NCBI GenBank assembly: GCA_965655095.1
Contig: OZ296648.1
Span: forward strand, 70,432,001-70,496,000
Direction of reading: 5' to 3'
Source of the DNA: Haplodiscus bocki
Lineage: Eukaryota
DNA: 64,000 bases
The notes below the pieces were generated by a model. It ran no database searches, had not been told where the DNA came from, and saw only the letters and a program-made list of their open reading frames with translations. A program made the position numbers and the translations under genes. Below are positions 1 through 64,000 of the stretch, one piece after another (positions within the stretch are counted from its first letter, which is position 1; each line of letters begins with the position of its first letter).

Positions 1-1300
1 GTTCATTCACCGTTCTGCAATATTTGATGGGCAAGTTGGTCTGGCGCGACCGAAGAGGTTATTTTGCAGGTAGTTCTACCGTTGTTCAGTCTTTTAAGCT
101 TTTTGCAAGCTTCCTGGGATTCTTTTGAGAGATTAAAGGCTGAATGACCGCGGTCAATTCTTCCCATCGTTTTGACGCAAGGTAGTGGGCAAGTTTCTCT
201 CCGAGATCTGAAAATGTTTTGAAGACATTCGAGTCAAAAGCCTTGCAATATCCATCATAGAGTTTTCGTGTCTCAAGGTCCAAACCAGAGATATGAATTC
301 TGCGACAGCCCCTGGGAATCGTCTTTCTGGCTGCTGATTTAATCCGGTCAACAAATATGGTGTAATTGCCAACGGTTGGTTCAAATTTCAGAACTTCTGT
401 CAATTTTTTTCTAGAGGCTTCCCAATTGGCCTTGCGAACGTTGAATCTTTGTTTGAATTCGGTCTTCCGATACTCGAGAGCAGTGTTAAAGCCAAAACAT
501 ACTGGTTGGTGTTAGGATGCTGCGATGGGTTTGAGTATTGTCTTTGAGCAGCATGGTGTGGGGACGTTACTAACGAAGACGAGGTGCGGGTTATAACCAT
601 GTTTCTACCTCGCAATGTGGAACGAAGCCACTGGCCGGTGAGTATGTATTAGGGACAGTTCCATTGCTTGAGCGCCAGCTAAAAGAATGCTTCAATCTGT
701 TTTCGTCACTGTATCCCCAAAGCCGGTGGTGGCTGTTAAACTCCCCCGGTGACCAGGTGAACGTTTTTCTAGCAGCTAATAATTAACAGTAGGGAGCTCG
801 CTGGTAGGAGGTTTGTATACACTTGCAATAGAAATGTTATCAAAATTTACAGACATAACTTCAATGCCATCGCCATAGATTGTCTTTTCGGTCTTCTCAG
901 GGATTATATCTGATTGGACGAAGAGCGTTGCCATGTTTGGGGTGGTGGATTTCATTTATGAAAGTAGAGCCAGAAGAGATAAGGGGTCTAGTAGTCTTGA
1001 AACTTCAGTGGGTTTTTCGAAGCACAACCGCGATGATTTTTTCAGCTGCGCAGATAGTTTTCAAAAGCTCAGCTTTTGCTCTGCTGAAACTTTCACAGTT
1101 GAAAGACATTATCATCCGGTTGCTTGTCTTTGGCATTAATTTTTCTCGTTCGTGGTCACAATGCCGTGGACCCCGTCCCCTGTTGGCTTGGTAACCGTAG
1201 CTTTATCTCTGATTTGACTGGTGGTGTAAGGATTGGTAGACGATGCCATTGCAATCGTCCAGAGCCAGGGTCGCCGCGTGGAGGCTCCTTAAATGACCTC
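1..1300 (-). mobile_element. Non-LTR retrotransposon 5' portion (APE endonuclease plus linker; Ingi/Vingi- or RTE-X-like), pseudogenized, runs off window
   Basis: Minus-strand translation across stops and frameshifts: MPKTSNRMIMSFNCESFSRAKAELLKTICAAEKIIAVVLRKTH (ATG at 1136), GEFNSHHRLWGY, HGYNPHLVFVS, RFNVRKANWE, AARKTIPRGCR. These are APE endonuclease motifs plus the post-EN linker. Clade assignment is tentative. Confidence 0.85.
1227..1300 (-). ncRNA. HDV-like self-cleaving ribozyme (predicted) at the 5' end of the LINE
   Basis: RNA reads GAGGUC-AUU-UAAGGA-GCC-UCCACGC-GGC-GACCCU-GG-CUCU-GGACGAUUGCAAUGGCAUCGUCU-ACCAA-UCCUUA. P1 GAGGUC/GACCCU (G1.U wobble, one A.C mismatch), P2 UAAGGA/UCCUUA, P3 GCC/GGC, L3 UCCACGC, P1.1 CC/GG, 9-bp P4 hairpin, J4/2 with C-C-A-A. 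Confidence 0.8.
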
Positions 1301-4300
1301 AATGCTAATAATAGAGTAATCTATTTTTCCGTATTGATTACGTTTGGCAGTTTTGAATAGGTGTTGTGATAATTAAGACACCCATTGCGTAGATTATCCT
1401 TCCGTCTAAAAGCTTTCTAAGAGAACTCCATAGCTTTATTGATTGAGAAACGTAGTAAAATTCGCCATAGTTTCCATACATTGACTGCAATTCTCGGAAA
1501 TACAATAAACGTTTTTAAGATGTTGACATAATTTGCAGGTCATTTTACAGTGAAAGCGACAACTTCGCAGTACTTGAAACTTTATTCTAACTTTCCCGAG
1601 GGAGGGTACAAGAAACATGAACTATATTTTTTTTCTGCCGCGAAACAGGAAAATATACAATTCGATAGAATTTGTGCTTTTCTCCAGAATTTTCGATGAG
1701 ATTCGCGCGAACGTGAGCTCCCGTATACTTCAAGCTCATTCGGGAAGCTAAAATCAGACAATTTTTAAACTAATGGCTAACAATGAAGAGCCGGAATCAC
1801 TGAAATTGGGCTAACACCAATTTCCGGGTTCGAGTCCAACTACACGGTGACATTTCGTTAACGATTTGTCAGCACTTTTAATAAAATGAAAATGTCTCAT
1901 CATTATACCTTGTTTTGTTCATCGTGTAATCAATGAGAAAAACGAGAAATCGATATTTTGTGCACACCCAAAAGATGAGTGGTCACGCACACCCAGAATA
2001 CCTTATATTACACCAAATGCAGCTTTTCACCTTTGCGAGGTTTTCAAAAAATTGACCAAAAATGGTGATTTCCCCCCTTTTTTGCTAGTACCGAAAATTT
2101 TTCGGAAACTTCAATTTTCGAGAACAACAAAAAGTTCTCCAGAGAAAGTTGTTTGTCTTTCCAGGTTAATTCATTTAGCTTACCAATGTTTAAGAAATTT
2201 GCACATGAAACACCGCGAAGATGAACAAGTACCTGCCAAAGGAGGCCGTTTCTGACTGTTTACACGATATCATCAGACTATTAGATGACGTCAAAAACAA
2301 GATTAAAAAACTGCACAGGTCGGCTTCAATGCACTTTCTTTCAGTCAGAATGTGTTAGAAGATTTTACGCGGAATTTTTGACTATTTTTAGCCCAGTCCA
2401 CCAATTTGCAACTCAGAATTTGAAATGATTCATTTGCAATTCAGAATTTATAACTCATGTAACAATTGTTTCCTCTGACCAAATTTTTTCGCCATTTCTC
2501 AGATAACTTCACGGCAATTTCTTTCAAATCTTCAAGAAACATCTTTTCATATCTTCACGAAAGTTGAACTTTCGCGTAAAAGTGGACGAAAATTGATTTA
2601 GGTGCTTCTGCACAGTACCAAAAAAACTTGTAACTGTTGGAAGTTCCATCACAAATTAGCCTCATGCGTTTCCGCTTTTTCAGTTATTACGGCTTCGAGT
2701 AAAACGAGAATGCCCTTATGTCGACGTTTGGTCTTCAGGCGAGCGGAGCGAAGCCTAATCGCACAAGGACACGTCAAAATGAGTTCGATTTTCCCCTCCG
2801 TGACATCTCTCTACGTTTCATCTCTTGAAATCTAAATTTCTCAGCACCTTTTGGTCGGAGTTATCTGGTTTTTAGATAAATACTACGAGGGGTTCACGAT
2901 CTATCATATCCCAAAACTCCAGCCGCCGAAATTTCTTCGGCGAGTTATTAGCAGAAAAATTAAATTTTTGGATTTTCCAGAGGGCGGCGAAGCCTATACT
3001 TTTGATTCTTGTCTTTACAGTAACCTTCGAAACGCTTATTTTTTGGCACTAATTGAATACCTTTCCGTTAAACAGTCTGTGACAATTTTTATCAAGAAAT
3101 CTTTCGGCCAGGTTTTACCAGAAACAGTAGATAATGAACTTTTTGAAACAGAGTTGTTAGCTACCTCATTGCCCACTGCGTTTGTTAACTTTGACGCCAG
3201 TTTTCTCCATGCGCATTTGTAGGATCCGCTTATTGCTTAGTTGAATAGGCAAGGCCATACTAAACACGGCCGAAATTTTCGGAAACCGGACATTGTTTCG
3301 CCTGCGAGTTTCCGGCAAAAACAATTGAAAACCCAGTTCTTTAAAAGTAAAGTGGTACATTACCGCACTTTTCTTACCCAATATCACATATATGGCGGCC
3401 CAATGCCGCCTAACCGATGGAATTTGAAGCGTTAGTTTTTGGTTGTTGGCCAAAAATTTTGATTTTTCTACAAAATTTCGGGCGAAATATTCAGGAAGAA
3501 ACTGTTTTCAAATAAACTTCTCCACTAACTGAAGTCTAATGCGTTCAGCATTTCTAAACATGACGCCTATCACCTATGGTGATGAATATATTGAACAATG
3601 TGTCCAGTAAAGGGTTTTGATGCAAGTTTTGAATACGAACGAACTTTTCAAGGATTTATTGCCGAAAGTTGTCAAAAAGGTCTCCCTGAGACCTACCGAC
3701 TAAACCAAAGACATTTCCGGTTTCACAAACGATATAAGTAAACTCCGCTTCGTGATTTCCGCTGGAACACCTTGAAGAAGCAGTCGAGAACTTTTCCGGG
3801 TACGGTCGGTCGTAGACAGGAGGTCTGGCAAAAGTACTTTTTAGACGTAGAGCAGTTTTTTCTCAATTGTTGTGGCTTTTGGTGATAATTTGCTACGACT
3901 GGATTAAATTGCCTGGGTGTGGGCCTCCTAAGAATCTCTGAAATCACCTCAGGGTTTTCGCGACCTTCGGGTAGCGCGAAACGTAATTTCATTGAGTTTC
4001 ATCAGAAATGCCCTATTTCACATTTTTTTAGACCCTGCCATACTCAAACCGCATTTGCCAAACAGCGACTGGTTTTCCATGACTTTCAAAATGACAAAAT
4101 GCTCTTTGTTAGTTAGACTTTCTTTTGAAAAAAAAATAGCCTACATCGGTCATCTGTGTGTTCTCTGCCTAATCTATTCCGCTTCTGTCACATTCTCTCC
4201 AGCGTTGCTTAAGCTAGTGATAATCAATGTAAAAAAGAGGTTGAGTACCTTCGCAAGCGTTGCGCTAGTCACCTTAACGCCTTTGTTTCATTTCTTTCGC

Positions 4301-4999
4301 AATCTTGGTCCCATCTGCCAATTTTTTGAAAAGCTCCCAAATCTTAGCCCCTATGATACCTAGCGGGATAATTTTTCCTGATTCAGCTCGCCAAGACAAT
4401 GGGCTAAATTTTCGTCGAAAAAAATTTCCGAAAGTTTTTCGCCTTCCAGGTATTTTTAGCCGAAACAACGTGAAAACTAGTAAGCTACTAAAATGGTAAT
4501 TTTCCAGCTCTAGTACGTCTCAGCAGTGCCTTACAGGTCTGCGAGGTGCATGAGTGAGGTCTAATGAACTCCAACTGTTTCCGCGGTATCATCCGGAACT
4601 GCGAAGAATTCTCCGACTTCCAACAATTTGTCCGGAACTCGAGTTTTTTTGTCAGAAAATCAAGTTTTCACGCAATAAATGTCTTTGTAGAATGACTGAG
4701 TCCATTTTACCCGCTTAGTTTCAATCTTTGGGTAATATGGCTCCTATCCACCGACGAAAGTTTTTCAGTGCCTAAGTTACATATCCACTGAATTTTTGAA
4801 CAGAAAAAACTTTGCGAAAAACATTAATTTCCACCGAAAAAGGTCGAAAATTCAAACAGAGTTATGAAATGCACCTGTTTTTCTCGACAGTATTACTCGC
4901 CTGCATAACCATAGATCCATACGAAGTGTGGGGAAGCATCTAAGCAAAGAGCTGCTCAATTTCGTAAAGCATGACGGCCGAAAAATTCTCCGACAGTAG

Positions 5000-5812
5000 C
5001 AGTGCTGTTATGTTAAAAAACATTATTAATTAACATTCCTTTTTTGAAACTGTTTTTAACACCACTTTTTAAAACAATGTTATCAAATTGTTAAAAATTC
5101 TGTGTTTTAGTCAAAAACTAAAGTTCTTCAGATGACATGGGTCGTGGAAAAAGTGACATATGGATTCATTTAGATGTCATCAAAGTTGACGGTGTTGCCA
5201 GGGCAAGGTGTAAGAACTGCAACCACGAAATGGTCAACAATGCTGAAAGTATGAAAAGCCATTTTAATGCTTGCTCTAAGAAAACTGGTGACTGTAGCGC
5301 CTCAGAAGGACCCTCGGCAGCGAAACAACAATCTTGATACAGAGGATGTGTCAAATGCTCTCAATTACATCAAAGATGTCGATGAGCAAATAGTTCCAGA
5401 AGTTATGAAGTTCATGTCGAAGGCCCCTCCCTACAATTCAGCTTACTTCGAAGGGACTTTCAAAGATGCGGATCCTGTGTCGTGGTGGAAATCTGGAGTC
5501 AAAATGGGCTTCGATCAAAATCTTGCAAAAGTTGCAATTTCGTTGGTGTCTGCCGCTTCCTCTTCAGGAGGCTTGGAACGCTGTTTGTTTCTCTACGCAG
5601 GGAACCACTTACGGAAAGCTGCGGACATCGATGGGCGTCGAGAAGGCCGGTAAATTGGCGTTTATGTACCGCCAAATGAACAAAAAGTGATGGAATTGCT
5701 TTGTAGAAACATGTTTTCGATGTTAACATTTTTAACATAATTTACATGTGTTTTTCCATTTTAATTGTTTTTGACTGTTGAAAAAATTTTAACTAACAAC
5801 TTAACAGCCCTG
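5000..5812 (+). mobile_element. Internally deleted hAT DNA transposon (813 bp)
   Basis: TIRs CAGTGCTGTTATGTT and reverse-complement CAGGGCTGTTAAGTT (13/15 match). 8-bp TSD GACAGTAG (4992-4999) / GATAGTAG (5813-5820). BED zinc finger (IWIHL..ARCKNC..MKSHFNAC, 5137-5337) joined to the hAT C-terminal dimerization motif (DPVSWWK..LAKVA..SSSGGLER). Confidence 0.9.
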
Positions 5813-6737
5813 GATAGTAGGAACTTCCAAAAAATAGATTTTTTTACCACATTATGTACATACTACGTAAAGCTGACGTTTTTCAAGTATAATATCATCG
5901 TCAAATCTTACGTCAGGTCCCTTTTGGGACCATTTCAAAGTTGCCACTGCAGCCAATTTTTTTCGAGTGTGCTTCTGCGAAGATGGCTACAATGTTTATT
6001 TCTGAGCCTGAAGTTGTTCAGTTTAGGGGGTTTAAAAGTTCTTCAGCTGCAGTCCAGCGCAGCGATTGGAAGGTTGTGACTTTCTTAGGTGTTTTTTCAC
6101 TCGAAGCCCGTGCGCAACATAATTGCGACTATTTTCTTTGAGTTTCGACTCTTTCAACTTTGCGTTGGCGTTTTGCAGAACAGACTGTTCTTATATCTCC
6201 CATTCACCAAAATTGAGCCGAAAATAATCAACAAACAAACCGAAAGAGCAAAGACAACCGAGTAAATGTTCCAAACTGCCCTATTTTCCGTCCATGGTGG
6301 GTCAGAAATGGCTCAAAAATTAAACAGCTGGTATTCTCAAAACTGACTTTGAGATTTTTGTCCAAAAAATCTGAAAATATAGAACTTTATTCGGACTTTT
6401 TGCCAAGAAATTTAGGCTTGAGCTGTCAAAACTGCATTCCACGAGTCCATAGTAACATTTCGGGGTTCAAAAAATAATTGGAAAATGTTCACGTTCACGT
6501 GGAGTCGGCCAATCACCGGAGAAAAATTCTTCATGGTGAGGGAATGATTTTCCTTTCGTAATACGACGGAAAATGATAACTAAGTTTCTGGCATTCGTAA
6601 AAAAATCCTCAAAACTGAGAATGAAAAACGAAAACTTGTTCCGCAGAGAACAATTCGAAAACTTCAGTTGCTTTTTGACAACGGGTTGACCAACACAGAA
6701 ATTCTACCGAGAAGTATCGCAAAAAATGAATTTCAAA

Positions 6738-9700
6738 ATGGAGAGCCAGTCTGAAACTACTGTGAAGCTACTTGAGGACAGATAAAAGGGAAAACTGGAA
6801 AGACTGTTTAATCTTTCAACGTTCACAATTGCGTACCAGAGGGCTCCCTTTTACAGACCCATCTCTTCCGTATCTTCTTCAACGAATTGCCAGAAAGTGC
6901 TATGTCAAAAAGCTACGGAAATATCGACGACTTAAACATTGTCAGAACAAACCCAGTTGCAGTATCAGTATCCGAAGAAACTAGAAGTCATGTGAAGTCG
7001 ATTTCATGCTTCTGACCCTATTGAAAAGGTCTTGCTTGTTAAACAAAGGCTTTCAAGATCACTGCTTCAAAGACTTGAACTACGGAACAGCAGGCACCAC
7101 GAATGAACTCGAACTACTCATTGACTGCAGCCTATCAAGGACAACTCTCGCTAGGAAAAGAGCTGAAAACCCCCTCAACCCACTGTATAACATCAAAGCA
7201 ACCCCTCCAGGACGTCCACCATTCTCTCGTAAAGAAAAAAATCTTCACAAACTATGTCGTGCAGGTACTCAACTTTTAGTCGTCCCAGGGAAACCAAACA
7301 CGTTTGATCCATTAATCTCAAAAAATATCGAATGGAAAGCTCTCTCATGGATATTTTCCGGGACTACAAGAATGCGGGACACCAAAAACGGACTTCTCAT
7401 ACTGTCTCTGTTACCGCTCTCATTCAACCAGGAATAGAACGGTTTGCTACACTCCGCTAAAACACTAGCAGTGAAAATCGGTGGCAACTGTCGAACCATT
7501 CAAAAAAGTGATCGAACTTTCTCATGTTTGTGAAGCCAAATCCATTGACAAGGACATATCAATTGCCCAAAGACTCTAATCCCGTCAACCAGGCGAGCGC
7601 CCATTTATAGTCCGATTTGCAATACGAACTGGAAAATTGCAGCTCCTAAAAAACATCAACAACTGGCGAGCAAGAATGGCTATGGGAATGTGAAAATATT
7701 CGAGGATTTAACAGCACCAGGAATCCGTTTCTTCAATATTTTGGAAAAAGATACACGAACCTCATTGACGTGGAAAGGCGAAGGAACCATCTATAATTTC
7801 TGCAAAGAAAACAACAAATTATACTCTGTGCTATGAAGGTGCCTCCTTTCAACAGTACAACATCAAAACAATGATGTCATGTTCTTATCCGAACGACTAC
7901 TAGCAATTTTGCCCTTGTAGAGTGGAACAGCGGCCAAAGTTATCCACAACAAAAAATTTGACCAAAAACAATCCAACTATATTGTGTCTGAATGTATGCT
8001 CTCTTCATAGGCACTTAGATCTTGAAGCACTAGTATATAGCCTTGAATGCCCTTCTCTCAATCTCTAACTGAAATTTGGCTTCTCAAAAACTATAACGAT
8101 ACGAATCTAGCAACAGTCTATAAACAACTGGAGGCTAGTAATAGAGATAAACGACCGGGTGGCGCTATGATACAAGTGCGGGAAATTATAAGATCAAAAA
8201 AACTTACCCTAGCCCCTTTAAGGAGAACGTATTTGTGCTCCTAGATTTGTCGGGATTTCCGTCCACAGTAATGTGCATATAAAATATGCCTTCGAATATA
8301 AAAATGGATTTTCTGGAGCTCATAGACAAATTCTTCGAGCAAATATCAACCGAAGTAGTTCCAACCATAACTTGCGGACATATCAACATGGATATACTAT
8401 CAAACAACTTATTGAAGTCAAGATATCTAAAGGTTATTGAATCCATTGGTTTCAAAATATTGTCTATCGAGCCTACCAGAATAACACAAGCATCAAGAAC
8501 CTGTATAGATCAGGTGATAACGCAAAACATTCAATGCAATGTGAATGCTCCAGAACAACAGAATTCTTTGTTCATGATCAGAGAACAGAGTTCTCCGATC
8601 ATGAAGCACTTTAGGTAACCAATAATGTGAGAGTAAAGACCTCCAATATGACGTACTAGAGATTATTCGTTTTTGAAAAACACTGAAGTTCTTGAGCGTT
8701 TCTGCAAATTCTGACCAATTACCGGAGCCCAGAATTGTATCAAAAACATTGATGATACAAACATGGCATTTGATTGTTCTTGAGAAAAGTTTTTGAAAGT
8801 AACGAACTCTTTTGCCGCCAATGAAAAATCTTCCAAGAAAACTTCAAAAATACGCAAGTGGTTCAACAACCGGTTGAAAAATTTTATTAGTAAGAGAAAT
8901 AAAACTCATAGACAATGGAAAATTAAATCGGACCTATTTTTGCAGCAAAAACTCGAAGATATTAGACAGAAGACATAGAGCGGGATCAAATGGGCAAATG
9001 AACTATTATCTAACAATGTTCCAGAAATGCTTGGGAGACTTAGAAACAACATACAAATTGATTAATGAAATGAATGTTTAGAAAACAAAAGGCGATCAGA
9101 TACCGTTACTAAATGCATGCCAATTGCAGTTTGAAGTCGAACTAGTTCAACGAATAATTCACTAGCATTGGAAAATCTGTCACGAAGAACTTACCAGAAA
9201 TGAATCCTGAATCTGTTGTACACAGTATGTTTCTGTATGAAAGCTGCGCTGAAGTTACTTCGATAATTGCTTCTCTTCAAGAAAAATGCTCCACGGGAGA
9301 CGATTAATTACATAACGTTCTTGTCAAGGAGTTACTGTGCCATACGTAACTACCCACCTCGATGAAGGTGTGTTTCCTGATTTCTTGAAAAAAACAAGTG
9401 ATTCCAATTCATGACAAGGGGTCGAAGTTAGATGAAGATAAATACCGTCCGATATCACTACTCTTTGTATGGAGCAAAGTTTCAAGAAGTCATTCACACC
9501 AGAGTTTACATGTACTTCGTAAAATTTAAACTTTTCGATGACGAACAGTAAGGTCTCCGGAAGAAACATTGCACTGTCGACACAATCGCTGAAATGACTG
9601 AACGAATGCGAGCAAAAAAATAGCAAAAATGTAATCAACTTTTTTCTGGATATATGAAAAGCTTTTGATACCATCGACCATACTTTACTCCTAACAAAGC

Positions 9701-10765
9701 TAGAATTATATGGACTGCGAAATAATTGCTACAACTGGTTTAGAAGCTATGGTTATGGTCGGCAACAACGAGTTCAGTTGAGTAATGATACGTCCGATTG
9801 GTTGGATAAAGCTTGCGGTGTTCCGCGGGGATCGATCTTAAAACCACTCTTTTCTTGATATAAATGATCTGCCCAATGTTGCAAAGCATACAGAATTGTT
9901 CCTTTTTGCTGATGATACAAATTTTACTGCTCTGAATCAACCAAATGAGAACGTAGAAGAGGACTTAATGGCAATCTTGAAGTGATTAAGTGCGAATAAA
10001 TTAAAAGAGAATATTGACAAACTTTGGAGAAACTATAGGTTCTAGTGCTTCAAGTATTTCGAAAAATCCTCATATCATCAGTCATTTTTAACTCAGTCAT
10101 CAGTTGTAACCCAGCATGCAAGTATTTAGGAACAACTAATGACTGTAAACTTACTTTCCAAACATATATCGAATCTGTGATGGAGAGAAAACAAAGTGGT
10201 TTGACAAATTTCGTCATCATGTTTCAAGGAAGAATCTGGTAAACTACTAGAGGTCATATATAAATCCAATCATTCAATATGGTATCCTTATAAACGGCTG
10301 CTTCAACAAAAGCCATTAGAATCCCATATCATTTCCTCAGAGAAAATTTCTGTAGATGATTTATTTCAGGTGCAAGCGCGATCACTGTGAAGACTTTTCA
10401 CTTCAAATGAAATTTTCAAGGTGTTTGATTTGCACGTCTATGAACTACTCAAATTTCTACTACGATCTATAACCAAAAATCAAGCCAAAGAGTACTCAAA
10501 CGATCTTTTTGCTACGAAAATTCTCTACGATCGACTCGGCGGTCAGCTCAAAATCTGCTGAAGGTTCCTGCACCGCAATCAAAACTTATTAAGCAGTCGA
10601 TTAAGTATCGAGGATCAATACTACATAACGCGATGATATCTGCAGCAATGTGGCCAGAAAATGTGAATACCTGGAATATTGAACAAATTCAATTATACTA
10701 CCATAAGCTCACAGCCAGCTTCATTCTGAATAACAGTTATTTGATCACATTACTTTTTGGATAGG
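6738..10765 (+). mobile_element. Near full-length decayed CR1/L2-group (Crack/Daphne-like) LINE: ORF1, APE endonuclease, RT
   Basis: Endonuclease motifs LTEIWL, CGHINMD, EPTRITQASRTCIDQV (8047-8618). RT motifs KAFDTIDHTLLLTKLELYGLRNNCYNWFRSY (~9660-9750), LFADDTN (~9902) and KYLG. Many stops and frameshifts. Confidence 0.88.
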
Positions 10766-11919
10766 TCTGTTCTGACTAAGAGCTTCATCAAAAATTTGAA
10801 CGGTACCCACTACTTAGGTACCGTGATATCGAAAAAAGCGTCCAAATTAGGCAATTCGCAATTTTAGGAGCTGTGCAACACTTCGGAAATTCCAAGTTTT
10901 CGAATCTTTTTGGAGAAGCTGAAAAATTGATACTCGCTCTAAGCCTTCAAAGTTTCAACAGTACTTTCTTCTTGTAGCTCTTCCTAGGCACTGAGACCAC
11001 GAAAAAGAATCAGAAGAAAACAAGCAAATATGGAAGCTCTATTACAATGTTTGAAATGATCCGTTGTTTTAAGCATAAACCGGTTTTAATACACATTCTT
11101 CCCTTCAATCAGAATGAGAAGAAAAGCTAGCTTTTGAGTAAGGGATCGATGGTCAGAATCGAATAATTAGGTACTGAGAAAATCATTTTGAAAATCAGCC
11201 AAAGCCTGAAAAATAAAAGAATTCTAAAAAACTCGAATATGATTCTTCTGTAATTAGCATGAGAACTAGAGAATTCAAATTAGCCGAGAAAATTGCAAAA
11301 GAGAAAATTTCCTGAAACCACCAAGTGCGTGAAAACAATAGTGTATTTTTGCACTTCTCATTTTTTCGGAATCAGCAGAAAAGAACTTCGTAATACCCTC
11401 ATTTTAAATCCACAAAATTTCGAGCAAGCAAATACCAAATATTTTTCGTGATACTCGCAACGGTTTTCTTTGTTCTCTATACTTGTCACCATCGGAAAGT
11501 TTGAAGTTTTTATGTAATAACCCCGAATATTTTGAGCCCTACAGGCGGCGCCGACTTGTTTGTTCTCGGCTTGTTACTTTCGAGCTTCCACAATAAAAAT
11601 ACAGATTGCCTAATCAGCAGTTCAGCGAATTTTTCCGATCATTCTCGGAAGTTAACTTTTCTCACTAACATTGCTAAGAAATAATGCAAACTCTGTTGAA
11701 CGATGAAAATATGATGTACGTTTCTGAAAAATTCTTTATAGCGTACTTTATCCCCAGCCCACATACGCATCATTCAGTAGCACATTCTGAGAGACGCAAC
11801 GTTTTGGTCAGTTTGGATTTGAAGACGATTGTAAAGATAGGACTCTGACAATTCAAGATCTGAGATTAATTTCAAACAATAAGTTTTCAACATTCATTCA
11901 CAATTTGATAGAATTTTCA

Positions 11920-12921
11920 TCACTTAACTTTGTTGACGACTAATTCTTCACTGACATTCCACAACTTTAGGGCAGCTTCTTTGTCAAAACATTTTTCTGG
12001 CAAATTTTTCACAGCCCTGCAATCTGCAAAATAGAAGCCGGAAACATCTTGAACTTCAGGCGCAACTGAGAGATATATTTGCGTTTGAGCTCCATAATAA
12101 CTCGTTTTGAACATCATCAAAACTAGAGGAGCGAAAAGAATTTTCTTCCACAAAGGAAAACTCATATGCCGTCCCAGATTAGTCATGACAACTCCCGGAT
12201 GACAGCAGTTAGTTATAACCCCGGTACCTTTCAAACGTTTTGCTAACTCTAAGGTAAATAACACATTGGCCAATTTACTTTGTCCATAAGCTTTCCACGG
12301 GGTATACTCACGGTCAAGGTGGATATCGTCAAAATGAATTTTCGCATACTGTCTTATAGCAGCTTTTGAAGAAACGTTTACAATCCGACTCGGAGAGCAT
12401 TCCTTGATTTTCTCAAGAAGCAATTTTGTTAACAGGAAGTGACCTAAATGATTAACTCCGAGTTGGTATTCAAACCCATCAGCTGTGGTTGCTTTAGGGC
12501 ATGCCATGACGCCAGCATTGTTGACAAGAATATCAAGTCTTTCCTCGCTCTCGAGAAACGCGCTTGAAAAAGACCGCACGGAAGCAAGGCTCGACAGGTC
12601 TAATGACATTACCAGTACATTTCTATTATTGGTCTCTTTGATAATCTTGTCAACAGCTTCTTTTCCCAAATCGAGGTTACGGCAAGCTAGTATAACACGA
12701 GCTCCACGCTTGGCAAAATCTTTCGCAGTTTCATACCCCAAACCAACATTGGCACCAGTCACGATTGCCGTTTTACTAAATAAAGATGTCGTAGAGTGGC
12801 AAACACCTCCTTGAAAGTATCTTCTCAATACTAGAGCACTGGTTAAGGCTGTGACTCCCACACCAACCCATAACGGCCATTTTTCATGCTCCGATGGTAA
12901 TATGCCATGCAAAAAATTCAT
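11920..12921 (-). CDS. Retinol dehydrogenase 11/12/13-like short-chain dehydrogenase/reductase, 333 aa, single coding exon
   Basis: Intact ORF with N-terminal hydrophobic anchor, TGANVGLG (TGxxxGxG), VILACR, LDILVNNAGVM, GVNHLGHFLLT, IVNVSS, catalytic YGQSK (YxxxK) and HPGVV. The exact paralogue cannot be assigned by eye. Confidence 0.95.
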   Translation of the reverse strand: MNFLHGILPSEHEKWPLWVGVGVTALTSALVLRRYFQGGVCHSTTSLFSKTAIVTGANVGLGYETAKDFAKRGARVILACRNLDLGKEAVDKIIKETNNRNVLVMSLDLSSLASVRSFSSAFLESEERLDILVNNAGVMACPKATTADGFEYQLGVNHLGHFLLTKLLLEKIKECSPSRIVNVSSKAAIRQYAKIHFDDIHLDREYTPWKAYGQSKLANVLFTLELAKRLKGTGVITNCCHPGVVMTNLGRHMSFPLWKKILFAPLVLMMFKTSYYGAQTQIYLSVAPEVQDVSGFYFADCRAVKNLPEKCFDKEAALKLWNVSEELVVNKVK

Positions 12922-13214
12922 TTCAAGGACTGAAAATGATCGAAGTAAAGATAAGCAAGCTCAATAAAAATATCGGCCCGAGAGCGCACCCGAAAACTTT
13001 CTATTGTTTGGAAATTTCTGCCTTGGCTGAGTGAATCTCTCCCGGTTAAATTCGCGCTGGCACTGTTATTGTCTTTGAGCTAAAAAAGGCTGACATCCAA
13101 AAGAAGCTTTTGTCGGTTGGTATCAATATATATAGTTTTTAGTTTTTAAGCCAAGTGATGACCGGTCCAGTAAGGTCAGTGAGCTATGTTCGTGAAACAC
13201 TCGGCGTTTCCTTA

Positions 13215-13274
13215 CCCCCCCCCCCCCCCACACACACACACACAAACACACACATAACATACACCACACACACA
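13215..13274. repeat. C15 run followed by imperfect (CA)n microsatellite
   Basis: Directly visible, ~300 bp upstream of the RDH start codon. Confidence 0.95.
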
Positions 13275-14119
13275 GTTTCCGATTCGCCCACTTTTCAGGG
13301 TTCCTGATCGTAGAAAATTCAAATTGCACCAATCGTTTGTTCTGAGTTTTTGGGAAGTTTTGTTGAAAAAATACCAATTTTGAGCTATTTCCGGATCTAT
13401 TTGATACTCCTACACAATTTTTTAATAGGTATTAAAATTTATAAGAACCGTACGTACTGAAGCCAGTATTCGAGGTGGGAAAAACATTAATGAGCCCCTG
13501 GTCAAATATGGGCAGTCAGAAAAACAGGCGTCACGACGCAGCAAGCTGCAGAGCCACCTTACAGTGACAATAACGGTCCCATAAACTGAACGAAAAGAAA
13601 GAAAGACTTTATTTTCCACATACGCATCTTAAATGACATATACACTTGAAAGGAGAAATATCCTGCATATGCACATGTAGAGGACCCTCTATAAGGTCTT
13701 AACCTTTTCGAGAGAGGACCCGAAAGCTCCAAAGCTATGTAGAAGCATTTGTTAGTTTAGTTTCTCAGACTTCGAAATATGAGTTCGGCTAGTGTCTCAG
13801 GGCAGCTGCTGTTTTTTGCTTCTCTTACCTTATGCATTAGTTGGTTTTCTGACCATTGAAGTATGTTATCGGTAGAGTAATAATTTGCAATGAAGTAATT
13901 TAATACTTTCGAACCGCGGTTTTTTATAGACTGCTCTTCTCGCAAGTTCGAAGTACGAAGATGGTAAAAGGCATCCAAAACATAAGCAAGTAGAGGAAGG
14001 ATTTATAAATTGAAACATCGCATTGCATATTTTACTACATCGACTACTTAGAAAATGAATGAGAAATCACCATTGAAGGCTCGTCCAGAAAATACACGAC
14101 AGCCTTCCCTCCTCAATTT

Positions 14120-14390
14120 CATCGAAATTAATGATTCCTCAGAATCGGTCGTCAAACAGAGGGGCAAGCAAAACTAATTTTCTTCCGATTGTAGCTATCG
14201 TCGGATATTTCATCGGACTAGCTATCGTCTTTCTTCGCTGATCTTCGGAGCACGCCGAGATAACCTTGGATACAGAAAAGCCTGAACGTCCTGTGCATGC
14301 AAATACTAGCGGATTGAAAGTGCTATTTTCCAAATTTAGTATTCTTTATCAGTGATTCATCAAACTTGTAAGATTTTTGATAAATTTCAG
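14120..14390 (-). mobile_element. Fragment of a restriction-like-endonuclease (CRE-type) non-LTR retrotransposon C-terminus
   Basis: ENSTFNPLVFACTGRSG resembles the E..F.PLVF..TGG.G motif at the end of CRE/RLE-type ORFs. Confidence 0.6.
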
Positions 14391-14410
14391 GCCAAAATTT
14401 GCAAGTGAAT

Positions 14411-15075
14411 TGTTGTTGTTGTTGTTGAGGCTTTACAGTAAACTGAAGGGAGTTTGATCCCGAGTTCAGTTTAGAAAATTATCCACTTTTCCCTGCAGTT
14501 CTGGCAGTCGCACGCAATCAGCCAGGTGCTGGAGTTGAGTTCGTCCTAGGTAGCTTCCACGACCCTCCAAAATAGCTTGATCAGACGTGTTTTCAGTCCA
14601 ACAGGTTCCTCGAAGTTTGCGTGTTGATTTACTCTGTTTGCCAGACGGAAATTTCTGAACACGAATTCGTTCCTCGCTTTTTCAGTTCTAGTTTTGGGAA
14701 GCTTGAAGACTTCTTTGCTTCTTGAGGGCGCAGTTTGACTTTGTAAAAGAGTCACAGTTGTGGGGTTGCTGGTACAAAAGTTGGTACGAAAGTTTGACAA
14801 GGTAAGCAGGTTCAAAATTTGGATGTGCATAGGCAACGGCAGAATGTTCAGAAAGCGAAGTTGTTGTCCATATTTTCCTGTTCCGCATATCCACTTAACG
14901 GCTCTTTTCTGGAGTTTTCTAGAATGATCATTGACGCTTTTGACAGGTGAATGCACTGGATACCATAGAGAAGAATGGGTAAGACTAGGGATTTATAGAG
15001 TCCGAGTTTGATTCGAGCACCTACAGATTGAGAGACATCTTCTTAGTAAGTAGAGAACACTGTTTGCTTTCGCTG
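14411..15075 (-). mobile_element. 5'-truncated LINE 3' end (CR1/Jockey-group RT C-terminus) with (AAC)n tail
   Basis: ANSVLYLLRR, LQKRAVKWI..YGQQLRFLNILPL, terminal CDCQNCR, 3' UTR hairpin, and (TTG)n at 14411-14427 on plus, i.e. an (AAC)n tail. Confidence 0.8.
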
Positions 15076-16499
15076 AAATTGAAAATCGTCAAACTTTGTA
15101 CTAAAAAACTGGTTCCCAAGACCGCTTAATCCTCAACCATTGTAAGTTTCGACTGGCATCGTGGTTTTGGGCGACCTCGCGGTCGGCAATTTCCATTAAC
15201 AAAGGAAATGAGCATTGCTTTCGTAGATGTTCAAATATTTGCTGTTCTGCCGAATCTTCTGCTGGTAAAACTTCGCATAGTTCATTTCAGTGAGAAGTAA
15301 AACTAAATTCTAATTGAAACGGACTTTCTTGGGAGTTCTATTGTACAAAAATATACTGTTTGTTGAAAAATTTTATCACACCATTTGCACTCTTATCAAC
15401 TTTTTCAAGTTTTCCTTTAACATCTTCAAAATTTCGGTTTTGGGGAACTTCTGGCACGCTGCATTCGTTTGTAATTTTTGACTTGTCAAGTTGCACTTCA
15501 TATAAAAAGCAGAAAACGCTCAACTGGCCCTTCTTTAGAAAGACAAGTCCATTGCAGTGAAACGCATTTCCAAACTTTGTGAAAAAATTCGTTTGCCTGA
15601 CAGTGACCGGTGATTAAGCTGGCAAAAAATTTTCAATCTTGAGCATGTTGGTAGTTTTTGATTCGTTATCCAAACGATGCGTTGGTCTTCCGGATCAATT
15701 GACCAAACAATTCTCGAAAAACTCTTTCGTAACCATCTGTTTTCATATTCAATGGCCACTATGTGTGGACTTAAACAGAGGCAGAATCCGCACTATAGAT
15801 TCACACCCCAGTCTAAAAACTTTGAGCCATTAAAAAAACGTCACTTTTTGGTAAATAGTTTCTCTTTCAATTACCTATACAAAAACCGCTCCAAAACAAA
15901 GGAAAACCGTTATATTTTCATAAATTGATTGTTTTTTATTCACCTACGAAAAATTCGCATCCTGTTTGAGTAAAATGCGTATACATGTTTATAGCTAAAT
16001 ATATTCCTCCAGCGAAAAGGGCTTTGGATTCTACTTCCACTGCTTTAAAAAGTATATTCTGTTTAAGACTAAAAGCACAAACACAGCCACGCTTTACGCT
16101 AGGGATATTTTGCAAGAACATCTTTCGTTGAACAAAAGAGCTTCACTGGCCAACTCTATTGAGCAATCGTGGTAAAGAACGTAATCTGAACCGTTTTTGT
16201 ACAGATTCTCCTGCATGCCATCTTATACACCCTCCCGATCGAAAACGCTATTGAATCGGAGTAATGCACTATGACTTACTGCTAGTGAGACAAGGGATAG
16301 ACTGGATAGGCCTTTCAGGTGACATTACATTGCCGAAAGAGAAAATTTTTTCCCAAACCAGTATCAAACAGATTGTAAATAATAAGAGCTTCATTTTTTC
16401 CCACGAATCTTGGTTGAGAAACAGCTCAAATAAAAATCAATATGGGCATATCAACAACTGATGCGTATTGAAGTGATTTTTTTTAAATTTTACAGTTTC

Positions 16500-19050
16500 A
16501 AACGAGAAACTTTCGGAATACAAGAAAAATAAATCTGTAGAAACAAAATTGGACGTAATTTTGCAATTGGAGAAAGGTTTTTTCAATTTTTACGTCAGCT
16601 TTGAAAAAAGTTTTGTGTAAACTTTCTTTCCGCGTCCTCGCAAATAAAAGTCTAGAGGTTGATTTGTGTGTAGCAGAAGAAAGTACAAATAAAAGAAGGT
16701 GCTGATGTTCTTGGACCAAAAGAACGTTCAAAATACCTTATATATTTATCAAAATACTATGTCCTCTCCATAGATTTTTTTGAATGATTCGATACAAAAC
16801 TTCATAATCTAAAGAATGATGGAAGTAATAGAATGTTTTGTCTGTGAGTTCTCAGATTGAATGCAAAAAAAGGAACCTTTGCCTTATTCTTATTGAAAAG
16901 TGAAACCCAATTGCCTATATCAAACATAATGAACCGAAAAAAAACATCTGAACATTTTATCTTAAAGTTTTTCCAAAGAAAATTTCTTTGATAAAGGTCG
17001 ATGTCATCTATAAACGGTACCACACTCGAAAAGCTCTGCTTGATTTGTGATAATGCAGAGTACGAAGTAAAAGACGTTGCAGTAAATGAAACCTATTGTT
17101 AATCAAAATAAGGAAGGACAATCCAGATTAAAATTTTTGTGAAGCTTGTATTTCTTATTTTCTGAATCAGTTTAAAATTTAAAGAAACATCCAGCTTACC
17201 ATTTTGCAAAAAAAAGATCAAATACGAGATAATATTGGCTTCTGTCTTTGTCGTGAAAGTAGAAAAACTTTTCATCAAATTGTTTTTCGGCATACTCATG
17301 ATAAATATTCAACATTGCTTTTAATTCCGTTTATAGAAAAAAACTTGAACTATGTCAAATGCAAAAAAAATTGGAAATCTTTTTCCCAACAATGAGTAAT
17401 TGTTAACTTGAGGTAGCAATAATCTTTCTTCTTTTGGCGGTTTTCTGTGCAATTCACCAACAAAAACTTTCCAATTTTGAAAATAAGATCTCGTGATGAG
17501 AAGAAGTCTATCAACTACTTTTTCAGGAAGTAAGAATTTACATCTGAAACAAACAAAATCAGAAGATCTCCTACGAAAACCTAGATGACTTTTTTTCGTA
17601 ATAATTTTGTGTACTTCCATGAATGATCTTATTGGGATAAAAATCACAAAACAGACAGGAGTGAAAGTTTTTGCTTACGAGTTGAAATATTTCCTTGTGA
17701 TTTTCAGACTAAACATAACAGGCAAAACTTTTACAAGTCACTTTCTGCCAATGAAGTCTAAAACTAAACTTAACAGAAGGCTTTGAAGGAGGTTTTTAAT
17801 AAACTAATTCTGCTGTTTTTACACCAATCAGTTTTGGATATTTTTCTCTTTGTTGATAAAAATCGCGTCCCGGTTGTACATGTATATGTATTTTCATGTC
17901 TATGATACCATCTTGTTTCGTTTGTAGACAAGCAAACTAATTTCTTTTTCTCAAAAATCCTCGAATTGAACTATAGATTGAGCTTCTGAAGCCGAAACTT
18001 AGAATCAAAAGAAACATTACGCCTAACAAACAAAATGTATTGTTACACGTTTTGGAAAAAAAATAACAATGATCCGGAATTAACTCAAAAACAAACACCA
18101 AAACAACTGGGAACCTCATATTCTGGAGACAAAAGATACAGAAAAGATGAGAAAATGGATGGTGTGTACTAAAAGAAATGGGACCAACGTCAATTCCCAA
18201 AAACTTTCTGTGAACACGTCCCTGACAAAAAGCGGGAGAAGCAACACTGAGAAAACCATTTTTTCCAGTAAAGTGTTACTTGGTAAATTTTTTACAACTC
18301 CCAAAAAGATTGAATTTGTAAAATCAATTAAAAACCACCCATAAACTCAATCAAATAGGTTGATAAAAATGTTGACAAAAAGTCAAATGAATCTTACAAA
18401 ACAAATTCTCGAATGAAAACAAACGCATGAAACCAGAAAATTTTTTTCTGAAGAAGCAAAAAAATTAGATTTGATGGGTGAAACAATCGAAGATGTTGAT
18501 CGAAAAATTTAGACATAAAGACAGAAAAAAAATAATCTTCTGGCTGATAAAACAAGATTTTCAAACAAAAAATCCACGAAGTTCGAAACAAATAAACAGT
18601 ATTGAAAACTTTATAAAAGCAGACGGAGTCAGAAAAGGAGAAAACAAAACTCAAATAAATATAGATAAGTAACCACTAGAGCAAAAACAATAAAAAAAGA
18701 ATCTATTTTTTACCAAATATTCTGTAATTTGTGTTCAGAGAACAATTCATGATAAATATCCAACTGTAAATGTCTTGTAGTACATTACTCCAGTTGTGAT
18801 AAGTTTTCCAGAAGTGAATTTTATGATAAAGTAGCTACAGAACATAAACTAGCAGGCACATACATTGATAAACTCATTTTATCACTATATCAAACTGTAA
18901 CTCCAATAAAGAAGAATCCGAACACTTAAATGCAAGATACAGTAAAATAAGATCTGTGAAAGGAAATCTGAACGTTTTGACAAAAGAAATTAAATCTCGA
19001 ATGACGTTAGGAAATTGAGGGAAGAAGTAGAGGGAATTTTAAAAACATTT
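16500..19050. mobile_element. Heavily decayed Maverick/Polinton-like integrase relics, apparently two in opposite orientation
   Basis: Minus ~16500-17480: VFVGELHRKPPK, MFDIGNWVSLF, KAD..K.TFS. Plus ~18200-18680: similar C-terminal integrase-like words. Recognised by eye through many frameshifts. Confidence 0.45.
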
Positions 19051-19196
19051 GATCTATTTAGTTTTAAGGTTCGTTCTGTTGAAACTAAAAAACAAGTACT
19101 TTATAAGAAAGTTTTCTTCACAACTTTGAGGGAAAGGATGAAGTCCTGATAAAAAAAATTTATCTCGCACAAAAGGCGAAGATGAGGATTTGAAAT

Positions 19197-19396
19197 NNNN
19201 NNNNNNNNNNNNNNNNNNNNNNNNNNNNNNNNNNNNNNNNNNNNNNNNNNNNNNNNNNNNNNNNNNNNNNNNNNNNNNNNNNNNNNNNNNNNNNNNNNNN
19301 NNNNNNNNNNNNNNNNNNNNNNNNNNNNNNNNNNNNNNNNNNNNNNNNNNNNNNNNNNNNNNNNNNNNNNNNNNNNNNNNNNNNNNNNNNNNNNNN
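19197..19396. other. Assembly gap (200 N)
   Basis: Exactly 200 N, a fixed-size scaffolding gap; true size unknown. Confidence 1.
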
Positions 19397-20539
19397 TACA
19401 AAAAACGCCAAAAATACAAGAAACCAGGAATGGCCACAATGGGCGCCGCCGTATGGCTGGAAATACTTATAGGACGAACTTGATTTTGGCGTTAGAAAAA
19501 AAACTATTTGGTATAGTTTTGGTATAAAACATAAGAAAACAGCCTAAGCTGGGATTCAAACCCACTATCTGTCGATTCGTTATATTTCATACGGAGTTAT
19601 TTTTCATATCAAAGAAAAACTTTTGACAGAAGATCCAATCTTTTTGAAAAGTGAATTTTTGGTATAGTTTGCGGTATAAAATGCTTTTTCCTGAGAATTG
19701 TCAGGAGTTCGTACTTTCATGCAAGAGTTTAGTAAACTCTCGATTATCCGCCAGTCAATTTTCCCGCATTGGCAGACCTAAATGCCGGAAATTCAAGTGG
19801 CGGATAATGGAGAGAAAACCTGGTAGTGCATTTTTTTGAAACCGTAGTTTTTGTTGTAGAATATAACGCAGAAAATCAAAAGAAAGATTCAGTGAAGCCT
19901 CGATCATTCAGTGTCGTCTCTCTTCTCTGTTTTATAAACTAGCAAAATCTTCAATTCTAGAAAAACATTTCGAAACAAAATCAAATGCACAAAAGATTCA
20001 AGGTATCAAGCGCTGACAAACTAGCCATCGATAAAAGAACGGAGACAGCCAGGCAATTCTATTTAAAGTGATCCATAAATTTAGACTATAAAATAGTGAT
20101 TTCAAATTCAAAAACTCCTGTATAAAATTAGGCAAGTTTGAACGCTCATTTTTCAGACTTGACTATCGCAGCATCTAAAGCCTTATTTTTTCACAATATT
20201 CTTCGGCAAACGAATGCAAAACCCAAAATTCAGTCCCAGCGAATCGTTTGTAATACGTGAATTTCTGAACCAGAGTATGAACACAGAGCAAAGCGGAACC
20301 TCGCGAAAAATTCTGATTTGTCTGTTGAGATCACAGATCATGAACAAATCGAAGACCCTGAGATATTTGAACCTTAGCGGATGCTTGATTGACTCTTTTA
20401 GAAATACTACACCATAAGTCTATCAAAACGCTTTTCGGAAAAGTCGAAAACAAGAACCTGTAACAGTGTCTGATACTCGAAAAGTTGATCTGTCAAGCAC
20501 GGCTTTTTAGATTTGCTATTTTGCAGCCCATTGTTTAAA

Positions 20540-21000
20540 AGACTTACAGAGTAGAGAGAGATAGAGCGTCTGTTAATAAAATTGTCCGATGTACAATAAA
20601 GAATTGTAAGATCTTTCCATTTTGAAGTCAAACTCTTGTTTATTTTTACTTGTTACAGCTATATCTTCATGATTTGGTATCCCCCTTTTTATTTTTGAGA
20701 AGTCTTCCTTTTTGAGGTCGGTTAGTGGTTTAGAGTAATCACTAAACTTTTGAAAAGTTCATTTTATCATTATGTAATTTTATTTCATAAGTAGAGGCTA
20801 ATTTTTCAGTAAATACCTTCCATTTATCTCCAAACACTTTTTTTGGTATGGGTGAATATTTCCTGTGGGGACTTCTCGTTTGTACCAAGAGCTTTAACAA
20901 TTGTATCAAGACTCATATTCAATAAATTTAAAGAATCAATCAATCTTAATTGCCCATGAGTTAAGGACATAAATCTTTTGTCAGTTTTTTGGGATGAAAT
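20540..21000 (-). pseudogene. Protein-primed DNA polymerase B (Maverick/adintovirus-type) exonuclease-region fragment
   Basis: QKTDKRFMSLTHGQLRLIDSLNLLNMSLDTIVKAL (ExoII-proximal RFIDS.F...SLD motif), FGDKWKVFTEKLASTYE, DYSKPLTDLKKEDFSKIK, KDLTILYCTSD (ExoIII LY..SDV). Confidence 0.82.
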
Positions 21001-21179
21001 TAAAAGGTACTAAAGGTCTCAATGTAAGGGAATAGCGAATCAGGCTTTTGGCTTTTGAGGTTTTTCATGAGAAATTACTTTCACTTCCAAAGCTGTCCCT
21101 TGCTTTGCGACAGCTGATTTCACTTCATTCTTTTTGTCCAATTTTTCGTAGAGCAACGATCTAGGGTGTCTGAATTGGC

Positions 21180-21710
21180 TGAAGTGCTCACAAGTATGGT
21201 TTCAGGGGTATCCTATGGCTGTTCCTAATTTTTCTCCTCACAGTCAGTCTGACGTGGGTGGCTATGTTTTGCAGTTCGTTTTCTGATTCGGAAACTGAGA
21301 TAGTTTTTCTATGATCAGGCTTCCATCGGTCAAGGCAAGACCTCCCAGAACAGTCTTTGAAAGCTCCATCAGCGTAAGTATTGGACAACACCTGAGACAA
21401 TGAACAACACTCTGACGCCCCGTGTATTGATCATGGGATATTTTTGTTAGCGTCTGTTCAGTAACCAGTTTCTCCGTCGTAGATATCTGCAGGTGGCTCT
21501 AAGCATCAATCAAAGCTACTTCGGTTCTTTAGCGGTCAAACATGACTCTCTCGAACGCTTTGAGGAAGTAAATGAAACATATATAAGTATCCTTAGTCTT
21601 TTCAAGCGGCTCAAGGACAAGAGTCTCAATGAAGCAGTTCTATATTGGTTCAACCTTCGGGAAGCCATATTGGGATTCTTGGAGTTGTCCATTCAGAGAG
21701 CTTGAGATAC
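21180..21710 (-). mobile_element. RTE-clade LINE reverse transcriptase fragment
   Basis: QLQESQYGF, KDTYICF..KAFERV, GVR..CSLS.VLSNTYAD, SESENELQ in decayed frames. Confidence 0.65.
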
Positions 21711-21719
21711 TCAATCAAA

Positions 21720-22960
21720 GAATAAAGAATCTTGCATAAAACCTTTATTGCATGATTAATTTGTGCATTTATGCTGTGTTGTTTGCTTTTCTGCGTTTGA
21801 TTTTTCTGGAAGCTCCTACGAAACCGACAGAAGCCACTCTCTTGGCCTTGAGTGGCCTCGAAATGTTCAATTGACGAATTTACAAATGTTTTCGTGTACA
21901 GATTCGAGTGTAGCGTTCATCAACTCGATCTGAATTTTGTCGTTTTCTGGGGGTGCACCATTTTTGAGGCTTTTTAGAGCTTTCTTAATTCGATTTTTCT
22001 AAAAATTCGAAAGAGATTGCTCGCTTATGGATGTCCTTTTGTAACTATGGTACAGATTGCAAATACTGCTTCCACTGGGCATTTCTTTGATTGTTGTCAG
22101 AAAGCATATGGCCTTTTCTATCCAAAATATTTTTTCCTGCTGTTATGTGCCGCTTTGTCAAAAGTTTTTTGCTTTCGTTATACATATTCTTGCTGTCATA
22201 AAGTTCACAGGGAACCTCTATCCATTGGTAATTGAATGAGGGTATTTTCGCTTTCTCATTGCAACGCTTTGCACGAATTGTTGGTATACGAAATTAATTT
22301 ATTAATGAGTGCCCGATATGGCTCTTTGATCCATTTCGTTGGTCATCTAGTTCCCTTTTGTGTTTTGGCGTACTCAAGTAACATGCTTCATGGCAGCCGT
22401 AATGGTCTTCAAAACCGACTTTTTTTGTTGCTTTAACGTCGACAAATTTTGTCGGAAAATCGCTAATCTTTCAGCGCGTCGCATCAAACAGTAATCTACT
22501 CTTTTCTGGAGGCTGTGTAATGTATGAGCCTACGCGTCTGACCACTGTCGCTTCTTCAGCTGTAGTTCTTTGGTTGCATGCTCTGGAACGTGTTTTTAAG
22601 AATCAAACGAATCCTTTGGTGAAAATCTATCAGCATGTCTCCGTTGTGGTTTCTACTGACATTGCCAAACTTTGCACAAACATTCAGTACCGCTTCCGTT
22701 GCCGATTTTCCAGTTGAAGTCTCCCATTATGACCACTTGTTTCTTTTCGAATCCGATTTTCTTCATGAGTTTGAAGTTCGTCAGAAGTTTCGTTGTTCCC
22801 ATTCACATCCTTTCTGATGTCCGAGGTTCTGATGTCAGAAGTTTCGTTGTTCCCATTCACATCCTTTCTGATGTACGAAGGAGTACCGGAGCTGAATTTG
22901 AAGGGGGGTCTAGTCAAGACTTCCTTCGTAATTTATATGCAGGCTTGAATGCACTTTGAG
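21720..22960 (-). mobile_element. Decayed APE-type LINE fragment (endonuclease to early RT) with a 54-bp-period internal duplication
   Basis: VVIMGDFNW at ~22710-22737. 41-bp direct repeat at 22780-22820 and 22834-22874. Confidence 0.65.
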
Positions 22961-23343
22961 CGTTTTTTATTTAAAAAATGCTGGAGTTTTGGGCTGTCTT
23001 TATAATTTGTTAGTGGAGTAGCTCATTATTTATCCGTTGCCCTAACAGCCTCCTAGGCTGTCAACACTGTGCAGCAGAATAGTTCTGCAAAAGTGTCTTC
23101 GAGGTTTAACCTTTGCTGTTCTTCTAGTTTCAAGTTCCTCGATTGTTCACGAAGACGGTTTTGTAGCAATTTGAAAGTGAATTTAAGAATTAAGAATTGT
23201 CTCTTATTCGCTGACATGTATGTTCGAGCCCCGCCGGGGCTTGTTTTGAAAGGGTGCGACCTTTGCAATTTCAATATGAATTGGAAGTCAACCGGCGGTT
23301 TTTGAATAAAAACCAATGTGCGTAACCTGTTACTGCGTTTCAG

Positions 23344-23607
23344 GATCAACGTCACGGCAGTGCTTCATTACAATCCCATCAACGAAGTGGTTAAGTTTCC
23401 AGTTATGGCCGAGATGTCATGGCCTTGTTTGGCCCTGGATAACTCGGTGGCCTTCAAACTGACCCACGTGGGGGAATTGTCCGTATCCAAGATGGAGCTG
23501 AAAAACCCAACAGACAGTCCAGTGGTGCTGCAAATAATTCCACAATCTCTGTATCACAATATGTACAAAGTTCTAGAAGTCATATCAAGCACGTCTTCAT
23601 CTTCTGC
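23344..23607 (+). CDS. TMEM131: TMEM131-like, internal exon A
   Basis: tttcag acceptor, gtaagc donor. VMAEMSWPCL..FKLTHVGELSVSKMELKNPTDSPVVLQIIPQSLY matches the TMEM131 AELSWP..FPLT..LENPADVPVYVQFIPLALY region. Ends in phase 2. Confidence 0.9.
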
Positions 23608-24210
23608 GTAAGCTTCCATTTTTTACTCAGCGATTTTATACTCACTGTTTTTTCTCATTTTTTTAACTCACAGTGGCTGATTTCTGTGACCTTGTATACG
23701 ACGAGAATGAAAAATCCATTTGTGCACATTCAAAAGAATGTCAGATCGAAAGAGCACATACCACCAACTAAAAGTGCACGAAGACATACGAATTTTCAAA
23801 ACACAAAAAGGTTCTCTATATAGGATTTGCCGGACCATGAAACACTTTTTTTCTATAAAAATGGTCATAGATACCCTTTAATATACCAGAAATTTCAAAG
23901 CATCAAAAATTCCCCGAGCAGTATTTAGAGCGTCGTGGGCGGTTCCCCGCTTGTTTGTCATTGGAAGAGAATTTAACCTTCGTTGGCTGTTATTTGTTGA
24001 TGTTTTTTCTTTTGAGATACATGGTTTCTATGGTATTTGTTTTCCATGAAGAACAAATCGGGAAACTAATGCTGCCTTTTTAGAGAATTTTTTCTAAATA
24101 TAGAGACCCCAAGATGTGTTTTTATTTTTGAGCGACGAGATCTTCAGATTAACCTTTCACATTGGTTCACTCTTAGTTTTGGTCGCTAGCTGAAGCTTTT
24201 GCTTTAACAG

Positions 24211-24283
24211 AGAGGAGAAACAAGGGAGCGCCCAAGAATCACTGTCCGAAAAGTTCTATTTGACAAACTCCGAAGAGATGAAT
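24211..24283 (+). CDS. TMEM131: TMEM131-like, small 73-nt exon (not in ORF track)
   Basis: ctttaacag acceptor, gtaagt donor. Open frame EEKQGSAQESLSEKFYLTNSEEMN. Length 1+72 exactly converts phase 2 (exon A) to phase 0 (next exon). Confidence 0.8.
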
Positions 24284-24889
24284 GTAAGTTAAGTTTTTTG
24301 GCATTAAGCTGATTAGCTGAAGCCCTATAGATTTTACTTTCTTCTTTGCCTTATCGCGCCTTTTCATGCCTCTTTCGCAAATCGATTCGTGATTGGCCGA
24401 GTGAGAGACAAAGTGAAGGGAAATAATGTCTACTTATTTTTTCCATTTTTATTTACTTTCGCTTCGAAGTAAATTGAAATCACTCAAAGTGAACAAACAA
24501 TTAGAAAGAAATAATCCTGCTTTACTTTATCGCTTTTTACGTCACTATTCACTCTTCTTTTTCAAGGCGTGTAGTAATTAATTCAAATTTCTCAAATTAG
24601 TCATATTAATTCGCATCTTCCACTTTTTCAAAATTATTAGGCAGTTTTTGCTGATTTGCTCTATTCATATTCCTATGCTTATTTCTTAGAGCTGAATAAT
24701 GCCTAGCATCCTTGATGTCTATATTTTAATTATCTATCAAAAAATTTCAGAACTATTTCAGAATGTTTTGAATTCATTCTGTCAGCTAGAACTTTCGATA
24801 GTTTTAATGACCATTTAAGATGAGACGGTCGATCGAATGGTTTTTGATGTTGAAATTTACTTATGGTTTTGTGCCTTTTTTGAATGTAG

Positions 24890-25235
24890 AAAGCATCCAA
24901 CAACCCAGCGATCCGGTTCCGTGCAGATCTGGAGCAGCGTCTGGATGTGAAGCCCAGCAAGCAAGCTTTGTCTTTCATCCTACAGCCTTTGCAACACTTG
25001 TCAGTGTCTGTAACTTACAATGCATCGGAACCCGGAGAACACCAGTCAATGTTCTTCGTCCGAAACAATCTTACTGTGGTTGAAGTGGTGACAGTCTCTG
25101 GAATGGCCGTTCATCTCAATTTAACTCTGGATGGAATTTATCCCCTGGTTACTCAAGACCAATACGAAAACGTATCATTGGCTAAGCCTATAGTGTTTGA
25201 CTTGAAACCCAATTATTTGGCCGAACATTGTAATG
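24890..25235 (+). CDS. TMEM131: TMEM131-like, internal exon
   Basis: gtag acceptor, G|gtacgt donor. Contains FFVRNNLTVVEVVTVSG (diagnostic RNNLT motif). Phase 0 to 1. Confidence 0.92.
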
Positions 25236-26399
25236 GTACGTACTCGGTTTTTTCCGGCTGTCCAAGTAATGTGTCACTTGACTTTGATGCTTAATGCCAA
25301 AATGAAAAAGAAATGAAATGTTTGGGCGATCAGAGTTATGGATATGATGATCTCGACAAGTTTCGGTGGTTGGACTATAATTATCAGGTACGCAAATCAA
25401 TTCATCTAAAAAGTAACTATGCTACTTGAACAAACAATACAGCTCAATTAAGATTATAGCTTATGTAATGTATTTTTTCGAATTGCAGTCTAATCTAAAT
25501 GGATTTTTTAAACCTGGTGATAATACTTTTTTCAACTATCAAAAAATGGTGGGGTTGTGTTTCTCATTTTTACTAGCAGCGTTGGTATTACTCCAACTGA
25601 TATGAGACATGTTCAAAGAAACTTGTATTCAACTTTGGAAGCTTTTTTTAAGGATTCCAGTCTAAAGATTGTAAAAGTGTCAGAGGTATGTTCGTTGGCG
25701 TATGGAGGTGATTTGATGCATATGTATTTTCTATTCTGGGAAATCTAGTGTAGTAGTCACCGAGCATCTTGAAGATATTTTAGCTCAAATATTTCTACTT
25801 TTTTCGTTGTACTTATCACTAAACTTTGAGATTCAAAAACCGTTTAAGGCGCCAGGTGATCAGATGTCGAAGAAACTTGGTCTCAGGGTATTTTTGATGT
25901 TTTAGGTGCGATTTTGCTATCGATGTAGTTTTTATTATTTTGATGCAATTAAAGTTTCATGTATTGGACTGAATACCTGAATTTGTCTCACTCTACTAGG
26001 ATTTTTTTCTAACCAGAAATTACAAATTTGCTGTTTTGACCAAAACGGAAGATTTTTGCGTTTTCTTTGGCCTTATTACACGAGGGAGTACGCAAGCGAA
26101 ACGAGGTTTATTTCAGACGACGGGACAATTTTCAGTTTGTTCGTTTGAAACTCGAATTTTCGGATAAATTTATTCAGACAACTTTCACGCGCTCTGGCTT
26201 TGTTGTAAATATTTGGTCACGTGGCTTATCTCACAGCGTGCTCGCTTGCTAGAAAGGCGTTTTTAGTCGGCACATTTACTTCATTGAAAAAGCCGACTTT
26301 TGTCACTTTGTTTTTTCATTATTTTCTTAAGATCACAACGAATTGTTTACTTTTCCCTGGCGTATTATTTTAAATCTTAAATCATGCAAGTACAGTCTG

Positions 26400-26843
26400 T
26401 AAAAAACACAGGTAAATACTCACAAACATTCCTGGTACCGCCCTTATGTATAATTTTTTTCGATACCAGAAAATTTCTGAAACACCTAAGGGCCCCGTCA
26501 CGATTTTTTTCTGCGGCACGCAAAATTCTCGACATCTTTTTTCGTGATGCCCCCCCTTTATAGTTTGCGGAAAACTTCGCACCCAACAATTGGTCAACAT
26601 CAGAAAGTTTCAGAAACACCCACAACTTTTCGTTGGCGAAAAGAATTTCGTGAAGGAAATCGATACCGTCCCCCTCCCGCTCCCATCTATAAAGTTTTTC
26701 GATACTGGAAACTTTCAGAAACATCAAAGGGTCGCCCTCTAAAATTTTTCGGTAATCTGGGACCGATAATTTGAATTTTTTGTGATACCCCCATCTACGG
26801 CTTACAGATGGGCAGCACCGACTTTAAGCTGTTCTCAGCTTGT
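26400..26843 (+). mobile_element. Non-autonomous Helitron/Helentron-like element with internal ~105-135 bp repeats
   Basis: Three copies of a GATAC(C/T)(A/G)GAAA..TTTC(T/A)GAAACA-like core (~26462, ~26597, ~26701). Ends GGCAGCACCGAC..GTTCTCAGCTTGT, a terminus shared with 11544-11574, 23937-23954 and 19416-19450 (minus). Superfamily is inferred. Confidence 0.5.
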
Positions 26844-27299
26844 TATCTAATGAATTGGCAAATGAACCACTGAATTGGTGAAATTACGCAAGGTATTTCT
26901 AAGTTAATTGGAAGTGTAAAAATTTTCTAGTCACATCTTTTCATTTAGTGTTTAGGCTGGCAAACGCGAGCGTATTGCGGTCGACCCGCGTTTTTTGTCG
27001 CGGGACGTTGATGGAAACGATCAAAAATCACGAAAAGATGTTAACACAATTTTCTATGTATCGAGGATGTAACTTGTGTCTTCTGACTCTTTATTGTATT
27101 TTTTAAGCGGGGAGACCTCCAGATTATTACTGTGAACCGGCGTTTGTGCTGTTACATTCGTGAATCGAGTTCGCTGCCAATTGCATAGATGCTTATATAT
27201 CTTGCATTGTGGGTGATTGATCCTATGTTTCCAGATTTTGATCACGTGTTCCCTTGGAATCGTGGACTCAGTGCCATATTTTTGCAGGAATTTTCGATT

Positions 27300-30200
27300 A
27301 TGACTATCCTCGAAATGTCGGAAATGAATTAAATTTTCTTCTTTAAAAATTGGCGCAATTATGGAGATTCCTTCATATTTTGTAATTGTTTTTTGGACAC
27401 ACAGTTTCGCCTTTTTGTTGCACTTTGGACTAGCCAGTATTGTCGCTTAGGATCGTCAACTTCTTTTGTTTCAATCCGATCAAAACTTCCTTCGTTTTGC
27501 AACTGTTCACCATTATGATAGTTGAGCTGCAATGGGAAATTGACGTCGCTCGCTTTCTCTGCCTGTTTTGATCTGGATATGCGACGGAAAGTAAATGGTG
27601 AGCATTTAGTTTCGTAACTAGTGTCGGCTAGTTGGTTGATTTGACTGTAAAGCAATTTCTTGGACTTTGTAAAATTCTACTGTATTTTCAATTATTCACA
27701 ATTTTGGGAAATAACAGAGTACCAGGGATTTCTCTCATTCGATGCTTGTCGGCGAAATATCGTGTTTGTTTTTTGCAAGTCGAAATCTTTTTGATTACAT
27801 CTTTCGAATTTGTGTTTCTCAAAGACGACGGGTTGGATTGCTGTCATCCAGAGCTTAATCTAAAGTTTCGTAATACGGAGAGTCTGTGTAGAAGCGGAGA
27901 TATCCCGGTTCCTATTTTCTCACCAATAATCTTGTTAGTTACATCTCGAACTTTTTTTGCGGTTCTTCAATTTTTTTTTCGGGTACTACTTGTTGGATTG
28001 CGGCCTTGTAGTGCTCATATTAATAACCGTATTATGGAGTGTGCGTGACCAAGTTAGTTCTTACCCATCATATTTGTGTCGCAAGTTCTTTTATCTTGTT
28101 TGAAATTGGAAACTTTCACTTGGCCGTTTTTTACCGGTGCTATTTCAAAGGTGTACATTGTGCAGAATGTTAGGAGCAGAGGTGGCTCATTTATTTTCCT
28201 GCTGGCAGAGAACCCGAACTTGTAACTTCTATTACGTTAATGTTTTGTTTGCGTCCTGTCGTATATCAAAGTGGTTTTTCTCGAAGGCTCTCAGCTGTAT
28301 TGTAGCCATCTGGTGCTCATACAAAAGTCGAGATTATGAAAAAGTTTGTGAAGAAAAAAAGCATGTCCTGTATGGTTTATTGTATACTTTCAATTGAACT
28401 ATTTTGACTTGTTATTCTGATTCGATTGTTTTCAGCTTCCATCTTTTCTCAAAATAGTGTTTCAAAAAAGATAATGAATTTGACTGTCTTCATCCATCGC
28501 TAAAAATGAATACTGGTAAGTATAATTGGGTTATCACATGTATATTTGTTTTATGCAAAGTTTGCTAAGGATGAAATCTTCACAAGTCAAGTGATCAATA
28601 GCCGATACCGTTTCTCACCTTTTTCGCAAGAACATTGAAAAATCTAATATTTCGAATTCACGTAGCCTGGAGCATCTGCGAAGTAGCAGAATTGACCGTT
28701 TAATACTGTCATCTCGAAAACTAGTTACACGCGACGTTCATTCATGGTGTTTCTCTTGATTTTTTCTGGTTGATTAGAATTCTGGTTGCGTTCTCGCCTT
28801 GTTTTTTAATTTGAAGCATAAGGTGTTCGGTGTTTTGGGCACAATTTGTGACCTCTTGAGACATTGTAGTTTCGATTGGTAATGTGAAAGTCTCCAACTT
28901 GGAATTTGCAAGACTTGCTTGTTGCAAATTTGCATGTATACAAAGTAGAATGATTTGAACCGTTAGCAAATTTTCCAAAACTAGGTACGCCTGCCTAAAT
29001 TTGCTTCTTTTTGGGGTGGTTTGGCCATCTGCCTACCAAGACAACGTTTAGCTTAGAATATAAAAACTATAGAAAGGTTGATATTTCTAGAAAATATGCG
29101 TTTTTCGAAGAATTTCACAAGCTGCTATTCATCCTTTTTAACGAATAAAAATGGCTATTTTCAGCATTTTTTCAAAAATACTGCTGCCTGTAGTTCTGAA
29201 TGGTCTTTTTTGTGAGCCTATCGAGCAACAAGGTAAGTTTTTAAGTTTCGAAAAACTTCGTCGAAAATGGGATTTTCAAAGTTGGCCATATAATCTAAAT
29301 TCGTGATTTTTGTGCTGATATCGCGATTTTTTTGAATTTCTTCTTTTTGCTCCATTTTTTATCTTTAGCAACTAATGCGTATTGGGTCGTTCTGATGTTG
29401 AAGTTTGTGGTGAATTTCTATTAAACTTATTCATTTTTCAGTTTGCGGGATATTGAACATCTCTCATTTTCAGTTCAGTTTTGCAGGTGCTATTACATGC
29501 TGGATCGGTATGCAATTGTATTTTGTAGTTAAGTTACTGAAAGTTCGAAATTTTTGCAATAGTTTCTTTTTGTGTTCCAAAAAAAAAAACAAAAAAGTTG
29601 ACTATCTCACTTTTCCAGCGATTCCAACTGCTTTTAATTTCCAAAATGTTTTTGGGTACCACCACATTCTGAACCATTACACCATTTTTTTTAAATCCCA
29701 AAGCTTTAATTGGTTACACAACAAGAATTTTGTTGGAGTTCACCCAGAATGTGCATCTTTTGCAATGGTGGAACCATTGTTTCTCAGTATCTGGCTCTTG
29801 AATTTTCACTGTGTCGGCTTCAGAAGCATGGTATTGTAGAATTATGTAGGGCGTATTTGAACAAATATGAACTGGTTTTTTCTTTCATGGAATCGTTTTT
29901 TCGGAGCATATCCGTCGTCATTTCGAAAAATTCTTTCGTTACTTTTTGACGTTATGGGCTTCTTCCTTCCATATTCGAGACCTAAAGTCCTATGTTTTGA
30001 TTAATTGTTTTTGAAAAATGACGGGTTATGTCCGTTTTTAACTTGGATATCAAAAAGTTTCCGCTGGTTCTCGAAAAATTAAGGATTTCTTTCTCGAATC
30101 GTTCATCTTGACGAATTGTGATCCGATTGCGTCATATAAGAGCTAATTCTTCAATTAGTCGTGACCTAGAGGACTTGAAAATTGCGGGGTTGTCCTCGTC

Positions 30201-30500
30201 AAATTTCAATCTGAATAGGTCTTGACTGGCATTCGGAAAATGGAAAATGATATTTGTGCAGTTCGTTAAAATTTTTTGTCCTGGAGAGTAGATGTCGAAT
30301 TGCGTCAACAAAGCCTGGGTCGCCAAATGTGATACTATTGAGAGCTAGTCGTTGGATTTCGGCTTTCTCGCGATAATTCGAGTTTGCTTCCCAGAGATGT
30401 GGAGTGGGAGGAGTTGGCTGTTGCGTAGTTTTTGGACGACGAACTTCAACTTGGTATTCGAAAAAAATCAAATGTCTTTACTTAGACCATTAAAGTGGTT
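27300..30500 (-). mobile_element. Very decayed LTR-retrotransposon-like pol relic
   Basis: Only weak words (QNVVVPKNI..KQL.GIAGK, pre-integrase zinc-binding region ~29600-29690); coding-like strand bias. Confidence 0.3.
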
Positions 30501-30899
30501 TTCTTGATGACTAGTGTTCTGGCTACCTTGATGCATTGCTCTATCGTCTAAAAGGTACCTAGAGGATTTGACAAACAAGTTCTTGAACTCGACAAGTCTT
30601 GATTTGTGGTTGGAGTGGCAACTATGTATTTACATGAGTCGTTTAGTAAATGTTACTTTTTCGAGTGCTTTTTTTGTGAAAAACGTCCTTTCATTACTTC
30701 CTTCTATGGAAAACGGACTGCAAAGTTTATTCCCGGGCAAAATTCATGATATCGACATCATATATATTAAATATACATATAAATTCATATATATTTTTTG
30801 GTTTTTTCTGGAGTTGTTCGAAATATTTTAACCTAAAAGATTATTTTTCGTGAGCTGTTCGTGTAAACCGTCTTTCCTGAAAAGAACTAGTCGAATTCG

Positions 30900-33800
30900 G
30901 TTTTAGCAGAGTGGATCGTCTTTTTCCAAGTTTAACTTTGTTGCTTGAACTTTTTTTCAAAAATGTGTTTTTTCTTACGATGTTCGTTATTTTTTATTTA
31001 ACTAGTATTCGGACTGCGTACCTTTTTGACTCGTTCAATTTTTGTTTATTTAGAAAGCCTGCAAATTAGGAATGTCTGAAGTTTGCTTTCCGTTTTCTCT
31101 TTTCGGAAACTACATGTCGGATTGCGTCCGTGTTAGCGGAAGTTGACTTCTCGCTGGTAATAGGCTTCATGAACGGTCCATGGTACTCTGCTCCATATTC
31201 ACGGCGAAAACGTCGGATTGGTATGTCCCGTTTCTTGCTTCTACCTTTAGATCTTGACTTGTAGTTTGAATTTTAGATTTTTCTGTTTTAATCTCGTCTT
31301 TTCGTGGCAACTAAGGTTTTCTTTTTGTATATGCTTTACACTTCAGGAAGGATGGCTAGTAGGATTACTTCTGAACACATGGAATTAACGATTCCGGCTT
31401 AAAAAAAGAACGTTTCGGTTTGCTCTGCTACCTAAATTTGTTCTAAAATGATGTGAAAGGTTTTGGTCGGTGAGCAATGCAGAGGATGTCGCTAGTCTGT
31501 GCGAAGCGCTGCTTTATTTTTGTGTTACACGTGCGATGCCAGTGGAGTGAGCAGAGCAAGTGTATTACGATCGACGGTAGCTTTTATTTTTTCCCAGACG
31601 TTCAAAACTCGGTTCCTTTTGCGAGAATCTGTTATGTTCCAAGAAATTTTTATCAATTAGTGTTGGACTGAAACTAGCTACCGATTAAGTCTTGACGATC
31701 CGTTACTCGATTAGTACGAATACGTAAGACTAAAGCGTTGTTTCAGGCGGAAGAAGACAAATTTTGTTTACACGCTAAATTTAATTCTGTTCGACTATTT
31801 TTTGGCGACAATGTTTTCTAGATCTTGAAACGACTAACCTATCGGAAAGTTTGTTTAGTAACGGCTCAGCGTTTTTCATGATTTATCAGCGAAAAGTTGG
31901 TTGGTAAATGCAATTTATTGTTTTTATTTGCGTCAATTATCGAATGTGTGAATATGCATGACTACTGGTTGGGGGTCGATCTAGAACTAATTTCATTTTT
32001 CTTTGTATAGAGGACTTGGGGAGTAAATTTGATGCTTTTTTGTGATGTTGTTCTGAATGAAAAAAGGATTGTGTTTGAAAAGTCGACTTGGTTTTTTTGC
32101 CGTCTGTTCGATAGACCCGTTCTGCTTTATCTTTGAATAGTGGTCGGATTTGGTTTTTGTAACGCTGCTACTATTTGCCTTGAGGTTCTTCGGAGTAATT
32201 TGCATTCTCTATTCTTCTCACGAATAATTTTGAATGGTTTCTGGGAAATTGGAAACGTTTTTCATTCCGTTGATCTTGAAAGTAATTTTTTTCCCAGTCC
32301 GAAGTGGTTTGGAATGCTTCTACTTTGGGCTCAGTCAAATGGTACTTGTCTGGAACGTCTGTGGGATATGGAGAAGGATGTTTTTATACTTTACTCAAGG
32401 AAAATGGAATTTTTTAATTGAACTGTTGAAGTTCTTTTCCTTGACGTCAATAGTTGATAGTTTTTTTGACGACCAATTGTTCGGTTGCGTCAACCAGTGA
32501 TAATTTGGGTTCTCGTTGTTTGCAAAACTTGAGGGTGCACAGACAGTTGATTTTGCACTTTTTGGTCTTTGTATCTGAAATTTAAAATGAATGTTTATTT
32601 TTTATCGTTTTTCTTCTGTCAAAAGCTGGCTTCTTGGTCACCTCGGTGTAACTGCTACCATCCAGCGCTCAATCGAGTATCGGTTGCGTCGTGGACTGCT
32701 ATATAGGTTGTGTGCTCTGCATAATTTTCCCCCAATCTTTTTGAACGGCTTGTAATTGCTTGTTTTGTGATTTTGAAGCAGCTTTGGTGGAGAAGAGTTA
32801 GTTCAAGCAGTGATTGTTTTATTAAGTTCCCAACGCTGGTATCGCGAGCTTTTCTATATCTTTCCGGGGTAGATTGTCATGGTTTTGGGTCGCAGAAAAT
32901 CTGCTGGTTTTGTGAAATCTATAGTGTAAAGAGTTTGTTACTATTGTCAGACTATCGTTTCAAATCCACATACGGCTTTTCTCTCGGTGCTTTGAAATCT
33001 CTTTTCCGCAGAATTTCTCCCAGCAAGTGTTCGTCAAATGCATCTTCGCCTCCTAATCTTGCATCAACTAAATATCATGGATTAGGATAGTTAGAATTCT
33101 CCCGACCGATCAAAACCCGCACCAGCTTGTCAGCAGTTGACTAATACCGCGGTGGTAGTTTGGCGGGGAATGAATTTTGCCTGCTCCTTCAGCTTGCTTT
33201 GCATGTTGAATAAAAACTGAATAAACCACTTAGCATTGAACTATCAACGAAGAATATAATGGGATAATCTTCGTAGTGTCGAATATTTGACACTATTTGA
33301 CTATAAAATCCTATTTTTCTCATCGAATTGTTTCCGAATGGGGTTACGTCCACTACTGAATAAACAATTCGATAATGTTGGAAAATTCTCGGGTGTCAAA
33401 GTTTCTGTTTCCTAATATGTGAGGAAAATGTGACTGCGTACTTGCAATTTGAGGGAAACGTTTTGCTCCGTTGCGGAATCATTTGTATCGAAATCTTCTT
33501 GTAGAATTGCAACCTTCAGTGCTCATTCAAAAGTCTGTAATTTAAGGAATCTGCAAAGAAACAGGGATGTCCCTTTTCATATCTTTTACAGTAGGTATCT
33601 CGTGTTGCAGTTTGATATTGGAAACTGGTTGACTTCTCTTTTTGCAACGTTGCTTTTGCGAAAAACTTGTCACCATCCAGTGCTTGTACAAAAGTCTGTA
33701 ATGTGGAGAATCTTCAAAAAAGCAGGATACGTTACTCTTCTTACTATTTGCGCAAAATATTCTGGCCTTGGCGTGAAATTCGAAGTTTTTACTCTGGTCT

Positions 33801-34200
33801 TTTTTCTAATCTGTTTTCCTCAAAGAATAACGGTTGCATTCCGGTTATCAAGTGTTGATTCAAAAGCGCGCATAATGGAGAATCCCAGAAGCTGTTTTTG
33901 TTGTTTCACTTTTTGCACGGGAAATCTTTTGACTTGTTCTTGTTGAGATTCCAATATCTTTATTTGCGTCTTTCTTGAAACTTGTTTTTTTTCGGTGACT
34001 ATCGTTTGTGTTGCGATCTTCCAATGGGTGTCTGGAATGCTACTAAATAGGGTTGTTTTTGATCAGCTGTTTTTCCCATTTCGTTTTCAATGCGAACCTT
34101 TTGTAAGTTTTGCTCTTTGGAAACTTCGAGAAGCAATTGACCTGTTTTCGTCGGTGGGGAATGAGTCGATGCTCAGCTCCGTCTCAAGTGTGAGCGAAAA
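30900..34200 (-). mobile_element. Decayed Ty3/Gypsy pol relic (RT connection, RNase H, integrase order)
   Basis: KQLLGFS.YARF..L...MQPLF (~33830-33910), integrase start TSSHAYSHI..IDA (~31930-31980), and YHGPF (GPY/F module, ~31170-31190), collinear on minus. No LTR pair found. Confidence 0.55.
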
Positions 34201-35021
34201 ATGGCTACACCTCTGTTGATCTCACAGTTTATATGTAGATATAAATTTTGATGTATATATGTAGGAGTTGTAAAAATCAGAACCATTGAAATTTTTCATC
34301 ATATTTGTCATCAATGGAAAATCATAAAATACTTTCATTTTTTGGGACGGTATAAGTGAAAATGTGGCTCACGGTAATTGAAACTCTTCAACGTTTTTTC
34401 ATTTCCTTTTTCAAAGTTTTTGTCTGAAAAGCTGTTCCACAAATTGGAGAACTAGTCCTCGATAATTGGCGTCCGGAAAACGAGGTTTATGACGTTTGAA
34501 TTGGCTGTTGACCACGCAGAAGATATCGTGAATGATTTTCGGTTAGAAAGCCTCTTGGAAGATATTAAAGATGCTAATCCCATTCAGGTTTTTTTGATAA
34601 GTTTGTTAGCGAGAGGCTATAAATGGTCGGAGCTAGGTCGGTGTGTGACGATTTTAATTTTTTCAAAAAATTGTTTTCCCCCATTAGATTATTTTCGCTA
34701 ATGTTTAGTTAAATGGTGAAATGAAAGTGGTTCTGACTTGTATCTTCGGTCTTTTAAGAAACGAGTAAAAATCTGGAGGCTCAATGAAAATTTTTTCTGG
34801 TCAGCTGTGAAAACAGAAATTTTCACTGAAAAGCAAAATTTGTTTATAGACTATTTGAAAGGTGTGGAATTTAGACTGGGAGGGAGATTTGCAGAGATTT
34901 CGTGAGTTTTCGTCTAAATATATTAATATATTTTAAGGTGTGTTTGCTGCGCTATGTGAGTGTCATTAAATTGCAGTTAACAATTTCTTTTCTGATTTTT
35001 TTTGTATTTTCTTTTTTTAAG

Positions 35022-35268
35022 AGAAAAGATCCAGTTTCAAAGTGCAGAAAAGACGATCGTTGCTGCTGTCCAATACGGGAAGTTTACCTCTGGATGTGAG
35101 CTCAGTTTTGATTGACGGTGTTCCCTGTTTGGGTCGTGGTTTCTTCATCGAGAACTGTGACCCCTTAACAGGAAAGGTGAACTTCTCAGATGTTTGGAGA
35201 CAACCACAAGATCGATTGGCTTCCAGTTCAAAACTGGACGCCGAGAAGACGGGCGAACTTGTCATAGT
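35022..35268 (+). CDS. TMEM131: TMEM131-like, internal exon
   Basis: Long polypyrimidine tract plus aag acceptor, gttagt donor. SNTGSLPLDV..IDGVPCLGRGFFIENC matches NTG.L.I..I.I.G..C.GYGF.V.NC. Phase 1 to 2. Confidence 0.92.
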
Positions 35269-38200
35269 GTTAGTAGAACTAAATTTTAACGGCGTGATTT
35301 TAAATAGTTCTCTGGAGTTTTGCCCAAAAAGCTTTGCGATTCTAATTCGAGAGTATTTTTTTCTTATTCCCCCCGCGCATTATGTTATAATCCATTTTGT
35401 CTCAATTATTGTTCCGCTAATGCAGAATTTTTTGAGGACTGTTTTATTCGGTGTTCTTAGTGAAGTGCAGTTTCGTTTGTTTTTTTTTTCAGCAACCAAA
35501 ACTACGAGCTATTCAAGTTCTTCAGACTTCTAAAGTTTTACTGCTAAATAATCAACAATTCCCACAGATACAGCCGTGGTACCCCCTACTTACTCCGACA
35601 AATTTTGAAACTGAGAAAGATGTTCAAAAAATTTCTGATTCCACACTACATTCAACAATTTACATGTACTTTCTATTCACAAATCTTTCAGACTTCAACA
35701 AAGAAAGTTTCGAAGTACCAAAAGGTATCCCCAATAATTTTTTTGGAATTTTGATTAAAAATATGTATTGAAAACGGCTTTTATCCATTCTTTTATAAAT
35801 TCCGACTGAAAGGAAGAGTGTGTAATGAAAACCGGCCTGTACTTAGTTTTTAAATCATGTCCATAACTTCCATTTTTGGACTTCAACATAGGCTAGTCAT
35901 CTACTTCAAACAAACAAGAACTTCTTTTTGGCAGGTACATGTTCTTTTTAGCATTATTACTCGAGCGAGGAAGCGAAGCGAAGTGTGTTACGGACGATTG
36001 TTTTTCCGCGCGTCTCCAACTCTCAAATTATGTCTCCTCTCTTAAAATGGAAATTTCTTGACGTATTCTCGCGTTGTGATCGTTCGATCGCAGGTGCTAT
36101 TTTCCTGCTAAGACAAATGAATGTATGAAAGGTAAAAGTAGTAAAGGAAGGGGGATTTGCAATTTTTGACTCCCAAACCGAAAATTTTCTTAGTCAAAAA
36201 GGTCAAAGTACTGAATAATCTGAAACTGGAGTTTTTTGACTACACTGAGTGTCGTCCATGACAACTCGCCTCAATTCTTTTGACATTTATATGTTCATCA
36301 GTCAAATTGTGACAACTTGATCTACAAAGAGTGGAATATTTCAACTTTGGAGAATCAGTCGATTCTTAGAGTGGAAATGAAGCATTGAACCCCTTGACAC
36401 AGGATTAAACGAAACTAAACTAACCTTCCGAAGCATGAAGAATCAACGTCGTAAAAATAATTTTTTCTCGAGCATTCGATAAGTGTTGAATTCACTCCAA
36501 AACCGAAAACCTAGGAAAAACGGTAACAGCAGTATCACTTTCATACATTACAGCTTGCTAGCAAACTTGGCACACCACGTGGACCAGCTGTGACCAGAGG
36601 CTGATGAAATATCGTGACTGCAGCAAGTATGTTTTTCTTCGATAGGGAACTCCTACAGACTGAAAGGAAAATTCCCAAATAAAACGTGGGTGAGATAACT
36701 CTGAGACGGCTCATTTTTAGACGATTTAATACCACAATCAGTTGCTTAGAAATTTTGCTAGTGGAAACAAATGACAACTGTTTTCAGAGAAGTTCCGTCG
36801 AAATTTTGGTTGATTCTATTTTATACCCACGAAACTACCACTACTGAGACGCTTTCTGAAGCCACAGGAGTTTGTGCGAGGCTCTTGAGATTATAGTGTG
36901 TTCACAGAACGCTCATTACCTAAGCCGAGAACACCTTGGAAACGAATTCAGCTGTCGGCAATTGGAAGGAATTCGGGAAGCGCTGCCATCGAATCATCAT
37001 CATACCTGGCTCTATCTTTCTGATTGTGGCGACGCTGAAACTTTTTTGAAGCAGACTAATGCTCAAGTTTTGTCGACAACAAACAATGCGTATGTAAAAT
37101 TGATGACTGCCTCATGGCCCGAATTTTGTCTCAGAGCAGAAACAGACAAATTAGCCGCCAGTTCAGTTTGTCAGAGGCGAGAAGATGCAATTCTTGATGA
37201 ATGAGAAGACCGCAGAAGCACTTGGTTGCAAATTCAAAATTGTGTGGGAGTATGAAAGATACATTTTACTAAGAACATCCGTTCGAACGGGACAGAGAAA
37301 GCATTGTTTCTTTTTGAACGTCTGCTCGACCTTGAAAATTCAGATGCATCTTTCAAAGACAGCGTATTGTCATAGATTGATCTTCTTCATAAAGGATTTG
37401 GGCGAATTCAGGTAACTGGGCACAGCCGCACATTGGATTTTAATTTGATTGTAACAAATGCTCAATGCATGTGTTTCGAATGTATGAGTCAACCATTCAA
37501 ATCGTCGATTCGACGACTCAAGAAGCCAACAACTACTCTTCTCAGCTTTTTTCCGTTAATGATGAGAACAAATTATTGATACATCCTTCTTGTAAAAGTT
37601 CTGTTCCGAAACAGACGCTTCTCCCTATTAAAATTTCGGCACTTAAATGTTTTCCTCGAGAGATGTTTGCGAAAACTTTGAAAGTAACTAACTGGTTTCC
37701 TAGGAACACAACATCGAAAATTGCTTCTCTTGCAGTTTGTCTCTACATCGACAAAACAATGGATTTGCATGAAGTTAATTGAAGGGCACTTTTTGGTGGC
37801 AACATTGGAGCAGGCGATAGCCTTCTACACCACAACTTGACGTTTTTTACGAAAGCATGCAATCTTTCATGATTCCTGTGGTTATATGAGAAATGTCATT
37901 GGCGTGGGACCTGATTACGTTTGTACGTTAACAACTGGAAAATACTTCAGAAATTGTATGCTAGTGGGCCAATTTGCGGTATTTTTTACTCTGGACGTTA
38001 AAGCAGTTTTTTCAATCTGATTGTTTCGATAATTTTCCCTTCTAACCATTTCCCATTAATCCAAGTGGAAAACGGTTGGGTTCCTCGAGCACAAACAAAG
38101 TTTTCGGAGAATCGTTTTCTTCGCCTTGCGGGACGTTGAATCGAAACGTTCCAGTGGTTATTTCGGTGAACTTTGTGTGGATCAAGAACAGAAGGTGGCT

Positions 38201-38471
38201 TATGAACCTGATTTTGAAAACGTTTTCCAATGTAAAGTATATCGCCTGATTTTTGACGGGAACGACCACCATTTAGTGTAAATCTCTGCGGCGGGGACGA
38301 TTCAAAACTCGATAAACTTTTACTCGCTATATTATTTCATCATTTAGTTGTTGTGATCCTGTTATTTTTTGTACAATTTTCCTTACACTTTGCGCGTGAC
38401 AACAGATTCGCATGAGGATTACTAGCCCTTTTGTCAGCCAGGTTAGGTCATATCTTACCCACTCCCAAGCA

Positions 38472-39150
38472 ATGAGACCGAATAAGCACTGAGCCTCACT
38501 ACTTTGTATCTGTTGCGAGACCAGCAAGAACGGCGAAAACCAGACTGATTGAGCTTTTGATTGTCAATCAAGGAAAAATGTTTTAACTAAGCTTCGACAA
38601 AATAATCTACTTTTATAAGCATCATCAACCCCATTACGGAACTATCTGATTGATTGTGAGTCAACACATGTTGATTTGAATTCATTCAAGGATCAGAATG
38701 GAACTCCTTAGAAAAGGCTGAAGCGCAGAGGAGACGATTTTATTTTAGTTCTGTTTGATTTCTTCGATGAAGCGACTCAAAACACAGAATATCTAGCACT
38801 AGTTATTGCTGGTCGACATCGCAACGTCCACATGATGGTTTTAAGACAACCTATTTCAACGGAATAAGAACTCGAAAACAATCGGCTTGAATGTCACGTA
38901 GATATATCTCTTCAGCAACCCGAGATTTTCGGAACATATTGGTTTTTTGGGGACGTCAACTTTCTGAACGAGACATCACAATGGAAGCATATAAAAAAGC
39001 TACTCGCAAATTTTTTCGTCATTTGGTGATTGACTTAGACGTGAGAAGTAGTAAAACGCTGATGTATTCTTTCAAGTGTTCTGGTGACGAGTCATCGTTG
39101 TTCTACTATTCAAAGGATCAACTCTACTTGAACCTCGACAATGAGTGTAA
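38472..39150 (+). pseudogene. A32/FtsK-like genome-packaging ATPase, lineage A, copy 1
   Basis: FVSVARPARTAKTRLI (decayed Walker A), FDKIIYFYKHHQPHY, LVIAGRHRNVHMMVL (38808), AYKKATRKFFRHLVIDLD. Confidence 0.85.
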
Positions 39151-40560
39151 AAATTCTTATACTGTTGATTTGTACAAAAATCTTCTTACATTGAAAGGAT
39201 GCTTCATTTTGAACTGTTCTGAGCAACTAATCAACTTCTTTTGCGACTGCATCTTTAACGTGATAAAAGGGAATGCAAACTAGAAAAAAGTGGAAGCAAA
39301 GATGTCATAACCTTCACGAGAAGAGGCTAATAAAGCGACTTTCTGTTCAAAGCCAGAGATTTCACTCAAACGTAAGCGTGAGCTGCTGGCTTCTAGATGT
39401 TCAAGTTTTTTGAAAGCCATTTTTCGTCAGTGCTAAATCATTTGTAATCCTGCCATGACATCAAACGGTAGCCTTAAAGAGTTTACTCTGATAACTAAGG
39501 AGGAGTGTTGCTTTTTGAAAAATCAACCACAAAACGAAAGCAAACGTCTGGAATATTGCAAAATACAGAAACATCAAAAGCTTGCTCAGGTAACAGCATC
39601 TTTGCCGCACAAACTTTTCGGACGACGAGACTGAAGTTTCCACGAATCCCCCTTGTCGACAAGGAGCAAGCGTTGATTGCTCATTACTTTCAACTCAATG
39701 TTTAAGGATCAGATAAAACCAAGTACACAATCATCAACGTCACAAGAAAACACTGATTATCAACAGAACAATACATCAGACAAAGTTTCAGGGAGCCTAC
39801 TTCTTTCGGGAATGGCTGGAGGAAAAATTGAACGGTGGAAAGAAATCTTTAAAGTCATCCAAAAAACTACCGCGTCACCGTTGATGACAACAATCGAAAT
39901 GTTTTTCTCGATCAACAAGATACATCAGTAGGTATAATTGACCTCTTAACCGCTCTCCAAGTGAACACCAAACAGCTACCGAATCAATTTCTCATTTCGG
40001 TTGAGATACTTGCTCTGCCGCAATTTCTGTTGGCGAACACTTACGCTAGACAGACAAGTTCTAGATTCCAAAACCGGACAGCGTACGGAGAATCACCAAG
40101 CAAGCGTCTCAAACTCGACTTTGAAGCCCCTTGCAGTTGGTTGATCCTTTGAATCTACTTTTTGACGAATGGCGGCAAAAAATGGTTCTACGGATGCTGC
40201 CAAAGACGGTTGGTTCAAGCATGAATTACCAGCCCTCTTGTGGTGCCATGTGTGTTTGTGTTCACTTCGGTTGTTTACGGTTGGAAACAAAACTGATTTT
40301 CTTGACAAGTTTTTGTGTTCAAAATGTTCAAGAAGTCGATTTATGATTCAAGCTGATGATCCATTCGCAGTTGTATAAACCTCTACAAGAAGCGAAACAA
40401 AATCTGCTGTGGCTGAAAAACACATGAGAACATTGAAAACCATCATTGTCATACACCTACACGAGCATGACACAATTAGATACATTGACAACAGATTCGC
40501 ATGAGGATTACTAGCCCTTTTGTCAGCCAGGTTAGGTCATATCTTACCCACTCCCAAGCA

Positions 40561-41239
40561 ATGAGACCGAATAAGCACTGAGCCTCACTACTTTGTATCT
40601 GTTGCGAGACCAGCAAGAACGGCGAAAACCAGACTGATTGAGCTTTTGATTGTCAATCAAGGAAAAATGTTTTAACTAAGCTTCGACAAAATAATCTACT
40701 TTTATAAGCATCATCAACCCCATTACGGAACTATCTGATTGATTGTGAGTCAACACATGTTGATTTGAATTCATTCAAGGATCAGAATGGAACTCCTTAG
40801 AAAAGGCTGAAGCGCAGAGGAGACGATTTTATTTTAGTTCTGTTTGATTTCTTCGATGAAGCGACTCAAAACACAGAATATCTAGCACTAGTTATTGCTG
40901 GTCGACATCGCAACGTCCACATGATGGTTTTAAGACAACCTATTTCAACGGAATAAGAACTCGAAAACAATCGGCTTGAATGTCACGTAGATATATCTCT
41001 TCAGCAGCCCGAGATTTTCGGAACATATTGGTTTTTTGGGGACGTCAACTTTCTGAACGAGACATCACAATGGAAGCATATAAAAAAGCTACTCGCAAAT
41101 TTTTTCGTCATTTGGTGATTGACTTAGACGTGAGAAGTAGTAAAACGCTGATGTATTCTTTCAAGTGTTCTGGTGACGAGTCATCGTTGTTCTACTATTC
41201 AAAGGATCAACTCTACTTGAACCTCGACAATGAGTGTAA
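40561..41239 (+). pseudogene. Packaging ATPase, lineage A, copy 2 (tandem duplicate)
   Basis: Same sequence offset by 2089 bp. Confidence 0.85.
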
Positions 41240-42459
41240 AAATTCTTATACTGTTGATTTGTACAAAAATCTTCTTACATTGAAAGGATGCTTCATTTTG
41301 AACTGTTCTGAGCAACTAATCAACTTCTTTTGCGACTGCATCTTTAACGTGATAAAAGGGAATGCAAACTAGAAAAAAGTGGAAGCAAAGATGTCATAAC
41401 CTTCACGAGAAGAGGCTAATAAAGCGACTTTCTGTTCAAAGCCAGAGATTTCACTCAAACGTAAGCGTGAGCTGCTGGCTTCTAGATGTTCAAGTTTTTT
41501 GAAAGCCATTTTTCGTCAGTGCTAAATCATTTGTAATCCTGCCATGACATCAAACGGTAGCCTTAAAGAGTTTACTCTGATAACTAAGGAGGAGTGTTGC
41601 TTTTTGAAAAATCAACCACAAAACGAAAGCAAACGTCTGGAATATTGCAAAATACAGAAACATCAAAAGCTTGCTCAGGTAACAGCATCTTTGCCGCACA
41701 AACCTTTCGGACGACGAGACTGAAGTTTCCACGAATCCCCCTTGTCGACAAGGAGCAAGCGTTGATTGCTCATTACTTTCAACTCAATGTTTAAGGATCA
41801 GATAAAACCAAGTACACAATCATCAACGTCACAAGAAAACACTGATTATCAACAGAACAATACATCAGACAAAGTTTCAGGGAGCCTACTTCTTTCGGGA
41901 ATGGCTGGAGGAAAAATTGAACGGTGGAAAGAAATCTTTAAAGTCATCCAAAAAACTACCGCGTCACCGTTGATGACAACAATCGAAATGTTTTTCTCGA
42001 TCAACAAGATACATCAGTAGGTATAATTGACCTCTTAACCGCTCTCCAAGTGAACACCAAACAGCTACCGAATCAATTTCTCATTTCGGTTGAGATACTT
42101 GCTCTGCCGCAATTTCTGTTGGCGAACACTTACGCTAGACAGACAAGTTCTAGATTCCAAAACCGGACAGCGTACGGAGAATCACCAAGCAAGCGTCTCA
42201 AACTCGACTTTGAAGCCCCTTGCAGTTGGTTGATCCTTTGAATCTACTTTTTGACGAATGGCGGCAAAAAATGGTTCTACGGATGCTGCCAAAGACGGTT
42301 GGTTCAAGCATGAATTACCAGCCCTCTTGTGGTGCCATGTGTGTTTGTGTTCACTTCGGTTGTTTACGGTTGGAAACAAAACTGATTTTCTTGACAAGTT
42401 TTTGTGTTCAAAATGTTCAAGAAGTCGATTTATGATTCAAGCTGATGATCCATTCGCAG

Positions 42460-42910
42460 TTGTATAAACCTCTACAAGAAGCGAAACAAAATCTGCTGTG
42501 GCTGAAAAACACATGAGAACATTGAAAACCATCATTGTCATACACCTACACGAGCATGACACAATTAGATACATTGACCACCTTGAAAAGTTTCTCAATC
42601 ATAAACAATAGAATTAATCGTATGACTAGGCTGACTCCGATCAGAGTGTCTCAAAAAGGCGTTCCTTACTCTGTGTCTCTTTGCAATACTGTTCCACCAC
42701 AACGATCAAAGTTATCCGGAGATCGAGTTCGCATACGAAGGAAAATTGAAACATTTCATCATGGTTACAGAATACAGTTCATTCAGGAGCTTTTCACAAT
42801 TCCCATACACCTACAAAATCCGCCGTCGTAGGTTGTCCAGGACGTAAACAACGAAATCATTCAAGGTAACTTTTATGAACCTGAACTAGTTAAGTTTGTC
42901 ACAACAACCT
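42460..42910 (+). pseudogene. Retroviral-like (rve) integrase, C-terminal half, Maverick-type
   Basis: STRSETKSAVAEKHMRTLK (catalytic E region), INNRINRMTRLTP, GDRVRIRRKIETFHHGYRIQFIQELFTI, DVNNEIIQGNFYEPEL. Confidence 0.88.
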
Positions 42911-43011
42911 AAAAAGAACATAACAGCGCACGTGCCTAAACTTGGTAACATCTAAACTGGGTAACATCAACAATTCCAAACTGGGTAACATCAACAATCC
43001 GTCGAAAACAG

Positions 43012-43530
43012 ATGGCTTCATCGCTCCAAAACATGACTGTTTCTGACGGTGCTGAATTGACGCTAAACTTGGTTTCCAATGCGTCCATGGAAACATGTCC
43101 AGAAACCAAACTATCATGTTTCACAACACTCTTACCCACGCCTTTGACTCTGGGGATTGGCAGGTGGCTTCGCTGGAGATTTATTGACCGGCATTGGTTC
43201 GCAAAATAACTGCAGGCCAAATCACCGTGCCAAAAAGTGTGGCGCGCCCAAGGTCAACACCGCCACATCAATCACCCAGCAAAATTATTTCAAACAGACG
43301 GCCAGGGTTTGTCTCAATGAGAATACCGCGGGAGTCTAGAGAAATAAAACCAGCTCTAACGTTCACTGCTCCTGAAGTTAATTTTTTCAAGCCAGGTTGC
43401 TATTCATCCGTTGTTGATATAATTAAGGCAATAGTCAAAAGTGCTACAAAAAACAAAGAACTCCCGCCAACAACCGAGAACCCTACAGATGAATCATGGC
43501 GATGGACAATTTTTTTCGTGGAAAGTTGAT
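43012..43530 (+). pseudogene. Minor capsid (penton-like) protein N-terminus, lineage A
   Basis: LTLNLVSNASMETCPETKLSCFTTLLPTPLTL.GDWQVASLEIY.P and FKPGCYSSVVDII match the Maverick L.SNAS...P.N..S.F...LP....L.G.WEV.L.EI..P / G.Y pattern. Confidence 0.8.
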
Positions 43531-46500
43531 ATGGGGTAGTCCCAGACAGTTCTGCTTTTCATTTTCTCTCGTCCGACATTTCCTTTGAGGAAAAAGTGCT
43601 GGAGCCACATTGGTTGCTTCAAGTTCAGCACAAACAACGAAAAAGCACTTTTGCGTTTTCTCCCAATTGACGAAATCAGTTGTTAGTTCCTCAGAGGCAT
43701 CCTAATCTCAAGTGGTGCGTTAATTTTGCAGAACAAAACGTGTTTCTTGAAGTTTGTTTTAATTATCGGTTGGAAGCAGTTTCGGAAAAAGAGCGATATT
43801 GGTGCTTTGTGTTTCATTCTGGACCGACAGAGAGAGAATGAATCATATTCGAGAAGTTTCTAATTAGGCGTAATGAAGGTTTTTGTTTTCAATTGAATGC
43901 AGCAGGTCAATTTTGTGTCTCCTTTTTTATTCCTACTTTTGCACACGGACACAGCTGAGAGTTCTCCATCTGGTAAGTTTTGATGGAGCAGCGATTGAGG
44001 GCTGGAGCGGCGGACAGAAGCATTGGCATTGACTTTGAGTTGAAAGACGACCGATCGATGTTTCTCTTATGGATCTGTGAACTATTGGTACTTCGGATGA
44101 AAAAGAATAGAGCGGCCGCAATGCAATACAAGAAGAAATTATCAGCTTTATAACGAAAAACGAAGATCAGATGTTATATTGAATGCATTTCGGAAAAAAT
44201 TCCATCTTCAGCATCATACGTCAATGAATGTTATAACGCTCCTTCACAACATTCAAAATCGAGCGATTCAGGGGCTTAAAAATAGGTGGCGTTTCTATAT
44301 ACGAGCAGCCAGTAACTACTATAGATGACTGTTTTGATTTCGAATCGTGTTAATGTGCCCACCTTGCCATACTGAACTACCTTTGTCAAAGACATTCAAC
44401 TCGGCCATCGCGGCGTCCACGTGCAGCAGTTACACGACATGGGTGAGTTGAGAGGAAAATCGAGGCATTACTGAATTGAAAAAGCTTCTATTACCTCGCC
44501 TTGCTCTCTAAAGGTTTTTCCAGTTCCACTGCGATACTTGTACCAAGTTTAACGTTTGGCTTCACGTTCAGTAAAGACTTCAGAAATGCAATCATTCTAT
44601 CATTCTTGATTGAAAATGTAGTTGAACGGTTCCAAAACATTAGATTCCTCAAGCTTCAGTCCATGTATTTAGAATTTAGGATTAACGGCTTCAGTTGTGA
44701 AATCAAGCAGATCGGAGACGTTGATGTTCGGTCCACCATTAGATAGATCACTATGATACTGTTCTTGGCGTTGAATCGATGTTGAGAGTTTTCCACAGTA
44801 CGTAAGACAAAAGGAACGTCGATAGTTGACCGATGAATTGTGTTGGTTCGTTAGATGGCGAAATAATTTGCAGGATTTTGGGAATGAAACCTCACAATGA
44901 CCTTATTCGGAAACTTTGGTCAGATCATTCACTTTAAAATTGTGTTTTTTTTCGCTTGTGATCATATAAAGCACGTTTTGAGCTCGACATTTTATCACAT
45001 TCACCAGAGAGAAACGTTGTACTTGTTCAAACTAACAATTGTGTAACTCGGAAAACCCTTTTATCGAGGTGTTCAATTTTTAGTTTTCCGCAAAACAATC
45101 AGGAAACGCTCCAGGTTTTTGTTTTTGTTTATTTCATCTTCCGTTGTTGAATAGACCACGACTTTTTTCTGGTTCCCGTTTTTCGATATATTGAATTCAA
45201 ATAAATTTGTAAGGCAACATTTCTAGATGGTTTGCTGGCTAATAGTTTGAGAAGCGGATTTTAGCGTTTTCGGTTAAGCAATAGAGATAAAGGGTAATCA
45301 GGTTGAAATTGTCAAAAAAAATAGTTAACAGTCGTTTTTGTTCGTTTTGTTCAATTTCGGTTTCTATCACTGAAATCAACGTGAAAATTTTTCTTTTGTT
45401 GGTTTGCTTACTGTGTGCTTGGTCAACAAAATTCAGTTTCGGTTGATTTTTACTTTGAGCTTTTTGATCTTTTTTCGGTTTGTGAGTCAAAAGTTGCAGC
45501 AAACGCCCCTTCCTTTACTACTGGTAAAAAAGACGGCAGGTTAGTTCCGGCATGTTTTCGCTCGATTGCAATGTTTTCTGACCAACCTATGCAACTTTTT
45601 TTCGAAAAAATGAGGAGAGTGTTTTGAATCTAGTTTCGAAAGGTAATCCACAAAGATCATATGCACCTTTGCTCCCTAAATTTAATGGCATTATCAATTG
45701 CTCAGGGTTCCGAGGCAAAGTACAGATACCGAGATTTATTTTTGAATCAACTCCTAAAAATGTGAAACCATCTATTGAGACCTTGAATCTGGAAACGCAG
45801 CTGTTGGTTTTAGAGAAAAGTGAGTTTGATTAAGAAGAGATGACACTACAAGTCGCAGTTTTTGGCGGTTTTGGCCAATGGAGGTACCAATGCAGGCAAC
45901 GTAGATTGAACTTTTGTTCGAGTTACTTCCCACATACTGAAAATTGCCCTCTGAGACCCCGATGGAGGAGTGATGTCGGCAGTTTTGGAGATAATTGAGT
46001 TTTGTATCAAACAGAACCTTATTTTCATGAAAATTTTGTCATTTACAGTCACCCATTGAGAACAGTGAAACACGATATTTCTCATTTACAGGTAAAACAC
46101 TGTGAATTGACACCATGAAGAAATACAGCCAGTAGTTTTGGAAAAAATAATCTTTAACGAAGCATCTTACGTTTACAAGTTTTTTCACAGTTGCCGTCTA
46201 TCATGTTTTTGTGGAAGGGTTGAAAACGCAAGGTATGCAAATTGAGAAAAGTCCAACAAAAAAATCTGCTCATTGAGGCATCGCTAAAAATTTGCCGATG
46301 CTTGTTTGGAGGAAATTGAGTTTGATTATCAAGATGAATTGAACAGAAATTAACTTTTTGGCTTCTCCTTATATCATTATTCCGTTGTAAGAAAAGTTTT
46401 GCGAAGTTTGGAAACTGATTCACTGTTCACAAGTAGAAAATTGTCGATTTACCTTTTGACCGAAGAAATGGTACTAGTTGTTTGACAAGAACACGTTTGA

Positions 46501-49500
46501 TTTAAGGAAAATTCAGACGCCTTTGCATCTTCTGGATGGTCCTGTCCGAGAATTTTGGCATCAAAGGATTTTATCCACAGATAGTTTTTCGAATAAAGTT
46601 CTACATTTAGCGAAATGTTGACACTTCGGTGGAAAATATTCTGACAGCCGATTTGAAGAAACCGAGGTTATCAGAACGATTGAAAGGAATACGCAGTTTT
46701 TGACCCTTTTTGGCCGCTAAGGTTTGCTTTGCCTGGAATCCAACGAATTTTTTGGCGGTCGAGGAACTTAGAAGTTGAAAAATATCGATTGATACGTTGA
46801 ATATTAAAAAGCATTAGTTGTACTGAAGAAAATCAAGTTTGACATTCCAGAAAACTCAAACAGTTTCGCAGTTTTTGGCAATTTCGACCCATAATTTATC
46901 CGACGCAGAAAGTTTTTCCCAGATATCATCACTGATTTTTAGAAATTTGTTGATTAAGAGTTTGATGTTTGAGTTTCAAACAATGGTTTTGAAAAAAAGT
47001 TTTTGAACAGGAATCATTCGAATCTTTTTTTTGGCAAATTGGGCCTTTTTTGTTTCCGTTCCAGGAACGGAAACGCAAAGTTCGACAATCGACTAATTGT
47101 TCACAAGTGGATAGGTGCCCATGTCAGCCTGGATGTAGGAGGTGCAGCCAGTAGTGTTGGTGGCGAGGTTCGTTTGTTTTATGGAAAAATCGAATGCCTT
47201 TGCGCTTTTTGGCCTTTTCATTGATAAAGTTTCCGATGTCAGAAAAATGTTCCAAGATGATGTTATTGAGCGATGTTCTACAGTTAGAAAGTTTTTGATT
47301 GACACATTGATTTAAGTAATCCAGTTGTTTCGAAAAAATATTCTAGTTTGATTATCAAGCCGAATCATTTGAGGACACAATTATCGAGTTTCCCCTTATC
47401 AGGTTTCCGTAGCAAGTCCGAGGTTCAAAATTTGAGAATGAAGTAACTGTTTGGCCCTGGATAGGTGTCGTTTCTCGCTGCGATGGAGTAAGTTCACCCA
47501 GGAGCTATGGACGAGAAAAGTTTTGATTTTTTAGGCGAATTCCAACCCTTCTTTAGTTTAGTTTCCCGTAAAAGTTTCAATGATCGATCCAAAATCGGAA
47601 GTACTGTTATTAATTTACTGTTTTCAGATCAAAAGCTGTCTTTTGAAATCTTGATGGAAGTTTTGTTGCTGCTAGTTTTGGAAGTTTTTTTTGTGTTTAT
47701 AGAAAATTATGCGGAAAATAGTTGTTTTTTTGCCAGATTGCTCCTCTGGATACATAGCGTGGAATTTTGACTACCTTGCTGAAAGTTTTCGCTCAATTTC
47801 CGAGAAATTTTTTCTCGAAATCACGAAAAAGTTGAAATCAACTGAAAATGATCCACTGAATCGATAGGATTGAATCAAAGGTAAGTAAAAACTGTTTTTG
47901 TCGTTAGACCATTTCATTGTTGGAAAAATTTTCTCGGATAGTAATTTCGCTTGCTTTATAGGTTGCTGAACGGAACATCACGAATTTTTTGTCTAAAAGA
48001 ATTAATTAGGTGTCCGAGTTGACTTCGTTGATGCTCATTTACAAGAAAGTTAACTTCTAGAAAGCTTCCTTCGATTACTGAAGGATTGTAAGATTGAATT
48101 AGGAGAATGGTTTTCTAAGAATGAAATTTTTTACTTATACTTGTTACACTTCCCACAATGGCTTATTTATTGTGGATAAAGTTTTGTAACAAGGGGGAAA
48201 CCGAAATGGAAAAAAGAGGATGAATAGTTTTAAGAAAGTAAGTTTAGTCATATCAGAGAACCCTACAGGACCTGAGGTGTGAATAGGTTTAAAAATTACC
48301 CAATTCATCTTTTGGGGTGTCATTGTTACAGATAGAACTTCTCACCTAAAACAACACCTGAATAGACAACAAATAGTTTTCTGTCCAATATTTGGTTGGG
48401 GCCCTAGAATATGGCCTTCAGAAAATTTGTGTCGTGTTATTGATTTTGGAGAAGTAACTCAACATCTCCCTTTGTACATTTATACTAGATGACGCCGGCC
48501 TGTATACGCTTATAAGATTGTTCCCTAAGTTTTCTGAAATGCTAGACACATCATTTTTTTATTTGCTCATTACGCTGAAGAGCTCCATCCTACATTAATG
48601 GAAAACATACCTCCACTTTCGTTAACACTTAACAACCCCGATAGATTTTTCGAAAACTATATTCAAACCTTTTCAGTAAGAGACAAAGTATTCTAATTAA
48701 ATGGCTACGATTTGAAGTCGAAATGAATTTGGAATTATACAGCTGGATAAACGGAATTTTGTTTTTAGTATGTTAAATCAGGTTTGTAACTCGTTGTTCA
48801 ACTCTTGTGAATCTCATGAATTTGATTCAGCTGATATGCTTAATTGGAAATGTACTTCTTCGCAGCTGAAACTGTCAAAGAGTGGACATATATTTATGAT
48901 CAGACAATTGAAGTTTCACCCAGTAATCAAGCTTCTCGTTTTTTCTTTTTGCTCACAAAACGAAGATGTAATTCTATCAAACTTTATAGACTACTTAGAC
49001 CGTAGACAATGTTCTTTATAAATTGAAAGAGTATCTCTGGCAGATGAGATTTTTTTACGTTTGGTTAATATGTTCAAAAGGACTTTCTTTGTCTTCACAC
49101 TTTATCATTTTTCTTCTTTACTTCATAGTTAAAAATATTTTTGCTTGTAACAGGGATCCGCTCTAAACAAAAGAATAGTGGAACTAGTATAAGAAATGAA
49201 AAGCTTCTAAAAATGTAATTTAACGTACTCATTTTAGCTAAAATTTAGTGTGTCCGTCAAAATTAATTTGAAAAGCAACACTTTATGTTTTGCAAATTTA
49301 CATAGTAACACTTTTTGTAGGTGGCACAATAACACTTTTCAATAATGTAGTACGACCACCTTTGCCAACCAATTACATGTTTAGAGTATGGAAAACCATG
49401 CACAATTACAATATGTGATACCTGCAGCAACTCAAAAGTTTTGAAGAATGTGAATTCAGTAAGTATAGAGAAAATTTTAAATCAACAACAAAACTTGTGA

Positions 49501-49699
49501 GATGTACGTCAGTTGTAAACAAATATAGAAGGGAAATGAAACATAGAAATTTGTTCTGGTATACTTGACAGAACATGCCCCACCAAACATGTTGACACCA
49601 AACGCAGAGAAATTCCTTTTTTTAAAAATTGTTCGCCGAGATTTTCCTTCCAAATGAATAACCCCCCAAGTCAACTCCGGCCGCATCAGAAGAAATTGA

Positions 49700-50270
49700 A
49701 CCTGGTGGTGAAGAAAAAATAGAGGAAAAATCTTTAACAGGACACTGGTTATTGGTCCTTCCTTCTCTGGTAAAACTTATTTGTTGATGAGAAAATTGAA
49801 AGAAGCTAGAAATTTTTCACGAGAAAATGAAAATAACAACTAAATTGTCAGAACAGTACTCTGGGATGGAATTAGGAGATTAGGGAATTTCTCCCAAAAA
49901 ATTGAAGGTTTTTATTGAAGAACAAGAAGACGAAATTATGAATTACTTTTAGGCTGTATCATTCTTTTTGATGACATGCTTGTTTCTATTCAGAAACTGA
50001 TTAACCTTTTTTTACTCTAGGAAAGCTTAATGATTTGGATGTTTTGTCTTACTTAGCACAATCATACTTTGTCCGCTAGAGAACAAGTCGCAACAACCGC
50101 ATTGTAATCTTGTTTTTATAAACATTAAAGGATGTCGAGCCTACACAGAGGCAACGCAGTTTTTCGTATGTACTTTGAAGAATATAAATTTTTATGTAGC
50201 AGAACAGAAAAAAAACCAATTCGAATCAGTTTAGCTAAGAACTCGTCTAATTACCGGTATGGTATCAGGA
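49700..50270 (+). pseudogene. A32-like packaging ATPase, lineage B
   Basis: RTLVIGPSFSGKTYLL (intact Walker A, 49754-49777), CIILFDDML (Walker B, ~49955), FFTLGK.NDLDV..LAQSYF..RTSRNN..VILF. Confidence 0.88.
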
Positions 50271-50699
50271 ATGAGTCCAATAATCATTACACCATCTTTT
50301 TCCCTGAAGCTGATCCATTCTAGTTGAGAATCACTTACGTTTTTCTGTTTCTTTTCGTTTATTTGGTTCTTGGCAATTTTTCCTCCCGCTTCTTCAAGCA
50401 CTTCAAAATTATCATTAGATTGTTTTTCATGTAATCTTTCTTTTAAAATTTTCACTTCAGTATTATTTTTTTAATTCGTAAACTTTTTTCTTAATTCATA
50501 AACTTCTTATTCGTCAGACGAGTTTTCATCATAAACTGGTTGGGGAGGTTTCAGTCAAATTCCTTTTAAAAAGATAGATTCAGATGAAATTTTTCCCCAG
50601 ACAATTCCCCCGGGCAAAATTCCCTATTCACTATATAAATTGAAACTTTCGAATTAATAAATAATCTTTCCTAAAATTGATTCAAAACTTGTAATCCTG

Positions 50700-51710
50700 A
50701 ACGATGATCTTTTGATGCTGTTTTTTTTGTAATGCATTCATACTCCATCAGCTTATCAACAATTACTGTTATCTCTTCCTTCACCAACGGGCAATTAAAT
50801 TCGCCCCACGTTTGTGATACAACTGCAAGTGATCAACTAGTTCATTAGGATCAAATGAAAGGAAAATAAAAGGTTTTGTCTCTTGACCATTTCATTGTTG
50901 GAAAAATTTTTTCTAATAGTAATTTTGCTTGCTGTATGGGTCCTTTGAAGGAACTTCGCGAAATTTTTTGTCGAAGCAATTAATTAGGTGTCTAGTATTT
51001 TTAAATTTAGGGGATCTCCGATCTCTTTTACTGGTTTTGTATCCGTTATGAATTAAAAGGTCAACAATTTAATCTTAGGTTTTTTTTTGTTTCAATTTCT
51101 GTCTCAAGTGGTTGTGGAACGTGGAATGCTTCAGATTGGGCTGAATCGAGTTGTATTTTTTACCACTTCATTGGAATATTATTTTTGAACTTTTTTTATA
51201 ATACTGGTTGAGGAATTGTTTGGATTTATTTACAAATAGAAATTGATGTGGTGCGCTATCGGTTTTCCATTCTGAAAAAAATTGAGTTAGATTTATATGT
51301 TTCCGTAGATTAGCTTTTGTTTCCAAAGCACTAGGTTCAAGATAGTTACAGTTAGCTAGATCAGGTAGAAGTTCATTGTTCCTCTTACTTGTCTCATCAA
51401 ATTTTCCTATACCTTGTTCTGACTTGTGTAAGTTGCTGTTAAAAGCTTTGTTAGAGCCTTGTACTACCCTAATTCCTTTTTCCGTTTCTGTAGTTTGTTG
51501 TATAGATTTCGTGTGATTTTCAGTTGCGTTTTTTATATTTTGTACTTTTTCTCCCCGTTTTACTGTAGGTTTAGTTACTGGTTCAAATACTCTCAAAGCT
51601 TGATGAAACTGATCTTTTCCCAATTTCGTCCGAATTTCGACTCTTAAATTTTCATCGTCATGGATTTCTTCAATGTTTCTCCCAATCGACTCTTGTCTTG
51701 ATAACAAACA
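50700..51710 (-). pseudogene. Conserved Polinton-type coiled-coil protein, function unknown
   Basis: N-terminal IRTKLGKDQFHQALRVFEPVTKP (ORF 51168-51707) and C-terminal DPNEL..L...EEI..IVDKL motif (~50710-50875). Confidence 0.65.
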
Positions 51711-52299
51711 TCGCTAGACTTTATCCTTTTTAGTTATGAATAGCATTGAAGGACCTTGATTGGCATTTCTCTAAAACTCCTCTAAAAATTTTTTTTATTA
51801 TCTTTAACGAATTTAATTTCTTCAAATGATTTTTTGAAATAAAATCCAAAGAAAGAATTCAATGATTTTTTCCTAAATAGAAACATATTCCTTGATGAAC
51901 AGTTTTTTAAACTTGTGGTGCAGTTACAGCTCTTACGCTTGGATTTGTTGTAGCTGGTGCTGTTCTTGATTTCCTGCTAGTTGCAAAGCTCTGCCAAGAA
52001 CAAAAGTTTTTGTACCAGTTTTTCTGATCTTTCCACGAAGTCACCTCGAAGAAAAAGTTTTCAGTCCTGCCTGAATTCTGTTATTAGAATTTTTTATGGG
52101 GTTAATTTTTTTTGACATTTCACTGATGCTCTTCGAGTAATTTACATTTCATTTTCAGTTTTTATGATGCTAGTATCGCCAGTAAAATTTGAAGTCGATT
52201 ACTGATATTTTCCACCAACACAATGAGCATAAGTTTTCAAATTTTGAAGGAACCGCTCATTTCTTTTGTATCACATTCAACGATTTTGAGCCAAATTTT

Positions 52300-52900
52300 G
52301 CTTCGATTTTGACCAGTTGAATTGTGAAGCTTCTCTATTGAAAACAAGTGGATTTTGGCTATCATTAAGATAAAATCTGATGCCCTCCTACCTGTGGGTT
52401 TTAACTTTCTTTTACATTTATACAGTTGGTCCTTTTATAATTTTGACACCTGGCGTAACTTTCAAAGTATATGAATTCGAAATGTTTTCTCCCAAACCAA
52501 TTAAATTTGACCCATCAACACAATCACGTTTCAGCTGTAGTTTGTCAATGGTTTTTTTAATGGGTTTTCTTGCTCTGTATCCTTCTGCTGTGGTTTCTCT
52601 TCTGTTAGAGCCCAGCAACAGGCTAAGTTCAGAATTAAACAATTTTATGTTGTTGTCAGGGTAGAGTTCTTGAAAGTCAAATCGACTTGTATACCTATTT
52701 TAATATCCGCTGTTGCTGGACAAGTTTTTACTTGTGTTGGCTAATTGCTGTCAGTAAATTTTTCATTGTTTGGCTTAGGTCTGTTAGCTCATCTGCTCCT
52801 GGTGGTAGTTTCATCTTACAACAACTGAGTTATATGCCGTATGGTATCAGTTCCAACTTGTTCAATTAATGTCATTAGTTTTGATATTTCTAGTTCGTTT
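52300..52900 (-). pseudogene. Minor capsid (penton-like) protein C-terminal part, lineage B
   Basis: YRARKPIKKTIDKLQLKRDCVDGSNLIGLGENISNSYTLKVTPGVKIIKGP..IRFYLNDSQNPLVFNRE..IQLVKI fits the pattern I.L.CD...GS..NG....IL..F....PG.KI...P..I.F.L.D.....DF.GE. Confidence 0.75.
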
Positions 52901-55900
52901 CATATCATACCTTTCTCTCCTGCTATGGCAGATTTGAACTCAAGTTTTTTGTAATTATTTTTTGAGTATGATTCTGTCTTAGCCTAGTGCTTCACCCAAT
53001 ATTTCTTTTATTTGTTTCTGTCGTGAGTCTTTTTGATCTTTTTCCAGAATTTTTGTCACTTTGCTCATTGAATTGCTTACTCTTATCCAAAAACAGCTTA
53101 GCATTCACTAAAACTGCACCTCCTTAACTAGAAATGGAATGAACTTCTTCCATTCTTGTGATTTCAAGTTTACATCGATTCCGTTTGTTTCACTTTTTTC
53201 TTTGTTTCTTTTTCGTTTTTATTTTGTTTTATTACGGCTCATTTTTCAAACGGTTCTAAATTATGTTTCGGGGTTGCTTTTTTTAAGTTAGTAGACGTTC
53301 TGCGTTGTAGCAAAAAGTGACTTTTAAAAAGCTTTTTGTTTTTTTTTACAAATGTGTCGGCCTACAAAATTCTAATTCTATCTTTTCATCCGTACTTTCA
53401 AACAAAACTGTGTTTCGAATTTAAAAATTGATACTATAGTACTACTTTTTGATGGCATAACAAAAGGTGATACTGCTGTACTACTGTCCCATCTTTAGAT
53501 TTGTAAGCTACTGCACAGACCGAGCGGACTTTCCTAAAGTTCGTAGATAAGATGGAAATTAATCCAACACTTATGTTTCCACTTGTCTGCTAGTGTACTG
53601 AAAAAATTTCAACACATGTTAAATTGTCAACTTGAATGCATCTTGTTCTCTGAAACAAAAAAATTTGACAGTAGTGTTTTAAATCCGTATATAACACGCG
53701 ATAGTGAGAGAAAAAAATTTCAATTGTGTGTCGCGAAAGCAAAACGTTTATATTTTATTCATAGTTTCAAATATTTGTTGCGCTATATTACGATTTACAA
53801 CACTTTTATATAATTTTCTCAAAAATTTGTTTTTCTTCAAAATGTTGCTTTGGGAGAATGCAGTTTCGACAACCCTGCCGAAAATTTTTGGCTCAAAGTC
53901 TAAAGTTATAATTTTTTCCGAAAAAAATACTGAAAATGTTCCGCTGTTCTCGTAAAAATTAGTTCTGAGAATACCATTTTTTGTCCAGTATGTTACCTAC
54001 TTTCTAAGAGCGAGCATCCTATCACTTTGAGGTGCCTGTCTTGATCTTGAATTTTTCAGCCAATTCATTTTAGAGTCCGTTCTTAACCACCGTCGATACA
54101 AAATTTCGCCGCGCTGCTACGCCTGTTTCTACTTTTTGGTAGATTTTAAAGGTTTTCTTAGATAAATTTCATCCTGATACTTGTGTGTGAAATGGATAAT
54201 AAACATCATAAAAAAATCTTCGGAGTCTAAGCTCTTTGAAATTGTTCATTTACTCTATAATCAAGATAAAATCAGTGTAAAAATGGCCATGAGCCTCAGA
54301 ATTAAACGCTTTGTGTTTCTGTTTCCTCATGCATTCCTGAGTTGCAAACAAGCAAAATTCTTTGAGGTCCTGTGCTTTTGCTAATTTGAAGCAAAAAGTG
54401 CAAAATTGGACAAATTGCTCTTTTCATAGGTTTCAAATTGATTTTTGATCCATTGTGATGGTATGTATGTGTTTTGTTGAGATTTCCTGCTTCCAATCCG
54501 AAATCCCACATCATAATTGTAGTAATCTTATGTCGCTTCTTTTCTTTGTTTTTGAACGTTTCGAAGACAACTCTGCACTTGCGCGTTTTACGTTTCATCT
54601 CTCTGTCGTTTTTGTTACCTCCATCGATTTTTGCGTGAACTATTTATTTGATAATACATGCAATGCTGGAGGAAAACGCGACAACCAATTGCTTCGTATG
54701 TTTCTTCTTTCAGAAAGCAATGTTCGGCATTTTGATTTCCTTGTCTTGTTTTCGGCCTATTGCTTTTATGTGCCGTATCAATCAACTGCCACGTCATAAT
54801 CCGTCTCCTATTCATCTCGGTTTTTAATGTTCTATTTTCTTGTTTGCACTAGTTTTGCAGTTGTCGTCGTTGTCGTTTCCTCCTCTTAGGTAAAACCGCT
54901 GTGTACTTTTGGTATTACAGTAGTTACTTAACCAACTAGCATTTTTAAAATATATTTTTCTTACTATCCTTCATTGTCCATAGCCTTACCTTCGGCATAC
55001 AAAACGCTGTTGCTGCTTCTACGGTGCACAGCCAAGTAACTGAAGCGCTTCATAGTAGCATCGAACCAATGTTATAAGTGGTAATGGTATGATAAATCAA
55101 TCCATAGTATTCTTCTTTTGATACTCTTTTTCGTCTGCTCTCATTTATGTTTCACATCCATTATTCTTTTGCTCCTGTATTTAGTCTGTATTGTTCTAAC
55201 TGCAGCTCTAATACGGTAAAAGATACAGTGAACATACCATCTCCTATTCCTCCATTATACAATAATAACAGCACTAATAACGATTTAGTTATTTTAACTT
55301 CGCTCTATTCATAACCAGTTGCTTTACATCCTCAGGTACCGCGCTCTCTCAGAAAATGTGAGCCTGTCTTGAAACAACAGTGATTTGGCTGGAAAAATGA
55401 AAGATCTGTTGCTGCATTTGTATATTGTTTTTTGTTCACAAGTGAATGGACATTAGCCCAAGTTGAAGCAGTTAAACAAAACAGACCTAGACTAATTCAA
55501 TTTTTGCAAGAAAAAAACGGGTAATGAAGTATTGAATGATTATTTATGGTTTTGAACAAGGGTGGAATGATTTTAAGACGGACAGAGAGGCAATATTCAT
55601 TTGAAACGAAGGCCTAATGAGCTCTTCATTAAAAGTAAATTATTTATGTTCAGTTAAAACCGGGTTTCCTTAGAGATAGCATCAATTAACTTAGTTTCAA
55701 AAAGAGAATTGAGTTGGTTTTTAGATCGAAAAAGTTTCCTGTTAGGTCTGTTTTAATATCAGTTATTGTTTACAAAATTATTGGTTATCTTTTTTTTTTA
55801 CTTATTATTGCTTCAGTAGCTGTTTATACCCACGATGCCATCGCTGAAGCAGTATCTGCGCTCTTTTGTGAAATACTCAATACTAGCCTTATTCAAATTG

Positions 55901-55986
55901 TAAAATATTTTCTTGTCTGTCCGTTTCACCAAAACATGCGTTACATTACTGGTTTTCAAAATACTATATCTGTTTTATTATTTTAG

Positions 55987-56535
55987 CTTTCACCCTGACT
56001 TCACCACAACCCGAATAGAAGCACAGCTGCAGATAGTTTTAGATATGGAACCCAACATGCCCAAGTTTTTCCGCCTTATTGCAACTTTGCCCTACTCCTT
56101 CATATCAAAATGCGTCGCCACCGTGCCAAGACCCCCCTGGGAGAGCTACATGTACTACGCAGTTGTGTCCGCCATGATTGTCCTCTTCTTCGGAGCGCTT
56201 ATCACTTCTTATTACGACGCTAAAAAACTGATTCTGACCACCTACAGTGGAGGAGGTGATAGACGCCCCATCAGACCGAAGAAGCAAATTGTTATTTCTA
56301 AAGACGGAAAGTTGATGACTACAGGAGGAGCCGGTTTTCACGCACTGAAGGAGTCCCAGAACGGAGCTGCGGACTCTGGTTTTTCCTTGCTGGCCAATGA
56401 TTACATAACTACCAGAAACAACCCAGATGGAACCCAAGGGTATGTCCTGGATTTCAAGTCACAGAACGCAAATGCGAGACACTCGCACAGTTCAGCAGTG
56501 ACGAAAGCGTCCAAGTGTGAGATGGCTTCCAAGAG
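55987..56535 (+). CDS. TMEM131: TMEM131-like, transmembrane-domain exon
   Basis: ttttag acceptor. Joins in frame as LVIV|FHPDFTTTRI..LIATLPYSFISKCVATVPRPPWESYMYYAVVSAMIVLFFGALITSYYDA (FTPDFT, LPY, PRP.WE motifs, TM helix). Best donor AG|gttagt, phase 2. Confidence 0.92.
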
Positions 56536-56950
56536 GTTAGTTATCAAAATTGTGAATAGTCTTCTAGCGTCACATGACCTGTTTTTCACTTTCATGCTAC
56601 CTTTGTTGCCGTTTGAGAAAGTGCCAATGTATAAATATTTGGTTAATAAAAGGTCCCACATAAACTATACCAGCCGAGTTGAAATAGTAGAAAAGTTGAG
56701 AACGAAAAAATCTATAGTAGGATGTTTCAGTTGGAGTCATTTACAGTGGGAAGGTATGAGAAACGATTACAATTTTATCTGTTTGCTTATTTTTGACGTG
56801 TAAACTGAACCTGAAAACCATTAAATTTTGAAAATTTCACTACTGTGTATTATATGACTTGGAGATAGACTAAGAATTTCGCTGTTTTGGTTTTCTGTAA
56901 TCAAAATTTGATTTGCGAATGCTTGATATTGGCCTTTCCTTTGCTTGCAG

Positions 56951-57858
56951 AGTCAGCTTACCTTTGGGACCCCGAGGCTATCACACGACGGCAACTCCAG
57001 CTTTATCTGTGAACCGGGGTCCTTCAACTTGTACCTTGCAGCCAAACAAAAATTTTGTGGTCGTGCACCAACTTCCACACGGACATCGTCTGAGCAATAC
57101 TTTAAAGCGTATCTTCTGGCGACCAATTTCTCAATTCATCCTTTTCACTGTAACTTTAATATTGAAGATGCCTGTCAACTTTTGCCACATTTTGAAGAAA
57201 GTGATCTGTGTCTTTTTGTATGTATTGATATGTCTCGGCTCCACATGCAAACAGTTGAGTTTGAAAACGCATCGCGTGGGAACCGCTTTCTACTGTAGTT
57301 ACGTGGCTTACAGTAAGTCGAAGACAGTTCTTGATACCCCGACGAAACGATCTCAAGCCACAGATACCCATTCACTGATTACTGGACGACGTAAGAACAA
57401 GCGAGCTGCTCAGAACTCTTCATACCTTAACAATGGAAACAGCAGAAATAATAAGAGCAGCAGTATCAACCATAATAATAGCAAATTCTCGAAAAGTCGA
57501 AATGTGACAAACAACGACGAATCCGCGGAAGAGCATGCAGATCCTGGAGATGAAAAGGATTCTCCGCATTTGTATGAGACTCAGGAGGAACAAACTTCCA
57601 GAACGAGCACTCCTGAATTGGTGCAGAGCAAATTGCCTGGCATGGGTCAAAATGGTAGGTCTGACTCGATGAAAGCCGAAAAAAACAAGCAACGCGTCAA
57701 GACTTCAAGCCGTAAACAGAAAGTTTTAGGCAGCTCTGAAATTGTTTTCGTGGACACCAGAGAATCTGGAGCTCACATTGGGCGGTTTTCGACCCAGGAG
57801 AGAAACTGTTCTCCTGCAGGATCACTGGAGGGTGACAGCTGCAGTGTGGGGAGTGAAG
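56951..57858 (+). CDS. TMEM131: TMEM131-like, cytoplasmic-tail exon (5' boundary could alternatively be 57299 or 57314)
   Basis: cctttcctttgcttgcag acceptor in phase 2, 908 nt open frame with Asn/Ser/Lys-rich low complexity, AAG|gtttga donor in phase 1. Confidence 0.7.
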
Positions 57859-58562
57859 GTTTGAAATTTTGTACGATTTGAAAAAAGCCCTTCGACTCAA
57901 TGTATTATGAAACCTGAAACACAACTGGCTTTGATACTGGCCTGCAGTTTAGAGTTTTCCGTCAAAACTAGCATTTTCTGCCTCACATAAAATTTATCTG
58001 TTTAATCTAAACTCGTGGAAACATTGCCATTTTTCCGTGCATTTCGTTGGTACCAGCTACCATGCCTTCGAATAACTATTCTAAATGACAAATAAGTTTA
58101 TATTCATGAAATCAAGACAGGTATTTTCCTCTCGAAGTTTGAAGTATCAACTACATTTTATTTAACCGTTTGAGGTCTGTGAAGTGCATGACATATGCAA
58201 GCGGTTGCCACTCTTGCAAGTTTGTGGAGCATATTGCAAAGTTCCAGCTTGGCCTGTAAATTACTACTTTGTTCATCGCCTTTGAAATGGATTTGTTTTT
58301 AATTTTGAGGAGTTTCCATGTTTTCAATGAATTGCTTGTGGAAGCTTTTATAGGGAGTCATTTGAGAGATACGGTATTTTTTTTTATTTTGAGGTGATGA
58401 CCTTACTCATGCTGTTTTTTTCGGTACCTAGAAGTCAATCCACGAAAATAATGATAATTTTGAATTTTGAAATAGTTGAAAGATAGTTTCCACATTTTAT
58501 TAACGGAACCTTAGCTTTTATAATTCATTTCATAAACATAGCATGGTCGATTATTTTTAAAG

Positions 58563-58757
58563 GTGGCTTCGTTTTTGATGACGATGACGAAATGAGTATG
58601 GCCAATTACGACAGAAATAGTGTATCGAACGGAGATGGCAAAAACCACAATTCTTGCATGTATAATGAACCTAATACTTTTCAATCTCAGTCCAGGGGTG
58701 GCTCAAGAATCAGCAGATTTTCCAATGGGACGCAATATGACGAATCAATTAACGAAG
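58563..58757 (+). CDS. TMEM131: TMEM131-like, downstream tail exon; gene continues
   Basis: tttttaaag acceptor, AAG|gtaagt donor, phase 1 to 1, open frame GFVFDDDDEMSMANYDRN..INE. Confidence 0.75.
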
Positions 58758-58989
58758 GTAAGTTAGTGCACCCTGATAACCGACAAGTCTGTCAACATTT
58801 TGGGTATTTTCTGGAGTGTTTCTGTATAACAAAATCTTGTATAATGCGAAAGCTAAAATAAGACAACATTTGATAATTAACACTATCATCTGCAGGTCTA
58901 TATACGCATAATTTGAAAAAAAGCAACTAAGTTACCGGAGGAAACACATGAGTTTGTTAAATGTTTATTCAACTTGTGCTAGAAATTAA

Positions 58990-60330
58990 AAATACAACAA
59001 CAGGTGTCGCTGCGTAAACTCCCGCGTTTTCAAAAAGGGTTTTTCGCTTTGCGATGTGTAAAGCTTCCAAAGCAGAGATTCCAGCGATTGCTTGATGCAT
59101 CGAGTACTTTTACATCAGCTAGAACATCAGACTTTCTAGTGCACTCCTTGAAATGACGACCGACAGGTGTTGACTGTTTCTTACATCGGATCATCAGATG
59201 CCTCTGTCTGCCCAAAATAAAATCATTTCACAGCTTTTAGTTCAACGTCGACATTGTCCTAGCTTGAGCATACATAGAAAAATCGACGAACAAGAACTCT
59301 TACCAGTAACTTTTAGGAGACAGTACATATTAGTTCAGAAGAACATTGGTGTCATTTGTCTTCCTATATCTAAACAATGTGAGGAGTGGATCCTCGATTT
59401 TTTATATTCCGAAAGGCTTTGTATGATTGTTTTCAACTTCAGAAGAAAATTTCAGGTTTTAGTTTAACTTGTTAGGAAAGCTGACCAAACTTCCGGCTGG
59501 ACGTAGAACGATTGCTGCAAAAATATCATCCACATAACCGTGATACAGGGATCCGCCAGAAAATTCTGCTACTTTGGAATCGATTTCACTCATGATGTGT
59601 GAACCCATGCGACAGCGTCACATGAACAAGAAAGTCGTCAAAAGCCAAAATTGTAACATTACCGCAGGACAGATGGTGAAGTTCCGTCATCGTTGTCGTT
59701 GTCATACCTCCGATTAAAATTTTTTCACCCAGGAGTGGGACTGTTCTTTCAACCATTTCCTTCAGAGGAACCACGGTGAATGACGATGTTACATCTGGGA
59801 ATACAAAACTTCAATCTCTGTCACCTCGTACTGCCGCGGATATCTGGATGTTGTTTTTGTGTGACGTTCATTTTTGGCTTCGGGATAACTATCCTACAAT
59901 TTCATTCAAGCATTTTCCGAATCTGTCGTCGACTGATCCAAGCATGGACATCGGCAATTGGTTGTCGTTGCACGCATTTTTTTGGGTTTTCGCAAAGCTT
60001 TAAATCTGTGCTGCATGGCCGCCCGTGGATTGGACAGAGGTAAATTTTTCCAGTAATGCCCTTTCTTTGGCTGATGAAGTATTTTTTGTTGTTCCGTTCC
60101 TCATCAAGGAGTAAAGGGTCTTTTGCATTGCGCCTGGCCGAGGTTTCCAGCTCTAGGAAATGGGATCAGCCAAGCTTTTACCTTTTTTCCCAGTATATGT
60201 TCTACAACATGATGCAGAATCCTGATGCCTTATCGAAAACTTCTGCGAATCAGTCCATTATCTTTCAGCACCGCGCAATTGGGTCCTTGTTTTTGCGTTT
60301 ATTGTAAATGGCTGCAGTATTGATGTTTTT
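58990..60330 (-). mobile_element. Penelope-like element (RT plus GIY-YIG endonuclease), decayed
   Basis: DVTSSFTVVPL (~59760-59800), GYVDDI (~59523-59540), and GIY-YIG C-terminal RHLMIR..STPVGRHFKEC..VKVLD..LEALHIAKRKP (59030-59215). Confidence 0.85.
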
Positions 60331-60379
60331 CATTTTTCAGAGCCAGTTTTACGGAGGGAACCCTCTGGGGTCCTTAGCA

Positions 60380-60443
60380 AGAGCATCCTCTGAAGAGGAT
60401 TGGTTAAATACACCGGAAAACAGGTAGGGAATTGGGTGTCTCT
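60380..60443 (+). ncRNA. Degenerate hammerhead-ribozyme-like motif
   Basis: UCCU-CUGAAGA-(GGAUUGGUUAAAUACACCG)-GAAAAC-AG-GUA-GGGA. Core boxes are in type I order with stem I UCCU/GGGA, but stem II is broken and the GAAA box has an extra A. Confidence 0.4.
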
Positions 60444-60445
60444 AC

Positions 60446-61670
60446 GGGTGTCAGGACATTTCGTCCTATGCCATTTCAACCGCTGCAATTTCAACCGCTG
60501 CAATTTCAACCGTTCACACTTTCAACCGCGTGCCATTTCAACCGCGTGCAATTTCAACCGCGAGCCCTTTCAACCGCCGCAAATTCAACCGCTTCAATTA
60601 TCTAGTAATCAATTAATTACAGTAACTAAGTGTAATTAAGATTAATCCTTTTTAAACGTAATAATTGAAATAAGGTTTGAATATAAAAGCGTCGTAGTTA
60701 CCGGATTCAGGAATTAACACACCAATAATAGGAAATCAACACAGTTCGCACCTAATCGTAATCTGAATTGTGTAAAAATTTTGAGCCATTCAGTATGCCA
60801 GCAGCAGCACCTATCAGACGTTCCAAATTGCAAGTTCAAATTATAGAATCAAACCGAGGCGGAAAAATTGCACTTCACGACGGCCAATCATACAACCAGA
60901 AACAATCAACTATTAACTGTATCCACTGGCGTTGCACAAAATATTATAAGCTAAAATGTCCCGCAATCTTGAAAACTAAAAACAAAACTGTCATCGAAAC
61001 AAAAGGTACCCATAATCACGAATGCGACCCCGGCGAATGTCAAGCAGCCAAAAAAGTCGTGAACCAAATTAAAAGAAGAGCCCAATATTCAACACCAACT
61101 GTGGCAATTGCCAATGAAATATACGAGATTTCGGATGATTATGCAGTTCAGCTTACAATGCCGAAAAAAACAACCTGTTGCAAGCAGTCTCTCGAAAACG
61201 ACAAAAAGCGATATGTCTTCAATTACCTGCCCCAACTGATCGACATTTTGACGTCCCTGATGAGTTTGCTCCCTTCCTCCTAGAAGGGAAATTCTATTAT
61301 TTGGAGACGCAACAATGAAAAACTTATGAATTTGTCGAATACTTGGTTAGCTGATGGAACTTTTGAATTGTCGCCAGAAATCTTTTATCAAATTTATACA
61401 ATCCATGTAGAGTTGAACGGTTTTGCTCCGCCTTGTGTATATGTACTGCTACCGAATAAAACAGAAAAAACCTATAATAGAATGATTGAATTGCTGAGTG
61501 AAGAAACGAACCCCAACCCTGGCATAATACTGGCAGACTTCGAAAAAGCAGCGCTGAATGCTTTCAGCAAAAAGTTCCCCCTTGCAGAAATCTCGTGCTG
61601 TTATTTCCTTTTCCAATCGAAATGTGGAACCAGTACGATGCAGCAGGAGATGGGGTAGACCGGACAATGA
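60446..61670 (+). mobile_element. Mutator-like (MULE) transposon, left end plus FLYWCH-DDE transposase pseudogene
   Basis: FLYWCH SNRGG..HDGQSY..WRC..CPA..HNH (60797-61020). MULE core WLADGTF..FYQIYTIH..PCVYVLLPNKT..ILADFEKA..CCYF, then a deletion to FPIEMWN. Right TIR not seen. Confidence 0.9.
60472..60597. repeat. Subterminal 15-16 bp tandem array of the MULE
   Basis: Eight copies of TTCAACCG, unit approximately ATTTCAACCGCTGCA. Confidence 0.92.
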
Positions 61671-62299
61671 CGGTTCAGAATTTGTCTGTAGTTTTGGATT
61701 TTTTTGTCACATTTGGACGTGATTTTCGTGCTAAACTACCCATCCAAAATGCATCTACTCTACCCATCTGGTTCTTATTCAACCGTCTACCCCCGCGCTT
61801 AAATTCCACAACGTTTTTTTGTAGATTGGTAAATTTTTTTCCAGTAGTTACTCTTTATTTACTATCCGAGAGTCGTTTACTTGACTTTTGTTGGTGATTA
61901 GTCTCTTGAAAGGCACTGAGTAAAAGAAACGTATGCATACAACATTACAAAGGTTACCGATCAACTTTGGGAGTGATACATTAGAAAATAATGAATCACA
62001 ATTTTGTTGTAAATTTTGTACGAAATATATTAAACGATCGAATATTACACATAAATCTTCAATAAAGCGTAGACTTAGTGATAATTCTGATTTTGAAGAT
62101 AACTATGAAGCAGATGCTGACTCTGAAAGCGAAGAATCTTGAATAGTTGTTTTTTATTCCAATAAAAACATACAACAATAATTCAAGATACAAACTGACA
62201 ACATTAAACATTGTAGGATGTGTGGAATAAAATTAAGTAAATCTGCTCACCGTAGGCATTTCAAATCATAAAAACATTTACTTATTATAGGTGAGAAAA

Positions 62300-62930
62300 C
62301 AGAATGTGACACTTCTAGGAAAATAATTAATTCCACTGACTATGAAAACCGTCTGAATTATGAGTAGCTTAGAAATAAGGAAGAGCAAGAAGGCAAATTG
62401 AAAAGGAGGTGTGTTTTTTGTGATAGGACTGTCTTGTGAAAATGTTGGGAGAAGTATGAAACTTCAGTAAGACATAAAAGGAACACGGAAACTGACCTCA
62501 AGCACAAAAACAATATTGATAACCGAAGATTTTGTGCTCTTTGTAAAGATGGGTTTTTGAGTCAAAAACAACACATGAAAAAACCAAAACTCATAAAAAC
62601 TAAGTCCTAGAAACAATCAAAATCAATCCATTTGCTCTACCAGAAGAATTAGAATTTAAGCCCTAATTAGTTAACTCTGTTATAAATATTCCCAATTGAT
62701 AGCTGAAGATCATTTCGAATATTATGTATCATTTTATGCCTCATTTGAAGAAGACAAGAAAAAACAGAAAATATATATTAACCGTCCATTTATCTAAATA
62801 AAAACAAAAAGACATAATAAATCTTGATATGGTATCAGAAATACAAGGCGAGATTGGAATCATTGAACTTAGAGGATGAGGATGGATATTTATTGAGTAT
62901 ATGTCAATGAGATTGAATTTATTTGAAGGA
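62300..62930 (+). pseudogene. N-terminal region of a Polinton-type pPolB (Cys/His fingers plus E..GSGW.F motif), decayed
   Basis: CVFCD and FCALCKD Cys pairs, then LDMVSEIQGEIGIIELRG*GWIFIEYMSMRLNLF. Confidence 0.55.
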
Positions 62931-64000
62931 ATAGCAAAATTGTTGTATGCTGCATTGATGCTTGCAGAGCAGTTTTTTCAAAAACAAGAAATTCAAGGAT
63001 CTTGCTTGAACAATTTTTTCGCTAAGGGTCACTGCAGCCTTTACATTTCTGGAAAAATTCCATGCAGTTGTATATTTTTCTGGAATGTTTTTTTCCAGCT
63101 CAGTTACATCTGGAACACTTCTTTTCTATCAGTACTGATTCTATCACTACTTTGTGAAAACTAAATGCATTGAAAGGAATTTTTTTCAAACGAAAAATAG
63201 TTAAATGTAGGCATAAGGGCAGAGTGGTAGGATCGTTGCATTATCTTTTCAAAAAGCAAGAGAAATGCGGCATTACCTTTCAATTAAAAGCACTGTTACT
63301 CAAGGCTTTGAATGAAGCTAAGAATTTGAATTCGAAGGTTGTCAAAATCGATTGATGAAAATCGTTTCTCAGGCGAAAACCTATAGACTGAATTTTCTAA
63401 CCGCTACCAAAATGTAGCATGTACTACATTGGAGCCTCCTTGTCATACTTTCGCCAAATATAGTTTTTGCACGTAGCTTTTACGATATAGGACTAAAATT
63501 TGACAAATTGTTCGAAATCAATGCTGGATTTTGAAGCTTAGTTGGCAAAAATACCTGTGGGAAATTTTACTAACCCCACTCAAATTGCATTCACTAGTGG
63601 ATTGAAGTCTCCATTTTATTCTTCTGCTGAATATGGGGTCGTTGTTGGACTTCTGAAAACTCAAAAAATCTCCATAGTCGAAACTTTCTTCTTTTTTGTT
63701 GCGAGCTTGAGTATTGTTTTGTCTACTCTAATCAAAATCATTTCTTTTCCATCGATTTCTTTTTTTCCGTCAACCCTTTTTTTCGGAAAGATAATATTCA
63801 ATCGTTAGTAGATTTTCCCTTCTTCAGAATTTACCGTTGTCGTGCAGACTTCATGTCAGACTTGTTACCGTGTTGCATCAAACTTCTGTGCTCTCTCATT
63901 CGATTTAGGTATCATCTAAGTAAGGGGTTCGAATCATTTATTTTTACAAGCCAATTTCAGAATGTTTTATACCTTTTTGGATGCTCTTTTTTTCATTTCC

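What the first reader, a model, noticed from the sequence alone, without database searches (positions are those of the whole stretch)
1227..1300. Complete HDV-like ribozyme fold marking the 5' end of an APE-type LINE
Seen: on the minus strand every element of the nested double pseudoknot is present in the right order within 74 nt. These are P1 with G1.U wobble, 6-bp P2, 3-bp P3 with 7-nt L3 (UCCACGC, close to the CPEB3 ribozyme's UUCACGU), 2-bp P1.1, a P4 hairpin and J4/2 C-C-A-A. It ends 90 nt upstream of the endonuclease ATG (1136), and AT-rich flank begins immediately 5' of G1300. Known: HDV-like ribozymes process the 5' ends of R2, RTE and L1Tc/ingi elements. Inference: this family defines its 5' end by self-cleavage before G1300. 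P1 is only 6 bp with one A.C mismatch, so this copy may be a variant or damaged. It is invisible to the ORF track.
Basis: partly seen in the sequence, partly recalled or inferred. Interest (0 to 1): 0.82.

Follow-up and report, generated by a model that had tools for sequence, protein, structure and literature searches.

The report
HDV-like ribozyme relic heading a LINE
A 74-base self-cleaving-ribozyme fold of the hepatitis-delta type sits at the very start of a dead jumping gene (a LINE). Relatives of that LINE in sea urchins and insects carry the same device in the same place, so it is a real but already familiar kind of element.

Summary
On the minus strand, 1300..1227 holds every element of the HDV-like double pseudoknot in order. 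It meets a published RNArobo HDV descriptor apart from one A x C mispair at P1 position 2.

- **Chance:** shuffles give about 0.04 such hits per window.
- **Rfam:** no match reaches gathering score; there is only a partial CPEB3 match (16.7 bits against 35).
- **Own covariance model:** built from nine ribozymes found upstream of related LINE ORFs, without the window, it ranks this site first in the window (25.9 bits, E about 0.002).
- **Relatives:** the LINE's protein relatives (Diadema antillarum, Nilaparvata lugens, metagenome contigs) carry HDV-like ribozymes 37-200 nt upstream of the ORF, on the sense strand. Their helices covary strongly. Independent copies share sequence from G1 onward and have unrelated flanks.
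- **This copy:** a different repeat begins at 1304, so the LINE's 5' end lies at 1300-1303. The ORF has at least 3 frameshifts and 4 stops, so the ribozyme is a relic and its present activity is unknown.

This is a new member of a known kind. The scan had already noted HDV-like folds at LINE 5' ends elsewhere in this genome.

In passing: the relatives also keep a histone-type stem-loop at the ORF start, for which I found no published report.

The parts
1227..1300 (-). Whole HDV-like ribozyme; the predicted cleavage site is 5' of G1300
   Evidence: Sequence. Only descriptor hit in the window. Top hit of model R2, 25.9 bits, E 0.0022.
1295..1300 (-). P1 5' strand GAGGUC. G1300.U1267 is the wobble pair and A1299 x C1268 is the mispair.
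   Evidence: Sequence. At this P1 position 12 of 16 aligned sequences have G-C.
1286..1291 (-). P2 5' strand UAAGGA, preceded by J1/2 AUU (1292-1294)
   Evidence: Six Watson-Crick pairs with 1227-1232. Six of the seven P2 pairs covary across the family.
1273..1285 (-). P3 GCC/GGC enclosing L3 UCCACGC (1276-1282). C1281 and C1280 form P1.1 with G1265 and G1266.
   Evidence: L3 fits the published pattern TYYHCG*Y. The partial Rfam CPEB3 match covers this core.
1265..1272 (-). P1 3' strand GACCCU (1267-1272) followed by GG, the 3' strand of P1.1 (1265-1266)
   Evidence: Sequence; descriptor scan.
1238..1260 (-). P4 hairpin: 7 pairs including G1260.U1238, plus 2 inner pairs
   Evidence: The minimum-free-energy fold recovers P2, P3 and P4. 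Other genomic contigs carry A1258>G, which keeps the pair as G.U.
1227..1237 (-). J4/2 A-C-C-A-A (1233-1237), with C1236 as the presumed catalytic cytosine, then P2 3' strand UCCUUA (1227-1232)
   Evidence: Fits the CNRA element of the published descriptor. L013 has the same CCAA UCCUU.
1137..1226 (-). 5' leader between the ribozyme and the ATG at 1136. It holds a possible decayed remnant of the family's histone-type hairpin (GGUCC 1172-1168 ... GACC 1157-1154).
   Evidence: Sequence, compared with the hairpins of the relatives. The remnant is an inference.
1..1136 (-). Decayed APE endonuclease and linker part of the LINE ORF, with at least 3 frameshifts and 4 in-frame stops. It runs off the start of the window.
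   Evidence: Three-frame translation. The 141-aa piece 89-511 has 235 LINE-protein relatives at E<=0.001. Family alignment A1.
1304..1566 (.). Unrelated, more abundant repeat that abuts the LINE's 5' end
   Evidence: Depth is 200-690 in run X1 against 29 for single-copy sequence. Other contigs match 1304-1449 and stop at 1304.

Best explanation
Window 1300..1227 (minus strand) is a genuine HDV-family ribozyme of the CPEB3/drz-Spur-like type. It was inherited as the first 74 nt of a single-ORF APE+RT LINE.

Proposed mechanism, inferred from established work on R2, RTE, Baggins and L1Tc elements: the active element has no need of its own precise promoter. It is transcribed as part of a longer RNA. 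The ribozyme folds as it is transcribed and cuts immediately 5' of G1. That sets the exact 5' end of the LINE RNA, which is then copied back into the genome. The folded ribozyme may also help translation of the uncapped RNA.

This particular copy is a dead insertion. Its ORF is riddled with frameshifts and stops, and P1 carries one A x C mispair. The ribozyme here is therefore a relic, and whether it can still cleave is undecided.
For: - All elements are present in order, and the site is the only descriptor hit in the window. Chance gives 0.04-0.1 hits per window.
- Model R2, built from nine ribozymes of relatives without the window, puts the site first at 25.9 bits, E 0.0022. The next hit scores 14.5 bits and is a G-run.
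- R2 run on 86 related loci gave 17 hits. All are on the sense strand, 75-200 nt upstream of the aligned ORF start. They include L007, which was not used in training (26.0 bits).
- Descriptor hits in the relatives: 7 in 37.7 kb of 5' zones against 1 in 522 kb elsewhere.
- Covariation on 16 sequences: 88% of cells are paired against 38-53% when the partners are slid. Twelve of 19 pairs show changes on both sides. The score is 0.536 against 0.191 for shuffles, reached by 0 of 500. P1 was not part of the model's structure, yet 4 of its 7 pairs show compensatory changes.
- Rfam calls the Diadema (L003, L006) and L012 versions CPEB3_ribozyme at 59-66 bits (gathering score 35). Others match HDV-F-prausnitzii at 31-41 bits (gathering score 44).
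- Copies of one subfamily share sequence from G1 onward and have unrelated flanks.
- In the window, an unrelated repeat starts at 1304.
- The fold is strikingly close to a published S. purpuratus HDV-like family. J1/2 AUU is the same, and P2 is GAAGGA/UCCUUC against UAAGGA/UCCUUA here.

**Inferred**
- The processing role, from the review PMC6765202.
Against: - No Rfam family reaches its gathering score on the window.
- The narrow model R1 scored the site only 10.3 bits, E 2.6.
- P1 has only 6 pairs, one of them a mispair next to the cleavage site.
- The nested fold is no more stable than shuffles (z -0.49). This is expected for a pseudoknot.
- No same-family copy from this genome could be read base by base. 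No RNA data exist for it.
- My descriptors were written after I had seen the candidate.
Confidence: 0.9

Rival explanations
1. The fold is a chance look-alike. A loose motif with few fixed bases happens to fit next to a LINE fragment.
For: HDV-like descriptors fix only about 5-6 bases. Relaxed descriptors give 0.04-0.1 hits per window by chance. The scan covers very many windows. Rfam's gathering score is not reached.
Against: - The control rate gives about 5e-4 for a chance hit within 250 nt upstream of an ORF on the sense strand.
- The model trained on relatives gives E 0.002.
- The relatives have homologous ribozymes at the same place.
- Unpaired stretches are shared as well: J1/2 AUU with the sea-urchin family and J4/2 CCAA with L013.
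Confidence: 0.04
2. The ribozyme is real and still active in this copy, and may have been taken over by the host in the way proposed for the intronic CPEB3 ribozyme.
For: Only one mispair is visible in about 22 pairs, although the ORF is badly decayed. Five CpGs are retained. L030/L034 and L052 also carry a mispair at P1 position 2 (U x C), so that position may tolerate change.
Against: One surviving mispair is within what neutral decay allows by my rough estimate. There are no RNA data and no orthologous comparison. The mispair lies next to the cleavage site.
Confidence: 0.3
3. The ribozyme is real but does not mark the element's 5' end. On this reading the LINE's leader continues upstream, and the ribozyme serves another purpose such as translation initiation.
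For: The repeat at 1304-1566 could in principle have inserted into a longer leader. An IRES-like role has been proposed for R2 and L1Tc ribozymes.
Against: In every subfamily with two or more independent copies, similarity starts at G1. L009 and L008 are truncated inside or just after the ribozyme. The repeat from 1304 onward is many times more abundant than the LINE.
Confidence: 0.05

Closest known systems
drz-Spur HDV-like ribozymes of Strongylocentrotus purpuratus (Webb et al. 2009; sequences in the PMC4870747 supplement)
   Same: The order of elements is the same. J1/2 AUU is the same. P2 is GAAGGA/UCCUUC there and UAAGGA/UCCUUA here. L3 is UUCACGU there and UCCACGC here. J4/2 is CGAA there and CCAA here.
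   Different: P1 has 7 clean pairs there, and 6 with one mispair here. P3 is GCG/CGC there and GCC/GGC here. P4 is longer here.
Mammalian CPEB3 ribozyme (Rfam RF00622)
   Same: It is the best Rfam match for the P1-P3 core. The Diadema LINE ribozymes score above its gathering score.
   Different: CPEB3 is a single conserved intronic locus, not a retrotransposon end. The window scores only 16.7 bits against 35. P1.1 has two C-G pairs here, as in HDV itself.
HDV-like ribozymes at the 5' ends of RTE, Baggins, R2 and L1Tc non-LTR retrotransposons (Ruminski 2011; Eickbush 2010; Sanchez-Luque 2011, as reviewed in PMC6765202)
   Same: The ribozyme forms the first nucleotides of the element, in the sense orientation, shortly before the ORF. 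Copies begin at G1.
   Different: The clade of this LINE was not determined; it has a single ORF of about 1,000 aa with APE and RT. R2 uses a different endonuclease and targets rDNA. L1Tc also carries RNase H.

Membership tests
HDV-like self-cleaving ribozymes | Nested double pseudoknot with the strands in the order P1, P2, P3, L3, P3', P1', P1.1, P4, J4/2, P2' | tested here: met
   Sequence. Both the descriptor I wrote and a published-style one find it.
HDV-like self-cleaving ribozymes | P1 of 6-7 uninterrupted pairs that begins with a G.Y pair at the cleavage site | tested here: inconclusive
   G1300.U1267 is present and P1 has 6 positions, but A1299 x C1268 is a mispair. The strict published descriptor therefore fails, and it passes only with one mispair allowed.
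HDV-like self-cleaving ribozymes | P3 of 3 Watson-Crick pairs closing an L3 that fits U-Y-Y-H-C-G-(N)-Y | tested here: met
   GCC/GGC with UCCACGC.
HDV-like self-cleaving ribozymes | P1.1 formed between L3 and the two bases after the P1 3' strand | tested here: met
   C1281 and C1280 pair with G1265 and G1266. The inner pair is C-G or U-G in all 16 aligned sequences.
HDV-like self-cleaving ribozymes | Catalytic cytosine in a J4/2 that fits C-N-R-A immediately before the P2 3' strand | tested here: met
   C1236-C-A-A followed by UCCUUA.
HDV-like self-cleaving ribozymes | Helices supported by covariation among homologues | tested here: met
   12 of 19 pairs show changes on both sides. None of 500 shuffles reaches the observed score. 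These sequences come from other species, not from copies in this genome.
HDV-like self-cleaving ribozymes | Rfam gathering score of an HDV-family model (RF00094, RF00622, RF02682 and others) | tested here: not met
   Nothing reaches gathering score. The best is CPEB3 at 16.7 bits against 35. The relatives L003, L006 and L012 do pass, at 59-66 bits.
HDV-like self-cleaving ribozymes | Mg2+-dependent self-cleavage 5' of G1 | not testable with these tools
   This needs in vitro transcription.
Ribozyme-terminated non-LTR retrotransposons | Ribozyme in the sense orientation directly upstream of the element's ORF | tested here: met
   It ends 90 nt before the ATG at 1136. In the relatives the distance is 37-200 nt.
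Ribozyme-terminated non-LTR retrotransposons | Independent copies share sequence from G1 onward and have unrelated upstream flanks | tested here: inconclusive
   This is met in the relatives (L003 against L006; L041, L056, L064 and L052). For the window's own family there is only indirect evidence: an unrelated repeat starts at 1304, and extra contigs cover the ribozyme.
Ribozyme-terminated non-LTR retrotransposons | RNA 5' ends map to G1 | not testable with these tools
   No RNA run holds the stretch, and only DNA contigs were laid on it.

The most novel reading that the evidence does not exclude
This LINE lineage may carry a two-part 5' module. The first part is an HDV-like ribozyme that produces an uncapped 5' end. 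The second, 40-150 nt downstream at the start codon, is a hairpin that fits the metazoan histone mRNA 3' stem-loop consensus: an A-rich flank, GGYYYU, a UNUC loop, ARRRCC, then ACC. If that hairpin recruits the stem-loop binding protein SLBP, the element would borrow the histone mRNA machinery for cap-independent translation, for stability, or for S-phase timing. The window copy keeps the ribozyme and at most a decayed trace of the hairpin.
Probability: 0.25. Interest if true: 0.75.

Novelty: new member of a known kind. Interest (0 to 1): 0.33.

Why it matters
On its own this is one more HDV-like ribozyme at a LINE 5' end, and a decayed one. That class has been described since 2009-2011.

Its value is practical:
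- It marks the exact 5' boundary of the element for annotation.
- It shows that Rfam's thresholds miss such relics. A model built from the ribozymes found upstream of related LINE ORFs recovers them.
- It ties together sea-urchin, insect and metagenome LINEs that share a CPEB3-like ribozyme, which bears on where the mammalian CPEB3 ribozyme came from.

The side observation of a histone-type stem-loop at the ORF start of these elements would be the more interesting lead if it holds.

Tried and rejected
- **Rfam at gathering score, whole window:** nothing.
- **blastn of 1-1700 against the window:** no second copy.
- **Word-based protein search with the 141-aa piece:** no relatives close enough to share words. 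Same-genome copies could therefore not be fetched through proteins.
- **Pfam on the three ORF pieces:** nothing significant, because the pieces are too short and decayed.
- **Read laying:** only DNA contigs were available, so it gave no RNA 5' ends.
- **Model R1, built from four near-identical CPEB3-like relatives:** too narrow. It ranked the site fifth at E 2.6 and was replaced by R2.
- **MAFFT alignments of the whole ribozymes:** the 3' halves and the P1 register were misaligned. I used alignments fitted to the model instead.
- **Second-best R2 hit, 13169-13225:** a G-run beside a (TG)n repeat, not a ribozyme.
- **Group L063, L069, L074, L079 and L081:** a conserved core-like motif about 270 nt upstream, with only two P3 pairs and no P2. 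Not accepted as a ribozyme.
- **LINE clade:** not settled. The protein atlas gave only generic names.
- **Papers not held in the library:** Ruminski 2011 and Webb & Luptak 2011.
- **Search of earlier findings by sequence:** blank.

Full report
**1. The observation**

Read on the minus strand, 1300..1227 divides as: GAGGUC / AUU / UAAGGA / GCC / UCCACGC / GGC / GACCCU / GG / CUCU / GGACGAU-UGCAAUGGC-AUCGUCU / ACCAA / UCCUUA.

These pieces form the following elements:
- P1: 6 positions, with the G1300.U1267 wobble and an A1299 x C1268 mispair.
- P2: 6 Watson-Crick pairs.
- P3: 3 pairs.
- L3: 7 nt, UCCACGC.
- P1.1: C1281 and C1280 paired with G1265 and G1266.
- P4: a hairpin of 7 pairs plus 2 inner pairs.
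- J4/2: C1236-C-A-A, directly before the P2 3' strand.

The fold ends 90 nt before the ATG at 1136. The ordinary minimum-free-energy fold recovers P2, P3 and P4 but is no better than shuffles (z -0.49). That is expected, because P1 and P1.1 are pseudoknots.

**2. Is it more than chance?**

- A descriptor I wrote finds this site alone on both strands of the window, and only when one P1 mispair is allowed. In 100 dinucleotide shuffles it gives 0.1 hits per window relaxed and 0.01 strict.
- I then took the published RNArobo descriptor for HDV-like ribozymes from the supplement of PMC4870747. It specifies P1 GNNNNN*:NNNNNY, P2 of 6-7 pairs, P3 of 3 Watson-Crick pairs, L3 TYYHCG*Y, then RN, a P4 region, and CNRA* before P2'.
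- The site meets every element of it except the single P1 mispair, and is again the only hit in the window. That descriptor with one mispair gives 0.04 hits per shuffled window.
- Rfam at gathering score finds nothing in the window. In E-value mode on 321 nt the best match is a partial CPEB3_ribozyme hit over the P1-P3 core: 16.7 bits against a gathering score of 35, E 0.067.

**3. The element downstream**

The minus strand below 1136 encodes an APE endonuclease broken by at least three frameshifts (near 925, 775 and 700) and four in-frame stops. It runs off the window start. The longest intact piece (89-511, 141 aa) had no relatives close enough to share words. In the exhaustive search it had 235 relatives at E<=0.001, the best about 40% identical. 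Full-length relatives are single ORFs of about 1,000 aa with Exo_endo_phos and RVT_1 domains. I did not determine the clade.

**4. Do relatives carry a ribozyme at the same place?**

I fetched DNA around relatives whose N-terminus was present:
- two copies from the sea urchin Diadema antillarum (L003, L006);
- one from the planthopper Nilaparvata lugens (L005);
- two Logan contigs (L001, L004);
- 80 metagenome loci found with an alignment of the APE region (A1).

Results:
- A relaxed descriptor gave 7 hits in the 37.7 kb lying within 500 nt upstream of the aligned ORF start on the sense strand. It gave 1 hit in the other 522 kb. Allowing a mismatch in P3 added L001 and L005.
- The L004 contig begins inside a ribozyme (ACC UCCUCGC GGU CCACCCC GG ...).
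- Rfam independently calls L003, L006 and L012 CPEB3_ribozyme at 59-66 bits. It gives L025, L017, L041 and L007 significant sub-threshold matches to HDV-F-prausnitzii.

**5. A model trained on relatives, applied to the window**

- Model R1, from four near-identical CPEB3-like sequences, was too narrow. The window site scored 10.3 bits, E 2.6.
- R1 was used to align nine ribozymes of relatives (A7). Model R2 was built from those with P2 and P3 as its structure. The window was not in the training set.
- With filters off, R2 ranks 1226-1301(-) first in the window at 25.9 bits, E 0.0022. The calibration is rough, within about a factor of five. The runner-up scores 14.5 bits and is a G-run beside a (TG)n repeat.
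- On all 86 loci R2 gave 17 hits at E<=5. Every one is on the sense strand, 75-200 nt upstream of the aligned ORF start. They include L007, which was not in the training set (26.0 bits), and a new group: L041, L056, L057, L064 and L052.

**6. Covariation**

I counted pairs on the alignment of 16 sequences fitted to the model (A8), using the full pseudoknotted structure.
- 88.4% of cells form standard pairs, against 38-53% when the partners are slid.
- 12 of 19 pairs show changes on both sides.
- The covariation score is 0.536 against 0.191 in shuffles, reached by 0 of 500.
- P1 was not part of the model's structure, yet 4 of its 7 pairs show compensatory changes.
- The window's own helices add pair types of their own (U-A and C-G at the inner end of P1; U-A at the outer end of P2).
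- The alignment is fitted to P2 and P3, which favours those two helices.

**7. Is G1 the 5' end?**

In the relatives, copies of one subfamily are alike from G1 onward and unrelated before it. This holds for L003 against L006, and for L041, L056, L064 and L052. L009 lacks only the first few bases of P1, and L008 is cut inside the ribozyme.

For the window, laying DNA contigs of four runs of the source organism showed the following:
- 871-1131 is single-copy at 80% likeness or more.
- Extra contigs cover the ribozyme. At 1258 the depth is 115.6 against 28.9 in run X1. Two contigs carry A1258>G, which keeps the P4 pair as G.U.
- A different, far more abundant repeat occupies 1304-1566. Other copies of it stop matching at 1304.

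The LINE's 5' end therefore lies at 1300-1303. I could not read other copies of this family base by base, and no RNA runs were on offer.

**8. What it resembles**

The fold is closest to a published S. purpuratus HDV-like family. The two share J1/2 AUU. P2 is GAAGGA/UCCUUC there and UAAGGA/UCCUUA here. L3 differs at two positions.

It is also close to metagenome locus L013, which shares P3 GCC/GGC, the GG after P1, and J4/2 CCAA UCCUU.

HDV-like ribozymes at the 5' ends of R2, RTE, Baggins and L1Tc elements are established. They have proposed roles in releasing the element RNA from a co-transcript and in translation of the uncapped RNA (review PMC6765202). Four other first-stage notes report HDV-like folds at LINE 5' ends elsewhere in this genome. 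I did not test those.

**9. State of this copy**

The ORF's four stops suggest divergence of roughly 9% by my rough estimate. At that rate two or three broken pairs would be expected in the ribozyme, and one is seen. This is compatible with neutral decay.

A mispair at P1 position 2 also occurs in L030/L034 and in L052 (U x C in both). That hints the position may tolerate change but proves nothing. Activity of this copy is undecided.

**10. Verdict**

This is a real HDV-like ribozyme by descent, at the 5' end of a dead APE-type LINE. It is a new member of a known kind.

**11. Seen in passing**

In the relatives, 40-150 nt after the ribozyme and within about 0-35 nt after the start codon, lies a hairpin that fits the histone mRNA 3' stem-loop consensus: (A)AAC GGYYYU UNUC ARRRCC A(A/C)C.
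- A strict pattern finds it 8 times in the 5' zones and once elsewhere. A looser pattern finds it in 12 loci.
- Rfam's Histone3 model gives sub-threshold hits at the same spots. The best is 29.1 bits, E 2.5e-4, against a gathering score of 34.
- On 16 sequences, 92% of cells pair and 4 of 6 pairs show compensatory changes. The second G-C pair, the closing U-A pair and loop bases U1 and U3 are invariant.
- The compensatory changes alter the encoded amino acids (KRFFSEP, KRPLSGP, KRPFSGP). The constraint is therefore on the RNA.
- Two literature searches found no report linking histone stem-loops to non-LTR retrotransposons.
- The window holds at most a decayed trace of the hairpin (GGUCC 1172-1168 ... 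GACC 1157-1154). This also suggests that the ATG at 1136 is not the original start codon.

Noticed in passing
L001 124-139, L003 1981-1996, L005 2176-2191, L006 1981-1996, L009 388-403, L010 1978-1993, L013 918-933, L017 497-512. Variants in L004, L007, L008, L012, L030, L033, L041, L050 and L056. Possible trace in the window at 1154-1172 (-).: A hairpin fitting the histone mRNA 3' stem-loop consensus (A-rich flank, GGYYYU, UNUC loop, ARRRCC, ACC) sits at the ORF start of these ribozyme-headed LINEs. Four of its six pairs show compensatory changes. The second G-C pair, the closing U-A pair and loop bases U1 and U3 are invariant. Rfam Histone3 gives sub-threshold hits at the same places. I found no published link to retrotransposons.
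   Followed up: partly
L013 737-855: This ribozyme, close to the window's, carries a 46-nt insertion inside L3, between the conserved CG and the P3 3' strand. The ends of the insertion are complementary (GATTGC...GCAATC), so it may form an extra hairpin.
   Followed up: no
L005 2001-2141 (Nilaparvata lugens, XP_039276180.1): The annotated protein starts at an ATG 6 nt before the ribozyme's G1 and reads through the whole ribozyme as if it were coding. The likely true start is the ATG inside J4/2-P2' near 2133.
   Followed up: partly
L030/L034 1818-1889; L052 295-364: Two unrelated subfamilies also have a mispair at P1 position 2 (U x C), the position that is mispaired in the window (A x C). Either the position tolerates change or it mutates often.
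   Followed up: no
L002 1-40: This metagenome contig starts inside a ribozyme whose P2 3' strand (UCCUGCUA) is identical to the one in Diadema. Its J4/2 reads UUUA, with no cytosine at the catalytic position.
   Followed up: no
window 2154-2297: A very high-copy short repeat. Contig depth is about 7,800 against 29 for single-copy sequence in run X1, with many loose ends at 2154, 2183, 2238-2240 and 2297. A second repeat at 1304-1566 abuts the LINE.
   Followed up: no
L017 359-365 and 388-394: This ribozyme can form a 7-pair P1 that begins with C-G in place of the usual G.U. That would put a C at the cleavage site.
   Followed up: no
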